64,000 nucleotides of DNA from Candidatus Omnitrophota bacterium (GCA_020632515.1 JACKFK010000006.1:11876-75875); one strand, 5' to 3'; shown: positions 1 through 64,000, counted from the stretch's first letter. Notes: generated by a model from the sequence alone, not told the origin. A program made the numbers and translations.

Positions 1-445
1 TGCAACATCTCATGTTTTTGCTGCGTTGCTGCGTAAGGTGGTAGAACGGCATCAACCTATTGAAGTTTGGGGCGATGGGAATGACGTGCGGGATTTAATT
101 TATGTCGGAGATTTTATTCAGGCGATGCTGACAGCTATGGAAAAAGTTGAAGGTTATGAAGCTTTTAATATTGGAGGGGGGCAAGGATATTGTATTCGTG
201 ATCTGTTGCAGCAAATGCTTGAGATTGACGGATATCAGGATGCGGATATTGTGTGTGATCCGTCAAAACCGACGATGATTCCGATCCGGTTGGTGGATAT
301 ATCTAAAGCCAAAAAACAGTTGGGATTTGTCCCGACTGTTGATTTGGAAAGTGGAATTAAAAAAACAATGGAATGGTATCGCTCTTCTAAGATTTTATCT
401 TCTTCGTTAAAAAATAATAAGATATTAGCAATGAATCGAAATTGA
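1..445 (+). CDS. NAD-dependent sugar-nucleotide epimerase/dehydratase, C-terminal fragment (5' end lies outside the window)
   Basis: The frame stays open back to base 2. The tail VWGDGNDVRDLIYVGDF...FNIGGG...ISKAKKQLGF looks like the C-terminal half of SDR-type NDP-sugar epimerases. Confidence 0.6.
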   Translation, partial: ATSHVFAALLRKVVERHQPIEVWGDGNDVRDLIYVGDFIQAMLTAMEKVEGYEAFNIGGGQGYCIRDLLQQMLEIDGYQDADIVCDPSKPTMIPIRLVDISKAKKQLGFVPTVDLESGIKKTMEWYRSSKILSSSLKNNKILAMNRN

Positions 446-2049
446 ATATTATGGAGAATATGATGACAGATACTTTATTACTTGAAAAAGAAGTTCATCA
501 TAAACGAATTCCAACAAAACATGTTGATGTTGTTTTAGTTTATCCCAAAACAGGGATGGATTTTGGTTCAACTATCGCGCCGCCTCATGCGATTTTGGCT
601 TTGGCCGCACCTTTGCGGGAAAAAGGTTATAATGTGCGGGTTTTAGATCAACGTGTTAATCCTCATTGGCGCGAAGAATTGAAAAATATTATTTTGCAGC
701 AACCAATTTGTGTGGGTTTGTCGTCGATGACAGGAACGCAAATCGGATTTGCTGTTGAAGCCGCTAAGATTGTTCGGAAATTTTCTAATGGGAAAGTGCC
801 GATTGTTTGGGGCGGGCCGCATCCATCGAGCATTCCTGATCAAACAGTTCAAAGTCCGTATGTAGATGTTGTGGTGAAAGGGGAAGGTGATATCACTTTT
901 ATGGAGTTGGTTGAACGGTTTACAATGAAGGATTCTATTGAAGATGTTAAAGGAATTTATTATTTAAAGAATGAGAAAGTGATGGCTACATTACCGCGTC
1001 CGATGTTGGATGTGGAAACGTTGTTACCTGTTCCCTGGGATCTGTTGGATGTTGAAAAATATATTCATCGGGATTTTTATCTGAAAGGAACGAGACGGAG
1101 TCTCGATGTTGGACAAACATCGCGTGGGTGTCCTTTTCAATGCGGTTTTTGTTCAAGCGCGTCGCTGCGTCAACGTAAATGGCGGGCAATGTCGGTAGAG
1201 AAGTCTTTGCAATTTATCTTAGAGCCGATAAAGAAATTTAATTTGGACGGAATTTGGATTCGTGATGATGAATTTTATGTTAATCGGATCCGTGCGCAAG
1301 GAATTTGTAAAGGAATTCGGGATAGCGGCTGTAATGTGAAATGGTATACATCCGGAACCCGGGTGGACTCATTTAACCGTGCTACCGAGGAGGAGATTAA
1401 TATTATTAAGATGAGTGGTGCGGATACGCTTAAATTCGGCGCGGAATCGGGATCAAATAGGATTTTGGATTTAATGAAGAAAGGGATTCATTGGGAAGAT
1501 ACTGTCAGGGCGAATTTGAAAGCGAAGAAATACGGCATCATTCCAGTTTTTGCGTTGATGGTTGGTTTGCCAGGAGAAACGTTTGAAGATATTCATGCGA
1601 CAATTGATCTTTGGGTGCGTTTGAAAAAGGATAATCCTAAGGCGCAGTTTGAATTAATTGGTACTTATACGGCGTTACCAGATACGCCTCTTTATAATTT
1701 GGCAATGGAAAGAGGTTTGAAGCCGCCGCAAAAATTGGAAGATTGGCGCGACTGGCTATCAGATGAATATGACCTCGAGGGAAGAAAAATTCCATGGTTT
1801 AATGAAGCAGATCGAAAACGGATTGGTAATATCGCGTATATGAGTTTATTGGCGAATACGGCAATGAACGCCATTGACGGTGTTTCCAATTCATTCATTC
1901 GAGTTATGTTAAAAATAATTTTCTTTCCGGTGAGTCGTTTTGAACGATTTAGATTGAAGCATAAATGGTATACATTTGCTCCAGAGTTACGGCTTTTTAG
2001 ATTTTTTAGAAGATTAGTGTTTTATAAACGGGAAAAAAGTATTCTTTAA
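442..2049 (+). CDS. Class-B (cobalamin-binding domain) radical SAM enzyme
   Basis: N-terminal B12-binding-type Rossmann region (VDVVLVYP...GLSSMTGTQI...VWGGPHPS). Radical SAM cluster motif SRGCPFQCGFC (CxxxCxxC). The track start is TTG at 442; an ATG at 451 is an alternative. Confidence 0.8.
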   Translation: MNIMENMMTDTLLLEKEVHHKRIPTKHVDVVLVYPKTGMDFGSTIAPPHAILALAAPLREKGYNVRVLDQRVNPHWREELKNIILQQPICVGLSSMTGTQIGFAVEAAKIVRKFSNGKVPIVWGGPHPSSIPDQTVQSPYVDVVVKGEGDITFMELVERFTMKDSIEDVKGIYYLKNEKVMATLPRPMLDVETLLPVPWDLLDVEKYIHRDFYLKGTRRSLDVGQTSRGCPFQCGFCSSASLRQRKWRAMSVEKSLQFILEPIKKFNLDGIWIRDDEFYVNRIRAQGICKGIRDSGCNVKWYTSGTRVDSFNRATEEEINIIKMSGADTLKFGAESGSNRILDLMKKGIHWEDTVRANLKAKKYGIIPVFALMVGLPGETFEDIHATIDLWVRLKKDNPKAQFELIGTYTALPDTPLYNLAMERGLKPPQKLEDWRDWLSDEYDLEGRKIPWFNEADRKRIGNIAYMSLLANTAMNAIDGVSNSFIRVMLKIIFFPVSRFERFRLKHKWYTFAPELRLFRFFRRLVFYKREKSIL

Positions 2050-2070
2050 TCTGTATTTAGGAAATTTATT

Positions 2071-3567
2071 ATGATGGATAAAATTATTATCGCCACAGTG
2101 AACTGTAAGAAGGATCTTTATGCCGTGACTGCTGATGAATTTTCCGCAGTGGCGCCCAATATTCAGCTCGGGCTTTTGCATCAATATATCAAAATGAAAG
2201 GTGTTAATGTCCAGATGATTGAGTCGGATGTAGATCGTATTTCAATGGATCATCTGATTGATATTGTGGAAAAAGAGAATCCGGTATTGTTCGGGATTAT
2301 TTGTACAGGCGCAAATCCTTCATCGTCGACCATGCATATGGCCGGAATTGTAGATTTTTATGAGAAGTTTAAGCAGCGCGGGATTAAGGTGAATAATTTT
2401 GTTTGGGGACCGCATCCAACAGTGCTGCCGCAAAGATCGTTGGATGAAACCGGCGCAGATTTTATCGTGAGAGGAGAAGGATATCAAGCCATTGTTGAGT
2501 TATATAATGCTTTAAAAAATAATTCAGACTTTAGTCAGATTGAAGGGCTGTCTTATTATCAATTGCAGGACGATGGGAATTCTAAAGAATATGTGCATAC
2601 GAAAGACGCAGCGCTGGTTAAAGATATGGATACGCTTCCGCTTATTGATTGGGATTTGATGAATCCGAAGAAGTATCGAGCCCATAATTGGCATGCGTTT
2701 GGTGATATTAATAATCGATCGCCGTACGCGATTATCTGGACGAGTTTTGGCTGTCCGTTTCCATGCAATTTTTGTTGTATTAATAATTTGTTTGGGAAGC
2801 GTGTGCAGCGTTTTCGCAGTGTTGACAGTGTGATAGAGGAAATCAGTATTCTGGTTGAAAAACATCATGTTAAGCATTTAAAAATTCTCGATGAGTTGTT
2901 TGTTGTAAATTCTAAGCGGATTAATGAGTTTTGTGACAAGCTGGAAGCAAAAGGTTATGATTTAAACATGTGGGCGTATTCTCGTGTGGATACGATTAAC
3001 CGGGATTTGTTAAAACGTTTGAAAAAAGTTGGTGTGAATTGGATTTCCTATGGGTTTGAATCGGCCACACCGGAGATTTTAAAGCAGGCGGAAAAAGGAG
3101 GTAAAGCGAGTGATAACGTGGATCAGGTAATCCGTATGACGCGGGACGAAGGGGTTTCTATTTGTGCTGATGTCATGTTTGGTTTATGGGATGAAACATT
3201 AGATACCATGAAACGCACGTATGATTTCTTGGTGAATTATAATTTTGAATGGGCCAATGTGTATCCGGTATTTTGTTATCCGGGAACAAAGCTTTATGAT
3301 GAATTGGAAGAAAAACCAACAAATTGGAAGATATATTCGCTTTACGGGTATGAATGCGTTCCGCGGGCCACAAAATATGTACCGGCGCATGAAGTATTAA
3401 AGTTTCGCGACGAGGCGTTTGTCCGATATCACAGCCGTCCGGAATATTTGAGCATGATTGAGAAGAAATTTGGCCTTGAAACGAAAGAACATATTCTACG
3501 GATGTTGGCTAAACCGCTCAAAAGGAAAATTCTGGAGAATGCCGAATGTCTAACCGCGGCAAGGTAA
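2071..3567 (+). CDS. Class-B (cobalamin-binding domain) radical SAM enzyme, paralogue of 442..2049
   Basis: Same architecture as 442..2049 (GIICTGANPS...VWGPHPT, then SFGCPFPCNFC). Only 21 nt separate it from the upstream paralogue. Confidence 0.8.
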   Translation: MMDKIIIATVNCKKDLYAVTADEFSAVAPNIQLGLLHQYIKMKGVNVQMIESDVDRISMDHLIDIVEKENPVLFGIICTGANPSSSTMHMAGIVDFYEKFKQRGIKVNNFVWGPHPTVLPQRSLDETGADFIVRGEGYQAIVELYNALKNNSDFSQIEGLSYYQLQDDGNSKEYVHTKDAALVKDMDTLPLIDWDLMNPKKYRAHNWHAFGDINNRSPYAIIWTSFGCPFPCNFCCINNLFGKRVQRFRSVDSVIEEISILVEKHHVKHLKILDELFVVNSKRINEFCDKLEAKGYDLNMWAYSRVDTINRDLLKRLKKVGVNWISYGFESATPEILKQAEKGGKASDNVDQVIRMTRDEGVSICADVMFGLWDETLDTMKRTYDFLVNYNFEWANVYPVFCYPGTKLYDELEEKPTNWKIYSLYGYECVPRATKYVPAHEVLKFRDEAFVRYHSRPEYLSMIEKKFGLETKEHILRMLAKPLKRKILENAECLTAAR

Positions 3568-5825
3568 TTTTATTTTGCGGCGGTAGTCTGTTTGTTGCGC
3601 TCATTTATATTATTTTAATTGTGCAATCACGCCTGCCCGATGCCCATGACACATTTCAATATCTGCAGCAACAATATATTTATTATAATGAAGTAGTTCA
3701 ACATCGTAACTTACCCAATTGGTTTCCTTATTTAACACATGGCAATGTAGGAAATTATTATTTCAGCACACAACTCACATTGCTCTCACCGGTTTTTTAT
3801 TTATTAGGTTTGCTGTTTTCCAATATTAACTATTATTATTTGTTTTATGCCGGGATTTTTTTTGAAGAGTTGTTTTTCTTAATAGGTATTATTTTATTGG
3901 GATCGCTTTATTATCGTGATCAAAGAACTGTGGCATTTGTGGCGATTGCTTTAGTAGGAAGTAATATCTGGTATCCGCAGATTTTCTGGAATTTTCATCT
4001 TTATTATTTTCTCCCTATCTTGCTTTTCTCCATTCATAAATGGTTCCAAACGAAAAAGATTGTTTATGTATATTTATCATTGATATTTTTCGGATTGTCA
4101 TTTTACGGAAATTTTTTATATTGCTTTATTTTGACGTCGTTTGTTATTTTGAGTTATTTATGTGTTTTATTTTTGGTGAATTTTCGAGAAAATATTCAGC
4201 GTTTGAAAAAAGAATATTTAGGTTATTATTCATCAATAAATGTAAAGAAATTAGGTGTTTTTTTGCTGTTATTAATTGTTTTATTTTTGAGTTTTTATTA
4301 TGTCAAATTCTATGACAGTGAAATTGCCTATTTAGGCGGAGGAAGGGAAAGTTCAGGCCAAGTGAAGTTGGAAACATTTTTGAAGATTGGCGGATATACA
4401 AATTTGAATAAATTTAAGGAAATCTTCACGCGTCGATGGATGGACTTTACACCTGATATCAATTTGTATGCGGGGTTTTTATATGTGCCTTTTGTGATTG
4501 TAGCGTTATTATTCTCTCGAGAGAAATACGCGTATGTGACTGGCGCGGTGGCATTAGTTATTTTTCTTTTCTCGATAGGGAGTTTTGTAGCCAAATCTTT
4601 TTATTATCTTTATCCATTAGGTAAGCTATTTCGTCATATTGGTTTGACAGTCACTATTTTTAAATTATTTAGTGTTTTTTATGCGGGGTTTGGCTTTGAG
4701 ATTTTTTTAAAGAAATTTTCCAAAGATCGTTGGTTTATAATTTTATTGGCAGTTCTACTACTTCCTGTTAGCTGGCTTTCATGGAAAGGATATGGTCTGA
4801 ATACGGATTTTTTATGGTTTGCAGAAGCTGGAGAATTGAAGGTTTTAAAAGTTTTACCGTTGTTTATTTGGATTTCGATGGGAGGGGTGATTGTTGGATG
4901 GCTAGTTATGAAGCTGTCCTTAAAAGCTCATTTGATCTACTTTATGCTATTTCTACTTGCTGTTGATATGTATTCCTATAAATATTCTTTGACTGTTTTA
5001 CGGATGCCTAAAATTGATAAGGAAGTTAAAGCCTTGTTTAAGCCATATGATTATGGTTTTGAATCCCGCAGAATATATAATTCTTTTACTCAGAAAATTA
5101 AGAATTCGCGAATGAAAGTTTATGAACCGCTTTTGTTCATGCCTTATCATGATATGTCAAAATATAATACCATAGACAGTTTTCTGTATGGAGATTCCTT
5201 ATTTTCGTCTTTCCGTACGGATTTCGCGTTAAAACCATTTAAAGATTTTGTTATGGCTGCTAAAGAATATCCGCATAATGACGTATATTTTAAATATGCG
5301 GGCCTGAAAGATTTGAAATTGAGTGTTTTTACAGGGATTAATTATGTGGATAATTTGTCGGATATGCAGGAAATTTTTCAATCAACGGAATTTACGGGAG
5401 ACATGCTTTTTACAACTAAAGAAGATTTACAGCAAGCGGATTTAGTCAATATTGGACAAAAGCAGGAGTTTCAAAGTTTCAAAAATAAGAGCGAGCGAGG
5501 CAAAGCATATGCCGAGATCAAAGAGTTTTCTTTTGATTCATTAAGGATTAATGTCGATATTGAAGAAGAAGGGGCGCAGCCGTACTTTCTTTATTATGCG
5601 GATGTTTATCATCCTAATTGGAAAGCGTATGTTAACCGCAAAGAAGTTCCAATTATTAAAACGAATATCGCCTATAAATCAATTTTGTTACCAGCGGGGC
5701 GATCTGAGGTAGAATTTAGATTTGGACATTCATTTTATACAATTTCCATGGCCTGTATTCTTTCTTTGGGGATTTTGGCTTTAATGGCAACAGGGTATTT
5801 GGTTGTGACAGAATTTCGGAAATAG
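3546..5825 (+). CDS. Large polytopic membrane protein, possibly a YfhO-like GT-C glycosyltransferase
   Basis: About a dozen hydrophobic segments, then a soluble region and one final C-terminal TM helix. The tail YHPNWKAYVNRKEVPIIKTNIAYKSILLPAGRSEVEFRF resembles the YfhO-family C-terminus. Its start overlaps the upstream radical SAM gene by 22 nt. Confidence 0.45.
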   Translation: MSNRGKVILFCGGSLFVALIYIILIVQSRLPDAHDTFQYLQQQYIYYNEVVQHRNLPNWFPYLTHGNVGNYYFSTQLTLLSPVFYLLGLLFSNINYYYLFYAGIFFEELFFLIGIILLGSLYYRDQRTVAFVAIALVGSNIWYPQIFWNFHLYYFLPILLFSIHKWFQTKKIVYVYLSLIFFGLSFYGNFLYCFILTSFVILSYLCVLFLVNFRENIQRLKKEYLGYYSSINVKKLGVFLLLLIVLFLSFYYVKFYDSEIAYLGGGRESSGQVKLETFLKIGGYTNLNKFKEIFTRRWMDFTPDINLYAGFLYVPFVIVALLFSREKYAYVTGAVALVIFLFSIGSFVAKSFYYLYPLGKLFRHIGLTVTIFKLFSVFYAGFGFEIFLKKFSKDRWFIILLAVLLLPVSWLSWKGYGLNTDFLWFAEAGELKVLKVLPLFIWISMGGVIVGWLVMKLSLKAHLIYFMLFLLAVDMYSYKYSLTVLRMPKIDKEVKALFKPYDYGFESRRIYNSFTQKIKNSRMKVYEPLLFMPYHDMSKYNTIDSFLYGDSLFSSFRTDFALKPFKDFVMAAKEYPHNDVYFKYAGLKDLKLSVFTGINYVDNLSDMQEIFQSTEFTGDMLFTTKEDLQQADLVNIGQKQEFQSFKNKSERGKAYAEIKEFSFDSLRINVDIEEEGAQPYFLYYADVYHPNWKAYVNRKEVPIIKTNIAYKSILLPAGRSEVEFRFGHSFYTISMACILSLGILALMATGYLVVTEFRK

Positions 5826-5828
5826 CAG

Positions 5829-7430
5829 ATGATGAAAATTAATCCAACATTATTGGCCTGTATTAGTATATTTTTTTTATGTTTATTGACTTATAGCAAT
5901 AGTCTCAATAACGGATTTTTGATGGATGATAAATTATTTATTTTACCTGATGATAATGTGGCGTCGATGTCCAATATTGAGATTATCAAAAATGGGGCAA
6001 AGGGAATTTTCCGTCCATTAAACTGGATTATTTTAAAGTATGAAATTCTTCTTTCCGGAAAAAATCCTATCGGGTATCAATTATTTAATATATTCTTATT
6101 TTCCATCTTGGGAATAAACTTCTATTTGATTCTTAACCGCCTCACAAAAAATTCATTCTTGGCCTTGATCACAAGTTTGTTGTATGTGGTTCATCCGATT
6201 AATAGTTTTTTGGTGAATTATAAAACTGCCAGCGGGTTGCAGCTGCACATTTTTTTTATGCAGGTCAGTACAATTTTCCTGCTTAGATATGTTGATCACA
6301 AAAAGAAAGTTTTTTATCTATTAAGTTTGTTAAGCTATTTTTTAGGATTTTTTTGTCATGAGATTATTTTTATCCTACCAGTGTATTTATTTTTGATTTT
6401 ATATTTCTTTACTGATTTAAAACTAAAAAAGAAAACGTTGTTATGCGTTGGCTATGCACTACCATTGTTATTTTATATGGGAATTCGTTCCAGCGTCGCG
6501 CAGCGGATTAAGATGGCGAATATTTGGGATTTAGGCATAAGTTTGAACCAATATATCGCGACCATGCAGAAGTTAATTAGCTGGTATTTGAGTAAACTGC
6601 TTTGGTCGCGCGATATAATTTTTACTTGGGATGATCGCGTTGTTCTAGATACTCATCACGTAGTGCATTGGGGGATAATGGGGTTGGTGCTTACTATGCT
6701 TGCTTGGCTTTTGTTGAAGAGAGGGAAGCAGGTATACGCGTTTGCCATATGTTTGTTGTTTTTTGGATTTTTGCCAGCATTCTTAGCGAGCTTTACTTAT
6801 ACGTCGAGTATGAAAACTGTGGCCATTGAACCGCATTGGTTTGGATTCACATCAATAGGATTTTTCTTGTTGTTAGGTTTAGGGGTGAATTTTCTGTGTC
6901 AGCATTGGCGACAAGATATTGCATTTGTAGTCATCTTTTTGATCATTGTTGGATTCGTTGGTTTGACTTATCGAGGAAATGCAGTTTGGAAGAATGCGAA
7001 CACATTCTGTCGTTATTGGCTGAATGTAAACTCAACCAATGGTGCAGCCTGGACTTGTTTAGCCGAGGATTATATCGAACGTCATGACAAGGGAAGGGTG
7101 CAGGAGCAATATTCCTCTTGCCGTGATATTGCATATCTAGGCTGGGCGTATCATACTATAGGTCAGGCGCAGTCAGCGCATGATCTTTATTCGCTGGCCT
7201 TACGGAAAGATCCTCAATGCGTTGTTTCGTTATACGGGTTAGGATTGCTTTATAAGCAATTAAATGAAAAAGAGGCTAGCCGTCAGGTGCTGGCTACGGC
7301 AAAAGAAATAGACAGCTCCTATTATCTGATATATTCACGGCTAGTGGATGTGTTTTCTTTTAATGCAGAGAAAGATGATGCGCGTAAAATTACGCGGATG
7401 TTGCGAAAGATTAACAATCATGAAAATTAA
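5829..7430 (+). CDS. TMTC/PMT-like GT-C membrane protein with C-terminal TPR repeats
   Basis: Motifs YSNSLNNGFLMDD (acidic pair after TM1), GYQLFNIFLF and VHPINSF, followed by many TM segments. The C-terminus carries TPR-like repeats (AHDLYSLALRKDPQCVVSLYGLGLLY). Confidence 0.6.
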   Translation: MMKINPTLLACISIFFLCLLTYSNSLNNGFLMDDKLFILPDDNVASMSNIEIIKNGAKGIFRPLNWIILKYEILLSGKNPIGYQLFNIFLFSILGINFYLILNRLTKNSFLALITSLLYVVHPINSFLVNYKTASGLQLHIFFMQVSTIFLLRYVDHKKKVFYLLSLLSYFLGFFCHEIIFILPVYLFLILYFFTDLKLKKKTLLCVGYALPLLFYMGIRSSVAQRIKMANIWDLGISLNQYIATMQKLISWYLSKLLWSRDIIFTWDDRVVLDTHHVVHWGIMGLVLTMLAWLLLKRGKQVYAFAICLLFFGFLPAFLASFTYTSSMKTVAIEPHWFGFTSIGFFLLLGLGVNFLCQHWRQDIAFVVIFLIIVGFVGLTYRGNAVWKNANTFCRYWLNVNSTNGAAWTCLAEDYIERHDKGRVQEQYSSCRDIAYLGWAYHTIGQAQSAHDLYSLALRKDPQCVVSLYGLGLLYKQLNEKEASRQVLATAKEIDSSYYLIYSRLVDVFSFNAEKDDARKITRMLRKINNHEN

Positions 7431-9054
7431 TGAGATAAAAAATCAGCCTTGGATTTATTTTGTTGGAATTATTATGTTAGGCCTGGCTGTTTATTTTAAA
7501 TCTATTTTTTACGAATTAACATTTCTTGACGATAATGTTTGGGTTCTGGACTATCATTGGTATTTAAAAAATGTTGAAAATGCTTTTAAGCTTTTCGGTC
7601 GGTCAGATTTATTGGCGGAAGTCTTTTATCGGCCTTTATTAAATCTATTATTTTTAATAGATGCGCAAATTTATGGCCAGAAAGTTTATGGGTATCATTT
7701 AACGAATATTTTGATTCATCTTTTGAATGCGTATTTGGTTTTCCTTTTACTTAAAGGGTTGCGCTATTCTGTTTCTTGGGCTTATTTGTCTGCGTTAATT
7801 TTTCTTGTGCATCCGGCTTTGGTTTCTGCGGTTTCCTGGATTCCTGGACGAACAGATTCACTTCTATCGTTATTCGCGTTTTTTTCTTTTATTGCTTTTC
7901 AGAAATTTTGTCAGAGTAAAAAATGGAGTTTTGGTCTGTGGCATTTGTTGGCCTTGACGGCAGCTCTTCTTGTTAAAGAAACAGCGATTGGGCTCCCCTT
8001 TTTTTGTGGGCTGTATGTCATTTTGATTAGAAAAGAGAATGTTTTTGAACGACGATATTGTTTGTTGGAATGTATTTGGCTGGTTATAGCTATCGGGTGG
8101 TTTATCATTCGTAAGAATTTAACTGACCAAAATGATACTATAACTTGGATGATTATTTATCAATCAGTCTTTAATAATTCGTCTGCCTTTGTTACATATT
8201 TGGGGAAAATTATCTTGCCTGTAAATTTGTCGGTCCTGCCGATTATTAAGGATACTCAAATTATTTGGGGATGCGCAGCTATTCTTATGTTAATTAGTGG
8301 TATCGTCTTATCCAAATCAAAGGATTATGGCTATCTTATCTTTGGCTTGTTGTGGTATGTTTTATTTTTATTACCGTCGATGGTTGTCAGTTTTTTGTTT
8401 CATGAGTATCGACTTTATTTGCCGATGATCGGTATTTTTATTGTTTTACTGGAGATCGTAGGAGGGCGGCAGGCGCGGTTATCAAGATGGAAATTTGTTG
8501 TGGTTTTGTTGCTGATAGTTGTCTTTGCTGGGATGAGTTTCATTCGCAGTGACAATTACAAAGAACGGTTTGCGTTTTGGAAAAGTGCCGTTCAAACATC
8601 ACCACATTCTCCATTAGCGCATCGGAATTTAGGGGCCATGTATTTTTTAGTAGATGATTTAGATAAAGCGGAACAGGCTTTTCGTGCTTCGGCTAAATTA
8701 AATTTTAAAGAGCAGATGGTTCATAATAATTTGGGATTGATTTATATGCGCCGGGGAAATTTGGTTAGCGCGGAGAAGGAATATTTGTTAGAAATTAGAT
8801 TTAATCCGACTTATGATAATGTCTACTATAATTTAGGCCTGCTTTATTATATGCAGAAAAAATTTGATCAGGCTGTGCAATCGTGGAAAAAGACGATTGC
8901 TTTGAATCCACTTTATATTGATGCCTATAAATTGTTGGCTGTACATTATTACAATACCCGTAATCTTTCCGCATTATCGTATTATGTTAATCAGCTTAAA
9001 ATGCGGCGTGTTGATTATCCCCTACAGTATGACCAGTTATTGAATCAGCAATAA
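7420..9054 (+). CDS. TMTC/PMT-like GT-C membrane protein with C-terminal TPR repeats
   Basis: Motifs ELTFLDDNVW, GYHLTNILIHLLN and VHPALVSAVSWIPGRTD. Clear TPRs (AHRNLGAMYF, HNNLGLIYMRRGN, YYNLGLLYYMQKKFDQAVQSWKKTIALNP). I prefer the ATG at 7420 (MKINEIK) to the track start at 7348; it overlaps the upstream stop by 11 nt. Confidence 0.6.
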   Translation: MKINEIKNQPWIYFVGIIMLGLAVYFKSIFYELTFLDDNVWVLDYHWYLKNVENAFKLFGRSDLLAEVFYRPLLNLLFLIDAQIYGQKVYGYHLTNILIHLLNAYLVFLLLKGLRYSVSWAYLSALIFLVHPALVSAVSWIPGRTDSLLSLFAFFSFIAFQKFCQSKKWSFGLWHLLALTAALLVKETAIGLPFFCGLYVILIRKENVFERRYCLLECIWLVIAIGWFIIRKNLTDQNDTITWMIIYQSVFNNSSAFVTYLGKIILPVNLSVLPIIKDTQIIWGCAAILMLISGIVLSKSKDYGYLIFGLLWYVLFLLPSMVVSFLFHEYRLYLPMIGIFIVLLEIVGGRQARLSRWKFVVVLLLIVVFAGMSFIRSDNYKERFAFWKSAVQTSPHSPLAHRNLGAMYFLVDDLDKAEQAFRASAKLNFKEQMVHNNLGLIYMRRGNLVSAEKEYLLEIRFNPTYDNVYYNLGLLYYMQKKFDQAVQSWKKTIALNPLYIDAYKLLAVHYYNTRNLSALSYYVNQLKMRRVDYPLQYDQLLNQQ

Positions 9055-9074
9055 GTCAATTTAGTTAAATTATT

Positions 9075-9629
9075 TCATCGCGCATGAAATCCAATTGGTT
9101 TTTTATTTCTTGTGGGTGGTTCAAGTAGTTTTTGGATGGCTGCAAAGACAACTTTAAATTGATAATCATATTTCTTCTCCATTTCTTTAATTTTTTGCTT
9201 AAGATCTTCATGCCCAGCTAGCATTTCTCGCAATTTTGTGAATGTTCGCATGATTTCAATGTTAACCAAAATAGCCCGATCACTATTAAGGACGCTTGAG
9301 AGCATTAGAATGCCATGCTCAGTGAAAACGTAAGGTAAATATTTGCGATGATGTCCGCGCTTTAAGGTCACAGATTGTGACCTTAAAGAATTTGATTCAG
9401 TTTGAATTGGATTCCCAATTTGTGATTTCCAACTTTCAAACTCTGCCTTAGTTAATTGGAACATAAAATCTGCTGGAAATCGTTTTATTTGACGTTTAAC
9501 TGCTTGATTAAGTGCTTTGGTTTCTACTTGGTATAGCGCGGCAAGGTCTTGATCAATCATAATTTTTTTCTTTCTTATAACAAATATTTTATTTTGAATT
9601 ATTTCTTGAGGAATGATTCTTGTTGTCAT
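9075..9629 (-). CDS. ORF6N (KilA-N-type) domain protein, copy 1
   Basis: IMIDQDLAALYQVETKALNQAVKRQIKRFPADFMFQLTK...KYLPYVFTEHGILMLSSVLNSDRAI is the characteristic ORF6N signature. The C-terminus is coiled-coil-like and ends in IGFH. Confidence 0.8.
   Translation of the reverse strand: MTTRIIPQEIIQNKIFVIRKKKIMIDQDLAALYQVETKALNQAVKRQIKRFPADFMFQLTKAEFESWKSQIGNPIQTESNSLRSQSVTLKRGHHRKYLPYVFTEHGILMLSSVLNSDRAILVNIEIMRTFTKLREMLAGHEDLKQKIKEMEKKYDYQFKVVFAAIQKLLEPPTRNKKPIGFHAR
9360..9388. repeat. Perfect palindrome inside ORF6N copy 1 (13-bp arms, 3-nt spacer)
   Basis: CTTTAAGGTCACA-GAT-TGTGACCTTAAAG read directly. It encodes SLRSQSVTLK on the minus strand. Confidence 0.95.
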
Positions 9630-9670
9630 TTTTTACGTCCTTTCATTCATATGGTAAGTTTTATGAAAAA

Positions 9671-11206
9671 TTAGGCGCCCCACCAATCCCTATCCATATT
9701 ACGATATTGAATCGCTTCGGCGATGTGTTGAGGGAGGATGTCGGTTTCACCGGCTAAGTCGGCGATGGTGCGCGCGACTTTAAGGATTTTATCGTACGAC
9801 CGGGCGGATAAATGCAGGTGTTCAATCGCTTGCTTGAGTAATGTTTTGCATTCATCGGTTAACGGACAGAACTTCTTAATCTGTTTGTGATTCATTTGCG
9901 CATTGGTAAAAACCATCGAAGGTGAAAAACGATTAGCCTGACAGCGGCGGGCGCAAGCAGTGCGCTCTTTGATAACAGCCGAAGATTCGCCTTTGGCCTG
10001 GTTAATAAGTTCATCAGATTTTAGCGCCGGGACTTCCAGATGAATATCGATACGATCCAGCAATGGGCCAGAGATACGGGAGATATATTTTTGGATTTGA
10101 GTTGGTGTGCAGCGGCAAGCGCGTTTGGCATCGGTTAAAAAACCGCATGGGCAAGGGTTCATCGCGCAGATCAGTAAACATTTCGCTGGGAATCGAACTG
10201 TGCGCGTGGCCCGCGCGATCGTCACATATTGATCTTCTAAAGGTTGGCGCAGCGCCTCAAGAACATTGCGGTTAAATTCTGGAAGTTCGTCAAGGAACAA
10301 AATGCCGTTATGCCCTAAAGTAACTTCTCCAGGTTTAGGATGAGACCCGCCGCCGACGATGGCGACATCTGAAGTTGTGTGATGCGGCGAACGAAAGGGG
10401 CGTGATGTAACCAGGCCTTGATCTTCTTTTAATAATCCCATGACAGAATGAATTTTGGTTGTTTCTAGGGCTTCTTCCGAACTCATATCCGGCAATATCG
10501 TCGGCAGACGCTTGGCTAACATAGATTTTCCGCTTCCCGGCGGGCCGATAAGAAGGACGTTGTGTCCACCGGCGGCTGCGATTTCTAATCCGCGTTTCAC
10601 ATGGGTTTGACCTTTGACATCGGCGAAGTCAATGTCAAAAACAGTTGCGGAGGTTTGTTCATTCGTTGGTTGTATCGTGTAGGGAGAAGTGGTTGATTCA
10701 GACGTGAGGTGCATAATGGCTTCTTCCAAAGTGTTGACCGGAAATATATTGATACCCTCAGCCACGGCTGTTTCACGTGCGTTTTGTGCCGGTAGAATTA
10801 ATCCTTTAAAATGATTGTTTTTCATAGCTAACGCCACTGAAAGTGTTCCGCGGACAGGTTTAACGCGTCCATCCAAAGAAAGCTCCCCCAGGATGGCGTA
10901 TTCGTGAAGACGGTCCGCGTTGATTTGATCACTGGCCGCAAGAATACCTAAGGCCATGGCCAAATCAAAGGAGGGGCCTTCTTTTTTAGTGTTGGCTGGA
11001 GAGAGGTTGATGGTTACTCGTCTGGCGAGATATTTGTAACCGCTGTTTTTAATGGCAGACCGGACGCGTTCTTTACTTTCTTTGATGGCGCTATCAGGCA
11101 GGCCGACAATAATTGTAGCAGGTAATCCTTTGGCCACATCAACCTCGATTTGCACGGGGAATGCGTCGAGACCAGATATTCCATAACTATATGTTTTTGC
11201 AAGCAT
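9671..11206 (-). CDS. comM: YifB/ComM-family Mg-chelatase-like AAA+ ATPase
   Basis: Full-length 511 aa. N-terminal Lon-like domain, Walker A GPPGSGKSMLAKRLP, Walker B ILFLDELPEF, Cys-rich CPCG insert, and C-terminal LSARSYDKILKVARTIADL. Confidence 0.9.
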   Translation of the reverse strand: MLAKTYSYGISGLDAFPVQIEVDVAKGLPATIIVGLPDSAIKESKERVRSAIKNSGYKYLARRVTINLSPANTKKEGPSFDLAMALGILAASDQINADRLHEYAILGELSLDGRVKPVRGTLSVALAMKNNHFKGLILPAQNARETAVAEGINIFPVNTLEEAIMHLTSESTTSPYTIQPTNEQTSATVFDIDFADVKGQTHVKRGLEIAAAGGHNVLLIGPPGSGKSMLAKRLPTILPDMSSEEALETTKIHSVMGLLKEDQGLVTSRPFRSPHHTTSDVAIVGGGSHPKPGEVTLGHNGILFLDELPEFNRNVLEALRQPLEDQYVTIARATRTVRFPAKCLLICAMNPCPCGFLTDAKRACRCTPTQIQKYISRISGPLLDRIDIHLEVPALKSDELINQAKGESSAVIKERTACARRCQANRFSPSMVFTNAQMNHKQIKKFCPLTDECKTLLKQAIEHLHLSARSYDKILKVARTIADLAGETDILPQHIAEAIQYRNMDRDWWGA

Positions 11207-11223
11207 AGATATATTCCTTTCAT

Positions 11224-11823
11224 TTAAGTGTGAAATCCAATTTTTTTATTAGGTTTTTCCGGTGGATCAAGCAGTTTTCTAATGGCCTCAAAGACAATCA
11301 CAAAATTTTTATCGTGTTCTTTAAATTTACGTTCCAGATTTTCAATTTTTTCTTTCAGTTCTTTATGAGATGACATTAATTCTCGGAGTTTGGTAAATGC
11401 ACGCATAATCTGGATATTTACATTGATGGCTTTTTCGCTGTTAAGAACACTTGAGAGCATAGCAACGCCGTTTTCTGTAAAAGCATAGGGCAAATATTTG
11501 ATATTTTTGCCTCTTTTCAAGGTCGCATTTTGCGATCTTGAATTATCATCATGATTTGATGTCACAATTTGTGACATCAAAATTATTGTTTCTTCTTTAG
11601 TTAGTTGAAACATGAAATCATTAGGGAATCTTTTGATATTGCGTTTTACTTGCTCATTAAGGCGTTTGGTTTCAACGCCATATAATTTGGCTAGGTCTCT
11701 GTCGAGCATGATTTTTTTGCCTCTAATCAAAAATATCTTATTTTCAATGATTTTTGGAACCAATACGTTTTTTGAATTTTGTCGAATTTTTATCATTTTT
11801 TTTCTTTCTTTAGGTGATAGCAA
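11224..11823 (-). CDS. ORF6N (KilA-N-type) domain protein, copy 2
   Basis: IMLDRDLAKLYGVETKRLNEQVKRNIKRFPNDFMFQLTKEE...KYLPYAFTENGVAMLSSVLNSEKAI. The C-terminus ends in KKIGFHT. Confidence 0.8.
   Translation of the reverse strand: MLSPKERKKMIKIRQNSKNVLVPKIIENKIFLIRGKKIMLDRDLAKLYGVETKRLNEQVKRNIKRFPNDFMFQLTKEETIILMSQIVTSNHDDNSRSQNATLKRGKNIKYLPYAFTENGVAMLSSVLNSEKAINVNIQIMRAFTKLRELMSSHKELKEKIENLERKFKEHDKNFVIVFEAIRKLLDPPEKPNKKIGFHT
11519..11539. repeat. Near-perfect palindrome inside ORF6N copy 2 (9-bp arms with 1 mismatch, 3-nt spacer)
   Basis: AAGGTCGCA-TTT-TGCGATCTT. It lies at the position homologous to the copy 1 palindrome (peptide SRSQNATLK). Confidence 0.85.
11555..11581. repeat. Perfect palindrome inside ORF6N copy 2 (13-bp arms, 1-nt spacer)
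   Basis: TTTGATGTCACAA-T-TTGTGACATCAAA read directly. It encodes LMSQIVTSN on the minus strand. Confidence 0.95.
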
Positions 11824-11859
11824 GTTTACTGATTTAGATAGTTTCTTTGTTCACAATTT

Positions 11860-12379
11860 TTATTCTGTATGAAATCCGATTCGGTTTTTAGGTTTTTCCG
11901 GCGGATCAAGTAGTTTTCTAATGGCCTCAAAGATGATTACAAAGTTTTTATCGTGTTGCTTAAATTTGCGTTCGAGGTTTTCGATTTTTTGGGCCAGGTC
12001 TTTGTGAGAAATCATGAGCTCCCGCAGTCTGACAAAAACTCGCATAATTTGGATGTTGACGTGAATGGCTCTTTCGCTGTTGAGCACGCTAGAAAGCATC
12101 GCAACCCCTTCTTGGGTAAATACATATGGGTTGATACCTGAAATGGGCGCCTTGTTTTAAGCTTCCAAATTGGAATCTTAAAGACTCAGTCTCATCTTTG
12201 TTCAATTGAAACATAAAGTCCTCAGGAAATCTTTCGATGTTACGTTTCACGGCTTTATTGAGGTTGCCAGTTGTAACTTCGTATAACATTGCTAAATCGC
12301 GATCAAGCATCACTTTTTTTCCTCGAATGAGCAGTATTTTACTTTCAATGTACTCTTGTGGAATTAAGCTTTGTGTCAT
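11860..12379 (-). pseudogene. ORF6N domain gene, copy 3, split by a 1-nt frameshift
   Basis: ORF 12089..12379 carries the N-terminal half (VMLDRDLAMLYEVTTGNLNKAVKRNIERFPEDFMFQLNK). ORF 11860..12099 carries the C-terminal half (MLSSVLNSERAIHVNIQIM...IGFHTE). Shifting frame by one base near 12125-12130 reads ...YQPYVFTQEGVAMLSSVLNS, restoring the family motif. Confidence 0.65.
12056..12082. repeat. Near-perfect palindrome inside ORF6N copy 3 (13-bp arms with 1 mismatch, 1-nt spacer)
   Basis: TTTAAGCTTCCAA-A-TTGGAATCTTAAA. It lies at the homologous peptide position (SLRFQFGSLK). Confidence 0.9.
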
Positions 12380-12684
12380 TATTCTTCCTTTCTTTCAAAG
12401 CGCAAAGGAATCCCTAAAATTAATTATTATTAATAAAATTATTAATAAGATTCCTTTTTAGTTATTTGGAATAGGATTACAAGCTTTTGGGGGATGAAAT
12501 GGCGGTTTTTAGGGAAAGTAACTGCTTTAATGTAGAGAATGTAAGCTTAAAGTCTTTGATGAAAAGACCTTGCTTTTCCCGCCATGAATACTATAATTAA
12601 TAGGCTATAAAATAACATAAATTATAGTTCCCGTCAATTTTGATAGTTCGTTAGAAAATTTTTCTATGAAAGAAGGAATTTGAT

Positions 12685-13128
12685 TTGGGGAGTATTTTTC
12701 AGAACAAAATACTGATGATTACTCTTTCTGTTTGGGCGATCGCGCAAGGAATGAAGGTTGTCTTGGGTGTTTTCCGGGAAAGACGATTTAATTTTAAGTG
12801 GTTTATAGGAACGGGTGGTATGCCTTCAAGCCATGCGGCTGGAGCGACAGCTTTGGCCACGAGTTGTGGTTTATATGCTGGATTTGACTCAATTTTTTTT
12901 GCACTTGCTGCTGTTTTCGCCTTAGTTACAATGTTTGATGCGCAAGGCGTGCGGCGTTCTGCCGGGCAACAGGCCGCGATTCTTAATCAAATCCTCGATG
13001 ATATGTATTGGAAGGGAAAGATTGAAACAGACCGATTGTTTGAGTTGATCGGACATACACCTTTACAGGTGATTATTGGGGCTCTTATTGGTTTCTTTTT
13101 AGCTATTGTGTTTTACCGAATTTGGTAA
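12685..13128 (+). CDS. Divergent PAP2-family membrane protein (YuiD/DUF212-like)
   Basis: GGMPSSHAAGATALATS...MFDAQGVRRSAGQQA...GHTPLQV is the signature of the acid-phosphatase/vanadium-haloperoxidase-related DUF212 family. TTG start preceded by GAAGGA. Confidence 0.7.
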   Translation: MGSIFQNKILMITLSVWAIAQGMKVVLGVFRERRFNFKWFIGTGGMPSSHAAGATALATSCGLYAGFDSIFFALAAVFALVTMFDAQGVRRSAGQQAAILNQILDDMYWKGKIETDRLFELIGHTPLQVIIGALIGFFLAIVFYRIW

Positions 13129-13183
13129 ATTTTTAAAAACAAAGATGCATCATTGCCGTGTTTTGAAATTAATAGTTATTTTT

Positions 13184-13238
13184 GTGATAAACATCATTAT
13201 AAATTCACACTGGTATTATTTTTTCTAATGTTTATCAC
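13184..13238. promoter_or_regulatory. 11-bp perfect inverted repeat upstream of the LysM/YkuD gene (candidate operator or stem-loop)
   Basis: GTGATAAACAT (13184-13194) and ATGTTTATCAC (13228-13238), separated by 33 AT-rich nt. The repeat ends 16 nt before the ORF start. Confidence 0.25.
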
Positions 13239-13253
13239 GAAAATTTTTTTGAG

Positions 13254-14159
13254 ATGGATTACCGTCAATGGATGCCTCTCCTAATCCTTGGGAGGAAGAA
13301 AATAGTGAATAGACGAAATTTAATCATCGGTGTTATTGTTTTAATTTTAATTTTTTTATGGATTATTCGTCCTAAAAACAATCCGAATATGACTCCGGAT
13401 GAGAATGTCGTTGCTGTTCATGAGACGCAGCAGGAAGAAGCTGCGGCCCCAGCTAAAGTTGAAATACAAAATTTGTACAATCAGGCGACCAATTTGAATC
13501 GCAATAATAATCTTGTGGAATCCAAAGAAGTTTATCAGAAAATCTTAACAGATTATTCTGACTATGAAAATATTGACCGGATACAGAAAGAGTATGAAGA
13601 TATTAATATGCGGTTAATTTTTTCAAACACTCCGGCGCCGCAAACAGTTATTCATGAAGTTGTTTCAGGAGACACCTTGGGAAAGTTGGCGAAGAAATAC
13701 GGAACCACAATTGAATTAATTAAATTAAAAAATAATTTAAAGAATGACATTATCCGTATCGGACAGCGTTTAACCATTTGGTCGCAACCGTTTAATATCT
13801 TCGTCGATAAATCGCAAAATATTCTTATTTTAAAAAATGGTGATGAAGTATTAAAAGTATATGATGTTTCTACTGGATCAAATAATAGTACCCCTGTTGG
13901 GGAATTTATTGTCAAATCACGTTTAATTGATCCGGTATGGTTTCATAATGGAGCAATTGTTCCAGCGGACAGCCCGCGTAATGTTTTAGGTACGCGATGG
14001 TTAGGTTTTGATCTTCCTGGATATGGTATTCATGGTACGGTCGAACCGGAAAACATTGGGCAGCAAGTGACGGCGGGATGTGTACGAATGCGAAATGAAG
14101 AGGTTGAGGAGTTGTTTAATCTTATTCCGCAAGGAACTAAAGTTGTAATTGTTGATTAA
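13254..14159 (+). CDS. LysM-domain L,D-transpeptidase (YkuD family), membrane-anchored
   Basis: N-terminal TM helix. LysM segment HEVVSGDTLGKLAKKYGTTIELIKLKNNL...IRIGQRLTI. YkuD catalytic motif GIHGT...TAGCVRMRNEEVEELF. Confidence 0.8.
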   Translation: MDYRQWMPLLILGRKKIVNRRNLIIGVIVLILIFLWIIRPKNNPNMTPDENVVAVHETQQEEAAAPAKVEIQNLYNQATNLNRNNNLVESKEVYQKILTDYSDYENIDRIQKEYEDINMRLIFSNTPAPQTVIHEVVSGDTLGKLAKKYGTTIELIKLKNNLKNDIIRIGQRLTIWSQPFNIFVDKSQNILILKNGDEVLKVYDVSTGSNNSTPVGEFIVKSRLIDPVWFHNGAIVPADSPRNVLGTRWLGFDLPGYGIHGTVEPENIGQQVTAGCVRMRNEEVEELFNLIPQGTKVVIVD

Positions 14160-14286
14160 AAATATTTTAGGAAAGGAAAATTAGTCACAAAAACATTAAG
14201 TAAATAAGGGGCAATGTAAAAGGTAATTCGGGATTTGAATTACTTTATAACAATGTCGCCTGGTGTTTTTGTGGCTTTTATCTATT

Positions 14287-15294
14287 ATGGGTGTGTTGGA
14301 TTTTGAAAAACCGATTTTTGAATTAGAAGCCAAAATAAATGAGTTGCGCAATTTTGGTTCAGATAAGAATATTGCGCTTGACCCAGAAATCCGAAAGCTC
14401 GAGGAGAAATTGGCGCGGATGAAAGGGGATATATATAGCAATCTTACGGCTTGGCAACGCATACAAATTGCCAGGCATCCGGACCGTCCGTACACATTAG
14501 ATTATATTCGGATGATGTGTAAAGATTTTGTTGAGCTTCATGGTGATCGTCAATTTGCCGATGATTTTGCTTTTGTAGCTGGTTTCGCACAAATGGATGA
14601 TTTAAAAGTGATGATTATGGGGCATCAAAAAGGACGTGATACAAACGAAAATGTGAAACGAAATTTTGGCTGTGCGCATCCGGAAGGATATCGCAAGGCC
14701 ATGCGTTTAATGGATCTCGGCGCAAAGTATAATTTGCCCATTGTGATTTTAATTGATACCCCCGGCGCTTATCCTGGTGTGGGCGCGGAAGAGCGCGGTC
14801 AGGCGCAGGCGATCGCTAGTAATTTGCGGGATATGACAAATTTAAAAACGCCTGTTATTGCGACGGTGATCGGAGAAGGCGGTAGCGGTGGGGCTCTAGG
14901 CGTTGGTGTAGCAGATAGGGTTTTGATTCTTCAGCACGCGTATTATTCAGTAATCTCGCCGGAAGGATGCGCGTCGATTTTATGGCGTAATGCGGTTAAA
15001 GCGCCGGATGCAGCTGAGGCCTTGAAAATCAATTCGGAACATTTATTAAAATTTGGCATTGTTGATGAAGTAATTCCTGAACCTATGGGAGGGGCTCATC
15101 ATGATCCGGTCGCAGTGGCGAATCATCTTAAAAAAGAAATTATCAAATTTGCTAAAGACTTATCAAAATTATCCCATCAAGATCTTCTAGAACAGCGGTA
15201 TCAAAAATATAGAAAGCTTGGAGCATTTGAAGGGAATGAAATAATTGAATCCCCGTCAGTAAATGAAGATGAATCAGGTTCGAAAGACGTGTAA
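14287..15294 (+). CDS. accA: Acetyl-CoA carboxylase carboxyltransferase alpha subunit
   Basis: LDFEKPIFELEAKINELR...ARHPDRPYTLDYI...IDTPGAYPGVGAEERGQAQAIA...VIGEGGSGGALG. Start moved to the ATG at 14287. Confidence 0.9.
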   Translation: MGVLDFEKPIFELEAKINELRNFGSDKNIALDPEIRKLEEKLARMKGDIYSNLTAWQRIQIARHPDRPYTLDYIRMMCKDFVELHGDRQFADDFAFVAGFAQMDDLKVMIMGHQKGRDTNENVKRNFGCAHPEGYRKAMRLMDLGAKYNLPIVILIDTPGAYPGVGAEERGQAQAIASNLRDMTNLKTPVIATVIGEGGSGGALGVGVADRVLILQHAYYSVISPEGCASILWRNAVKAPDAAEALKINSEHLLKFGIVDEVIPEPMGGAHHDPVAVANHLKKEIIKFAKDLSKLSHQDLLEQRYQKYRKLGAFEGNEIIESPSVNEDESGSKDV

Positions 15295-15314
15295 ACTTTC
15301 CTTTTTTTAATCCT

Positions 15315-16364
15315 ATGAATAATCAATTGCAACAAAAAGAAGATATCCGTAATTTATCTTATGAAGAAGTTGTTCAATATTTGAATAAAATTCAAGAGAA
15401 ATCCTTCCGTGCAACTCAGATTTTCGAATGGATTTATCAAAAAAATGTGTGGTCTTTTGAGCAGATGAAAAATCTTTCTAAAGATTTAAGAGAAAGATTG
15501 ATGCAAGATTTTATTTTAAGGCCATTTGAAATAGCTAAAAAAGAGATCTCGCAAGACGGGACAACAAAATTCTTATTTGAACTAATAGATCAGGAACAGG
15601 TTGAGTCTGTTTTGATTCCAACAGCTTCCCGGACGACGGTATGTGTGTCAACACAGGTAGGTTGTAAATTCGGCTGTAAATTTTGTGCGAGCGGGATTGG
15701 AGGTTGGAATCGTAATCTGACAACAGCGGAAATAGTAACTCAAATTATGCATGTTAAAGATGAGGCGCAAAAACATGCGCAGCCGTTATCGCATATTGTT
15801 TTTATGGGTATTGGCGAGCCGTTGGATAATTATGATAATTTGGTCAAGGCTATTCGCATCATTAATGACAAAAAAGCGATTAATATTGGCGCAAGACGAA
15901 TTACTGTCTCTACCTGTGGCGTGATTCCAAAGATTTTACAATTAGGACAAGAAGGTATTCAAATTGAGCTGGCGATTTCCCTGCATGGGTATGATAATGA
16001 ATCCCGTAACGTATTAATGCCGGTAAATAAAAAATATCCGTTTAGTGATTTGATAGAAGCGTGTAAGCAGTATCAAAAGAACTACCGACGGCAAATTACC
16101 TTTGAGTATATTCTTATTAAAGACATCACTTGTTCAACAAAAGCGCTTACGTCTTTAAAAAAATCCTTCAAGGGGTTGATCTGTAAAATGAATTTAATCC
16201 CGTACAATCCAGTTTCAGAGTTTGACCATAAAACACCTACTCGCCAAGAAATGTATCAATTCCGCGATCAGCTTAAAGATTTTGGTATTCACGCCACCAT
16301 CCGCGCCCCCAGAGGCAAAGACATCAATAGCGCCTGCGGGCAGTTAAGACGTTCTATAAAATAA
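15315..16364 (+). CDS. rlmN: 23S rRNA/tRNA adenine-C2 methyltransferase RlmN (radical SAM)
   Basis: FRATQIFEWIY..., cluster motif VGCKFGCKFCASG, GIGEPLDNYDN, and C-terminal INSACGQLR. Confidence 0.9.
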   Translation: MNNQLQQKEDIRNLSYEEVVQYLNKIQEKSFRATQIFEWIYQKNVWSFEQMKNLSKDLRERLMQDFILRPFEIAKKEISQDGTTKFLFELIDQEQVESVLIPTASRTTVCVSTQVGCKFGCKFCASGIGGWNRNLTTAEIVTQIMHVKDEAQKHAQPLSHIVFMGIGEPLDNYDNLVKAIRIINDKKAINIGARRITVSTCGVIPKILQLGQEGIQIELAISLHGYDNESRNVLMPVNKKYPFSDLIEACKQYQKNYRRQITFEYILIKDITCSTKALTSLKKSFKGLICKMNLIPYNPVSEFDHKTPTRQEMYQFRDQLKDFGIHATIRAPRGKDINSACGQLRRSIK

Positions 16365-16572
16365 TTCATAAATATTTTACACGAGCGTGTCATTACACCA
16401 GTCGATATACTCTACAGGTTATTTTTCTAGTAATTGTGATGTATTTTCTGATCGGTAATTTTTCCAAAAATATATATTTTATAAATAAAATGTTATATAA
16501 TATTCATATTTATATTGATTTTGAATAAAATCATTAAATTAATAGGATAAAACTATCTTGTTTAGGGAGGTG

Positions 16573-18552
16573 ATGATGGCTGTGATGACTAAGCCGATGA
16601 AGAAAATAAAAGCTCAAACCACCAATGAAATTCGCTATGATGTTAGTTTATTTACCGAACAGGATTCCTATTTATTTAAAGAAGGAACGCATTTTCGTCT
16701 TTATCAAAAGTTAGGATCGCATCTTATTGAGAAAGATGGTGTGGCAGGAACGTATTTTGCTGTTATGGCTCCGAATGCTGAAAGTGTTTGTGTGATTGGT
16801 GATTTTAATGGATGGAATAACAAATCTCATGCGCTTAAAGTGCGATGGGATAGTTCTGGAATTTGGGAAGGATTTATTCCTACTGTCAGCAAAGGGGATG
16901 TCTATAAGTTTTTCATTCGTTCAAGACATAATGGCTATGAGGTGGAAAAGCGAGATCCATTTGCCAATTATTGTGAGATCCCTCCCAAAACAGCATCGAT
17001 TGTGTGGGACTTGGATTATCAATGGCATGATCATGATTGGATGAAAAACAGGCGGCAAAGAAACAGTTTAAGTGCACCGATTTCGATTTATGAACTGCAT
17101 TTTGGATCTTGGCGGCGTAAGCTTGAAGAGGGAAGTCGGTCGTTAACTTATCGAGAGATGGTTGAATTTTTAATCAGTTATGTCAAAGATATGGGGTTTA
17201 CGCATGTGGAATTTCTTCCATTGATGGCGTTTCCGTTTGAAGGATCCTGGGGGTATCAGACCGTCGGGTATTTTGCTCCAACCAGCCGATACGGCACGCC
17301 GCAAGAATTTATGTATTTGATTGATCAGCTGCATCAAAATGAGATCGGTATAATTCTCGACTGGGTTCCTTCGCATTTCCCGTCTGATGAACATGGACTT
17401 GCCTTTTTTGATGGTACGCACTTATTCGAACATGAAGATGACCGTAAAGGGTTTCATCCAGACTGGAAAAGTTATATTTACAACTATGGCCGTCGGGAGG
17501 TTATAAACTTTCTTATCAGCAGCGCGCTTTTTTGGCTGGATAAATTTCATGTGGATGGTCTGCGGGTGGATGGGGTTGCATCAATGTTGTATTTAGATTA
17601 TTCACGAAACGATGGTGAATGGATTCCAAATAAGTATGGTGGACGAGAGAATATAGAGGCAATATCTTTTCTAAAAAAACTTAATGCATCTGTTTATCAG
17701 GAGTATCCTGATGTACAGATGATTGCTGAGGAATCAACTGCTTGGACGGGGGTGTCGCGGCCAATTTATTCGGGTGGGTTGGGATTTGGGTTAAAATGGA
17801 ATATGGGATGGATGCATGATACTTTAGAATATTTTAAGAAAGATTGTATCCATCGTAAATATCATCAGAATGATATTACCTTCAGTATGATTTATGCGTT
17901 TACGGAAAATTTTCTTTTATCGCTTTCACATGATGAAGTTGTCCACGGGAAAGGATCTTTATTAAGAAGAATGCCAGGTGATGATTGGCAAAAGTTTGCT
18001 AATTTGAGACTATTGTATGGATATATGTATGGACACCCAGGCAAGAAACTTTTATTTATGGGTAATGAATTCGCGCAATGGGATGAGTGGAATCATGATA
18101 AAAGTATGGATTGGCATTTATTAGATTGCGAACGACATCAAGGAATTCAACGATGGGTCAGGAAAATTAATGAAGTGTATAAGCAGGAAAGAGTATTGTT
18201 TTATGATGATTTTACGCCTGGTGGATTTGAATGGATTGATAATAATGACGCGCAAAATAGTGTTTTTAGTTTTATTCGTAAAGCATCCTCATCTGAGGAT
18301 TTTATAGTTGTTGTCTGCAATTTTACGCCGATACCGAGATATAACTATCGAATAGGCGTTCCGCAAAAAGGTTTATGGTTTGAAATTCTTAATAGCGATG
18401 ACAAACAGTATGGCGGCAGTGGAATGGGTAATCCAAATTCGATTAATGCCGAGGCTGTTAGTTGTCATGGACGGGAATGTAGTGTTGTTTTAACATTGCC
18501 TCCTTTGGGGGTTTTATTTCTAAAGCATTGTAACAATAATTCAAAAAAATAA
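16573..18552 (+). CDS. glgB: 1,4-alpha-glucan branching enzyme (GH13)
   Basis: YELHFGSWR..., HVDGLRVDGVASMLYLDYSR, IAEESTAW and SHDEVVHGKGSL. AGGGAGG lies just upstream of the tandem ATGs at 16573/16576. Confidence 0.9.
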   Translation: MMAVMTKPMKKIKAQTTNEIRYDVSLFTEQDSYLFKEGTHFRLYQKLGSHLIEKDGVAGTYFAVMAPNAESVCVIGDFNGWNNKSHALKVRWDSSGIWEGFIPTVSKGDVYKFFIRSRHNGYEVEKRDPFANYCEIPPKTASIVWDLDYQWHDHDWMKNRRQRNSLSAPISIYELHFGSWRRKLEEGSRSLTYREMVEFLISYVKDMGFTHVEFLPLMAFPFEGSWGYQTVGYFAPTSRYGTPQEFMYLIDQLHQNEIGIILDWVPSHFPSDEHGLAFFDGTHLFEHEDDRKGFHPDWKSYIYNYGRREVINFLISSALFWLDKFHVDGLRVDGVASMLYLDYSRNDGEWIPNKYGGRENIEAISFLKKLNASVYQEYPDVQMIAEESTAWTGVSRPIYSGGLGFGLKWNMGWMHDTLEYFKKDCIHRKYHQNDITFSMIYAFTENFLLSLSHDEVVHGKGSLLRRMPGDDWQKFANLRLLYGYMYGHPGKKLLFMGNEFAQWDEWNHDKSMDWHLLDCERHQGIQRWVRKINEVYKQERVLFYDDFTPGGFEWIDNNDAQNSVFSFIRKASSSEDFIVVVCNFTPIPRYNYRIGVPQKGLWFEILNSDDKQYGGSGMGNPNSINAEAVSCHGRECSVVLTLPPLGVLFLKHCNNNSKK

Positions 18553-18569
18553 TCTAAGAAATATAATCG

Positions 18570-20705
18570 ATGGAAAAAATTCTGGAACATAGATCAGATA
18601 AGAAAATTTCGACAGGATCTGCTAATCCTCGTGGAGCAACAATACGAAGAGATGGCGTGAATTTCTCAATATTCACTCATTACGCGAAAGAAGTGTTTTT
18701 GTTGTTGTTTGGTAAAGTTGATGGAGAGCCAACAGATATTATTAACGTGTCCCATCGTTCGGGCAATGTATGGCATGTGTATGTACACGGATTAAAGGCC
18801 GGACAACTTTATGGATTTAAAATTCGAGGAGAATATAATCCGGCACAGGCTATGCGTTTTAATGAACATAAACTTTTGATAGATCCTTACGCGCGTGCTT
18901 TGACAGGGAAGTGTCATAATGTGAATAATCTGCTATTAGGATATGACACAAATTCTTCTTTGAAGGACTTAACTATGGATCGTCGTGAAAATATGCATGT
19001 AATGCCGAAGTCAATAGTTATAGATGATTCTTTTGACTGGCAAGATGATAAATCGCCGCAGATTCCATTGGAAGATTTAATAATATATGAAGTTCATGTT
19101 AAAGGATTTACTGCGCATGCGTCTTCTGGAGTTAAATTCCCGGGGACATATTTAGGATTTATTGAGAAGATCCCTTATTTAAAGGAGTTGGGAGTTAATG
19201 CGGTTGAATTCTTACCTGTTCAAGAATTTTACACCAGAGACTTTTTGGCTGCGCAAGGTTTAAAAGAGTATTGGGGATATAACACGATCGCTTATTTTGC
19301 TCCGGAATTTTCTTATAGCACCCAACAGCACCTGGGCTGCCAAGTGCATGAGTTTAAAACGATGGTTCGCGAATTGCATAAAGCCGGGATAGAAGTAATT
19401 TTAGATGTGGTATTTAATCATACTGGTGAAGGTAATGAATTGGGACCGACTATTTGTTTTCGAGGTGTTGATAATAGCACGTTTTACGCTTTGCAAGGAA
19501 CCGTCGACGATCCATATCGGTATTATAAAGAAAATGGAACCGGTTGTGGAAATACATTAAATTTAGAAAGGGCTTCTGTCCGCTATGGAGTGCTTGATGC
19601 GCTGCGTTATTGGGTAGAAGAAATGCATGTGGATGGTTTCCGATTTGATTTAGCAACTGTATTAGCTTATGAAAAAGGTGGTTTTTCTAAAGATTCGGCT
19701 TTTCTTAAACTTGTTTCTCATGATCCTGTTTTACGGAAAGTTAAGATGATTGCAGAACCTTGGGATGTTTCAACTTATCAATTTGGAAATTTTCCAGGCT
19801 CTTGGCTGGAGTGGAATGATAAGTTTCGAGATAATATCCGTCGTTTCATTAAGGGCGACAGCCGTCAAGTCAATGAATTAGCCTGGCGTTTAACTGGATC
19901 GCAAGATTTATTTAGAGGAAAAATGAAAAATCCGTATGACAGTATTAATTTTGTTACGTGTCACGATGGATTTACTTTAAACGATTTATATTCTTATAAC
20001 TTTAAACATAATGATGCTAACCAAGAGCATAATCGCGATGGTACGGATCATAATAATTCTTGGAATTGTGGGATTGAGGGTGAAACTAATGATCCTGCTA
20101 TTATAGAATTAAGAAGAAAGATGATTAAGAATTCATTGTGTTGTTTATTTTTCTCATTAGGGACACCTATGATGTTGGGGGGCGATGAGATGTTACGAAC
20201 ACAACATGGAAATAACAATGCTTATTGTCAGGATAATGAAATCAGTTGGTTTAATTGGATGTGGCTGGAAAAAAATAAAGATGTTTTCGAGTTTACTAAA
20301 AAATTAATTAAATTCCGGCGAACGCATAAAGTCCTAAGAAATAGGAAATTCTTTTTGAATGTTCGTGATAATGTTGAACATTATCCTGATATTACTTGGA
20401 TAGGAATTAATGGTAAGGAAGTGGATTGGGGCAATCCTGAGTTAAAAACGATTTGTTATGAACTGCAGGGTAAAGATAGCTTGCTAGATCTGGGATATTA
20501 TTTTTTATTTTTTATTTTAAATTCTGATATAAAGGCTTATGATATTATACTTCCTAAACATGATGATGTTACATGGCATAGAATTATAGATACTCATTAC
20601 TCTTCTGGAGATGATTTTCTTGACTCGTCGCAGGCGCAGACAACCGTCTGCGGGGAAAAATATCGTGTCCAGGAACGCAGTGTTGTTGTCTTATTAGGGA
20701 AATAA
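18570..20705 (+). CDS. glgX: Glycogen debranching enzyme GlgX (GH13)
   Basis: GVNFSIFT..., YEVHVKGFT, LDVVFNHTGEGNELGP, HVDGFRFDLA, IAEPWD and NFVTCHDGFTLNDL. Confidence 0.85.
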   Translation: MEKILEHRSDKKISTGSANPRGATIRRDGVNFSIFTHYAKEVFLLLFGKVDGEPTDIINVSHRSGNVWHVYVHGLKAGQLYGFKIRGEYNPAQAMRFNEHKLLIDPYARALTGKCHNVNNLLLGYDTNSSLKDLTMDRRENMHVMPKSIVIDDSFDWQDDKSPQIPLEDLIIYEVHVKGFTAHASSGVKFPGTYLGFIEKIPYLKELGVNAVEFLPVQEFYTRDFLAAQGLKEYWGYNTIAYFAPEFSYSTQQHLGCQVHEFKTMVRELHKAGIEVILDVVFNHTGEGNELGPTICFRGVDNSTFYALQGTVDDPYRYYKENGTGCGNTLNLERASVRYGVLDALRYWVEEMHVDGFRFDLATVLAYEKGGFSKDSAFLKLVSHDPVLRKVKMIAEPWDVSTYQFGNFPGSWLEWNDKFRDNIRRFIKGDSRQVNELAWRLTGSQDLFRGKMKNPYDSINFVTCHDGFTLNDLYSYNFKHNDANQEHNRDGTDHNNSWNCGIEGETNDPAIIELRRKMIKNSLCCLFFSLGTPMMLGGDEMLRTQHGNNNAYCQDNEISWFNWMWLEKNKDVFEFTKKLIKFRRTHKVLRNRKFFLNVRDNVEHYPDITWIGINGKEVDWGNPELKTICYELQGKDSLLDLGYYFLFFILNSDIKAYDIILPKHDDVTWHRIIDTHYSSGDDFLDSSQAQTTVCGEKYRVQERSVVVLLGK

Positions 20706-20713
20706 CCGACGGA

Positions 20714-23203
20714 ATGAATTATAGGAATCTTAAAAATATGAATAGACCAGCAGCTAAAGAAAGAGTCCAGTGGAAGACAATTCACAAGGACATGACCAAA
20801 GAAGCAATTAAAAGGTCTTTTCAAATGAACCGGCAATATCTGCTTTCAAAAGATCAATATTCAGCAACGTTATATGACAATTATTGGGCTTTGTCTGTGG
20901 CTATTCGCGATCGGTTGGTCGAACGCTGGATTACAACACAACAACAATATCATAAACAAAATTGTAAACGTGTTTATTATCTCTCCTTGGAGTTTCTCAT
21001 TGGACGGCTTATGGGGAATTTTGCATATAATATGGGATTAGAAAAAGAAGTTTATGCGGCTATGGAAGATTTGGGTTATGACTTTGATGAATTACGCGAT
21101 CAAGAATTTGATGCCGGGTTAGGCAATGGTGGGTTGGGTCGTTTAGCGGCGTGTTTTTTAGATTCTATGGCTACATTAGGTATTCCGGCGCATGGTTATG
21201 GAATTCGGTATGACTATGGGATTTTTAATCAACAGATAAAAGATGGTCATCAAGTAGAACATCCAGATGAATGGCTGCGGTTAGGAACTCCCTGGGAATT
21301 TGCCAGGCCAGAATATACCGTGAAGATTCAGTTCTATGGACGGACTCAATCGGTCGACAATAAAAAAGGCGGATTTCATGTTAAGTGGATTGATTCTCAA
21401 GATGTGTTGGCGATTCCTTATGATGTTCCGATTCCCGGTTTCAAGAATGATGTCGTAAATACTTTACGGCTTTGGTCAGCCAGAAGCACAGAAGATTTCG
21501 AGTTAGAATATTTTAATACAGGCGATTATGAACAGGCTGTTTATAAAAAAATCCTTTCTGAAAATATTTCGAAAATATTATATCCCAACGATAATGTGAT
21601 TAGCGGAAAAGAATTGCGGTTGAAACAAGAGTATTTTTTTACCGCAGCAGCTATTCATGACATTATCCGACGGTATAAATCAGAAAATACGGATTTATCG
21701 CTGTTGCCGACAAAAGTATCAATCCAATTAAATGATACTCATCCAACGTTGGCAATTGTGGAACTTATGAGAATATTAATGGATGAGTATGATTTTGGAT
21801 GGGATAAATCGTGGGAAATTACTAAACAAACTTTCGCTTACACAAATCATACATTAATGCCTGAAGCTTTAGAAAAATGGCCAATTGATCTTTTCGGAAA
21901 GTTGTTGCCAAGGCATTTACAGATTGTCTTTGAAATTAATGATCGTTTTTTGCAAGAAATTATGCAGCGTTATCCGGGGGATGAAGAGCGTCTTCGACGG
22001 ATGTCGGTTATTGAAGAAGGGCAGCCAAAAATGGTGCGAATGGCACATCTGGCAATTATCGGGAGCTTTTCCGTTAATGGCGTATCACAATTGCACACAG
22101 AACTTTTAAAGTCGCGGGTTGTGAAGGATTTTTATGAATTAACGCCGGAGAAATTCAATAATAAAACAAATGGGATAACTCAACGACGATGGTTGCTTAA
22201 GTCGAATTCAGAATTATCGCAATTAATCACGGAGAACATAGGCGATCATTGGATCAAAGATTTGTCTGTCTTAAAAAATTTATTACCCTTAAAAGACAAT
22301 GAATCATTTCGAAAGAAATGGCAGGAAATTAAGAATAGTAATAAAAAGATATTAGCTGATTATATTTACAAGAAAACGAATCTTGTTGTTGACCCCCAAT
22401 CTATGTTTGATGTGCAAATTAAACGGATCCATGAATATAAAAGACAATTGATGTTTGCGTTTTATATTTTGTCGCAGTATTTGACCGTGAAGAATGAACC
22501 GGAAAAGTTTATTCATCCTAGAACATTTTTAATTGGCGGAAAAGCTGCTCCAGGATATTTCATGGCGAAATTGATTATCAAATTTATTAATAATATAGCA
22601 GCAGTAATCAATTCTGACAAAAATGTACGTGATAAAATACAGGTACTTTTCTTGGAAAATTATCGGGTTTCCTTGGCAGAGAAAATATTTCCGGCCAGCG
22701 ATCTTTCCGAACAGATATCGACGGCAGGGACAGAAGCTTCAGGAACAGGGAATATGAAATTCATGCTTAATGGGGCTTTGACGATTGGAACATTGGATGG
22801 AGCCAATATTGAAATTAAGCAATGTGTTGGACCTGAGAATATTTTTATTTTTGGGCATGAGGCGGAGCAGATCGAAGAATTAAGGCTTAAAGGGTACAAG
22901 CCGCAGGAATATATCAATCGTTCACCGATGTTGAAAGAAATTATTCGACTGATGGAGACAGATTTCTTTTCAAGGGTTGAACCTGGAATATTTAAACCAT
23001 TAATAGAGTCAATATTAAATTGGGATACCTATTTTATCTGCGCGGATTTTGAATCATATTGCCAGATGCAGAACCAAGTTGCTAATCTTTATAGGAATCG
23101 GGAAGAGTGGACAAAGAAAGCGATTCTTAATGTTGCTAATTCTGGATTTTTCTCAAGCGATCGAACAATTCGTGAATATGCCGATGAAATTTGGAAAGTC
23201 TAA
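20714..23203 (+). CDS. glgP: Glycogen/maltodextrin phosphorylase (GT35)
   Basis: YYLSLEFLIGR, GLGNGGLGRLAACFLDS, and the pyridoxal-Lys motif EASGTGNMKFMLNGALTIGTLDGANIEI. Confidence 0.9.
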   Translation: MNYRNLKNMNRPAAKERVQWKTIHKDMTKEAIKRSFQMNRQYLLSKDQYSATLYDNYWALSVAIRDRLVERWITTQQQYHKQNCKRVYYLSLEFLIGRLMGNFAYNMGLEKEVYAAMEDLGYDFDELRDQEFDAGLGNGGLGRLAACFLDSMATLGIPAHGYGIRYDYGIFNQQIKDGHQVEHPDEWLRLGTPWEFARPEYTVKIQFYGRTQSVDNKKGGFHVKWIDSQDVLAIPYDVPIPGFKNDVVNTLRLWSARSTEDFELEYFNTGDYEQAVYKKILSENISKILYPNDNVISGKELRLKQEYFFTAAAIHDIIRRYKSENTDLSLLPTKVSIQLNDTHPTLAIVELMRILMDEYDFGWDKSWEITKQTFAYTNHTLMPEALEKWPIDLFGKLLPRHLQIVFEINDRFLQEIMQRYPGDEERLRRMSVIEEGQPKMVRMAHLAIIGSFSVNGVSQLHTELLKSRVVKDFYELTPEKFNNKTNGITQRRWLLKSNSELSQLITENIGDHWIKDLSVLKNLLPLKDNESFRKKWQEIKNSNKKILADYIYKKTNLVVDPQSMFDVQIKRIHEYKRQLMFAFYILSQYLTVKNEPEKFIHPRTFLIGGKAAPGYFMAKLIIKFINNIAAVINSDKNVRDKIQVLFLENYRVSLAEKIFPASDLSEQISTAGTEASGTGNMKFMLNGALTIGTLDGANIEIKQCVGPENIFIFGHEAEQIEELRLKGYKPQEYINRSPMLKEIIRLMETDFFSRVEPGIFKPLIESILNWDTYFICADFESYCQMQNQVANLYRNREEWTKKAILNVANSGFFSSDRTIREYADEIWKV

Positions 23204-23224
23204 TAACATAAAAAGGAGAATAAA

Positions 23225-23530
23225 ATGAAAGACAAAGTGATAGAAGCCGCTGGTAAAACTTGGCAGTTTCTAGGTCAGAACGGTCAAACAGAAATCAATT
23301 CTTTATCAAAACGATTAAAGGAAAAGAATGATGTGGTGCTTCAATCGTTAGGTTGGTTAGCTCGGGAGGATAAAATTCGATATGATATCAAACAAAATAA
23401 AACGTTTGTTTCATTGATCGAAGATGAATTAAGGGTTTTTAATACAGTTGTGCAGAATGCGGAAAAAATTGTTGAAGCAAAAAAAGTTTCAAAGAAAAGA
23501 AAACCCGGTCGATCCGCTAAAGCAGTTTAA
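23225..23530 (+). CDS. Small winged-helix protein (DUF2582-like) with a Lys-rich tail
   Basis: AGKTWQFLGQNG...LSKRLKEKNDVVLQSLGWLAREDKI matches the pattern I recall for the DUF2582 wHTH family. The tail is KKVSKKRKPGRSAKAV. A GGAG lies upstream. Confidence 0.5.
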   Translation: MKDKVIEAAGKTWQFLGQNGQTEINSLSKRLKEKNDVVLQSLGWLAREDKIRYDIKQNKTFVSLIEDELRVFNTVVQNAEKIVEAKKVSKKRKPGRSAKAV

Positions 23531-23541
23531 TTTTTAAATTT

Positions 23542-25368
23542 ATGATAATAGGAGCTCATTATCAGACTGGTGGTGGATGTGAATTTGTGGTTTGGGCTCC
23601 TTATCGTAAAAATGTTACCTTAAAGGTTATCACTAGCAAGGAATCCTTTTATCCGATGGAGAAGGATAGATGGGGGTATTGGCGTACTTCTGTTGGAGAT
23701 ATTGCGCCTGGTGATAACTATCTTTATTGTTTAGACCGGAAGTTTGAACGTCCGGATCCCGCCTCTTATTTCCAGCCGCAGGGAATTCATACGCCTTCAG
23801 CAATAATAGACCATAATAATTTTCATTGGAATGATCATAATTGGAGATGCCCTGCACTATCGCAATGGATTATTTATGAACTTCACGTCGGTACTTTTAC
23901 ATCGGAAGGAACTTTTCAGGCAATAATAGCCCGGCTTGATGATTTGATTGATTTAGGGATTAATGCTATTGAGCTTATGCCGGTGGCGCAGTTTTCAGGA
24001 AATCGTAATTGGGGTTATGATGGGGTTTATCCGTTCGCGGTACAAAATACTTATGGAGGACCGGATCATTTAAAGCAATTTGTTGATGCGTGTCACCAGA
24101 GAGGAATCGCTGTTATCCTTGATGTGGTTTACAATCATTTTGGGCCTGAAGGAAATTATTTTAATGATTTCGGTCCATATTTTACGTCGAAATATTCAAC
24201 TCCTTGGGGAAAAGCATTGAATTTTGACGATCGATACAGTGATCACGTAAGGAATTTTTTTATTATGAATGCTTTGTATTGGTTTGAGAATTTTCATTTT
24301 GATGGATTGCGATTGGACGCGATTCAGGCTATTAATGATGACAGTGCAAAACCGTTTTTAATTGAGTTAAATGAGAAAATACACGAATGGTCCCAAAAAA
24401 ATAAAAGGAATGTTTATTTAATCGCAGAAAGTGATTTAAATGACGTCAAAATCATTCAACCACAGAAAAATAAAGGCTTTGGTATGGATGCTCAGTGGTC
24501 AGATGATTTTCATCATAGTGTGCACAGTTTATTGACGGGTGAGAAAAATAAATATTATCAAGATTTTGGTTCATTAGAAGACCTTTCTAAAGCATTTAAG
24601 AAGACTTTTGTTTATTCATGGACATATTCGGAATTTCGTAAACGTTATCATGGTAGTGATGCTCAAAAGATTCCGGGAGAAAAATTTGTTGTTTCTATTC
24701 AAAATCATGATCAGGTGGGGAACCGTTTGGCTGGCGAGCGTTTGTCCAACTTAATCTCATTTGAGAAGCTTAAAATAGCAGCTGGGCTAATGTTGCTTTC
24801 GCCATATATTCCTCTATTATTTATGGGAGAGGAGTATGGTGAAGAAAATCCTTTCTTATATTTTGTGAGCCACAGCGAAGATTGGATTATTGAATCGGTG
24901 AGAAAAGGACGGAGAGCTGAGTATTCTTTAGGAAAAAAAGATTTTACTTTCTTTGATCCTCAGGATGAACAAAGTTTTTCTCGTTCTAAACTTAATTGGG
25001 CTAAAAAGGAACATGGAAATCATCAGCTGTTACGGAATTACTACAAAAAATTAATTTCTTTACGAAAGAGAAAAAAGGTTTTATTAGAATTAAATAAAAA
25101 GAATATGGAAGTGTTTTATGAATTGAAAGATGAGATTTTTTATTTTCGTCGATGGCTAAAAAATGAACAAATATTGGTGTTGGTAAATTTTTCGAATACC
25201 GAGAAAACCATGAATCTTAAGATCCCTAATGCCCAATGGACTAAGATTTTAGATTCAAGGGATAAAAAATGGGGTGGAACGAGAATAGTTTCTTCAAAAG
25301 AGATATATAATAGTGCAAATGTAAAATTGGGGCCGGAAAATTTAGCTGTATATCAGTTAACAAGTTAA
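23542..25368 (+). CDS. treZ: Malto-oligosyltrehalose trehalohydrolase-type GH13 enzyme
   Basis: FVVWAP...PDPASYFQPQGIHTPS...IYELHVGTFTSEGTF...NWGYDGVYPFAVQNTYGGP...LDVVYNHFGPEGNY...TPWGKALNFDD is the TreZ-like signature. Confidence 0.75.
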   Translation: MIIGAHYQTGGGCEFVVWAPYRKNVTLKVITSKESFYPMEKDRWGYWRTSVGDIAPGDNYLYCLDRKFERPDPASYFQPQGIHTPSAIIDHNNFHWNDHNWRCPALSQWIIYELHVGTFTSEGTFQAIIARLDDLIDLGINAIELMPVAQFSGNRNWGYDGVYPFAVQNTYGGPDHLKQFVDACHQRGIAVILDVVYNHFGPEGNYFNDFGPYFTSKYSTPWGKALNFDDRYSDHVRNFFIMNALYWFENFHFDGLRLDAIQAINDDSAKPFLIELNEKIHEWSQKNKRNVYLIAESDLNDVKIIQPQKNKGFGMDAQWSDDFHHSVHSLLTGEKNKYYQDFGSLEDLSKAFKKTFVYSWTYSEFRKRYHGSDAQKIPGEKFVVSIQNHDQVGNRLAGERLSNLISFEKLKIAAGLMLLSPYIPLLFMGEEYGEENPFLYFVSHSEDWIIESVRKGRRAEYSLGKKDFTFFDPQDEQSFSRSKLNWAKKEHGNHQLLRNYYKKLISLRKRKKVLLELNKKNMEVFYELKDEIFYFRRWLKNEQILVLVNFSNTEKTMNLKIPNAQWTKILDSRDKKWGGTRIVSSKEIYNSANVKLGPENLAVYQLTS

Positions 25369-25388
25369 TTTAAGAGGATATAGAAAAT

Positions 25389-26882
25389 ATGAAACGGGGT
25401 AATGGTATTCTTATGCATATTAGTTCCCTTCCTGCAGAATTTGGGATAGGAGATTTAGGGCCGCAAGCTTATAAGTTTGTGGATTTTTTATATAAAGCTA
25501 AACAACATTATTGGCAGATTCTCCCTTTAACTCCGACGGAAATAAGATATGGAAATTCTCCTTATAGTAGTCCTTCAGCGTTTGCCGGAAATATTCTTTT
25601 AATCAGTCCGCAAAAACTTTTTGATGATGGATTGCTTGAGAAAGAAGATCTTAATGTGAAAACTAAATTTACGGATACTATTGATTTTAATAAAGTAACT
25701 TTTTTTAAAAAAAACCTTCTAAAGAAAGCCTATAAGAATTTTGGAAAGAATAAAAATCTTTTGCCGGACTTTGAGGATTTTGTAAAGAATCAGGCTTATT
25801 GGCTGGACGATTATGCTATTTTTGTTGGTTTGCGGCAGCAGTATAAAGGAAAATTTTGGAATAAATGGCCAAAATTGATCCGAGAGCGAAATAAATTAGC
25901 TTTAAGAAAGATAATAGAAGATTGTCGTTATTTACATGAAGAGATTAAGTTTCAACAATACATTTTTTATAGACAATGGAATCAATTAAAAGAGTATTGT
26001 CATAAAAAGAGAATTAGAATTATTGGTGATATCCCAATTTATGTAAATTTTGATAGTGCTGATGTTTGGAAAAATCAATCAATCTTTAAATTAAATGTGC
26101 GATTAGAACCGAAATTTGTCGCTGGAGTGCCTCCTGATTATTTTAGTAAAACAGGTCAGAGATGGGGGAATCCAGTCTACGATTGGTCGGTACTTAAACA
26201 AAATAATTTTGAATGGTGGATAAATCGAATCAAGCATAATTTAACAATGTATGATTGTGTTCGTATTGACCATTTTCGGGGGTTTGCAGCATTTTGGCAA
26301 GTTCCAGCTAAAGAGAAAACAGCCATGCACGGTCGATGGGTACCTGCGTTAGGCTCAGATTTGTTTAATACTGTTAAGAAGAAATATCCACGGGCGCAAA
26401 TTATTGCGGAAGATATCGGTTATATTACACCAGATGTTCATAAATTAATGAAAGATATGAAATTTCCGGGAATGAAGGTTTTGCAATTCGCTTTTGGAGA
26501 TTTTGAATATTATCAGAATTATTTACCATCATTTTATCCAAAAAATTCTGTGGCATACACAGGAACGCACGATAACAATACTCTTAAAGGATGGTATGAG
26601 ACGGAAATTTCAGAGCATCAAAGGACAATGATTAATAATTTTTTAGGGAAGAAAATTCAGAAAAAAGATGTTACTGTGTTATTGATGAAGGAGTTAATGA
26701 AATCTAAAGCCGATGTTTCCATTGTGCCGTTGCAAGATGTGTTAGGTTTAGGGTGTGAAGGGCGAATGAATCGGCCGGGTAAGGCAAAAGGAAATTGGAC
26801 ATGGCGGCTTAAAGGGAATGCGCTTCAATCACAAATTTGTAAAAAATTAGAATCTTTGACTATAAATAGTCTTAGGGCATAA
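25389..26882 (+). CDS. malQ: 4-alpha-glucanotransferase (amylomaltase, GH77)
   Basis: GILMHISSLP...GIGDLG, WQILPL, IGDIPIYV, RIDHFRGF, GTHDNNT, and PLQDVLGLG...RMNRPG. Confidence 0.85.
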   Translation: MKRGNGILMHISSLPAEFGIGDLGPQAYKFVDFLYKAKQHYWQILPLTPTEIRYGNSPYSSPSAFAGNILLISPQKLFDDGLLEKEDLNVKTKFTDTIDFNKVTFFKKNLLKKAYKNFGKNKNLLPDFEDFVKNQAYWLDDYAIFVGLRQQYKGKFWNKWPKLIRERNKLALRKIIEDCRYLHEEIKFQQYIFYRQWNQLKEYCHKKRIRIIGDIPIYVNFDSADVWKNQSIFKLNVRLEPKFVAGVPPDYFSKTGQRWGNPVYDWSVLKQNNFEWWINRIKHNLTMYDCVRIDHFRGFAAFWQVPAKEKTAMHGRWVPALGSDLFNTVKKKYPRAQIIAEDIGYITPDVHKLMKDMKFPGMKVLQFAFGDFEYYQNYLPSFYPKNSVAYTGTHDNNTLKGWYETEISEHQRTMINNFLGKKIQKKDVTVLLMKELMKSKADVSIVPLQDVLGLGCEGRMNRPGKAKGNWTWRLKGNALQSQICKKLESLTINSLRA

Positions 26883-26912
26883 ATTTAATGAATAAAAATA
26901 GTAGGAGGAATA

Positions 26913-28196
26913 ATGAAGTTTTTGTTTATTTCAATTGATGCGTTAATTAATGATATTGCCTGGCATGTTCATAAAGAAGGACATGAAGTAAAATACTTTA
27001 TCAAGAATAAAGATGTGCGGGATATTGCTGATGGGTTTGTGGATAAGACAGATGATTGGAGAAAAGAAGTTGATTGGGCGGATATTATTGTCTTTGATGA
27101 TGTGTTAGGTCAGGGAAAGTATGCGGATGAGCTTCGGAAAAAAGGGAAGTTGGTAATTGGCGGTACTGAATATACTGATCGATTAGAAGATGATCGTACA
27201 TTTGGGCAAGAAGAAATGAAGAAGGTAGGGGTAAATATTATTCCTTACGTGGAGTTTACTTCTTTTGACGAAGCTATTGATTATGTGAAGAAAAATCCAA
27301 GTCGGTATGTTATTAAGCCCAGTGGAGAAGCTCAAAATATTAAACGGCTTTTGTTTGTTGGGGAACAAGAGAATGGGGAAGATGTGATTCAGGTATTAGA
27401 AGGTTATAAACGGGCTTGGTCAAAATATATTAAGGTATTTCAATTACAGAAACGGGTTTCTGGTGTTGAGATTGCCGTCGGAGCTTTCTTTAACGGAGAT
27501 TCATTTATTTTTCCTATAAATATTAATTTTGAGCATAAAAAGTTATTTCCAGGAAATATCGGCCCTTCAACCGGCGAAATGGGAACCTTTATGTATTGGA
27601 GTGGAGAAAATAAAATCTTTAATGCAACATTAAAGAAAATGGAACCAAAGTTAAAAGAAGAAGGGTATGTTGGATATATTGATATAAACTGCATTGTTAA
27701 CGCCAATGGAATTTATCCTTTAGAGTTTACATCCCGTTTTGGCTATCCAACGATTAATATTCAACAAGAGGGTATCTTGATGCCTATTAGTGAATTTTTC
27801 TATGGATTAGCGGCAAAAACATTAAAGACCTTTAAAACAAGGGGAGGTTTTCAAGTCGGCGTACGGATTGTTGTTCCCCCATATCCATTTAATGATCAAC
27901 AGACTTTTAAAAATTGTTCTAAAGATGCTGTTATATTTTTTAAGAAACCGAATTTCGAAGGTGTGCATATTGTTGATGTGAAAAAGATTAATGATCAATG
28001 GCTGGTTGCTGGAGATACAGGGGTCGTATTAGTTATTTGTGGAACAGGATCTACTTTAAAGCAGGCTAAGTCGCAGGCGTATAACCGCGTGAACAATATT
28101 ATGATACCAAGTATGTATTATCGAACAGATATTGGTGATCGCTGGTATGAAGACAGTGATAAATTACATGCTTGGGGTTATTTGAGGGAAGTATAA
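26913..28196 (+). CDS. PurD-like ATP-grasp protein of unknown specificity (paralogue of phosphoribosylamine-glycine ligase)
   Basis: ATP-grasp core (YVIKPSGEAQNIKRLLFVG...VFQLQKRVSGVEIAVGAFFNG...YIDINCIV...PLEFTSRFGYP) and a PurD-like C-terminus (YYRTDIG). It lacks the PurD N-terminal GSGGREHA loop found in the true purD at 62689. A GGAGG RBS is present. Confidence 0.6.
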   Translation: MKFLFISIDALINDIAWHVHKEGHEVKYFIKNKDVRDIADGFVDKTDDWRKEVDWADIIVFDDVLGQGKYADELRKKGKLVIGGTEYTDRLEDDRTFGQEEMKKVGVNIIPYVEFTSFDEAIDYVKKNPSRYVIKPSGEAQNIKRLLFVGEQENGEDVIQVLEGYKRAWSKYIKVFQLQKRVSGVEIAVGAFFNGDSFIFPININFEHKKLFPGNIGPSTGEMGTFMYWSGENKIFNATLKKMEPKLKEEGYVGYIDINCIVNANGIYPLEFTSRFGYPTINIQQEGILMPISEFFYGLAAKTLKTFKTRGGFQVGVRIVVPPYPFNDQQTFKNCSKDAVIFFKKPNFEGVHIVDVKKINDQWLVAGDTGVVLVICGTGSTLKQAKSQAYNRVNNIMIPSMYYRTDIGDRWYEDSDKLHAWGYLREV

Positions 28197-29552
28197 ATGA
28201 ATAAACGGCCGTGGATTTCATTAAAGCGTAAGATTATAAAGGGCGATGTAAAAAAACTGGTTGATTTTCTGCAATCAATTTCGTCTTCTGAGAAAGCGCG
28301 AGCGCTTTCTAGAATTGATAAAGAAAATATTTCTAAGCTTCTTCAATTATTACCGCACGATGAATCAGCAGATTTAATTAAAGATTTGCCTAATGAACAG
28401 GCTGCCGGATTAATGGAGGGGATTTCTCCAAATGATGCGGCTAAGATCGTTGATCTTTTGCCTAAGAAGGATCAGATTGATATATTAAATGACTTTTCTT
28501 CACCAGCCTCAGCACTTGCGTTAATTGAAACAATGCCATTTGAAGAAGCTGAAGAAACACGACGCATGTTGAAGTACAGTGAGAATACTGCTGGTGGAAT
28601 GATGGGTACGGAATATTTGGCCTTTTCGGAAAATATGACAGTTGGAGAGGTGATTGATAATTTGCAGGCGAATAGTGATAAGTATTCAGATTATGATGTG
28701 CAATATGCCTATATTATTAACGGTGAGAATAAATTGAAAGGTGTTTTGCGTCTTAGAGAATTATTGTTGTCTTCGCGAAATAGTTTAGTGAAAAATATTA
28801 TGATTTCTGATCCAATTAAAATCTCAGTTGAAACAAAAATTGATGAATTGATAGATATTTTTGAAGAATGCGATTTTGTCGGCATTCCAGTTGTTGACCA
28901 GCGTAATCATCTGTTGGGGATTGCCCGGCGATATGAAATTATGGAGGCGATGGGAGAGCGTGAGACAGATACATTTCTTAAATCCAGTGGTATTATAGGT
29001 GGAGAAGAGTTGCGTTCCATGCCTTTATTGAAACGTTCTGGACGAAGGTTGTCTTGGTTAAGCGTGAATATTATTTTGAATATACTTGCGGCCAGCGTTA
29101 TTGCCTTTTATCAAGATACTCTTTCTTCAGTCATTGCTTTGGCGGTTTTTTTGCCGATTATCTCGGACATGAGCGGATGTTCTGGGAATCAGGCTGTTGC
29201 AGTCAGTATTAGAGAATTAACTATGGGGATAACTAAGCCATCAGATTTATTCAATGTGTTATTGAAAGAATGTAATATGGGTATAATTAATGGATTTATA
29301 TTGGGGATTTTATTGGCGATTGTGGCGATGTTTTGGAAAGGGAATCCATATTTAGGATTGGTTGTCGGCGGAGCGTTGATGGTAAATACGTTGGTGTCTG
29401 TATGTATTGGCGGGATTATTCCGTTGGTTTTAAAAAAGTTTAAGAAAGATCCTGCTTTAGCATCTGGACCAATATTAACTACTATAACGGATATGTGCGG
29501 TTTTTTCTTTGTTTTGGCTTTTGCAACGAAGATGTTGCCGTTAATTCATTAA
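28197..29552 (+). CDS. mgtE: Magnesium transporter MgtE
   Basis: MgtE N-domain, a CBS pair, and a TM domain with PIISDMSGCSGNQA and DPALASGPILTTITDMCGF. Confidence 0.9.
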   Translation: MNKRPWISLKRKIIKGDVKKLVDFLQSISSSEKARALSRIDKENISKLLQLLPHDESADLIKDLPNEQAAGLMEGISPNDAAKIVDLLPKKDQIDILNDFSSPASALALIETMPFEEAEETRRMLKYSENTAGGMMGTEYLAFSENMTVGEVIDNLQANSDKYSDYDVQYAYIINGENKLKGVLRLRELLLSSRNSLVKNIMISDPIKISVETKIDELIDIFEECDFVGIPVVDQRNHLLGIARRYEIMEAMGERETDTFLKSSGIIGGEELRSMPLLKRSGRRLSWLSVNIILNILAASVIAFYQDTLSSVIALAVFLPIISDMSGCSGNQAVAVSIRELTMGITKPSDLFNVLLKECNMGIINGFILGILLAIVAMFWKGNPYLGLVVGGALMVNTLVSVCIGGIIPLVLKKFKKDPALASGPILTTITDMCGFFFVLAFATKMLPLIH

Positions 29553-29589
29553 TTTAGACTAAGATTTTTTTTGGAATACGACTGTAATA

Positions 29590-31275
29590 ATGGAAAAATT
29601 CTTTTTACGTGCAATTCGGCGTGTATCGGAAAATCCTTTAAGTAGTTTATTAATTGTTGCGTTGTTAACGATTATTGCGTTCAGTAATATTTTTCAAAAT
29701 AAATTTGTATTGGACGATTTTGATTTTATTGTTAATTGGCCTTTAATCCAAGATCTAAGAAACATCCCATATTTTTTTATTAACTACGTAACACCCCCTG
29801 GTCAAGATGGAATTTATTCCCCGTTAAAAACTTTTATTCATGCAATCAATTTTAATTTGTTTGGATTAAATCCATTTGGATACCATATTTTTTCTATTGG
29901 TATTCATCTGCTGGGTACGTTTTTTACTTATAGGATTATTTTTTTGCTTACGGATAATCGATTGATTGCGTTTTTAGGAAGTTTATTCTTTGGTGTTCAT
30001 CCGATTCATGCAAACATTATCACAAACATGACGGGAAGTGTTGATGCTGCGGGTATTGTTTTTGGTTTTATATCTTTTTATTTTTATATTCAAGCGCATC
30101 TGAGAAAGGTTCATTTTTCAAATAAGGATTATATTCTTTCCTTAGTATTCGCCTTAATATCAATTTTTACTCATGAATTAATGATTTCCTTGCCGATTTT
30201 ATTTCTTTGGTACGAATTCTGTTTTTATAGAAACAAGTATTCTACGAAAGAGATTTTATTTAGGATTATGCCTCTTTTTGGTATCGTATTCTTCTATGTT
30301 TTAGCTAAGTATATTGTTCTCGGGGCTATTACGCGAGGGCGGTACATTAATGACAGTTTTTATTTAACTATGTTAGTAATTATTAAGGCTTGGGCAAAGT
30401 ATGTCATTATTACTATATTTCCATTTAGACTTACACATAACCATATTATATCTAAGGGAATATTTTCTTATGATCCTGATGATTTTGATAAGTTTGAAGT
30501 TTTATCCCAGTCTATTTTTGATCCTTATATTATTGGCTCGCTGTGCGTAATAGGAATAATTTTTTATATTGCTTATAAAGATTTTCATCGAAAACCTTTG
30601 ATTACATTTTGTATTGGATGGTTTTTTATTTGCTTATTACCTGTTTCTAATTTTATACCGAGTGGAGTGTATTTCGCCGAACGTTATTTATATCCAGGGT
30701 CTTTGACTTTTTGTTTGTTGCTTGCAAGTAGCTTTCAGTATTTAAGTAGAAGCCGATTTCAATATTTATTTAGTGCTTTTTTGATTATATTGACGGTATT
30801 CTACACGGGAAGAACTTGGACGAGAAATTTAGATTTTCGTAATGAGATTGCCTTATTTGAATCCGTGGTTAGTAGTAATCCGCAAAGCGCGGGTATGCGC
30901 AATGATTTGGGGATTGTTTATATTGAGAATGGATTATATGATCAGGCCATTAAAAGTATTCAAACAGCCATTGCTATAAAGCCGAATGATCCAGAATTTT
31001 ATATTTCATTGGCAGACGCTTATATCGGAAAAGAAGAGGATCAACAGGCTATAGCTGCGTTATCAAAAGCAGTTATGTTAGATCCTGAATTTGCGGAAGC
31101 TTATTATAATCTGGCAAGCGTTTATGCTTTCTCTAATGATGTTGATAAAGCAAAAGAGAATTTATCTTTATCTATAAAATACTTGAAGAAGAAGGGCCGT
31201 TATGAAGATGTTATAGAATATCAGAAAGCGTTTTATTCATATTTCGGTCCGAATTATGTCATAAATCCATTATGA
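29590..31275 (+). CDS. TMTC/PMT-like GT-C membrane protein with C-terminal TPR repeats
   Basis: Motifs NKFVLDDFDFIVN, GYHIFSIGIHLLG and VHPIHANIITNMTG. TPRs include RNDLGIVYIENGLYDQAIKSIQTAIAIKPND and AEAYYNLASVYA. Confidence 0.6.
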   Translation: MEKFFLRAIRRVSENPLSSLLIVALLTIIAFSNIFQNKFVLDDFDFIVNWPLIQDLRNIPYFFINYVTPPGQDGIYSPLKTFIHAINFNLFGLNPFGYHIFSIGIHLLGTFFTYRIIFLLTDNRLIAFLGSLFFGVHPIHANIITNMTGSVDAAGIVFGFISFYFYIQAHLRKVHFSNKDYILSLVFALISIFTHELMISLPILFLWYEFCFYRNKYSTKEILFRIMPLFGIVFFYVLAKYIVLGAITRGRYINDSFYLTMLVIIKAWAKYVIITIFPFRLTHNHIISKGIFSYDPDDFDKFEVLSQSIFDPYIIGSLCVIGIIFYIAYKDFHRKPLITFCIGWFFICLLPVSNFIPSGVYFAERYLYPGSLTFCLLLASSFQYLSRSRFQYLFSAFLIILTVFYTGRTWTRNLDFRNEIALFESVVSSNPQSAGMRNDLGIVYIENGLYDQAIKSIQTAIAIKPNDPEFYISLADAYIGKEEDQQAIAALSKAVMLDPEFAEAYYNLASVYAFSNDVDKAKENLSLSIKYLKKKGRYEDVIEYQKAFYSYFGPNYVINPL

Positions 31276-32009
31276 TGGACCTTTCAATCGTTATTCCGAT
31301 TTATAATGCGGCGGATATCATTCTACCAAATGTGTTTAAAATAATTCATAGTTTGCGAAAAAGTGATCTTCGATTTGAGATTTTATTACGCGATGATGGC
31401 AGCGATGACACCAGTTTAATAAAACTGGATGAAGTTGCCAGGATTTATCAAGAAGTCCGAGTTTTTTTTAATGGAGAGAATAAGGGGCTTGGCTGGACAT
31501 TACGACGGTTATTTAAAGATGCTCAAGGGCAGACTATTATTTATAGTGATTGCGATTTGCCTTTTGGTGAAGAGATTTTTCAGAGATTATATCAGGAAAA
31601 TCAAACCTGGGATGTTGTTTTAGCATCTCGCTACGGCGAGCTTCCATCGGTTATTCCGTGGCCGCGGCGTGTTGCTAGTCGGATTTATTATTGTTTTTGT
31701 TATTTGTTATTTCGCGTACCGGTTAAAGATTTAGGTTCAGGAGCGGTTGCTTTTAGAAGAAATGTGCTTACCAGTCTTAACCTTAAGTCTAAAGGATTTG
31801 ATATTCATATTGAATTATTTGTTAAAGTTAAAGCGTTAGATTTTTCTATTAAGGAATTTGCTGCACTGTCTTTTTCTGTTGGTCAAAGCAGTTTTCGGAT
31901 TTTTCGTCATGGATTTGGAATTGTTTGGGGGACGTTATTTTTTTGTTTTTTTTGGAGATGGGATAAATTTTTTAAATCGAACGAGATAAAAAATTATGAA
32001 GTTAACTAA
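31272..32009 (+). CDS. GT2-family glycosyltransferase (polyprenyl-phosphate sugar synthase-like, GtrB/Dpm1 type)
   Basis: LSIVIPIYNAA...LLRDDGSDDTS...IYSDCDLPFG (GT-A fold, DxD motif), with a C-terminal hydrophobic helix. ATGA-type overlap with the upstream gene. Confidence 0.75.
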   Translation: MMDLSIVIPIYNAADIILPNVFKIIHSLRKSDLRFEILLRDDGSDDTSLIKLDEVARIYQEVRVFFNGENKGLGWTLRRLFKDAQGQTIIYSDCDLPFGEEIFQRLYQENQTWDVVLASRYGELPSVIPWPRRVASRIYYCFCYLLFRVPVKDLGSGAVAFRRNVLTSLNLKSKGFDIHIELFVKVKALDFSIKEFAALSFSVGQSSFRIFRHGFGIVWGTLFFCFFWRWDKFFKSNEIKNYEVN

Positions 32010-32754
32010 ATTAAAAAATAGTGTTTTTATTAGGGTCTTGGTTCATAGCTTTTTGATTTTTCCTCGACGGTGGTTTGGTTTTTTGAGGATTGTCATTGCG
32101 CCTGTCTTGAGTGGGATTGTATTCAATCAATATTTTCTTGAGAATGATATTTTTATTAGAGGAATTATTCAAGCCACATCTTTAGAATTCTTTTATCTTA
32201 TTGATTTTTTATTCACATTAATTATTTTTTTTATTTTGCTTATCGCATTAACAGCCAGTGTTATTTATCTTGATACATGTGATCAAGGGGAAGATAGCGG
32301 TTTTATAAAGATTCATAAAGAATCTTTAAAGAAGACGAAAAGTTTATGCTGGGTTTTTTTGTTGTATGGCATGCATGTAGCAGTACGGTTATTGTTGTTG
32401 ATCATTCCGGGTATTTTCGCGGCAATCCATTTTAGTCTTGCGCCATTTTTAGTTATTGTTGAGAATCGTAAGGGGAAAGATGCGCTCATGGTTAGTAAGG
32501 ATTATGTGAAAAAGAATTTTAATCGATATCTGGATCCTTTGTTTTATATGATGTGTGGTATTTTTTCTTATTGTTTTGTTACTATTCTTTTTTTTGATAT
32601 CACGAATATATTAATTTATGATAAATTTGATTTAAATGTTTCGCTGTTTATTAACACGCTAGAATGGTTTTTTATTGTGAATTGTTTGTTTTTTATGATA
32701 ATTTTTTATTATCTTCTTTATAAAGAAATTAGAAATTACGACGTCAAAGAATAA
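31996..32754 (+). CDS. Polytopic membrane protein of unknown function
   Basis: Several hydrophobic helices. Overlaps the GT2 gene by 14 nt. I recognise no catalytic motif. Confidence 0.4.
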   Translation: MKLTKLKNSVFIRVLVHSFLIFPRRWFGFLRIVIAPVLSGIVFNQYFLENDIFIRGIIQATSLEFFYLIDFLFTLIIFFILLIALTASVIYLDTCDQGEDSGFIKIHKESLKKTKSLCWVFLLYGMHVAVRLLLLIIPGIFAAIHFSLAPFLVIVENRKGKDALMVSKDYVKKNFNRYLDPLFYMMCGIFSYCFVTILFFDITNILIYDKFDLNVSLFINTLEWFFIVNCLFFMIIFYYLLYKEIRNYDVKE

Positions 32755-32759
32755 AAAAT

Positions 32760-33314
32760 CTATTTGTTGTGGGTTGGTTGAATTCTTTCAATAAGGTTTT
32801 TGATTTGCGGATTATTGAGCAGTTCGTTGACTTGTTTGTTATTTTGGATTTGTGAAGGATCTCCATTAAGCAAATTCATCATAAGATTCGGATCTGAAAT
32901 TAGTTGCATAACGTTTTCGTCTTCCATCAGCTTCTGAATTTCTGTCATCATTTGCGGGTCAGACATTAATGTCTGTTGAAGCGACATCATTTGTCCCATA
33001 ATTTGAGGATTATTTAGGAGCCCGCCTAAATCCATTCCCCCGAACATTGAATTCATTTGATTAAGATTCGGCTGATTCTGAGCTGACGCCGCAACATGCC
33101 CTTGGGAGGAGATGCTGGCAATGTCAGTATCCTTTATGTTTACCGTCCCGAGATTTTCCGTAAGAATGGTGTATACGCCGTTTTTAAGTTCACGCACTTC
33201 TCCTTTTAAAATAGAGCCATCATTAAGTGTTACAGATTTAATTGATTGTGCCGCTGCTGGAAATGAAAGGAAAGTGAATAAAAGGAATAGTGTTAAAGAA
33301 TGTGATTTTGACAT
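32760..33314 (-). CDS. Secreted protein with Met/Gln/Asn-rich Sti1/ubiquilin-like (N/D)P-x-hydrophobic repeats
   Basis: Signal peptide MSKSHSLTLFLLFTFLSFPAAAQS. An N-terminal beta-rich module (VTLNDGSILKGEV...) is followed by NPQIMGQMM, DPQMMTEIQKLM, DPNLMMNLL and NPQIKNLI. Confidence 0.5.
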   Translation of the reverse strand: MSKSHSLTLFLLFTFLSFPAAAQSIKSVTLNDGSILKGEVRELKNGVYTILTENLGTVNIKDTDIASISSQGHVAASAQNQPNLNQMNSMFGGMDLGGLLNNPQIMGQMMSLQQTLMSDPQMMTEIQKLMEDENVMQLISDPNLMMNLLNGDPSQIQNNKQVNELLNNPQIKNLIERIQPTHNK

Positions 33315-33461
33315 GATTTAAGTGTATCTGAAATTATTGAAAGCGTCAATGGGAACGGGTAGCTGCCGGAGAATGGTATGATTTGATTTGTTTTGCAGGC
33401 TCATCACAAGGAGAACCTTTCTGAATGGAGGAATAAAATAAGCAATAGTCGAGTTTTTTAA

Positions 33462-33545
33462 TGCCGAGGGTGGGAATCGAACCCACATGAGGTTGCCCTC
33501 ACCGGTTTTTGAGACCGGCGCGTCTACCAATTCCGCCACCTCGGC
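33462..33545 (-). tRNA. tRNA-Leu (anticodon CAA), class II with a long variable arm
   Basis: The reverse complement GCCGAGGTGGCGGAATTGGTAGACGCGCCGGTCTCAAAAACCGGTGAGGGCAACCTCATGTGGGTTCGATTCCCACCCTCGGCA folds as a cloverleaf. Anticodon loop is CUCAAAA. CCA is not encoded. Confidence 0.9.
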
Positions 33546-33616
33546 TTAATTAGAAAAGAGAAATATGCAAGCAAAGCTGAATTTCTTACTTTGCTAAGTG
33601 AACTGCAATGCTGATT

Positions 33617-33692
<76 letters not shown>

Positions 33693-33821
33693 AATTCAAA
33701 AATTCAGCAAATAGGCTTAATTTTCAAAAATAAATGATCCTCAATATAGCATCCGGTTTTGTTCTTGTCAATAAAATGGCCAGGGATTGGTTAAAATTGA
33801 AGATGGTGATGTGTTTTCTTA

Positions 33822-33855
33822 TATGTAAACCTCTGATTGGAATTAAGTTGACAAT
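33822..33855. promoter_or_regulatory. Candidate BirA operator (bioO-like inverted repeat) upstream of the desulfurase-birA-bio operon
   Basis: aTGTAAACC-N14-aGTTGACAa at 33823-33854. This resembles the TGTAAACC-N(14-16)-GGTTTACA BirA box, and each 8-nt half has about one mismatch to a perfect palindrome. It lies 30-60 nt upstream of the ATG at 33884. Confidence 0.3.
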
Positions 33856-33883
33856 TAAGAAAAGGCAAGGTAGACTCCAAATT

Positions 33884-35023
33884 ATGAATAAAATCTATTT
33901 CGATTACGCGTCTACCACACCCTGTGATCCAGAAGTGGTTAAGGCGATGAATCCGTACTTTTATGAAAAATTCGGAAATGCTTCCAGTCCACATACTTTA
34001 GGACGTGAAAGTGCTAAAGCCCTGGAAGATGCTCGAGGTGTGTTAGCTGATTTTATAGGAGCACAAACAGGAGAAATTGTGTTTAATTCAGGCGCTACAG
34101 AGGGGAATAATCATGCGATTGGCGGAATTGTTTACAATAGAATGAATCAAGGGGATCATATTATTGTTTCAGCGATAGAACATCATTCTATTCTTGAACC
34201 GATTGAGCAATTAGTTAGAGATGGATTTAAAGCCACATTTCTTCCCGTGGATGGCAATGGATTGGTTGATCCGCAGGCTGTGGTGAAAGCGGTTACGGAT
34301 AAAACCATTTTAGTGGCAATCATGCATGCCAGCAATGAAATTGGAACAATTCAGCCGATTCAAGAAGTTAGTCAAATTACGAAAATGAGAAATATTCCTT
34401 TGCTAGTTGATGCTTGTCAAACTGTTGGGCATATTCCTGTGGATGTGAATCAATTGGGGTGTGATTTGCTGACTTTATCCGCACATAAATTTTATGGTCC
34501 GAAAGGTGTGGGGGGATTATATATTAGAGAAGGATTAGATGTAGCCCCATTTTTATTAGGGGGCGATCAAGAACGAAAGCGGCGCGCCTCTACACAGAAT
34601 ATCGCGGGAATTGTTGGTATGGCCAAAGCCATTGAAATTTGTCGAGAGAATATGGTTTCGGAGAAAAATTTACAGACACCATTGCGGGATCTTTTGTTGG
34701 AAAAAATTCCTCAACTGATAGAGGGTGTCAAAGTAAATGGAGATCGTATAAATCGTTTGCCAAACAACGCGCATTTTTCTTTTGCGGGTTTGTCGAGTGA
34801 ATCATTGTTGATGAGTTTAGATATGCAGGGGATGTATGCTTCAATGGGATCGGCTTGCACTTCAGGGGCTATGGAGCCTTCACATGTGTTGCAGGCGATC
34901 GGTGTTGATGATTCTTTGGCTATGGGCGCATTACGGATTACGATCGGCCGTTGGACAACACAAGAGCATATTGAAGATTTATTAAAAGCCCTGCCTAAAA
35001 TTGTGAAAAGTTTACGGATTTAG
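33884..35023 (+). CDS. Cysteine desulfurase (NifS/IscS class V aminotransferase)
   Basis: IYFDYASTTP, the PLP-Lys motif SAHKFYGPKGVG, and the catalytic Cys loop SMGSACTSG. Start moved to the ATG at 33884 (MNKIYFDY). Confidence 0.85.
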   Translation: MNKIYFDYASTTPCDPEVVKAMNPYFYEKFGNASSPHTLGRESAKALEDARGVLADFIGAQTGEIVFNSGATEGNNHAIGGIVYNRMNQGDHIIVSAIEHHSILEPIEQLVRDGFKATFLPVDGNGLVDPQAVVKAVTDKTILVAIMHASNEIGTIQPIQEVSQITKMRNIPLLVDACQTVGHIPVDVNQLGCDLLTLSAHKFYGPKGVGGLYIREGLDVAPFLLGGDQERKRRASTQNIAGIVGMAKAIEICRENMVSEKNLQTPLRDLLLEKIPQLIEGVKVNGDRINRLPNNAHFSFAGLSSESLLMSLDMQGMYASMGSACTSGAMEPSHVLQAIGVDDSLAMGALRITIGRWTTQEHIEDLLKALPKIVKSLRI

Positions 35024-35026
35024 TTT

Positions 35027-35974
35027 ATGCAATTAAAAATCTTACATTATTTTAAGAATAGTTCCGATTATGTTTCTGGAGAAGAAATCAGTCGGAATTT
35101 AAAAATCAGCCGCGCGGCTGTTTGGAAAAATATTGAAGAATTGCGTAAGCGCGGATATATTTTCGATGCGGTTCCACATATGGGTTATAAGTTAAAGGCT
35201 ATTCCTGATAAATTGTTAGCGCATGAAATTCAAAATGGGTTAATGACACGGTTTGTCGGGAAAAATATTGAATGCTATGATTCAATTTCTTCAACCATGG
35301 AAAAGGCCTTTGGCTTAGGTTTGGAAGGAGCTGAAGAGGGAACCGTAATTTGCGCAGAAAGTCAGACGAAAGGTAAGGGACGTCGCGGCCGTAGTTGGAG
35401 TTCTCCAAAAGGAAAAGGAATTTATGTATCAGTTATTTTACGGCCATCGTTGGCTTTGCGTGATGTGGCGAAATTGACATTATTAACGGGTGTTTGTGTC
35501 TGTGAAGCCATTAACAAGATGACGAGTTTGAAATCAACAATTAAATGGCCGAATGATGTCTTAATTAACGAAAGAAAAGTAGCCGGTATTTTAACTGAAC
35601 TTAGGGCGGAATTGGATCAAGTAAGGTTTGTTGTTGTTGGGATAGGAATTAATGTGAATACACCTCTTTCAAGTTTGCCACCGCAAGCAACGTCGATAAA
35701 ACAGGAATTCAATAAAAGCATTTCTCGTTTGGATTTGTTACGCGAAGTATTGAAACGATTGGAAGAATTATATACTGAGGTGCAGGTAAAAGGTTTTGCG
35801 CGGGTATTAAATCGGTGGAAAGAATTGTCTTCAACCTTAGGAAAGACTATTCGAATTGTAGATCAGAATGGAGAGGTTGAAGGAATAGCGGTTGATTTGG
35901 ATGATTACGGCGGAATTGTTTTGGAAGATTCAGAAGGAAAACGTGTCGTCAGAATGTCGGGTGATATCCATTGA
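35027..35974 (+). CDS. birA: Bifunctional biotin-protein ligase / biotin operon repressor
   Basis: N-terminal wHTH (SGEEISRNLKISRAAVWKNIEELRKRGY), the biotin-binding loop QTKGKGRRGRSW, and KWPNDVLINERKVAGIL. Confidence 0.9.
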   Translation: MQLKILHYFKNSSDYVSGEEISRNLKISRAAVWKNIEELRKRGYIFDAVPHMGYKLKAIPDKLLAHEIQNGLMTRFVGKNIECYDSISSTMEKAFGLGLEGAEEGTVICAESQTKGKGRRGRSWSSPKGKGIYVSVILRPSLALRDVAKLTLLTGVCVCEAINKMTSLKSTIKWPNDVLINERKVAGILTELRAELDQVRFVVVGIGINVNTPLSSLPPQATSIKQEFNKSISRLDLLREVLKRLEELYTEVQVKGFARVLNRWKELSSTLGKTIRIVDQNGEVEGIAVDLDDYGGIVLEDSEGKRVVRMSGDIH

Positions 35975-35987
35975 TGTAGGAGAATGT

Positions 35988-37163
35988 ATGCGCGATTTTC
36001 TTAATGAAAAACTAAATGAATTGGAACAAAGTAATCTTAAACGTGAATTGCGATTGTTGGAAGGTGCGCAAAGTCGGGAAATTGTCATAAACGGTAAGCG
36101 TGTGTTGAATTTTTGTTCGAATGATTATCTTGGTCTTGCTGGGAATTTACAATTGATACAGGCAGCGAAAGAATCTCTCGATAAAGAAGGTTTTGGGAGC
36201 GGAGCGTCACGATTGGTGTGTGGTAATATGAGCGCGCATCAACAGCTTGAAAAGAAAATGGCTGAATTTAAGAAAACGGAACGCTGTTGTTTATTCAGTT
36301 GTGGATATATGGCTAATGTCGGAATTATCTCCAGTATTTTTACTAGAGAAGATATTATTTTTTCAGATAAATTAAATCATGCTTCAATTGTCGACGGAAT
36401 TGCTCTGAGCCGAGCTAAGTATAAGCGCTATCCGCATAAAGATATGGACGCGTTAGAACAGATGTTAAAGGCTGCGAAGGATTTTAGGAAAAAAGGAATT
36501 ATCACCGATAGTGTTTTTAGTATGGATGGTGATGTGGCACCATTAAAGGAGATTGTAACGTTAGCCAAGAAATATCAGTGTTTAGTCATGGTTGATGAAG
36601 CGCATGCTTTAGGTGTCATTGGTCAAGATGGACGGGGATTAGTGTCACATTTAGGATTAGAGGAAGATATTGATATTCAAATGGGAACGTTTTCGAAAGC
36701 TGTTGGTTCATATGGAGCGTATTGTTGTGGATCCAAATCTTTGGTGGAATATTTGATTAATAAAGCCCGCAGTTTTATTTATACAACAGGGTTACCACCG
36801 GCTATTTGCGCGGCATCTTTGAAAGGCATTGAGATAATTGAATCAGATTATCAGCGGCGACAACAGTTATGGGATAATACCTATTTTGTCCGGGGAGAAT
36901 TAACTAGCGCGGGGTTTAACACTCTTTATTCTCAAACGCCGATACTACCGATTTTGTTAAAAGACTCCGCATTAGCAGTGGAGTTTTCCAACCGTTTATT
37001 TGAGGAGGGTATTTTTGTTTCAGCGATTCGTCCGCCAACAGTTCCAACTAATTCCGCGCGGTTGCGTTTAACATTGATGGCAACGCATAGCGTTAAGGAT
37101 GTAGAATATCTCGTCAGAAAGATTAAGGAAATAGGAAAATATTTGAAAGTTATTCATAATTAA
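35988..37163 (+). CDS. bioF: 8-amino-7-oxononanoate synthase
   Basis: NFCSNDYLGLA, the HASIVDG motif, and the PLP-Lys in GTFSKAVGSYGA. Start moved to the ATG at 35988, after TAGGAG. Confidence 0.85.
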   Translation: MRDFLNEKLNELEQSNLKRELRLLEGAQSREIVINGKRVLNFCSNDYLGLAGNLQLIQAAKESLDKEGFGSGASRLVCGNMSAHQQLEKKMAEFKKTERCCLFSCGYMANVGIISSIFTREDIIFSDKLNHASIVDGIALSRAKYKRYPHKDMDALEQMLKAAKDFRKKGIITDSVFSMDGDVAPLKEIVTLAKKYQCLVMVDEAHALGVIGQDGRGLVSHLGLEEDIDIQMGTFSKAVGSYGAYCCGSKSLVEYLINKARSFIYTTGLPPAICAASLKGIEIIESDYQRRQQLWDNTYFVRGELTSAGFNTLYSQTPILPILLKDSALAVEFSNRLFEEGIFVSAIRPPTVPTNSARLRLTLMATHSVKDVEYLVRKIKEIGKYLKVIHN

Positions 37164-37174
37164 AGGAAAAATAA

Positions 37175-37978
37175 ATGCCGACAAAAAAAGGGAGTACAGG
37201 AATTGAATGGTTTTATGAAGTAGAAGGGAGCGGTGAGACTTTGCTGTTTCTTCACGGGTGGGGAGTAGACCGGCGGATCTGGCGGCAGCAGACTAAACAT
37301 TTTTGTGAATCTTATCAGGTGATCAGTATTGATTTACCAGGTCATGGGCAAAGCAGTTTTGTTCATGTTTCGATGGAAGAGATGGTCAAAGATATTGGCG
37401 TAATTTTAAACGATTTAGGATTGGATAATATTACACTTATTGGCAGTTCTCTTGGCGGACTTTTTGGGTTAAAACTATACTCTACTATTCCGGAAAAATT
37501 TAAGCGTCTGGTCTTTGTCGGATCAATGCCGAAATTTTCTCAGTCTGAGGATTATCCGTATGGATTGGATATTAAAAGGATTCGTAAATTAAACGGTCAA
37601 TTAGATACAGCATATCCTTCAATTGTTGACATTTTCTTCCGGTCGCTGTTTACGCAGGAAGAACGCGAATCGAGGCGGTTTAAGTGGCTACAAAAGTTTA
37701 GAAAAACAGATAGTAAGCCGATTAAAAAAGCGTTGGCTGAATATTTAAGTATTATGGAAAAGGAAGACTTGCGGCAGGAATTGAGAAAAGTAACAGTGCC
37801 GATGCAGTTTATTAACGGTCGGGAAGATCAGATCTGTTGCGCGAAAACAACGGCGTATCTTCAGGGGATTTTACCACACGCTCGGTTTGATTTTTTCGAG
37901 AACTGTGGGCATTTTCCATTCTTAAGTAAACCATATGAATTTAATGAAATGTTAGAGCGATTTTTAAAAGAGACATAA
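37175..37978 (+). CDS. bioH: Alpha/beta hydrolase, probable pimeloyl-ACP methyl ester esterase
   Basis: LLFLHGWG, the nucleophile elbow IGSSLGG and the C-terminal GHFPFLS. It sits between bioF and bioC. Confidence 0.6.
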   Translation: MPTKKGSTGIEWFYEVEGSGETLLFLHGWGVDRRIWRQQTKHFCESYQVISIDLPGHGQSSFVHVSMEEMVKDIGVILNDLGLDNITLIGSSLGGLFGLKLYSTIPEKFKRLVFVGSMPKFSQSEDYPYGLDIKRIRKLNGQLDTAYPSIVDIFFRSLFTQEERESRRFKWLQKFRKTDSKPIKKALAEYLSIMEKEDLRQELRKVTVPMQFINGREDQICCAKTTAYLQGILPHARFDFFENCGHFPFLSKPYEFNEMLERFLKET

Positions 37979-37980
37979 CG

Positions 37981-38772
37981 ATGATACTACGTTTTATAGA
38001 TGAAAAAATCAGGAAATCTTTTTCCGATGCCGCGTTAGAGTATGATGTGTTAACAAGTTTACATAAAGAAATAGGAAGAGAACTTTTAAAGAAATGTTTA
38101 AATAAAGATTGTACGGAGAAAATTCTTGATATTGGTATGGGAACAGGTTGGTTGACTGGAAAATTAAAGTTTTATTTCCCGGAATCTAAGGTTGTCGGCA
38201 TAGATTTCTCTCCGGGAATGATTGCGCAGGCAAAAAAGAATAATGAGGGTTATGTTATCATTCAGGCTGACGCGAATACGTTACCATTTAAGAATCAGCA
38301 GTTTGATATTGTGATTTCCAATTTAGCTTTGCAGTGGATTAAGGATTTAAAGAAGGTTTTTGCCGAGGTTCATGCGAAACTAAATGATGACGGGCTATTT
38401 CATTTTACGATGTTTGGGCATAATACATTTAAGGAGCTGTTTTTATCCATTGAAAGAGTTAAATCAGAGGAGGGACGATCTAAGCCTATAGAAATTCACC
38501 GTCTGGCTTCTTTAAAAAACATTGAAGATGCGATCAAACAGGCAGGATTTGAGGATGTTAATGTCGATTATGAACTGATTAAGGTGCGTTTTCCAGATAT
38601 GCTGGGATTGGTGAAATGGATTAAGGACATTGGTGCAAATAATTTGGATAGGAATTTTTTTATCGGTAAGGAATTGTTGCAAAAAGCTAACGCGTATTAT
38701 AATCAGACTTTTGTTGATCGGTTAGGTGTACATGCAACGTTGGAAGTGATATGGGGTCAGGCGCGAAAATAA
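37981..38772 (+). CDS. bioC: Malonyl-ACP O-methyltransferase
   Basis: SAM motif ILDIGMGTGWLT and the BioC-typical FDIVISNLALQWI. Confidence 0.75.
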   Translation: MILRFIDEKIRKSFSDAALEYDVLTSLHKEIGRELLKKCLNKDCTEKILDIGMGTGWLTGKLKFYFPESKVVGIDFSPGMIAQAKKNNEGYVIIQADANTLPFKNQQFDIVISNLALQWIKDLKKVFAEVHAKLNDDGLFHFTMFGHNTFKELFLSIERVKSEEGRSKPIEIHRLASLKNIEDAIKQAGFEDVNVDYELIKVRFPDMLGLVKWIKDIGANNLDRNFFIGKELLQKANAYYNQTFVDRLGVHATLEVIWGQARK

Positions 38773-40808
38773 AATCTAAAGCTGTTTTTATTACAGGGAC
38801 AGATACCGATGTGGGGAAAACAGTGGTCACTTTTGTGGTTGGGGCCCTTCTTCAAAAAAGAGGATGCGATGTCGGTGTCATGAAGCCTGTGCAATGTTCA
38901 GGAGAAGACGCCGCATTCTTAAGAAAAAATCTTAATGTAACCGATTCTCTGCAAGACATTAATCCGTATTATGCGGAGGAACCTCTTTCTCCTCATCTCG
39001 CTTTTCAACGGCAGCACATTCATTTTAAAAAAGAGAAAATATTTGCTGCTTATCGACGATTACAAGAAAGGCATGATTTTTTAATCGTTGAAGGAGCTGG
39101 AGGAGTGTTGGTCCCGATCACACCGAAGTATTTGATGATTGATTTGATTAAGGATTTGGATCTGGATGTTGTGATCGTTGCGCGGTTAGGGTTAGGGACT
39201 ATCAACCATACGTTGCTTACGATTAATCAGATTAAAGGTTATGGATTAAATGTGCGCGGTGTCATTTTTAATGAAACAGAGCAAATCAGTAAAGGTGTGG
39301 CAGAACAAACCAATCCGCAGGCGGTGAAGAAAATTGGCCAGGTTCCTGTTTTAGGTGTAGTGCCCTATCTAAAAGAAATTTCTCAAAAGGAAATTGAGAA
39401 AAAATGCGTTGGTATAGCAATTAGTCAAATTCTTAATGAGAAAGAAAGAAGTGGAAATCCTTCATCGGCATTAAAAAGATGGGATAAAGATTATCTTTGG
39501 CATCCTTTTACACAAATGCAGGATTGGTTGCAAGAAGATCCAATTGTTATCGAAAGAGGTGAAGGAAATTATCTAATTGATAGTGATGGTAAAAAGTATT
39601 TAGATGGTATTTCCAGTCTTTGGGTGAATGTCCACGGGCATAATCATCCGCAGATCAATCAGGCGATTAAAAATCAAGTTGATAAAATCAGTCATTCGAC
39701 ATTATTGGGTTTATCTAACGTGCCGGCGATTCAATTAGCTAAGAAGTTGGTTGAAATCACACCCTCAGGATTGGATAAGGTTTTTTATTCGGATAATGGA
39801 TCAACGGCCGTTGAGATTGCTATTAAGATGGCGTATCAATATTGGCAAAATGCTGGACAAATTAAAAAGACGGATATTGTTCATTTGGCGAATTCTTATC
39901 ATGGCGATACGTTGGGTAGTGTGAGTGTCGGCGGGATTGAGCTATTTCATCAAGTATATCGCAAGTTAATTTTTAAAACGATTCAATTAGATTTTCCGGA
40001 TTGTTATCGTGCTCCTAAAGGAAAAGTATATCCGGATTATGCGTTTGAGTGTTTAGAACGGTTTGAGCAGATCTTAAAGACAAAGCATCATTCCATTGCG
40101 TGTTTGGTGCTTGAACCGATTGTGCAAGGTGCGGCAGGAATGATAATCTGGCCGGACGGTGTATTAAAAGGCATGGCGCAGTTGTGCAGACAATATGATG
40201 TTCTTTTGATTGCCGATGAAGTGGCCACCGGATTTGGCCGTACTGGTAAAATGTTTGCCTGCGAACATGAGAAGGTAATTCCCGATATCATGTGTTTGGC
40301 GAAAGGTATTACCGGCGGATATTTACCTTTGGCAGCAACCATGGTTTCTCAGCGGATTTTTGACGGATTTGTTTTTGATTATAAAGATCAAAAGACTTTT
40401 TTTCATGGACATACATATACCGGGAATCCTTTAGCGTGCGCGGCTGCGTTGGCAAACATCAATATCTTCAAAAATGATAGGACTTTAGAAAAATTACAAA
40501 GCAAGATAAAACACTTGTCGCAACAGTTGCCCATGTTTTATAATCTTAACTTTGTAGGCGATGTCCGCCAGAAGGGATTTATGGTAGGCATTGAGTTGGT
40601 TAAAGATAAGGTGACAAAAGAACCGTTTCCTTGGCAAGAGAAAATGGGCGTGCGTGTATGTCAAGCAGCAAGAGCTCAGGGAGTTATGCTGCGACCGTTA
40701 GGGAACGTTATTGTTTTGATGCCATCTTTATCGATATCAGTGAAGGAAATAGATCAGCTTATAGGAGTAACATATCAAGCGATAAAACAGGTAACGGAAG
40801 ATGATTAA
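38751..40808 (+). CDS. bioDA: Fused dethiobiotin synthase (N-terminal) and adenosylmethionine-8-amino-7-oxononanoate aminotransferase (C-terminal)
   Basis: The N-terminal third has the BioD P-loop FITGTDTDVGKT and VEGAGG. From about aa 250 it is BioA (DKDYLWHPFTQM, SDNGSTAVE, ADEVATGFGRTG, PLP-Lys in CLAKGITGGYLPL). It is one uninterrupted 685-aa frame. Confidence 0.85.
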   Translation: MGSGAKIKSKAVFITGTDTDVGKTVVTFVVGALLQKRGCDVGVMKPVQCSGEDAAFLRKNLNVTDSLQDINPYYAEEPLSPHLAFQRQHIHFKKEKIFAAYRRLQERHDFLIVEGAGGVLVPITPKYLMIDLIKDLDLDVVIVARLGLGTINHTLLTINQIKGYGLNVRGVIFNETEQISKGVAEQTNPQAVKKIGQVPVLGVVPYLKEISQKEIEKKCVGIAISQILNEKERSGNPSSALKRWDKDYLWHPFTQMQDWLQEDPIVIERGEGNYLIDSDGKKYLDGISSLWVNVHGHNHPQINQAIKNQVDKISHSTLLGLSNVPAIQLAKKLVEITPSGLDKVFYSDNGSTAVEIAIKMAYQYWQNAGQIKKTDIVHLANSYHGDTLGSVSVGGIELFHQVYRKLIFKTIQLDFPDCYRAPKGKVYPDYAFECLERFEQILKTKHHSIACLVLEPIVQGAAGMIIWPDGVLKGMAQLCRQYDVLLIADEVATGFGRTGKMFACEHEKVIPDIMCLAKGITGGYLPLAATMVSQRIFDGFVFDYKDQKTFFHGHTYTGNPLACAAALANINIFKNDRTLEKLQSKIKHLSQQLPMFYNLNFVGDVRQKGFMVGIELVKDKVTKEPFPWQEKMGVRVCQAARAQGVMLRPLGNVIVLMPSLSISVKEIDQLIGVTYQAIKQVTEDD

Positions 40809-40836
40809 TAAATATTCAAATAATAAAAGTGAAGAA

Positions 40837-41928
40837 ATGAATAATAAAACGAAAAAAGTGTTTGTTGCCATGAGCGGAGGCGTGGATTCGTCGGTGGTTG
40901 CTGCCTTGATGAAGGAACAGGGTCATGATGTCGTTGGTGTAACAATGTGTTTTAGCATTACGCATCCTGATAGTAAGAAACCTTCTTGTTGTGGTGTCGA
41001 CGGGATTCAAGACGCAAAAAGAGCAGCGCAGATTTTAAATATTCCTCATTATGTTTTGGACTTTGCCAAAGATATCAATGAGTATATTATCGATAATTTT
41101 ACTGATGAATATTTAAATGGCCGTACACCGAATCCGTGTGTGCGCTGTAATCAGCATTTAAAATTCGGGACACTTTATCAAAAGGTGATGAGTTTAGGTG
41201 CGGATTATCTGGCGACAGGCCATTATGCCAAGATTCATTTTAATTCGGATAAGAATTGTTATGAAATGAAGAAGGCGCAAGACGAGCGCAAAGATCAATC
41301 GTATTTTCTTTACAGTATGAAAAAGGAAACGTTGCCGCGGGTGTTATTTCCTCTAGGGGATTTAACAAAAGCTGAAGTTCGTGTTTTAGCGGAAAAATAT
41401 AAGTTAAATACGGCCGATAAACCGGAAAGCCAAGATATCTGTTTTGTGCCGGATTCCGGTTATAAAAAGTTTATTGAAAATCGAGTTGGAGAATCAGCGT
41501 CTACGCCTGGAAATTTTGTGAATGAAAAAGGTGAAGTGGTTGGTGAACATAAGGGGATTATCAACTATACTATTGGCCAACGGGATAAGTTAGGTATTGC
41601 TTTAGGTCATCCGGTGTATGTTTATAAGATCGATAAAGATACAAATACTGTTTTTGTCGGTCCTCGGGAATTTCTTTATGCTCAGGGTCTTCATGCCCGA
41701 GGGTTCAATCCGGTAAGCAGAGAATTTCCAATAAATGCGCCTATAGAAGTGCAGGCTCGTATTCGTTACAATTCTCCGGAAGTTGACGCGCAATTAATTT
41801 ATTTAGGTAATGGAGAGGTTACGGTCAGATTTAAGGAACCTCAAAAATCAGTCACACCTGGACAGTCGGTTGTTTTTTATCAAGACGACGTGGTTCTAAG
41901 TGGCGCGATTATTGAAAAATCGATTTAG
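40837..41928 (+). CDS. mnmA: tRNA-specific 2-thiouridylase
   Basis: PP-loop VAMSGGVDSS, NPCVRCN, LATGHYA and KDQSYFL. Confidence 0.9.
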   Translation: MNNKTKKVFVAMSGGVDSSVVAALMKEQGHDVVGVTMCFSITHPDSKKPSCCGVDGIQDAKRAAQILNIPHYVLDFAKDINEYIIDNFTDEYLNGRTPNPCVRCNQHLKFGTLYQKVMSLGADYLATGHYAKIHFNSDKNCYEMKKAQDERKDQSYFLYSMKKETLPRVLFPLGDLTKAEVRVLAEKYKLNTADKPESQDICFVPDSGYKKFIENRVGESASTPGNFVNEKGEVVGEHKGIINYTIGQRDKLGIALGHPVYVYKIDKDTNTVFVGPREFLYAQGLHARGFNPVSREFPINAPIEVQARIRYNSPEVDAQLIYLGNGEVTVRFKEPQKSVTPGQSVVFYQDDVVLSGAIIEKSI

Positions 41929-41937
41929 GAGTATGGT

Positions 41938-42930
41938 ATGAACAAAGTTATTCTTTATTATAATTTTGCTGAAGTGGATAACCCTGATAATTTCTGCCGT
42001 GAGCATAAACGAAAGTGTCAGCAATTAAACCTGTTTGGGCGGGTTTATATTGCGGGAGAAGGAATTAACGGGACGTTAGGAGGAGCTGTTGAGCAAATTG
42101 AACAATACAAACAATATTTGTGGTCTTTGACTGGATTTGAAAAAACAGAGTTTAAAGAAGACGAAGTTGTGGAATGTCCTTTTGTTAAATTGATTGTCAA
42201 AACACGTCCTGAGATTGTTACATTAAAATCGAAAACACCGATTGATTTGACCAAAGAAAAAGGAAAGTATTTGGATCCGCAGGAATGGAAAGAGATTTTA
42301 TCCACCAGAGACGATATTCAGTTGATTGATGTACGCAATAATTATGAAACTGTTGTAGGGCATTTTGAAGGCGCTCTTTGTCCAGATATTGAAAATTTCT
42401 ATGATTTTGAGGAGTGGGTAGATCGGAGTAATTTGGACAAGAACAAAAAAACTCTGATGTATTGCACTGGAGGTATTCGTTGTGAGAAATTTTCAGTGTT
42501 AATGGAGAAAAAAGGTTTTAAAGATGTGTTGCAGCTTCATGGCGGAATCATTAATTACGCGAAGACAGTTGGCGGTGCGCATTATAAAGGAAAATGTTTT
42601 GTTTTTGATGATCGTTTAACGGTTCCTATTGAAGAAGAGCAAAAAGAACCTCTTGGACGATGCGCGATATCAGGCATTCCTTGTGACACGTATATCAATT
42701 GCCATAATATGGATTGTAATCGATTATTTATCTGTTCGGAAGAGGCAGCTAGAAAGCTTAATGGCTGTTGTAGTGAGTCTTGTATGCAATCTGTTCGATG
42801 TAGGCCGTTTGATGCTGAGAATATTTATGCGCCATCACGAAAGTGGTATCAGTATTATGGAGAAAATGAATGGCTGGATATTCGTCAAAAACGGCAAAAG
42901 CAAACTATTCAATCGGAGAAAGGAAAATAA
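41938..42930 (+). CDS. trhO: Rhodanese-domain tRNA uridine(34) hydroxylase (YceA/TrhO, UPF0176)
   Basis: GRVYIAGEGINGT, the rhodanese active-site loop MYCTGGIRCEK, and a Cys-rich C-terminal extension. Confidence 0.8.
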   Translation: MNKVILYYNFAEVDNPDNFCREHKRKCQQLNLFGRVYIAGEGINGTLGGAVEQIEQYKQYLWSLTGFEKTEFKEDEVVECPFVKLIVKTRPEIVTLKSKTPIDLTKEKGKYLDPQEWKEILSTRDDIQLIDVRNNYETVVGHFEGALCPDIENFYDFEEWVDRSNLDKNKKTLMYCTGGIRCEKFSVLMEKKGFKDVLQLHGGIINYAKTVGGAHYKGKCFVFDDRLTVPIEEEQKEPLGRCAISGIPCDTYINCHNMDCNRLFICSEEAARKLNGCCSESCMQSVRCRPFDAENIYAPSRKWYQYYGENEWLDIRQKRQKQTIQSEKGK

Positions 42931-44202
42931 ATGAGTATTACTCTTAATCGTGAACATCTTAAAGGTTTTGTTGAGCAAAAAGACATTGTAAAAATATTTC
43001 CTAATATTGAAAGAGCGCATAATGAATTAGACGAAAGAACGGGTGCTGGGGGAGAAATGACGGGTTGGACCGATTTACCTTCCAGAATTGAAGATAAATT
43101 CTTAGATGAGCTTGTCCAATTAGGAGATGAGGTTCGATCGCATTCAGATTGTTTGATAAGTATCGGGATTGGGGGTTCTTATTTAGGTATTCGCGCGACA
43201 GTTGAGTATTTAAGAGATTTTAAAATTCCTGTATATTACGCCGGTAATAATATGAGCGTGGATTATTTGCATCAGCTTTTAGAAACAGTAAAAGATAAGA
43301 AAATTAGTGTTGTGGTTATTTCAAAATCAGGAACAACTACTGAGCCGGCGATTGCTTTTCGGATCATTAAGAAATTCTTGGAAGAGAAATATTCAAAGGA
43401 AGAGTTAAAGAAAAGGATTATTTGTGTTACGGATGGTAAGAAGGGCGCTTTGCGAAAAATTGCCGATAATAACGGATATCGTTCCTACGTCATTCCTGAT
43501 GATGTCGGGGGCCGGTTTTCGATCTTAACTCCAGTGGGGTTGGTTCCTTTAGCGATTGCCGGAGTGGATATTAAATCTTTAGTGGCGGGCGCGCGAAAAG
43601 GGCAGGAAGAATATTCAAAGTTGGACGTCGAAAATAATATCGCGTATCAATATGCGGCGATCAGATATCTTCTTTATAAAAAAGGGAAATATATTGAAGT
43701 AACAGCATCATTTTACGACAACATGTATTACGTGATTGAATGGTGGAAACAATTGTATGGAGAAAGTGAAGCTAAAGATGGTAAAGGTATTTTTCCATCT
43801 TCGCTGATTATGTCTACCGATCTTCATTCTATGGGGCAGCTTATGCAGGAAGGTGCGCGTAATGTCTTTGAAACTTTCATTGATATTGAGCGGCCGAAGT
43901 ATAAATTAAGCATTCCGAAAGATGATGAGGATTTGGATAAGTTTAATATTGTGGCTGGAAAAGATTTAGATTATGTTAACACGCAAGCTTATAAAGCAAC
44001 TGCTTCGGCGCATTTTGAAGGCGGAGTTCCTAATATGACGTTATCGCTTTGTCAGTCCGATGAATTTCATTTAGGCGAATTATTTTATTTTTATGAAAGA
44101 GCCGTAGCAATATCTGGATATTTGTTAAATATTAATCCATTTAATCAGCCTGGAGTTGAGGCTTATAAAACAAAAATGTTTGCATTGTTAGGGCGGGTAT
44201 AA
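42931..44202 (+). CDS. pgi: Glucose-6-phosphate isomerase (short bacterial type)
   Basis: IGIGGSYLG, ISKSGTTTEP, GGRFS and NQPGVEAYK. Confidence 0.85.
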   Translation: MSITLNREHLKGFVEQKDIVKIFPNIERAHNELDERTGAGGEMTGWTDLPSRIEDKFLDELVQLGDEVRSHSDCLISIGIGGSYLGIRATVEYLRDFKIPVYYAGNNMSVDYLHQLLETVKDKKISVVVISKSGTTTEPAIAFRIIKKFLEEKYSKEELKKRIICVTDGKKGALRKIADNNGYRSYVIPDDVGGRFSILTPVGLVPLAIAGVDIKSLVAGARKGQEEYSKLDVENNIAYQYAAIRYLLYKKGKYIEVTASFYDNMYYVIEWWKQLYGESEAKDGKGIFPSSLIMSTDLHSMGQLMQEGARNVFETFIDIERPKYKLSIPKDDEDLDKFNIVAGKDLDYVNTQAYKATASAHFEGGVPNMTLSLCQSDEFHLGELFYFYERAVAISGYLLNINPFNQPGVEAYKTKMFALLGRV

Positions 44203-44226
44203 CTAGTTTATATTGACGCTAACTCA

Positions 44227-44256
44227 TTGACAAATACAGGTTTATGTGTTAAAAAT
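44227..44256 (+). promoter_or_regulatory. Candidate sigma70-type promoter
   Basis: TTGACA (44227-44232), a 17-nt spacer, then TAAAAA/AAAAAT. It lies about 35 nt upstream of the 44289 ORF. Confidence 0.25.
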
Positions 44257-44288
44257 ATTCAACTTTAATTTATAAATCTGAATCTTTT

Positions 44289-44813
44289 GTGTCAATGGGC
44301 CAAAAGAATATTAAAAAAATTTTTATCGGAATTATCTTTTTAGCTATTGCCGGACTATGTCTAGGCGTTGCTTGGAATTTGTTACGAGAATCCGCCTCTT
44401 CAGCAGCAATTATCCCTCCAGAGAATCTTCCTTCGAAAATAGTTAACGAAGTTGTAGATAATCGTGAGAAAACTGTTGAGCCGCAGTCTGAACCTGCTCG
44501 GGAAAGTGAACGATCGGATTCAATTGATTTAGCGATTTTGGTTAAGAATGCTCAAACATTATATGGGCAAGAAGAAATTGATCGTAAAGAAGGCGTGTTA
44601 TGGATTGATCAAGAACAATCACGGTTTGTAATTACATTAGGAGCGGTTCAAGGTCTTGTTAAGGGAAGTGAATTGTCTGTTTATAATGGAAATAAAGCTA
44701 TTGGGAAAGTAAAAGTTGAGACATTATTAGATGTGGTTTCTTATGTGGAACCGATCGATATTGAAGAGTTAATGAAGGATAATTATTATAATGTTATTAT
44801 AGATTCACGATAA
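44289..44813 (+). CDS. Membrane-anchored hypothetical protein
   Basis: One N-terminal TM helix (IFIGIIFLAIAGLCLGVAW), an acidic linker and a beta-rich C-terminal domain. I recognise no family. Confidence 0.4.
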   Translation: MSMGQKNIKKIFIGIIFLAIAGLCLGVAWNLLRESASSAAIIPPENLPSKIVNEVVDNREKTVEPQSEPARESERSDSIDLAILVKNAQTLYGQEEIDRKEGVLWIDQEQSRFVITLGAVQGLVKGSELSVYNGNKAIGKVKVETLLDVVSYVEPIDIEELMKDNYYNVIIDSR

Positions 44814-44988
44814 ATTTTTCTTCAAGCAAATCTTTATTTCAACTATATATAATTTCTTCCAAAGTAATTTTTCTTGTTATCAAATTATGAAAGCCTTAAA
44901 ATGTAGTGAGTTTTTATAAGAAAACTGTTAGTTTTTATTATTATAATTTATTGATTTATCTGTTTAATTGGATAAAAGGGAGGGGTTT

Positions 44989-45153
44989 ATGGGACGATTT
45001 GGTGCTGTTGAAATTATGTTGGTTGTTGTGGTGATTATTCTTCTTTTCGGTTGGAAGAAATTGCCGGAAATAGGAGAATCTGTTGGAAAGGCATTGCGGG
45101 AGTTTCGTAAAGCAGGCAAAGATTCTGATGATGAATCCGACAGAAAAAAATAA
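44989..45153 (+). CDS. tatA: Twin-arginine translocase subunit TatA/E
   Basis: MGRFGAVEIMLVVVVIILLFGWKKLPEIGESVGKALREFRKA. AAGGGAGGGG lies upstream of the ATG at 44989. Confidence 0.85.
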   Translation: MGRFGAVEIMLVVVVIILLFGWKKLPEIGESVGKALREFRKAGKDSDDESDRKK

Positions 45154-45161
45154 TACTGTAT

Positions 45162-45881
45162 ATGTCAAAGATAACAAATGAATACACATTTTTTGAACAT
45201 TTGGATGAATTAAGAATTCGTTTAATTAAGATTGCGGTAACAATTGTTATCGCGGCTTTTGGTGTTTATGGGTTTATTGATCGTTTAACCGATTATATTG
45301 TTCGTCCAGTCGGTCAATTAGTCTTTACCTCTCCAGCAGACGCTTTTATGGCGCAGATCACATTAACGTTTCTAGGCGCCATAGTTATTGCGTCGCCGAT
45401 CATTATTTTTCAAATATGGCGGTTTATAGTTTTAGGGTTGCGGACACAAGAAGTTAAATTTGTTCGTGTATTTGCGCCGATTTCATTGCTGTTATTTCTA
45501 GCTGGCGGATTATTTGCATATTTTATTATTGTTCCAATATCCATTCAGTTTTTGTTGAGTTTTTCTTCTCATAATTTGGTCCCGATGATTACTGTCAAAA
45601 GTTATATATCTTTCGTTGGTATGATGGTCTTGGCGTTTAGTGTTGTCTTTGAGTTGCCGCTCATATTAATGTTTCTCACCAAAATAGGGATTGCTACACC
45701 AGCATTTTTAATCCAGAAAAGAAGACACGCGATTATATTGATTCTTATTGTTAGTGCTTTAATAACACCTCCTGATGTGGTGTCACAATTAATGTTAGCT
45801 ATTCCATTAGTTGGTTTATATGAGATAGGAATAGTTGCTTCACGAATTGTATACCGGAATAAGAAGATTGGAAGCTGTTAA
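45162..45881 (+). CDS. tatC: Twin-arginine translocase subunit TatC
   Basis: FFEHLDELRIRLIK, six TM segments, and LITPPDVVSQ. Confidence 0.9.
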   Translation: MSKITNEYTFFEHLDELRIRLIKIAVTIVIAAFGVYGFIDRLTDYIVRPVGQLVFTSPADAFMAQITLTFLGAIVIASPIIIFQIWRFIVLGLRTQEVKFVRVFAPISLLLFLAGGLFAYFIIVPISIQFLLSFSSHNLVPMITVKSYISFVGMMVLAFSVVFELPLILMFLTKIGIATPAFLIQKRRHAIILILIVSALITPPDVVSQLMLAIPLVGLYEIGIVASRIVYRNKKIGSC

Positions 45882-48031
45882 TGCAAAATAAAAGATTTGG
45901 CACATTTGATGGTGTATTTACTCCATGTTTATTGAGTATTTTGGGGGTCATCATGTATTTACGCCTCGGATGGGTTGTTGGAACTGTCGGGTTGGTAGGA
46001 ACTTTGGGTATTATTGTTTTTGCGAATTTTATTACATTGGCGACAAGTTTGTCTATGTCGAGTGTTGTTACTAATATACGGATTGGCGTTGGAGGAGCAT
46101 ATTCTATTATCACTAAATCGCTGGGCATTGAAGCTGGCGGTGCTATTGGTATTCCCCTATATTTATCACAGGCAATTTCTGTTGCTTTTTATATTGCTGG
46201 GTTTTCAGAATGCTGGCTCTATATTTTTCCGGATCATAATTCTTTGATAATATCAATCATTGTTTGGTGCGTTCTTTTTATTATTACGTTGTTTAGCGCG
46301 AAATTGGCATTTCGTATCCAATATTTCATTATGGCGGTTATTGTTCTTTCTTTGATATCGATAATTTTAGGAAAAGGGCAGGGAGATCTCTCATCAAATT
46401 TATGGCAATCTGTTTCAGTAAAGGGTTTTTGGGAAGCCTTCGCAATATTTTTTCCAGCAGTTACAGGCATTTTAGCTGGAGCGTCAATGTCGGGGGAATT
46501 GATTGATCCTAAAAAAGATATTCCCCGTGGAACGTTGTGGGCCATTATTGTGAGTTTTATTATTTATGTGGGGTTGGCTGTGTGTTTCGCTAGTAAGGTG
46601 CCGGCATTAGTACTTAGTGCAGATTATGTAATTTCGATTGAGATGGGGCGATGGTCTTTTCTTGTTATTCTTGGAATTATGGGGGCGACCTTATCATCTG
46701 CTTTAAATATGTTTATTGGATCTCCGCGAGTTTTATATGCGTTGGCAAAAAATAAGATAATTCCTTTCTCTAAAGTATTCTTAAAAGTAAATTCTAGAGG
46801 AGAGCCCTTTGCTGGGGTTGTTTTTTCTGGAATTGTGGCGTTAATTACGATTTGTTTGAGTTCATTAAACGAAATTGCAACATTATTGACAATGATTTTT
46901 CTTATTACCTATGGAATGATTAATTTAGTTGTGTTTTGTGAAGAGACAATGGGGATTGTCAGTTTTCGTCCAACATTTCGCGTTCCCAAAATGATTCCAT
47001 TTTTAGGGGCTTTGGGATGTGCTGGAGTAATGTTTTTAATTGATGTTAAGTTCAGTTTGATTGCTATTGTAGGTATTGTATTTATTTATTATTTATTATT
47101 AAAAAGAGAAACCGAGGTTTATTCGCCGGATATTCGAAGCGGGGTGCTGATTTTTTTAGCCGAACAATTTGCTAAATTAGCGAATCATCTTCCTTATTAT
47201 CCAAAAATATGGAAACCCAATGTAATTTTTCCTGTGCAAGATTTAACGCAGTTAAAATTTTCTTTAGGATTGATTCGAAGCATTGTAGCACCTTCAGGAC
47301 GGCTTACAGTAATTAATATTATTGAGAGTAATTATAAGAAAAGGATTTTTAATAGAAAGCAACAAGGGGAAGACAAAGTAGAAGTAGATAAACAGTTGTC
47401 TAGAGTTCTTCTGCCTCTTAAAGAGGAAGGTGTTTTTATTGAGTCGGCAGCAGTTGAAGCTTCTGATCGCGTGGCAGGGATCATTACTGTAATGCAGATG
47501 TCTAAGGGGATGTTTTTCCCTCCAAATTCCATATTTTATGTAATTGATGATGATGTTATCAATGATAAGTCTGCGCAGAATATAATTAGTGAAGCAAGTT
47601 TAGAAGGTTTAGGTATAATTTTATTAAAATATAACGCTAAGATTGGATTTAGTCAGGAAAAGATTATCAATTTATGGATACGGCATAAAAGTCCAAATAT
47701 AAATTTGTCAATTCTGCTTTCTTTACAGTTGGTTAGAAATTGGGAAGGGCGTGTAAGAATTTTGCAGGTTGTAAAAAATTCTCAAGACGTTGAAGAGGCA
47801 AGAAAATATTTAAAAAAGTTAATTGATCTCATGCGTTTACCACTAGATTCTGAAATAGAAGTATTGTGTGGAGAATTTCAAGAGCAGTTGTTACACGCTT
47901 CTCCCGCGGACATTAATATATTTGGCATGCAGGAGACGATAGATTTTGACTTGATGCGTCAGGTTGCTGATAAGATTAATACATCGGTTTTATTCTTAAG
48001 AGATTCAAAACATGAAAGTGCGTTAGCATGA
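45881..48031 (+). CDS. SLC12-like cation-chloride cotransporter homologue (APC superfamily) with a large cytoplasmic C-terminal domain
   Basis: The N-terminal GTFDGVFTPCLLSILGVIMYLRLGWVVG is the CCC hallmark. About 12 TM segments are followed by a soluble domain of about 280 aa. The start overlaps the tatC stop (TAATG). Confidence 0.75.
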   Translation: MQNKRFGTFDGVFTPCLLSILGVIMYLRLGWVVGTVGLVGTLGIIVFANFITLATSLSMSSVVTNIRIGVGGAYSIITKSLGIEAGGAIGIPLYLSQAISVAFYIAGFSECWLYIFPDHNSLIISIIVWCVLFIITLFSAKLAFRIQYFIMAVIVLSLISIILGKGQGDLSSNLWQSVSVKGFWEAFAIFFPAVTGILAGASMSGELIDPKKDIPRGTLWAIIVSFIIYVGLAVCFASKVPALVLSADYVISIEMGRWSFLVILGIMGATLSSALNMFIGSPRVLYALAKNKIIPFSKVFLKVNSRGEPFAGVVFSGIVALITICLSSLNEIATLLTMIFLITYGMINLVVFCEETMGIVSFRPTFRVPKMIPFLGALGCAGVMFLIDVKFSLIAIVGIVFIYYLLLKRETEVYSPDIRSGVLIFLAEQFAKLANHLPYYPKIWKPNVIFPVQDLTQLKFSLGLIRSIVAPSGRLTVINIIESNYKKRIFNRKQQGEDKVEVDKQLSRVLLPLKEEGVFIESAAVEASDRVAGIITVMQMSKGMFFPPNSIFYVIDDDVINDKSAQNIISEASLEGLGIILLKYNAKIGFSQEKIINLWIRHKSPNINLSILLSLQLVRNWEGRVRILQVVKNSQDVEEARKYLKKLIDLMRLPLDSEIEVLCGEFQEQLLHASPADINIFGMQETIDFDLMRQVADKINTSVLFLRDSKHESALA

Positions 48032-48561
48032 CATTTAAAAATAAATTTTTAGTAATAATTGTTTTTGTTATTAGTTTTTTTAATTTTTCCGACGTGTGTT
48101 ATGGAAGTCTTATGAATAGAAAAGAAGCTATGATGATTGTTGAGACTACAGAAGAAGTCAAGGCTCTCTATGAATTAAATGACGGCGTGTTTATTAATTG
48201 TATAGAAAAGAGTGTGGTTAGACCTTGCGATACTGAGTGGGTTACATGCATTGATGATGCGTGGGTTGTTGAATTTAAATTAGGCAAAGCGTGTGGTATA
48301 GAGCATGATGGCAGGTTAAAAATAACTATGGTTGTGAATGCGAAAACAGGTGAAATTATTTCACGTTTTCCAGAGGCGGAGTATTTTAAAGATAAGAATT
48401 ATTGTTTGGAAAGTTATGATTGTATTAGTATTCCAAATAATGAGGAAGGTTTGGATAGTAAGTGTGTTAATTTTGTTTATGGGCAAATAGAAGCTAATGG
48501 GAATTTAGTTAATGAAGCCTGTAGATGTTTAGAGAATATTTGTCAGGAAGATTTAAATTAA
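48028..48561 (+). CDS. Secreted Cys-rich hypothetical protein
   Basis: Signal-like N-terminus, about 10 Cys, and a PepSY-like stretch (WVVEFKLG...ITMVVNAKTGEII). ATGA overlap with the upstream gene. Confidence 0.4.
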   Translation: MTFKNKFLVIIVFVISFFNFSDVCYGSLMNRKEAMMIVETTEEVKALYELNDGVFINCIEKSVVRPCDTEWVTCIDDAWVVEFKLGKACGIEHDGRLKITMVVNAKTGEIISRFPEAEYFKDKNYCLESYDCISIPNNEEGLDSKCVNFVYGQIEANGNLVNEACRCLENICQEDLN

Positions 48562-48599
48562 TGAGTTTTTCATTTGTGTAAATGAATGAAGGAGGCGTT

Positions 48600-48821
48600 A
48601 TGAATATCAATGAATTGAAAGAATTATTAAAAGATAAAAGAGTTATCGAGGAGATTAATAAGCATCTTTGGATCGAAAGTCAGAAAGCAGGATATAGTAT
48701 CGGGATTGAGCGGGCTACAGATGAATGGTTAAGATTGTATGCTGAGGAATGGATGAAATATCATCAGCCTGAAGAGTATGAAAGAATGATGAGCAAAAAG
48801 GCGAAAAAGAAGAAAAAATAA
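48600..48821 (+). CDS. Small hypothetical protein with a poly-Lys tail
   Basis: GGAGG lies 5 nt before the ATG at 48600. The protein MNINELKELL...HLWIESQKAGYSIGIERATDEWLRLY... ends in SKKAKKKKK. Confidence 0.45.
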   Translation: MNINELKELLKDKRVIEEINKHLWIESQKAGYSIGIERATDEWLRLYAEEWMKYHQPEEYERMMSKKAKKKKK

Positions 48822-48835
48822 ACTGCGAAGTATAA

Positions 48836-48875
48836 AAATAAAAACCCTCTGAGAGTATCAGAGGGTTTTTATTTT
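48836..48875. terminator. Bidirectional rho-independent terminator
   Basis: Perfect stem AAAACCCTCTGA / TCAGAGGGTTTT with loop GAGTA. It has an A-tract on the left and a T-tract on the right, and sits between two convergent genes. Confidence 0.7.
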
Positions 48876-48894
48876 AAGCTAACTGTACAACAGC

Positions 48895-48984
48895 TTATTT
48901 TCTTTTTGCTGCTTTTTTTGTTGCTTTTTTCTTTGCTGCTTTTTTTGTTGCTTTTTTCTTTGTTGCTTTTTTCTTTACTGCCAT
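48895..48984 (-). CDS. Untracked 29-codon Lys/Ala-repeat micro-ORF (histone-H1-tail-like basic peptide)
   Basis: On the minus strand, AAGGAGGGGTCAT precedes ATG. The ORF reads MAVKKKATKKKATKKAAKKKATKKAAKRK then TAA. The stop lies about 30 nt before the bidirectional terminator. Confidence 0.55.
   Translation of the reverse strand: MAVKKKATKKKATKKAAKKKATKKAAKRK
48905..48976. repeat. 27-bp tandem repeat (2 exact units plus a partial third)
   Basis: TTTGCTGCTTTTTTTGTTGCTTTTTTC occurs at 48905-48931 and again at 48932-48958. TTTGTTGCTTTTTTCTTTA follows. Confidence 0.9.
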
Positions 48985-49251
48985 ATGACCCCTCCTTTAT
49001 TAAGAGATTTATTTCTCTTTTTTAAATTTAACTTTATAATAACACACGGTTTTTTTTATGCAAAAATAATTTTAGTTTTTTTGTTAATAAAAAATAAAAA
49101 ATTTGGTTTATTTATTTAGAAATCAATTTTTTATTCAAAAACAGCGACGAGAAAATTATTTAAATTTTAAACGTCGTTATTGTAAAATTTCTAAAATTTA
49201 AAAATTAAAAAAGTGTTTTTTAAAACGAAAATTAAATTCAAAAATTAAAAA

Positions 49252-50358
49252 ATGGCTTCTTTATATATACATATTCCTTTCTGTGAGAAAAAATGTTTTT
49301 ATTGTTCGTTTGTTATTGCTGTTGGACAAGAAAATAAGATTGACCAGTATTTGAAGTGTTTAAAAATTGAAGCGCAAAAATATAAAGGAACAAAAATTGA
49401 AACGATTTATGTTGGCGGGGGAACTCCAAGCTTGCTTAACACATCTCAAATTAATCAATTATTTGAAATTATATATGAAACTTTTGACGTTGAAGTTTCA
49501 TTAGAAATTTCGTTTGAATTTAATCCAGAGAGTGTTGAACAAAATAAAGTTTCAATATTGAAAAAACTAGGTGTTAATCGAATGAGTTTGGGTGTGCAAA
49601 GTTTTAATGAACAATATTTAAAATACTTAGGAAGAAATCATAGTGAGCAGTCAGCGCTGAATGCTTATCGTATAATTCATGCTGAAAATGTGGGCTCAAT
49701 CAATGTAGATATGATGTTTATGTTTCCAGGGCAAACCATAATGGAATTGGAAGACGAATTGAAGATATTTACACAAATGAAAAGTGAGCATTTGTCTTTA
49801 TATACTTTGACCTTAGAGAAAAATAGCCGGTTTTTTACAAAGAATATAAAACTCGATAGTGAGAAATTACAGGCAAAATATTACGAAATTGTTAGGAAGG
49901 TTTTAGAAAATGAAGGATTCAAACAGTATGAGATAAGTAATTTTTCAAAAGAAGGTTATCAGTCTCAACATAATCTGAATTATTGGAGCGGCGGAGAATA
50001 TATTGGTCTTGGGGTAGGGGCTCATTCTTTTTTTAATGGACGAATGTATTGGAATGTGTCTCGATTGATGTTATATATGAAGATGATTCAAGACGAAAGA
50101 TCGGCTATTGAACATGCTGAGCAAATGAGTGTTTTAAAACAATGTGAAAATGCGTTGTTATTTGGATTGCGTATGAATAGTGGGGTGGATATAAATGAAT
50201 TAGAGAAGAGATATGGGAAGATATTAAATTCTGAACAGTATGATGAGATACACAATCTAATTAAGAGTAAATTGTTATTAAAAGAAGGTAATACTATTAG
50301 AGTGAGTGATAAAGGGAGACTTGTGTTAGATGAGATTTGTTCGAGATTAATTTCATGA
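49252..50358 (+). CDS. hemW: Radical SAM HemW/HemN-like protein (heme chaperone / oxygen-independent coproporphyrinogen oxidase family)
   Basis: LYIHIPFCEKKCFYCSF, YVGGGTPS, NRMSLGVQSF, and HNLNYW. Confidence 0.8.
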   Translation: MASLYIHIPFCEKKCFYCSFVIAVGQENKIDQYLKCLKIEAQKYKGTKIETIYVGGGTPSLLNTSQINQLFEIIYETFDVEVSLEISFEFNPESVEQNKVSILKKLGVNRMSLGVQSFNEQYLKYLGRNHSEQSALNAYRIIHAENVGSINVDMMFMFPGQTIMELEDELKIFTQMKSEHLSLYTLTLEKNSRFFTKNIKLDSEKLQAKYYEIVRKVLENEGFKQYEISNFSKEGYQSQHNLNYWSGGEYIGLGVGAHSFFNGRMYWNVSRLMLYMKMIQDERSAIEHAEQMSVLKQCENALLFGLRMNSGVDINELEKRYGKILNSEQYDEIHNLIKSKLLLKEGNTIRVSDKGRLVLDEICSRLIS

Positions 50359-52391
50359 TTAAAAAGCCCAACACTATTTTAAATTGTTTAGGTTTTGGAA
50401 TAATTATCACTTTAGGCTTTGCAATTTATTCTAATTCATTTAATGGTTCATTTAAGTTTGATGATGTTCCTTTTATTGTCCATAATCAATCAGTTCATAA
50501 CATTAAAGATTTAGGGGGAATATATGCGTTCTCACCAACTAGATTTATTACTTTTTTCTCTTTCGCATTAAATTATCATTTTCATCAGTTGAATGTATTT
50601 GGATACCACATTGTGAACTGGGTTGTTCATATTTTGAATTCTATGTTGGTATGGTGGTTAGTTCTTCTAACATTCTCAACGCCCCGATTGAAAGAATCAG
50701 AAAAAGCGAAAAATTCCAATCTTATAGCGTTATTTACAGCACTATTATTTTTAGCGCATCCAATTCAAACTCAAGCGGTTTCTTATATCTATCAACGGCT
50801 TGCTTTATTAGCATGTTTTTTTTATTTATTATCTTTATGTTGTTTTGTTAAAGGCCGGTCTGTGAAGATGTCTGTAGAGGCTGTTCTCTTATATATACTA
50901 TCATTGATAGCCGCTATTTTGGGCATGTTTACAAAGCAAAATGTTTTTACTTTGCCATTTATCATTGTTATTTATGAATTTATCTTTTTTAATAATCCAA
51001 ATGAAAAAATAAAATTTAAAAAACTGTTCTATTTATTCTTGTTTATTATCCCAATATTGATAATTATTCCAGCTATTTATTCTTTTGATGCGTTGACGAT
51101 TTTATTTGAAAGAAGAGTTTTTGAAAGGCATGGAACAGAAATATTAACCCCGTGGATATATTTATTGACACAGTTTAAGGTTATTGTCCTTTATTTAAAG
51201 TTATTATTCTTGCCTGTAAATCAAAATTTTGATCATCATGTTCAGTTATCTTATAGCTTTTTTAATACCCCAACATTAATATGTTTTTTATCACTTTGTA
51301 GCTTTTTCTTAGTGAGTGTATTGGTAAGAAAAAGATTTCCAATTGTATTCTTTGGAGGTGTTTGGTTTTTTGTAACTCTTTCTGTCGAGTCCAGCATCAT
51401 TCCTATTCAGAATGTTGTGTGGGAGCATAGAGTCTATTTGCCATCTATTGGAATTTTTTTGATGGTAGCGTTTGTGTTGGCGCAGATCTTTACAAATCGA
51501 AAATCGTATAGTTTGATAATGGGAATAATTGTTATAGTGTTGTCTTTTTTAACATATCAACGAAACATGGTGTGGCAAAATAATATTGCCTTTTGGGGTG
51601 ATGTGATTTTAAAGTCACCTAATAAAGCTAGAGGGTATCATAATTTAGGCGCCGCATATATTGATAATAAACAATATGATTTGGCGCAAAAGAATCTATT
51701 GAGATCGATTGAATTAGATCCAACTTTTTCTGAGGCTTATAGTGTGTTAGCGCAGATATTTATTGACGAGGGCCGATTAGAAGAAGCTAAAGAGCAATTA
51801 GTAAAAGCGTTAGATTTGGATCCACAATCTTTTGCTGCATTAAATAATCTTGGGACGATTTATGTGCTCCAGGGTGAATTAACAAAGGCAAAGGAATTAT
51901 TTATAAAAGCGAATCAGACAAATCCTGGTTTTACTCAACCTGTTTTTAATTTGGCGGATGTTCATATGAAAGAGGGGAACTACGTCCAGGCTGAAGAAAT
52001 TTATCAAAAAATCGTAGCAGTAAATCCGCATGATCATCAGGGGTTATATCATCTAATCGAAGTTAATTTGCGTATGAAAGAATTTGATAAAGCTTTAAGT
52101 TTGGGAAAGAAATTTATTCGTCAAAATCATGATGCGGAATTATTGACGAGATTAGGAAGTTTATTTGCTTTAAATCAGTACACAAACATGGCGTTATTGT
52201 GTTTTGATGAATCTTTAAAGGTCGACAATCGGTATGCTCAAACTTATTTAGAAATGGGAAAAGTATTTGGGAATAAGAATGAATTTGATAATGCTATTAC
52301 TGTATGGGAAGAAGGTTTGAGGTTTAATCCTTCCGACGGGAGGTTTTTAGATCTTATTCGACAAGCTAAAGCTTTGAATAAAGAAAATTAA
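50355..52391 (+). CDS. TMTC/PMT-like GT-C membrane protein with C-terminal TPR repeats
   Basis: Motifs YSNSFNGSFKFDDVPFIVHN, GYHIVNWVVHILN and AHPIQTQAVSYIYQR. At least 6 TPRs (YHNLGAAYIDNKQYDLAQKNLLRSIELDPTF...). The ATG at 50355 overlaps the hemW stop (ATGA). Confidence 0.6.
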   Translation: MIKKPNTILNCLGFGIIITLGFAIYSNSFNGSFKFDDVPFIVHNQSVHNIKDLGGIYAFSPTRFITFFSFALNYHFHQLNVFGYHIVNWVVHILNSMLVWWLVLLTFSTPRLKESEKAKNSNLIALFTALLFLAHPIQTQAVSYIYQRLALLACFFYLLSLCCFVKGRSVKMSVEAVLLYILSLIAAILGMFTKQNVFTLPFIIVIYEFIFFNNPNEKIKFKKLFYLFLFIIPILIIIPAIYSFDALTILFERRVFERHGTEILTPWIYLLTQFKVIVLYLKLLFLPVNQNFDHHVQLSYSFFNTPTLICFLSLCSFFLVSVLVRKRFPIVFFGGVWFFVTLSVESSIIPIQNVVWEHRVYLPSIGIFLMVAFVLAQIFTNRKSYSLIMGIIVIVLSFLTYQRNMVWQNNIAFWGDVILKSPNKARGYHNLGAAYIDNKQYDLAQKNLLRSIELDPTFSEAYSVLAQIFIDEGRLEEAKEQLVKALDLDPQSFAALNNLGTIYVLQGELTKAKELFIKANQTNPGFTQPVFNLADVHMKEGNYVQAEEIYQKIVAVNPHDHQGLYHLIEVNLRMKEFDKALSLGKKFIRQNHDAELLTRLGSLFALNQYTNMALLCFDESLKVDNRYAQTYLEMGKVFGNKNEFDNAITVWEEGLRFNPSDGRFLDLIRQAKALNKEN

Positions 52392-52403
52392 TTAAAGATG
52401 TGG

Positions 52404-53522
52404 TTATGAAGAGGTGGCTTTATGTAATTCAGCCATTCGTTGGCTATGTTTAAATAATTGGCGGATCGCGTTTTGAATAATGTTTTTATATTGTTTTTTC
52501 ATTTTCAGCTTATCAATGATAATAAAAGTCTTTTTTATCCTGTGATTGATTTCTTTTAGGCTGTATTCCAAGCTTCCTGCCTGCATGAATAATTTTCTGA
52601 TGGTAATGAGATCTTTATAGGTTTTTTTAGGTTTTGTAAAACAAGTCACAAACTCTTTATGTTTTTTTCCTTTTAATTTCTCATAGGCATGACAGACGAG
52701 TATTGTTTTTTTCATTTCGGCAATGTCGCTTAAAATAGATTTTCCGATATTTTTTTGTGAATCAAAGATACCGATAATATCATCTTGAATTTGGAAAGCT
52801 TGTCCTACCATAATTCCTAATTCTGAAAGTAGTTTAATATCTTTTTCTCCAGCCCCGGCGAGGATAGCTCCTGTTACCATAGGGCAATCAAAAGTATAGC
52901 GAGCGGTTTTTAGTGTGTAGTTTAAAAAAACATCTTTTTCTTTGATTTGTTTTAGGCTTGCGACACCATGAAGAGTATCAATAAATTCGCCCATGGCTGT
53001 AAAAGCAGCTGTTTGGATAAAATATTTGAGGGCGCGTTCTTTACGTTCCGGGGCTTCTTTGATGGATAAGAAAGCGTCGATGGCTAACGCATAAACAATA
53101 TCCCCGGCAATAATTCCTAAATCGAAACCAAGTTTTTGTTGTTCTTTCGTTTTAGCCATTTTTTCAAGTAATTTATGAAGCGTTGGTTTTCCTCTTCGGA
53201 GATTTGATCGATCAATGATGTCATCATGAATAAGCATAAAGTTATGAAGAAGTTCAATACAGGTAGAAGCATTATATAGAGAAGAAGGTATTCTTTTGTT
53301 ATTTGGGCAGTATCCTTGATAACACAGAATTAAAAGAAGGGGGCGAATACGTTTGCCTTTTCTTAAAGAAAATTCCCGAATGCTCTCATATAAAACAGGG
53401 CTGACAAGATGAAGTTTATAGTCCTTCTTAATCCTTTCCATGAAGGATTCGAGACTATTATCAATTTTTGTTCGAATTTGTTCAATCATGAAGGCATATG
53501 GTATCATACTAAGATTCATCAA
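52404..53522 (-). CDS. Polyprenyl diphosphate synthase (trans-isoprenyl diphosphate synthase family)
   Basis: First Asp-rich motif LIHDDIIDRS and second Asp-rich motif FQIQDDIIG. Product chain length cannot be inferred by eye. Confidence 0.85.
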   Translation of the reverse strand: MMNLSMIPYAFMIEQIRTKIDNSLESFMERIKKDYKLHLVSPVLYESIREFSLRKGKRIRPLLLILCYQGYCPNNKRIPSSLYNASTCIELLHNFMLIHDDIIDRSNLRRGKPTLHKLLEKMAKTKEQQKLGFDLGIIAGDIVYALAIDAFLSIKEAPERKERALKYFIQTAAFTAMGEFIDTLHGVASLKQIKEKDVFLNYTLKTARYTFDCPMVTGAILAGAGEKDIKLLSELGIMVGQAFQIQDDIIGIFDSQKNIGKSILSDIAEMKKTILVCHAYEKLKGKKHKEFVTCFTKPKKTYKDLITIRKLFMQAGSLEYSLKEINHRIKKTFIIIDKLKMKKQYKNIIQNAIRQLFKHSQRMAELHKATSS

Positions 53523-53646
53523 TCAATAAAATTTCAATCAGAAGTTTTATTCATAAGTCGGGAATGAAGAGCTGACGACTATTTATGATTTTTAATTGAT
53601 AAATAAATATTATTTCAATAAAATAAATTTATCTTTAGTAATAATA

Positions 53647-54240
53647 ATGAAAGGATTGTTTATGAAAAGTAGCATATTTGTTTTAGGGTTTATCTTATTG
53701 TTTTTTGGAATAAATAACAGTTGGGCAGAGGTTATTCATTTAAAGGATGGGAAAAAAATAAAAGGGAAAGTTGTAGAACGCGGACCGACGTATACCATGA
53801 TCGAACGTAATGGTGAAGTTAAAAGATATGAAAATAATGAATTGGAACGTATTGACATGATTGATGATGGTTTTTATGAAAATACCACCTCTATTGATGC
53901 ATCTCAATTTAAGGATATTACAGAGAAGAAAGTTAACTTAATTATCCATTTAATGCAGGTTGATGGCACCAGGACAATGTTAGAGAATGATTTTCAGGAA
54001 ATTATTAATAATGCACCTCAAGAAAATCAGGAGCAGTTGAAAGATGTTTTTAATATCGATGATGTGTTTACAGTAATCATACCAATTTTTGATCGGTATT
54101 ATACGGAAGATGAATTAATTCAAATGGTTCAATTTTTTGAGAGTAAAGCGGGAAATAAATTTATCAATGCTAAGAATGAAATTCTTAAAGAAATTATTAA
54201 TGCTAGCGCCCAGCACTTTAGAAAGAAAATGAATTTATAA
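53647..54240 (+). CDS. Secreted DUF2059-like protein
   Basis: Signal peptide, an N-terminal module IHLKDGKKIKGKVVERGPTYTMIERNGEV, and a C-terminal YYTEDELIQMVQFFESKAGNKF typical of DUF2059. Confidence 0.55.
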   Translation: MKGLFMKSSIFVLGFILLFFGINNSWAEVIHLKDGKKIKGKVVERGPTYTMIERNGEVKRYENNELERIDMIDDGFYENTTSIDASQFKDITEKKVNLIIHLMQVDGTRTMLENDFQEIINNAPQENQEQLKDVFNIDDVFTVIIPIFDRYYTEDELIQMVQFFESKAGNKFINAKNEILKEIINASAQHFRKKMNL

Positions 54241-54437
54241 AACTTGCCTGTTAGTTAACGCCTTCGAGAAAATCTTTAAAAAACATAGTTTTTTAGAATT
54301 ATCCTTCTAATTGGGAATATAACCTATTATTTTCTATATTCTTATATTATTGTATTTAAATAACTTACATTATTTTATTAATAAAAATACGAAATTCTTG
54401 TGAATTTTAATTGACCTTAAAAATTTTCTTTGATATA

Positions 54438-54468
54438 TTAATGCCTCATGCATTAAGGTTTTTGGTTT
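54438..54468 (+). terminator. Weak hairpin plus T-tract in the long leader upstream of purB (terminator or attenuator candidate)
   Basis: TTAATGC-CTCAT-GCATTAA followed by GGTTTTTGGTTTATTTTT. The stem is only 7 bp and AT-rich. Confidence 0.25.
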
Positions 54469-54602
54469 ATTTTTGGATAAGAATTATTCTGAATTTTAAC
54501 CTATTTATTTATAGGCTGTTATAAGTCATTAGAGTTTTGTTCAGAAATAGTATAGGATTAGATTAGTAAGGTCGCAAATCATTAAAAAAGGAGTTTAAAA
54601 AA

Positions 54603-55898
54603 ATGATAGATCGTTATACATTATCGAAGATGGGAAATATTTGGTCGGAAAAGCATAAAATGGAGATTATGCTTAATATTGAAGTTTTGGCCTGTGAGGC
54701 AATGTGTAAATTAGGCTTAATTCCAAAGAAATCGATGGAAAAAATCAAGAAAAATGCAAAATTTGATATAGAAGAGGTAAAAAAGTTAGAAGAGAAAACA
54801 AAACATGATGTTGTCGCCTTTATCAATAATGTTGGTCAATATATTGGACCGGAAGCACGATATTTACATATGGGGCTAACATCTTCGGATTTATTAGATA
54901 CTTCTTTGTCTGTGCAATGCGTTGAAGCTAGTGAAATTTTATTAGCAGATATTAAAAAATTATTACTTGTTTTAAAGCAAAAAGCTAAAAAGTACAAAGA
55001 TACGCCGTGTATTGCTAGAACCCATGGGGTTCACGCCGAGCCAATGACTTTCGGATTGAAATTAGCTGTCTGGTATGATGAAATGAAACGTAATTATGAG
55101 CGTATGGAACAAGCGAAAGAGATGATGAGCTATGGAAAGCTATCGGGTGCCGTGGGAACATTCGCAAATATTGATCCTTTTGTTGAGGAATATGTGTGTG
55201 AAAATCTTGGATTAAAGCCGGTTAACATTGCTACGCAGATTATTCAACGAGATCATCATTGTCAATTTGTGTCCACTTTGGCGTTGATTGGTTGTTCTTT
55301 AAATAAGATTGCCACAGAAATTCGGCTACTTCAGAAAACAGAAGTATTGGAAGTAGAAGAACCTTTTTTTAAGGGGCAAATCGGATCATCAGCCATGCCT
55401 CATAAGCGTAATCCTGTAACTTGTGAAAGAATTTCGGGACTTTCCCGTTTATTAAGATCAAATGCTCAGGCAGCGTTTGAAAATATAAGTTTGTGGCATG
55501 AACGGGATATTAGTCATTCTTCAGTAGAGCGGGTTATTCTTCCTGATAGTGCAATTGCGTTAAATTATATGTTTCATAAGATTATTCCTATCATTGATGG
55601 ATTACTTGTTTATCCTAAGAATATGATTTTTAGTTTGAGTAAAACAAAAGGATTAATTTATTCGCAGAGAGTACTATTAGAGTTAATGAAAAAAGGACTG
55701 ACTCGGGAAGCTGCTTATGAGATTATTCAGCGTTGCGCAATGCAGGTTTGGCAAGAAACTTCTGATTTTAAAGATATTCTTTATCGAGATCGAAAAGTAA
55801 GAAAATATTTAAAACCAAACGAAATTGATACATGTTTTGATATTAAATATTATACGCGCCATAGCGATCGTATTTTTAAGAAAGTGGGATTGAAATAA
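54603..55898 (+). CDS. purB: Adenylosuccinate lyase
   Basis: RYTLSKMGNIWSE, HMGLTSSDLLDT, and the signature GSSAMPHKRNP. AAGGAG lies upstream. Confidence 0.9.
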   Translation: MIDRYTLSKMGNIWSEKHKMEIMLNIEVLACEAMCKLGLIPKKSMEKIKKNAKFDIEEVKKLEEKTKHDVVAFINNVGQYIGPEARYLHMGLTSSDLLDTSLSVQCVEASEILLADIKKLLLVLKQKAKKYKDTPCIARTHGVHAEPMTFGLKLAVWYDEMKRNYERMEQAKEMMSYGKLSGAVGTFANIDPFVEEYVCENLGLKPVNIATQIIQRDHHCQFVSTLALIGCSLNKIATEIRLLQKTEVLEVEEPFFKGQIGSSAMPHKRNPVTCERISGLSRLLRSNAQAAFENISLWHERDISHSSVERVILPDSAIALNYMFHKIIPIIDGLLVYPKNMIFSLSKTKGLIYSQRVLLELMKKGLTREAAYEIIQRCAMQVWQETSDFKDILYRDRKVRKYLKPNEIDTCFDIKYYTRHSDRIFKKVGLK

Positions 55899-56602
55899 TG
55901 GAAAAAGGACAAAAACTTTACGAGGGAAAAGCTAAAATTTTATATGCAACAGCCGACCCGGATTTAGTAATTCAGTATTTCAAAGATGATGCGACAGCTT
56001 TTAATGCTAAAAAAAAGGGAACGGTTGATCAAAAAGGGGTTATTAATAACAAAATCTCGACTAAGATCTTTGAGTTTTTGAAATCCCAGGGCATTCCTAC
56101 CCATTTTGAAAAGCATTTAAGTGACCGGGAAATGTTAGTTAAAAGAGTAGAGATTGTTGCTGTTGAAGTTATTATCCGCAATAGAGCGGCGGGTTCTTTA
56201 TGTCGTCTTTTAGGTATTGAAGAAGGACGTAAAATGGTTAGTCCAATTTTAGAGTTTTGTTATAAAAGAGATGACCTGGGAGATCCGTTAATTAATGAAG
56301 ATCATATTTATGCATTAGAATTAGCAACGAGAGAAGAAATTGAAGATATTAAGAAGTATACATTAAAGATTAATGAGTTAATGAGTAAGTTTTTTGCTAA
56401 ACTTAATCTAGAACTTATTGATTTCAAACTTGAATTTGGTCGATATAAAGGTAAGATTATATTGGCTGATGAGATTTCTCCTGATACTTGTCGTCTTTGG
56501 GAAATTGGAACAGGAAAAAAATTGGATAAAGATCGCTTCCGTCATGATTTAGGAAATATTGAAGAAGCGTATAATGAAGTCTTAAGCAGGGTCAGTCAGT
56601 AG
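55898..56602 (+). CDS. purC: Phosphoribosylaminoimidazole-succinocarboxamide (SAICAR) synthase
   Basis: LYEGKAKILY, KDDATAFN, LIDFKLEFG, and SPDTCRLW. Confidence 0.9.
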   Translation: MEKGQKLYEGKAKILYATADPDLVIQYFKDDATAFNAKKKGTVDQKGVINNKISTKIFEFLKSQGIPTHFEKHLSDREMLVKRVEIVAVEVIIRNRAAGSLCRLLGIEEGRKMVSPILEFCYKRDDLGDPLINEDHIYALELATREEIEDIKKYTLKINELMSKFFAKLNLELIDFKLEFGRYKGKIILADEISPDTCRLWEIGTGKKLDKDRFRHDLGNIEEAYNEVLSRVSQ

Positions 56603-56696
56603 TAGAATTGGCTGATTTATAATTAATACGTGGATAAATTTTCCACAATAGTAATCATTATCTTTTACCCCTCAAGATTTAACCATCACTCATTCC

Positions 56697-59597
56697 ATGA
56701 TCTGGCGAATAGAGATTAAACACAAAAAAGGGATTTTTGATTCCTTTGCGGCTGGAATTCATAAAGATATTATCGACTTAGGCATAAAATCTGTTCGTGA
56801 TCTTGAAGTTGTTCAGATCTATAACCTGGAAGGTCGTCTGACAAAAGAACAAGCTTCTACGGTTGCTGCAGAACTATTAATAAATCCTCTTACACAGACC
56901 TACGCGATTTACGCGCAGAATAAGTATCAAACAAAAAAAACAATCGCAGATATACATCTTGTGGAGATTGCTTTTAATCCAGGAGTTATGGATCCTGTCG
57001 AAGAATCAACGATTAAAGCTATCAAAGATTTAGGTATCGGTGAAATAGCTGCAGTTCATACCGCTAAGCAATATTTCCTTTATGGGAAGCTTTCCCGGCA
57101 TACTATTGAAAAGATTATTGAGAAAGTTTTATCAAATAAATTAATTCAACATGAAGTTGTTGATCATACATTATTAGGTGGTGATCAGGAGAAGAAAAAT
57201 TCTGCACACTTTAATTTAATTGTTGTAGATCTTAATGATGCTTCTCAAGCGCGGTTGTTAGAAATCAGTCAGCAGGGGCAGTTATTCCTTAATTTGGATG
57301 AAATGAAGACGATTCAAGCGCATTTTCGTAAACTAGGACGCAATCCTACTGATTGTGAATTAGAGACAATTGCGCAGACGTGGAGTGAACATTGTTATCA
57401 TAAAACTTTTAGAGGAAATATTCGATTTGAATCTTATGAGAATGGAAAGAAAAAAGAAGAAGTTATCAATAATTTATTAAAATCTACTATTGTCAAAGCA
57501 ACCTATGAAATTAATAAGCCTTGGTGTGTATCAGTATTTCATGATAATGCTGGTGTTATTGAATTTGATGAGCAAGACAATATATGCTTTAAAGTTGAAA
57601 CACACAATCATCCATCTGCTTTAGAACCTTTTGGAGGCGCTAATACTGGAATTGGCGGAGTTATTCGCGATACTTTAGGAACAGGTTTAGGGGCTAAACC
57701 AATTTGCTGTACAGATGTTTTTTGTTTTGCTCCGCCGGACATGCCGGAAAAAGACGTTCCACCAGGATCTCTACATCCTAAAAGGGTTATGAAGGGCGTG
57801 GTTAGTGGTGTAAAGGATTATGGGAACAAAATGGGTATTCCGACGGTCAATGGAGCTATTCTCTTTGATCGAAGATTTGTGGGTAATCCTTTGGTTTATT
57901 GCGGAAATGTTGGAATTATGCCCAAAGATAAAGTTGAGAAGAAAGTTTATAATAAGGATTTAATTGTTGTTGTCGGCGGCAAAACAGGTAGAGATGGTAT
58001 TCACGGAGCTACTTTTTCTTCAGGTGAGTTAACAAGTGAATCGGAAGTTGTTTCTTCCGGAGCGGTGCAAATTGGAAATCCGATTCAAGAAAAAAAAGTG
58101 CAGGACGCGTTACTTAAAGCGCGAGATAGAGGATTATATTCTGCTATTACAGACTGCGGAGCTGGCGGATTATCTAGCGCTATCGGGGAAATGGGAGCTG
58201 AGTTAGGAGCTCGTGTTGATTTGGATAAGGTGCCTTTGAAGTATGACGGCTTAATGTATATGGAAATATGGATTTCAGAATCACAGGAACGAATGGTTTT
58301 ATCAGTTCCGCAAAAACATATTGATCAATTATTAGATGTGTTTGCTCAAGAAAATGTTGAGGCAACCGTTATTGGTGAGTTTACTTCTACAGGAAAATTA
58401 GAATTATATTTTCATAATTGTCAGGTGTGCAGTTTGGATATGTCGTTTCTCCATGACGGAATTCTTAGACTTACTAAGAGTGCTGTTTGGAAACCATCTA
58501 AAGAAAAAGAGCCGCGATTAGAGCCGAAACAAAATTTAACAAAAACATTGTTGCAGGCTTTGGGGCATTATAACGTTTGTTCAAAGGAATGGGTGATACG
58601 ACAGTATGATCATGAGGTGCAAGGAACAAGTGTTATAAAACCGTTAGTTGGAGTTCATTGTGATGGACCGTCTGATGCCAGTGTTATCGCTCCTAAGTTT
58701 GGAAATGTTAAAGGAATTGCGATCGCTAATGGCATTAATTTTCGTTATGGGCTTATAGATCCATATTGGATGGCAATTTCTAATATTGATGAAGCTTTAC
58801 GGCAGATTGTTGCCGTCGGGGGATCAATTGAGCGAATAGCGATATTGGATAATTTCTGTTGGGGTAACCCTGATAAACCTGATCGTTTGGGAGGTTTGGT
58901 TCGGGCGGCGCAAGGGTGTTATCAGGCCGCGGTTAGTTTTCAAGTACCGTTTATTTCAGGAAAAGATAGTTTATATAATGAATATACGCAAGGAAAAGAA
59001 TCGATTGCCATTCCAGGCACCCTATTGATCTCAGCGATCGGGATTGTTGAAGATGTTCGTAAAACTTTAACAATGGATTTTAAATCCGCAGGAAACCTAA
59101 TTTATTGTGTTGGATTAACCAAAGATGAGTTGGGCGGATCAATCTATTATGATTTGTATAACTGTTTGGGTAAATCGGTTCCAGTTGTTGATTTTCCTGC
59201 CGCTGTCAAAATTTTTAAAAAATTACATCAGGCTGTGCAAGGTGGTTATATTGCGGCAATGCATGATGTGTCTGAAGGGGGGATTGGTGTTGCTCTGGCC
59301 GAAATGGCGTTCAGCGGAGATTTGGGAGTGAATGTTAATTTAAGCAGAGTTCCTTATCAAGGCAAGAAACGAGATGATTATATCCTTTTTTCAGAGTCTA
59401 ATACACGGTTTATCGTCGAAATTCCAAAAGAATATCAAGATTCTTTTGAAACAATAATGCAAGATGTTTTATTTGGTTTAATTGGTGAAGTGACTGACAA
59501 TGCTCATTTTATTATCCATGGAGTAACGCAGGATGTTTGTATTAAAACAACAATTACCAAATTAAAAGATTCTTGGCAAAAACCGTTACGGTGGTAA
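56697..59597 (+). CDS. purL: FGAM synthase subunit PurL (small type) with two fused N-terminal PurS-like modules
   Basis: Approximately aa 1-75 and 95-170 are PurS-like (second module: VEIAFNPGVMDPVEESTIKAIKDLGI). The PurL core follows (ELETIAQTWSEHCYHKTF, VETHNHPSALEPFGGANTGIGGVIRD, GKDSL). No glutaminase domain is present; purQ is a separate gene. Confidence 0.85.
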   Translation: MIWRIEIKHKKGIFDSFAAGIHKDIIDLGIKSVRDLEVVQIYNLEGRLTKEQASTVAAELLINPLTQTYAIYAQNKYQTKKTIADIHLVEIAFNPGVMDPVEESTIKAIKDLGIGEIAAVHTAKQYFLYGKLSRHTIEKIIEKVLSNKLIQHEVVDHTLLGGDQEKKNSAHFNLIVVDLNDASQARLLEISQQGQLFLNLDEMKTIQAHFRKLGRNPTDCELETIAQTWSEHCYHKTFRGNIRFESYENGKKKEEVINNLLKSTIVKATYEINKPWCVSVFHDNAGVIEFDEQDNICFKVETHNHPSALEPFGGANTGIGGVIRDTLGTGLGAKPICCTDVFCFAPPDMPEKDVPPGSLHPKRVMKGVVSGVKDYGNKMGIPTVNGAILFDRRFVGNPLVYCGNVGIMPKDKVEKKVYNKDLIVVVGGKTGRDGIHGATFSSGELTSESEVVSSGAVQIGNPIQEKKVQDALLKARDRGLYSAITDCGAGGLSSAIGEMGAELGARVDLDKVPLKYDGLMYMEIWISESQERMVLSVPQKHIDQLLDVFAQENVEATVIGEFTSTGKLELYFHNCQVCSLDMSFLHDGILRLTKSAVWKPSKEKEPRLEPKQNLTKTLLQALGHYNVCSKEWVIRQYDHEVQGTSVIKPLVGVHCDGPSDASVIAPKFGNVKGIAIANGINFRYGLIDPYWMAISNIDEALRQIVAVGGSIERIAILDNFCWGNPDKPDRLGGLVRAAQGCYQAAVSFQVPFISGKDSLYNEYTQGKESIAIPGTLLISAIGIVEDVRKTLTMDFKSAGNLIYCVGLTKDELGGSIYYDLYNCLGKSVPVVDFPAAVKIFKKLHQAVQGGYIAAMHDVSEGGIGVALAEMAFSGDLGVNVNLSRVPYQGKKRDDYILFSESNTRFIVEIPKEYQDSFETIMQDVLFGLIGEVTDNAHFIIHGVTQDVCIKTTITKLKDSWQKPLRW

Positions 59598-59604
59598 AGT
59601 TATC

Positions 59605-60081
59605 TTGGCAAGATTATTTCGGTATATATTTTTAATACTTTTTGTTCTTTTGATAATTGTTTTTATTACATCACCTATTTTATATTTTTTTTATGCCTTT
59701 ACTGAAAATGATCAATATCGATATCAACAAAAAACTATACATGATTTAAAATTGCGGATAGGATTTGATTTAATTGCGGTTGTTGATGACGCGCAAAATC
59801 GTTTTCTTATATTTAATAAGATTGTTCAAGGAAGTTTAGCGCAGCAAGCAGGTATTAAGCCTGGTGATGCGCTTGCCTTTGAATCGATACAAGAATTTTT
59901 TGAATTATTACAAGTTAATCAGGGAAAGACTTTAACTTTTCCTGTTTATCGGCGAGCTGTAAAATGGGATATTCAATTAAATATACCTCTTGTAACAGAA
60001 CATCAGTTGTATCAAGGGTTTTTCTGGTCTTTGTTGCGTAAAATGTTTTCTCATGAACAATATTATTTTAAAGAAGGCTAG
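59605..60081 (+). CDS. Membrane-anchored small protein with a PDZ-like segment
   Basis: N-terminal TM helix, then IVQGSLAQQAGIKPGDALAF, which resembles the PDZ carboxylate-binding region. TTG start in the track. Confidence 0.4.
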   Translation: MARLFRYIFLILFVLLIIVFITSPILYFFYAFTENDQYRYQQKTIHDLKLRIGFDLIAVVDDAQNRFLIFNKIVQGSLAQQAGIKPGDALAFESIQEFFELLQVNQGKTLTFPVYRRAVKWDIQLNIPLVTEHQLYQGFFWSLLRKMFSHEQYYFKEG

Positions 60082-60120
60082 TTTTAGATTTTTAAAGAAG
60101 CTTATGAAAAAAGAGGTGTT

Positions 60121-60798
60121 TTGATGGTGAAAAAAGTAATTAAGAAAAATCAAAGAAAGACACGTATGGAAGACCTTAAAATGGAAGATCCATGGCGGGT
60201 TTTTCGAATTATGTCTGAATTTGTGGATGGATTTCATGAACTTTCCGAGGTCAGTAATGCCGTGAGTATATTTGGTTCTGCCCGAACTAAAAAAACGCAT
60301 CGTTGGTATAAGCAAGCAGAAAAAACGGCTGAACTTTTGGTGAAGAAAGGGTATTCTGTTATTACGGGTGGAGGACCTGGTATCATGGAAGGTGGTAATA
60401 AAGGTGCGGCTCAAGCTAAGGGAGAATCAATTGGTCTTAATATTGATTTACCTTTTGAACAAAAACCGAACCGGTATGTTAACCATCTTATCAACTTTCA
60501 TTATTTCTTTTGCCGTAAGGTTATGTTTGTTAAGTATGCTAAAGCTTTTGTCATTTTTCCGGGAGGTTTCGGAACGCTTGATGAGTTGTTTGAAAGTCTA
60601 ACTCTTATTCAGACAAAACGCATGGAAGCCTTTCCTGTCATTTTATTTGACAGTGAATTCTGGGGAGATTTAGTCCAATGGATGAAAAATTCAGTGTTAA
60701 AGGCCAATAATATTGATGCCAAAGATTTAGATTTATTTAAAGTTGTGGATACTCCGGAAGAAGTTCTTCAAGTTATTAATAAATTTTATAATTCTTAA
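60121..60798 (+). CDS. LOG-family (TIGR00730-type) nucleotide 5'-monophosphate phosphoribohydrolase
   Basis: IFGSAR, GGGPGIMEGGNKGA and PGGFGTLDELFE are the LOG family motifs. Confidence 0.8.
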   Translation: MMVKKVIKKNQRKTRMEDLKMEDPWRVFRIMSEFVDGFHELSEVSNAVSIFGSARTKKTHRWYKQAEKTAELLVKKGYSVITGGGPGIMEGGNKGAAQAKGESIGLNIDLPFEQKPNRYVNHLINFHYFFCRKVMFVKYAKAFVIFPGGFGTLDELFESLTLIQTKRMEAFPVILFDSEFWGDLVQWMKNSVLKANNIDAKDLDLFKVVDTPEEVLQVINKFYNS

Positions 60799-60799
60799 T

Positions 60800-61618
60800 A
60801 TGTCTAAGATCGTTAAAGTTATAGTTTTAAGAACGGCTGGAACAAATTGTGATGAAGAAACAGCATCAGCATTTCGCAATTTTGGCGCCAGTGTCGAAAA
60901 AGTGCATATTCAACAAATTATTAAGAAGAAATCTATTTTAAAAGATTATCATATTTTAGCTATTCCCGGAGGTTTTACTTACGGTGATGATATTGAATCG
61001 GGGCGTATTTTAGCGAATGAACTCACGCAGCATTTATCGAGTGAACTGAAAACATTTATTAAAGATGGGAAATTAATCATTGGAATTTGTAATGGATTCC
61101 AAGTTTTAGTCAAGTCGGGAATTCTACCAGGAAATTGCGCGCAGAAAGAAAATAATAGGGATTTATTTAATGAAGAAGTCACTTTAGCATTTAATGATTC
61201 AGGTAAGTTTGAAGATCGATGGACTTATTTGAAAAGTAATAATAAATGTGTATGGACAAAGAATTTACCAAAGATTGTATATTTTCCAGTGGCGCATGCG
61301 GAAGGAAAGTTTATAACCCGCAACAAAACGATTTTATCTCGATTAAAAAATAGTGGCCAAATAGTTTTTCAGTATTGTTCTCAAGATGGAAACGTTCCAG
61401 CATATCCACAAAATCCTAATGGATCCCAGGATAATATTGCGGGAATTACCGATGATACTGGTCGGATTCTTGGATTAATGCCGCATCCCGAACGTCATTT
61501 TTTTTCTTATCACCATCCTTTTTGGACAAGGTTTAAACATTTAGAAAAATACGGAGATGGTGCCAAGATTTTTGAAAATGGTGTAAATTATGTTAAGAAA
61601 GAATTGTTGGGTTCTTAA
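60800..61618 (+). CDS. purQ: FGAM synthase glutamine amidotransferase subunit
   Basis: VLRTAGTNCDEE, the nucleophile GICNGFQ, and MPHPER. Start moved to the ATG at 60800, 2 nt after the LOG stop. Confidence 0.85.
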   Translation: MSKIVKVIVLRTAGTNCDEETASAFRNFGASVEKVHIQQIIKKKSILKDYHILAIPGGFTYGDDIESGRILANELTQHLSSELKTFIKDGKLIIGICNGFQVLVKSGILPGNCAQKENNRDLFNEEVTLAFNDSGKFEDRWTYLKSNNKCVWTKNLPKIVYFPVAHAEGKFITRNKTILSRLKNSGQIVFQYCSQDGNVPAYPQNPNGSQDNIAGITDDTGRILGLMPHPERHFFSYHHPFWTRFKHLEKYGDGAKIFENGVNYVKKELLGS

Positions 61619-61651
61619 TTAACAACTGTCGATGGATAATTGAAATTAAAT

Positions 61652-62656
61652 ATGAAGAAATCAATTACTTATAAGACTAGTGGTGTTGATATCAATAAAG
61701 CAAATGTTTTTGTTAATGCTATCAAATCGGATATGGCTAAAACAAAAGATGCTGCGGTTATTGATCGTAAAGGATCATTTGGGGCTTTGTACGCGTTAGC
61801 TGGAGAAAAATTTAAACAACCTGTTTTGGTTTCTTCAACAGATGGAGTTGGAACAAAGTTGTTACTTGCTCAGCAATTTGGGGTGCATCATACTGTTGGA
61901 ATTGATTTAGTTGCGATGAATGTGAATGATATCTTGTGTACGGGAGCAAAACCCTTGTTTTTTCTGGATTACATTGCTTGCGGCAAATTAAAACCTAAAG
62001 TTTTACAGGCCGTTGTAAAAGGTATTGCGCAAGGTTGTCAGCAAGCTGGATGCAGCTTAATTGGTGGCGAAACTGCTGAGATGCCGGGGATGTACAATGC
62101 GGAAGAATATGATTTGGCTGGTTTTGCTGTTGGGGTTGTTGAGAAAAGTAAGATTATTGATGGACGGAAAATTGCTGTTGGTGATTGTGTCATCGGGTTG
62201 CCTTCCAGCGGAATTCATTCAAATGGATATTCATTAGTGCGTAAGGTTTTTAATGAGAATCAGCAAAAACGTCTGAAAAAAGAGTTATTAATGCCAACGA
62301 AGATTTATGTAAAAGAAATTTTGCCCTTATTAGAAAAATTTTTGATAAAAGGCGCGGCTCATATTACTGGCGGAGCTTTTTATGAAAAGTTAACAAAAGT
62401 CTTACCAAAGAATATGTGTTTTGTAATTAATAAAGGAAGCTGGCCAGTGCCGAAAATATTTCAATTAATTCAAAGTCAGGGAAATATAACGGATTCAGAA
62501 ATGTATCGGACGTTTAATATGGGGATTGGGTTTGCGTTGATAATCTCTAATCAGGATAAATCAAAAATTTTGTCCTATTTAAAGAGAAAACAGATAGAAT
62601 ATTATGAAATCGGTAGTGTAGTTAAAGATTCACGAAAAAGAATTATTTTTAATTAA
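61652..62656 (+). CDS. purM: Phosphoribosylformylglycinamidine cyclo-ligase (AIR synthase)
   Basis: YKTSGVDI, DGVGTKL, DLVAMNVNDI, and HSNGYSL. Confidence 0.9.
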   Translation: MKKSITYKTSGVDINKANVFVNAIKSDMAKTKDAAVIDRKGSFGALYALAGEKFKQPVLVSSTDGVGTKLLLAQQFGVHHTVGIDLVAMNVNDILCTGAKPLFFLDYIACGKLKPKVLQAVVKGIAQGCQQAGCSLIGGETAEMPGMYNAEEYDLAGFAVGVVEKSKIIDGRKIAVGDCVIGLPSSGIHSNGYSLVRKVFNENQQKRLKKELLMPTKIYVKEILPLLEKFLIKGAAHITGGAFYEKLTKVLPKNMCFVINKGSWPVPKIFQLIQSQGNITDSEMYRTFNMGIGFALIISNQDKSKILSYLKRKQIEYYEIGSVVKDSRKRIIFN

Positions 62657-62688
62657 ATATTTCTAACTTAGGATAAAGGAGTCATTCA

Positions 62689-63990
62689 ATGAAGATTTTA
62701 TTAATAGGTTCTGGCGGTCGTGAACATGCTTTAGCATGGAAAATTAAACAAAGTCCGCTGACAAAAAAACTTTATTGTGCTCCCGGAAATGGTGGGATGG
62801 CTGAAATCGCGGAGTGTGTGGATATTCAAGCGCATGAAATTGATCAATTATTGGCTTTTGCTAAACGGAATAAAATTGATTTAACGGTTGTTGGTCCTGA
62901 AGCTCCATTGGTAGAAGGGATTGTTGATGTGTTTGAGAATGCTGGGCTTAAAATTTTTGGTCCGAATAAAATGGCCGCTCAATTAGAAGGAAGTAAAGTT
63001 CTGGCTAAGGAATTTATGCAGCGATGTAATATCCCAACGGCGCAATTTCGAGTCTACAATCGGATTGATGAAGCTAAAGAATTCTTGACACGGGCTCATT
63101 TTCCATTAGTTATTAAAGCGGATGGATTAGCATCAGGAAAAGGGGTTTTTATTTGTAAAGATCTTTTAGCAGCGGAAGAGGCCCTTAATCAGATTATGAA
63201 AAAGAAAATTTTTAAAGAAGCTGGTAAACAGGTTATTATCGAAGAATGTCTGGAAGGTGAGGAAGCCTCTATTTTGGTTGTTAGTGATGGAAATGATTAT
63301 GTTATTTTAGAATCCTCACAGGATCATAAACGTTTATTTGACGATGATCTTGGTCCAAATACGGGAGGGATGGGGGCCTATTCACCGTCTCCGGCTATTT
63401 TCGGGGATTTACTTGAAAAGATTGACGCTCGAATTATTGATCCGACGATAAGAGGGATGAAAAGAGATGGCGCCCCATTTAAAGGCGTGCTTTATGTCGG
63501 ATTAATGTTAACAGAGGATGGTCCTTTTGTTTTGGAATATAATGTAAGATTTGGTGATCCGGAAACGCAAGCGGTATTGCCACGTTTAAAAACAGATATT
63601 GTTAAAATTTTACAAGCTAGCTGTGATGGAAAAATGAAGAAGGTTAACCTGGAATGGGATCATCGGGCCTGTGTTTGTGTGGTAATGAGTTCAGGTGGTT
63701 ATCCGGGAGAATATGAAAATGGAAAAGAAATATTTGGTTTAGATAAAATTCCAGAGACCAGTGATCAAATTGTTTTTCATGCGGGAACAATAAAGAAAGA
63801 TCATAAAATATTAACATCTGGCGGACGGGTTTTAGGCGTGACTGCGTTAGGTGATGGTATTAGTAAGGCTATTGAGAATGTTTATGAAATAGTGGATAAA
63901 ATTAAATTTGAAAAGTGTTTTTTCCGTCGAGATATAGGAGCAAAAGGTTTATTACATATTAGTAATTCTACTAGATTGACAAGAACCTGA
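62689..63990 (+). CDS. purD: Phosphoribosylamine-glycine ligase
   Basis: MKILLIGSGGREHALAWK, VIKADGLASGKGV, GPNTGGMGAYSP, EYNVRFGDPE, and FFRRDIG. Confidence 0.9.
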   Translation: MKILLIGSGGREHALAWKIKQSPLTKKLYCAPGNGGMAEIAECVDIQAHEIDQLLAFAKRNKIDLTVVGPEAPLVEGIVDVFENAGLKIFGPNKMAAQLEGSKVLAKEFMQRCNIPTAQFRVYNRIDEAKEFLTRAHFPLVIKADGLASGKGVFICKDLLAAEEALNQIMKKKIFKEAGKQVIIEECLEGEEASILVVSDGNDYVILESSQDHKRLFDDDLGPNTGGMGAYSPSPAIFGDLLEKIDARIIDPTIRGMKRDGAPFKGVLYVGLMLTEDGPFVLEYNVRFGDPETQAVLPRLKTDIVKILQASCDGKMKKVNLEWDHRACVCVVMSSGGYPGEYENGKEIFGLDKIPETSDQIVFHAGTIKKDHKILTSGGRVLGVTALGDGISKAIENVYEIVDKIKFEKCFFRRDIGAKGLLHISNSTRLTRT

Positions 63991-64000
63991 TATGAAGGTG

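Follow-up and report, generated by a model that had tools for sequence, protein, structure and literature searches.

A covarying palindromic element within the coding sequences of ORF6N (PF10543) genes and its candidate role as a site for the encoded protein

Background

The parS centromere sites are reportedly located inside the parB/spo0J coding sequence, as Lin and Grossman are said to have described in 1998, and auxiliary operators are also found in coding sequence, namely lac O2 in lacZ and gal OI in galE. Here we compare these and other systems with a palindrome found in the ORF6N genes of a 64,000-nucleotide stretch of DNA from a Candidatus Omnitrophota bacterium (the window, in which positions are counted from the first letter). 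As in parS/parB, the ORF6N palindrome is a two-fold symmetric site inside the gene of a putative binder, a dimeric DNA-binding protein (in ORF6N the dimer is predicted), in many bacteria and with extra copies elsewhere. However, binding is proven for ParB whereas ORF6N is a candidate, and the folds are unrelated; moreover, parS is conserved in sequence without covarying arms and, unlike the ORF6N element, does not determine the motif of a protein family in two reading frames. In the case of lac O2 and gal OI, a symmetric operator in coding sequence is combined with a promoter-proximal copy and acts by looping or roadblock, and a pair of ORF6N-associated copies in Butyrivibrio, at -29 and +222, has the same geometry. 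Those operators are nevertheless located in the regulated gene and not in that of the regulator, are species-specific and have outer positions that are not complementary, in all of which the ORF6N element differs.

The REP palindromes of the REP/REPIN-RAYT systems (20-40 nt) resemble the ORF6N element in being short, tied to one gene and built of a conserved apex and variable complementary stems; they flank their partner gene and act as single-strand hairpins. REP sequences are, however, extragenic, number from tens to hundreds per genome and have an HUH Y1 transposase as partner, whereas the main ORF6N copy lies in frame inside the gene. No member of the palindrome class was found outside the ORF6N genes of the 64-kb window, and no transposase family in Pfam matches the ORF6N proteins, which places the element outside the REP/REPIN-RAYT group. 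Rickettsia palindromic elements are likewise in-frame palindromic DNA in a tolerant part of a protein, with a passenger peptide, but these are mobile repeats of 100-150 bp in many unrelated genes of one genus, whereas the ORF6N element measures 25-31 bp and occurs at one position of one family across phyla. Within the protein-retrieved loci its copies lie almost exclusively in ORF6N genes and the DNA directly beside them, and its in-gene position is fixed, setting it apart from RPE-like elements and MITEs.

Results and Discussion

Three ORF6N genes are found on the minus strand of the window. ORF6N-1 (9075..9629) encodes 184 amino acids comprising an ORF6N domain and a C-terminal helical region (Pfam PF10543, E=9.8e-33). 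ORF6N-2 (11224..11796; PF10543, E=2.5e-35) encodes 190 amino acids from an ATG at 11796, although the mechanical ORF extends to 11823, and is 99% identical to P0001 from Candidatus Omnitrophica. ORF6N-3 (11860..12379) is a frameshifted copy consisting of two ORFs (12089..12379 and 11860..12099); the frameshift is an extra base in a GGG run at 12129-12131, with a tblastn frame switch at 12128/12129, and the copy is either a pseudogene or the result of a sequencing error. Its N-terminal part matches PF10543 with E=8.5e-27. The three copies score 112.8, 121.1 and 93.7 bits against PF10543 (gathering score 27.8), and homologues from Legionella, Butyrivibrio, Bacteroides, Sulfuricurvum and Segatella, which cover both of the reading-frame subfamilies described below, score 95-122 bits. 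PDC-S05 is a candidate single-gene phage defence class in PADLOC, and its profile PDLC04856 matches ORF6N-1 (E=9e-60) and ORF6N-2 (E=3.6e-63), in the latter case over profile positions 4-175 of 177, which makes ORF6N-2 a full-length PDC-S05 match. In a preprint, one PDC-S05 representative that is described as having a RhuM domain, a different protein from those of the window, is reported to lower T7 and T5 plating about 1000-fold.

A preliminary description of this locus had reported four palindromes, all of which were located on the plus strand of the window, and had placed one at the same point of each of the three ORF6N paralogues. This is borne out, as all four are underlain by a shared 9-codon motif, L-R-S-Q-x-V/A-T-L/S-K, in a common register that puts the centre at nt 13 of a 27-nt, 9-codon block. 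The palindrome of ORF6N-1 (9360-9388; CTTTAAGGTCACA-GAT-TGTGACCTTAAAG) has 13-bp arms around GAT, pairs at 13/13 positions and encodes LRSQSVTLK; in the family register it has 11/12 pairs and its centre at 9374. The first palindrome of ORF6N-2 (11517-11541, centre 11529) is a 25-nt odd-centred block with 10/12 pairs and a TCGCA/TGCGA core, encoding SRSQNATLK, and the second (11555-11581, centre 11568) is a perfect 13+1+13 palindrome encoding LMSQIVTSN, which is a duplicate of the same motif and not a separate element. The palindrome of ORF6N-3 (12156-12182, centre 12169), with 12/13 pairs (11/12 in the family register) and a TTCCAA/TTGGAA core, encodes LRFQFGSLK. The pair counts originally given for the three copies, 13/13, 8/9 (for 11519-11539 in ORF6N-2) and 12/13, were reproduced, and the compensatory changes among them (TCA/GTG versus TCG/GCG versus TTC/GGA) are correct. 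The second palindrome of ORF6N-2 is indeed perfect (13/13), but it lies 15 nt from the first (39 nt centre to centre) and not 20 nt, and the end coordinate 12082 should read 12182. The third copy belongs to the frameshifted gene, and to the four palindromes can be added a decayed fifth, in ORF6N-1 (9407..9431, centre 9419; TTGGATTCCCAA T TTGTGATTTCCA), with 8/12 pairs and the peptide WKSQIGNPI, which aligns with the second palindrome of ORF6N-2.

In the protein, the palindrome site corresponds to a poorly ordered linker that joins the FMFQL strand to the (K)YLPYAFT strand; in an AlphaFold2 model of ORF6N-2 this linker has low pLDDT, and residues 121-159 form a long helix. The palindromes contain codons seldom used in the window, such as AGG (8% of Arg), ACC (14% of Thr), TCG (15% of Ser) and GTG (24% of Val). 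Only four odd palindromes with at least 11/12 pairs are present in the whole 64 kb, three of them being ORF6N copies described above, and no flanking non-coding copies were found beside the window ORF6N genes.

When the peptide was kept and codons were drawn according to window usage, the probability of at least the observed number of pairs was 2.6e-4 for ORF6N-1, 6.2e-4 and 4.2e-4 for the two palindromes of ORF6N-2, and 2.0e-4 for ORF6N-3, and the best palindrome anywhere in each gene was matched in 0.3%, 0.03% and 0% of 3000 recoded genes; codon shuffling that keeps the peptide fails to match the observed palindromy. For 94 peptide-defined homologue motifs, the mean number of Watson-Crick pairs was 10.9 of 12, compared with 4.99 ± 0.155 with random synonymous codons. 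A formal pair count over 140 copies found 87.3% of cells paired, versus 68.7% when shuffled and 27-43% when slid, with 413 double-change cells versus 140 ± 9. The neighbouring RGxNIKYLP segment of the same genes has almost no excess palindromy (6.17 versus 5.71) and therefore serves as an internal control.

Amino acids in the motif covary as base pairing requires. Ser TCA is matched by Val in 48 of the 50 TCA instances having a Val or Ala partner, while Ser TCG goes with Ala in 24/24; Arg AGG is coupled to Thr ACC and AGA to Ile ATC, Trp TGG to Ser TCC, Leu TTA to Leu TTA, Leu TTG to Ser TCA and Ser TCA to Leu TTG. The Gly codon follows its partner, being GGA when paired with TTC and GGC when paired with TGC. 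Several codons are near-fixed, namely Val GTG (47/48), Ala GCG (26/26), Gln CAA (87/88), Ile ATT (35/35) and Phe TTT (37/37). In addition, fourteen genes encode the same palindrome in a frame shifted by one base, with peptides such as ELVTNCDRF, ELITNCDKF and ELVPIWHQF (AACTGGTGCCAA-T-TTGGCACCAGTT); the two of these genes that were scanned against Pfam (L162 and L166) are members of PF10543. The palindrome dictates codon and amino-acid choice, and therefore it is the nucleic acid, not the peptide, that is under selection. Selection acts at the nucleotide level and the encoded peptide is largely a passenger, in keeping with the earlier proposal that the stem itself is selected. If the palindromy were instead a by-product of a conserved peptide and codon bias, arising by chance or by protein-level selection only, some pairing would be expected, and part of it is indeed forced by the peptide (the T of Ser with the A of Thr, and the C of Gln with the G of Val, Ala or Gly), recoded peptides reaching about 5/12. 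The mean of 10.9 pairs, the covarying near-fixed synonymous codons, the use of genome-rare codons, the same DNA in two frames and the non-coding copies described below refute this explanation, to which we attach virtually no probability.

The feature is much larger than first noted, being family-wide and extending beyond the three window genes. Of 174 non-identical ORF6N genes, drawn from many phyla and with cultured Legionella, Bacteroides, Butyrivibrio and Sulfuricurvum among their sources, 173 have at the fixed spot an odd-centred palindrome with 9/12 pairs or more, and in 161 it has 10/12 or more; homologues do not lack self-complementarity. In 143 of 158 genes the centre precedes the end of PYAFT by 17-20 codons. 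The consensus is TTGAGGTCRCAA-N-TTGYGACCTCAA, odd-centred and 25-31 bp long, with a near-invariant core, TC(A/G)CAA-N-TTG(T/C)GA, and outer arms that vary yet stay complementary. C10, A11, T15 and G16 are each present in at least 138 of 140 copies and A12 in 93%, synonymous sites included; the A11-T15 pair is invariant, and A12-T14, which adjoins the 1-nt centre, is retained in 103/140. Taken together, palindromy, covariation, reading in two frames and non-coding copies leave us in little doubt that the palindromes all represent one nucleic-acid element, which is deeply conserved and belongs to the ORF6N genes as a family.

A search of Rfam 15 with window positions 8800-12700 at E up to 10 gave chance-level matches only (best 22.7 bits versus a gathering score of 75) and no palindrome-specific match, so that no described RNA family is represented there. 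The sole Rfam CRISPR-DR match had 18.7 bits versus a gathering score of 37 (E=7.9), and the one or two in-frame copies per gene do not form a CRISPR array. No description of an ORF6N-linked palindrome was found in the searched literature either; as had been supposed at the outset, this family-wide in-gene palindrome is without a description in Rfam or the searched papers.

A set of 215 non-redundant loci contains 223 copies inside the gene, 37 upstream and 14 downstream, and 38 loci (about 18%) have a flanking copy in non-coding DNA. The upstream copies mostly lie within 110 nt of the gene start (29/37) and the downstream copies within 92 nt of the gene end (13/14); few copies occur elsewhere in the 847 kb of protein-retrieved loci, as compared with 223 in genes and 42 within about 110 nt. 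External and internal arms are identical in Legionella pneumophila (L161) and Butyrivibrio (L164), but the identity between external and internal arms of the same locus is 7.9 and that of random pairs 7.55, variable positions usually differing, which leaves the conserved core as the most that a protein could read. There was no enrichment of isolated half-sites upstream. In Butyrivibrio the upstream copy follows a plausible promoter and ends 4 nt before the ribosome-binding site. The downstream copy of locus L104 is exceptional in being extended and followed by a T-run, but most other flanking copies have no T-run and the window copies, which lie inside reading frames, are followed by AAAG or AAAT; the element thus does not qualify as an intrinsic (Rho-independent) terminator. 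Hairpins with the same core (GGTCRCAA-N-TTGYGACC) are also found in unrelated phage contigs, where they are terminator-like, with extended stems and with A or T runs flanking 45% of them. These are mostly intergenic, beside capsid or structural genes, and come from a few phage lineages; they differ from the window copies, which have no T-runs, in that no ORF6N gene is present in the locus.

An RNA hairpin in the 5' UTR, coding region or 3' UTR of the ORF6N transcript, involved in mRNA stability, translation or termination and possibly bound by ORF6N, is an explanation that we consider unlikely, although several observations are compatible with it. The folds are stable: the ORF6N-1 palindrome gives -17.1 kcal/mol as single-stranded RNA (z about -5.7) and the two ORF6N-2 hairpins jointly give -26.8 kcal/mol (z=-6.3). 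The flanking copies are close to gene starts and ends and thus plausibly inside the transcript, the Butyrivibrio upstream copy stops just short of the ribosome-binding site, and the L104 copy and the same-core phage-contig hairpins, with their A or T runs, look like terminators; a conserved top with a variable complementary lower stem is also typical of protein-bound RNA hairpins. On the other hand, both strands of the ORF6N-1 palindrome fold equally well (-17.9 kcal/mol for the antisense), the ORF6N-3 palindrome is weak at just -8.5 kcal/mol, and the window copies have neither a T-run nor an Rfam match. G·U pairs, which an RNA stem would tolerate, are rare in the 140-copy pair table; on the sense strand of coding copies G·T is outnumbered by A·C (12 versus 38), and in non-coding copies, read on the gene-sense strand, the two are about equal (12 versus 16, and 9 versus 12 in a second count), so that a G·T share of 75% of transition mismatches is improbable for them (P=3e-4 and 2e-3). 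Complementarity is also maintained up to the 1-nt centre, where the 12-14 pair is unusable by a folded single strand. The similar frequency of G·T and A·C and the pairing up to the centre favour DNA over mRNA, and overall the evidence tilts towards a site at the DNA level rather than a hairpin in the mRNA.

Two further explanations were considered. Intrastrand template switching (quasipalindrome correction), which from the work of Ripley and of the Lovett laboratory is said to outpace base substitution, could, in an existing short-loop palindrome, copy or revert mutations between arms without selection on pairing, in a linker that tolerates the result. It would yield exactly the paired arm changes observed, and it fits the outer arms that drift freely yet remain complementary, the palindromes that differ within one locus beyond the specificity of a single protein, the peptide that is a passenger in two frames of a poorly ordered linker, and the symmetry of G·T and A·C. 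It is, however, a mutational process and not a functional element, and it leaves unexplained the near-invariant core with its synonymous sites, the fixed position across phyla, the extra copies specifically beside ORF6N genes and the origin of the element; moreover, the duplicate at 9419 has decayed to 8/12, and therefore correction is not absolute. Self-perpetuation by this route is quite improbable as the sole explanation, and template-switch correction is best viewed as contributing to the pattern without accounting for all of it. Alternatively, a recombinase, a transposase or a single-stranded DNA process of mobile elements that carry ORF6N might use the element as a hairpin or cruciform. 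ORF6N genes often adjoin recombinases: in 13 viral loci a Bacteroidota integrase lies directly upstream and the palindrome occupies the spacer between integrase and ORF6N, and the neighbouring gene encodes a tyrosine recombinase in Legionella LPE509 and a Tn3 transposase in Sulfuricurvum. Paired KilA-N/ORF6N genes belong to an integrase module reported in a preprint, and some loci have copies on both sides of the gene. Yet many loci, the window included, have no recombinase nearby, the window paralogues show no sharp breakpoint at the palindrome, and the element is at a fixed codon position inside the gene and not at element ends. Tyrosine recombinases have an overlap region of 6-8 bp and serine invertases a 2-bp core, both unlike the 1-nt centre found here, and altogether we regard a recombination or mobility site as very unlikely.

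The explanation that we tentatively prefer, and which may well be correct, is that the element acts as DNA, most likely as a cis-acting recognition site of the ORF6N protein itself. The architecture of the protein and the placement of the site are suggestive of ORF6N as a candidate binder of the embedded palindrome, as an N-terminal DNA-binding domain with a long, modelled C-terminal helix could form a dimer fitting a two-fold symmetric site. Binding within the gene, together with the extra upstream or downstream copies where these are present, could bring about autoregulation by roadblock or looping, and a site inside the gene would prevent the ORF6N protein and its site from being separated genetically, as for parS within parB, or lac O2 and gal OI within coding sequence. 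Since the variable outer arms stay complementary, the site may work as an extruded hairpin or cruciform, or intrastrand template switching may homogenise the arms. Several observations run counter to an operator: a plain double-stranded operator needs no complementary outer arms, external and internal arms usually differ within one locus, half-sites are not enriched upstream, and flanking copies are present at only about 18% of loci and at none in the window. The Butyrivibrio upstream copy would also fit a 5'-UTR RNA hairpin, and the same-core look-alikes in unrelated phage contigs are terminator-like.

Conclusion

It is possible, although we hold this with more reserve, that ORF6N genes are self-contained modules of protein and site, in which the 25-bp palindrome is the candidate target of the encoded dimer, possibly as a hairpin or cruciform, has been carried since before the family diversified, and locally overrides the genetic code. 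If this is true, the built-in site would set the expression of the ORF6N protein itself or label DNA as 'self', and the family concerned overlaps the candidate anti-phage class PDC-S05.

Palindromes within the ORF6N genes of the window

Three paralogues belonging to the Pfam family PF10543 are found on the minus strand: ORF6N-1 (9075..9629), ORF6N-2 (11224..11796), which shows 99% identity to a Candidatus Omnitrophica protein, and a frameshifted copy, ORF6N-3 (11860..12379). ORF6N-1 and ORF6N-2 are separated by a gene (9671..11206) for a Mg-chelatase-like ATPase of the ComM/YifB type. All four palindromes listed in the preliminary description of these genes were located, namely c1 in ORF6N-1 (9360-9388), c2a (11519-11539) and c2b (11555-11581) in ORF6N-2, and c3 in ORF6N-3 (12156-12182), although the end of the region had been given there as 12082 and should read 12182. 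On the sense strand, all four fall on a nine-codon block, x-R/K/M-S/F-Q-x-V/A/G-T/S-L/S-x, in a single register in which nucleotide p stands opposite nucleotide 26-p around a centre at nucleotide 13. Pairing is expressed below as Watson-Crick pairs out of 12 in this 25-nt odd-centred register; c3, for example, has 11/12. Because motif and register are shared, c2b (peptide LMSQIVTSN) represents a tandem duplication of the c2a motif (SRSQNATLK), and ORF6N-1 contains a decayed duplicate centred on 9419 with 8/12 pairs.

The peptide by itself imposes some of these pairs, as Ser contributes a T opposite the A of Thr, and Gln a C opposite the G of Val, Ala or Gly, and the proper null model is therefore one in which the peptide is kept and the codons are redrawn. 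With window codon usage, the observed pairing has P = 2.0e-4 to 6.2e-4 per palindrome under this model. When 3000 recoded versions of each gene were searched along their whole length, 0.3%, 0.03% and 0% of them contained a palindrome as good as the real one. The palindromes use rare codons (AGG 8%, ACC 14%, TCG 15% and GTG 24% in window usage), and the G+C content of the window is 36%. Odd palindromes of 11/12 pairs or better number just four in the 64 kb; three are ORF6N palindromes, and the fourth (48843-48867, AACCCTCTGAGA-G-TATCAGAGGGTT) is unrelated to this class in sequence.

A +1 frameshift disrupts ORF6N-3 at the GGG run 12129-12131 (CCC on the coding strand), approximately 25 nt downstream of c3 in the mRNA sense, and deletion of one base restores RYQPYVFTQEGVAMLSSVLN; this copy is either a pseudogene or the product of faulty assembly. 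At 25-78 nt upstream of the ORF6N-3 start, an inverted repeat of 9 bp (AAAGGAATC ... GATTCCTTT; 12404-12412 and 12449-12457) surrounds an AT-rich palindrome (12424-12448, centre 12436, 10/12). As GATTCC is also the core of c3, this could be a promoter/operator region. The order ORF6N-comM/yifB-ORF6N (window 9075-11823) recurs in one collected locus (L009), and comM is directly beside an ORF6N gene in three more (L001, L018, L037), which may mean that these genes form an operon or that comM is an insertion hotspot.

Conservation across the ORF6N family

Plasmids, phages and integrative elements commonly carry ORF6N genes, and a single search scored more than 8000 relatives. Homologue DNA was collected from one genome per species, IMG/VR viral contigs and metagenome contigs (80 loci each), and from annotated plasmids of cultured bacteria. 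Motif instances picked by peptide only gave 94 unique 27-mers, with a mean of 10.9/12 Watson-Crick pairs versus 4.99 +/- 0.155 with random synonymous codons; in homologues as in the window genes, palindromy is thus far beyond what the peptide predicts. The best linker palindrome in 174 non-identical genes has 12/12 pairs in 63, 11/12 in 62, 10/12 in 36, 9/12 in 12 and 8/12 in one, so that self-complementarity of at least 9/12 is kept in 173 of them. Its centre is 17-20 codons ahead of the end of the PYAFT motif in 143 of 158 genes. The hosts include Omnitrophota, Planctomycetota, Verrucomicrobiota, Nitrospirota, Pseudomonadota, Bacteroidota, Bacillota, Campylobacterota, Patescibacteria and others, and Legionella pneumophila, Bacteroides ovatus, Butyrivibrio proteoclasticus and Sulfuricurvum kujiense are cultured carriers. 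A second apparent palindrome over RGKNIKYLPY in ORF6N-2 (9/12) was rejected and became the negative control: the neighbouring and equally conserved RGxNIKYLP segment shows almost no excess over the peptide expectation (6.17 vs 5.71), which indicates that the palindrome signal is not general to ORF6N genes.

Close homologues (proteins P0013, P0103, P0005, P0020 and others) have one to three motif units in the linker, for example SRSQSVTLNLRSQFVTSNQEEHSRSQYATLK, and locus L029 has three DNA copies of the palindrome. This variation in number suggests duplication and loss of the palindrome unit.

Selection at the nucleotide level

Synonymous positions in the homologue instances are nearly fixed and are set by the pairing partner. 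Serine is TCA opposite Val at residue 6 (Val is the partner in 48 of 50 TCA instances that face Val or Ala) and TCG opposite Ala (24/24). GTG accounts for 47/48 of the Val codons and GCG for 26/26 of the Ala codons. Glycine is GGA with TTC and GGC with TGC, Arg AGG accompanies Thr ACC and Arg AGA accompanies Ile ATC, and Gln (CAA, 87/88), Ile (ATT, 35/35) and Phe (TTT, 37/37) are almost invariant in codon. Amino acids also covary by base pairing, as in Leu(TTA)/Leu(TTA)Lys, Leu(TTG)/Ser(TCA), Ser(TCA)/Leu(TTG) and Trp(TGG)/Ser(TCC). In a formal count, 87.3% of cells were paired, a percentage biased upwards because the 140 copies were selected for palindromy, versus 68.7% in shuffled copies and 27-43% with slid partners. 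Cells altered on both sides numbered 413 versus 140 +/- 9, and double changes were seen in 12 of the 15 pairs.

In one subfamily (n=14, with examples on a plasmid of Legionella pneumophila and on a 4.1-kb plasmid of Segatella copri), the same DNA, e.g. AACTGGTCACAA-A-TTGTGACCGGTT, is shifted by one base and encodes ELVTNCDRF rather than LRSQIVTLK. This subfamily has compensatory variants of its own, with ELITNCDKF encoded by AACTTATCACAA/TTGTGATAAGTT and ELVPIWHQF by AACTGGTGCCAA/TTGGCACCAGTT, and the two members scanned against Pfam (loci L162 and L166) are ordinary PF10543 members. As one DNA sequence is read in two frames, the encoded peptide appears to be a passenger. Selection on the stem, which the preliminary description had proposed for the window, is therefore borne out and extends family-wide (10.9 vs 4.99 pairs, codon covariation and two reading frames). 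Chance or selection on the peptide alone is excluded, and both the existence of the element and its selection at the nucleotide level are virtually certain.

The Segatella copri plasmid of locus L166 (NZ_CP152486, 4140 bp) is cryptic. Apart from a replication initiator, its sole annotated gene is an ORF6N gene with a divergent palindrome, AGGTTATCAAAA-A-ATTTGATAACCT, in the second frame, which makes it a minimal system for studying the gene and its palindrome.

Copies beside the gene

The same class of palindrome is also found in non-coding DNA adjoining ORF6N genes, often in one to three copies. At a threshold of at least 10/12 pairs, 215 non-redundant loci (847 kb) contain 223 copies within ORF6N genes, 37 upstream (29 of them no more than 110 nt from the start) and 14 downstream (13 no more than 92 nt from the end). 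A flanking copy is present in 38 of the 215 loci (18%); none was found beside the window ORF6N genes. In Butyrivibrio proteoclasticus, a copy 29 nt 5' of the ATG has the arms of the internal copy (TCGAGATGCCAA), and on a Legionella pneumophila plasmid a copy 18 nt past the stop codon equals the internal one (TTAAGGTCACAA). External and internal copies of one locus generally differ at the variable positions, each being self-complementary. Their similarity does not exceed that of randomly paired copies, and cognate co-evolving specificity at these positions is thus not supported. Isolated half-sites are not enriched upstream of ORF6N genes, indicating that the unit is the whole palindrome.

Several human-gut Bacteroidota elements (loci L110, L116, L120, L130, L133, L136, L140 (~2422-2446) and L165) carry the palindrome AACTGGTCACAA-N-TTGTGACCAGTC. 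A site-specific integrase gene ends approximately 15-20 nt before it, ORF6N starts approximately 45 nt after it, and RadC/JAB and ArdA genes are downstream of ORF6N.

The encoded protein

ORF6N-1 and ORF6N-2 are full-length matches to PDC-S05, a candidate defence family in PADLOC, and relatives carry the PHROGs label 'anti-repressor'. A preprint reports approximately 1000-fold lower plating of T7 and T5 with a PDC-S05 representative, described as having a RhuM domain. In an AlphaFold2 model, the palindrome segment falls between the FMFQ and YAFT strands and is modelled with low confidence (pLDDT 45-69), and a long helix (residues 121-159) follows the domain. A search of PDB structures with this model gave nothing significant, the top match being a SKI/Dachshund domain (E=1.2).

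Relation to known elements

The palindrome matched no family in an Rfam search of the window ORF6N region, and a literature search found no paper describing it, in agreement with the preliminary description, which knew of none. The nearest analogies include parS inside parB and the intragenic auxiliary operators lac O2 and gal OI. REP elements with their RAYT gene and the in-frame Rickettsia palindromic elements are also analogous, but the ORF6N palindrome fails the defining features of both, as it does those of terminators and CRISPR arrays.

A pattern-first scan of IMG/VR with the core GGTCRCAA-N-TTGYGACC matched at least 120 stretches, and scrambled-core controls gave 81 and 37 matches. Among the matches listed, ORF6N genes account for only 19 of 109 distinct sites, so the core is not exclusive to them. 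The sites lacking ORF6N form genuine hairpins, and A or T runs frequently accompany them. They adjoin genes for capsid or structural proteins in a few phage lineages, and for this reason were rejected as class members and considered unrelated look-alikes. Phage contigs L167, L189, L203, L207, L218, L230, L233, L275 and others contain long core hairpins of this type, e.g. AAGGTAGGGGTCGCAA-N-TTGCGACCTCTATTTT, by capsid-like or other structural genes, with frequent A and T runs on both sides and no ORF6N gene in the locus, which suggests that they are bidirectional terminators.

Possible roles of the palindrome

A hairpin in the ORF6N transcript would fit the stable single-strand folds predicted for c1 (-17.1 kcal/mol) and for the ORF6N-2 pair (-26.8 kcal/mol), both with z about -6, though c3 reaches only -8.5 kcal/mol and the antisense strand of the window copies folds as well as the sense strand. 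G·U pairs are scarce in the table of 140 copies. Coding constraint confounds mismatch counts in the coding copies, and the argument therefore rests on the non-coding copies, in which G·T and A·C mismatches are about equal (12 vs 16, then 9 vs 12; P = 3e-4 and 2e-3 under a 3:1 expectation), making tolerance of G·U on a transcript strand very unlikely. Complementarity extends up to one central base, with A11-T15 invariant and A12-T14 present in 103/140 copies, and a 12-14 pair is unusable in a folded strand. The non-coding copies are also symmetric, without any strand-specific feature. Given the lack of wobble tolerance, the pairing to the centre and this symmetry, we lean towards DNA, and an RNA hairpin seems unlikely. 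The outer arms vary freely yet remain complementary, which counts against a simple duplex operator; such arms are a hallmark of pairing within one strand (as a hairpin or cruciform) or of template-switch arm homogenisation. A self-perpetuating palindrome kept mainly by quasipalindrome correction is improbable as the whole explanation, although such correction probably contributes whichever explanation holds. Integrases and transposases are frequent neighbours, as would be expected of a recombination or mobility site, but the 1-nt centre, the fixed position within the gene and the absence of a breakpoint between paralogues make such a site improbable. For window copies 2 and 3, tblastn hinted at a larger difference in the N-terminal half; a breakpoint at the palindrome was rejected, as nucleotide identity climbs gradually to the 3' end with no break there.

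Tentatively, we propose that the palindrome is a DNA-level element and the putative cis partner of the ORF6N protein, located inside its own gene. A possible role for the palindrome within the gene could be to serve ORF6N autoregulation, either alone or together with the flanking copies.

Conclusions

A 'protein motif' of Pfam (LRSQIVTS-like) is the translation of a conserved DNA element, a clear case, spanning phyla, in which selection on nucleic acid sets protein sequence. It calls for caution in the reading of conserved motifs and coevolving residues in proteins. As the element is present in cultured bacteria, recoding and binding experiments are feasible now. The abundant and uncharacterised ORF6N family, which overlaps the PDC-S05 defence candidates, gains a concrete candidate cis partner.
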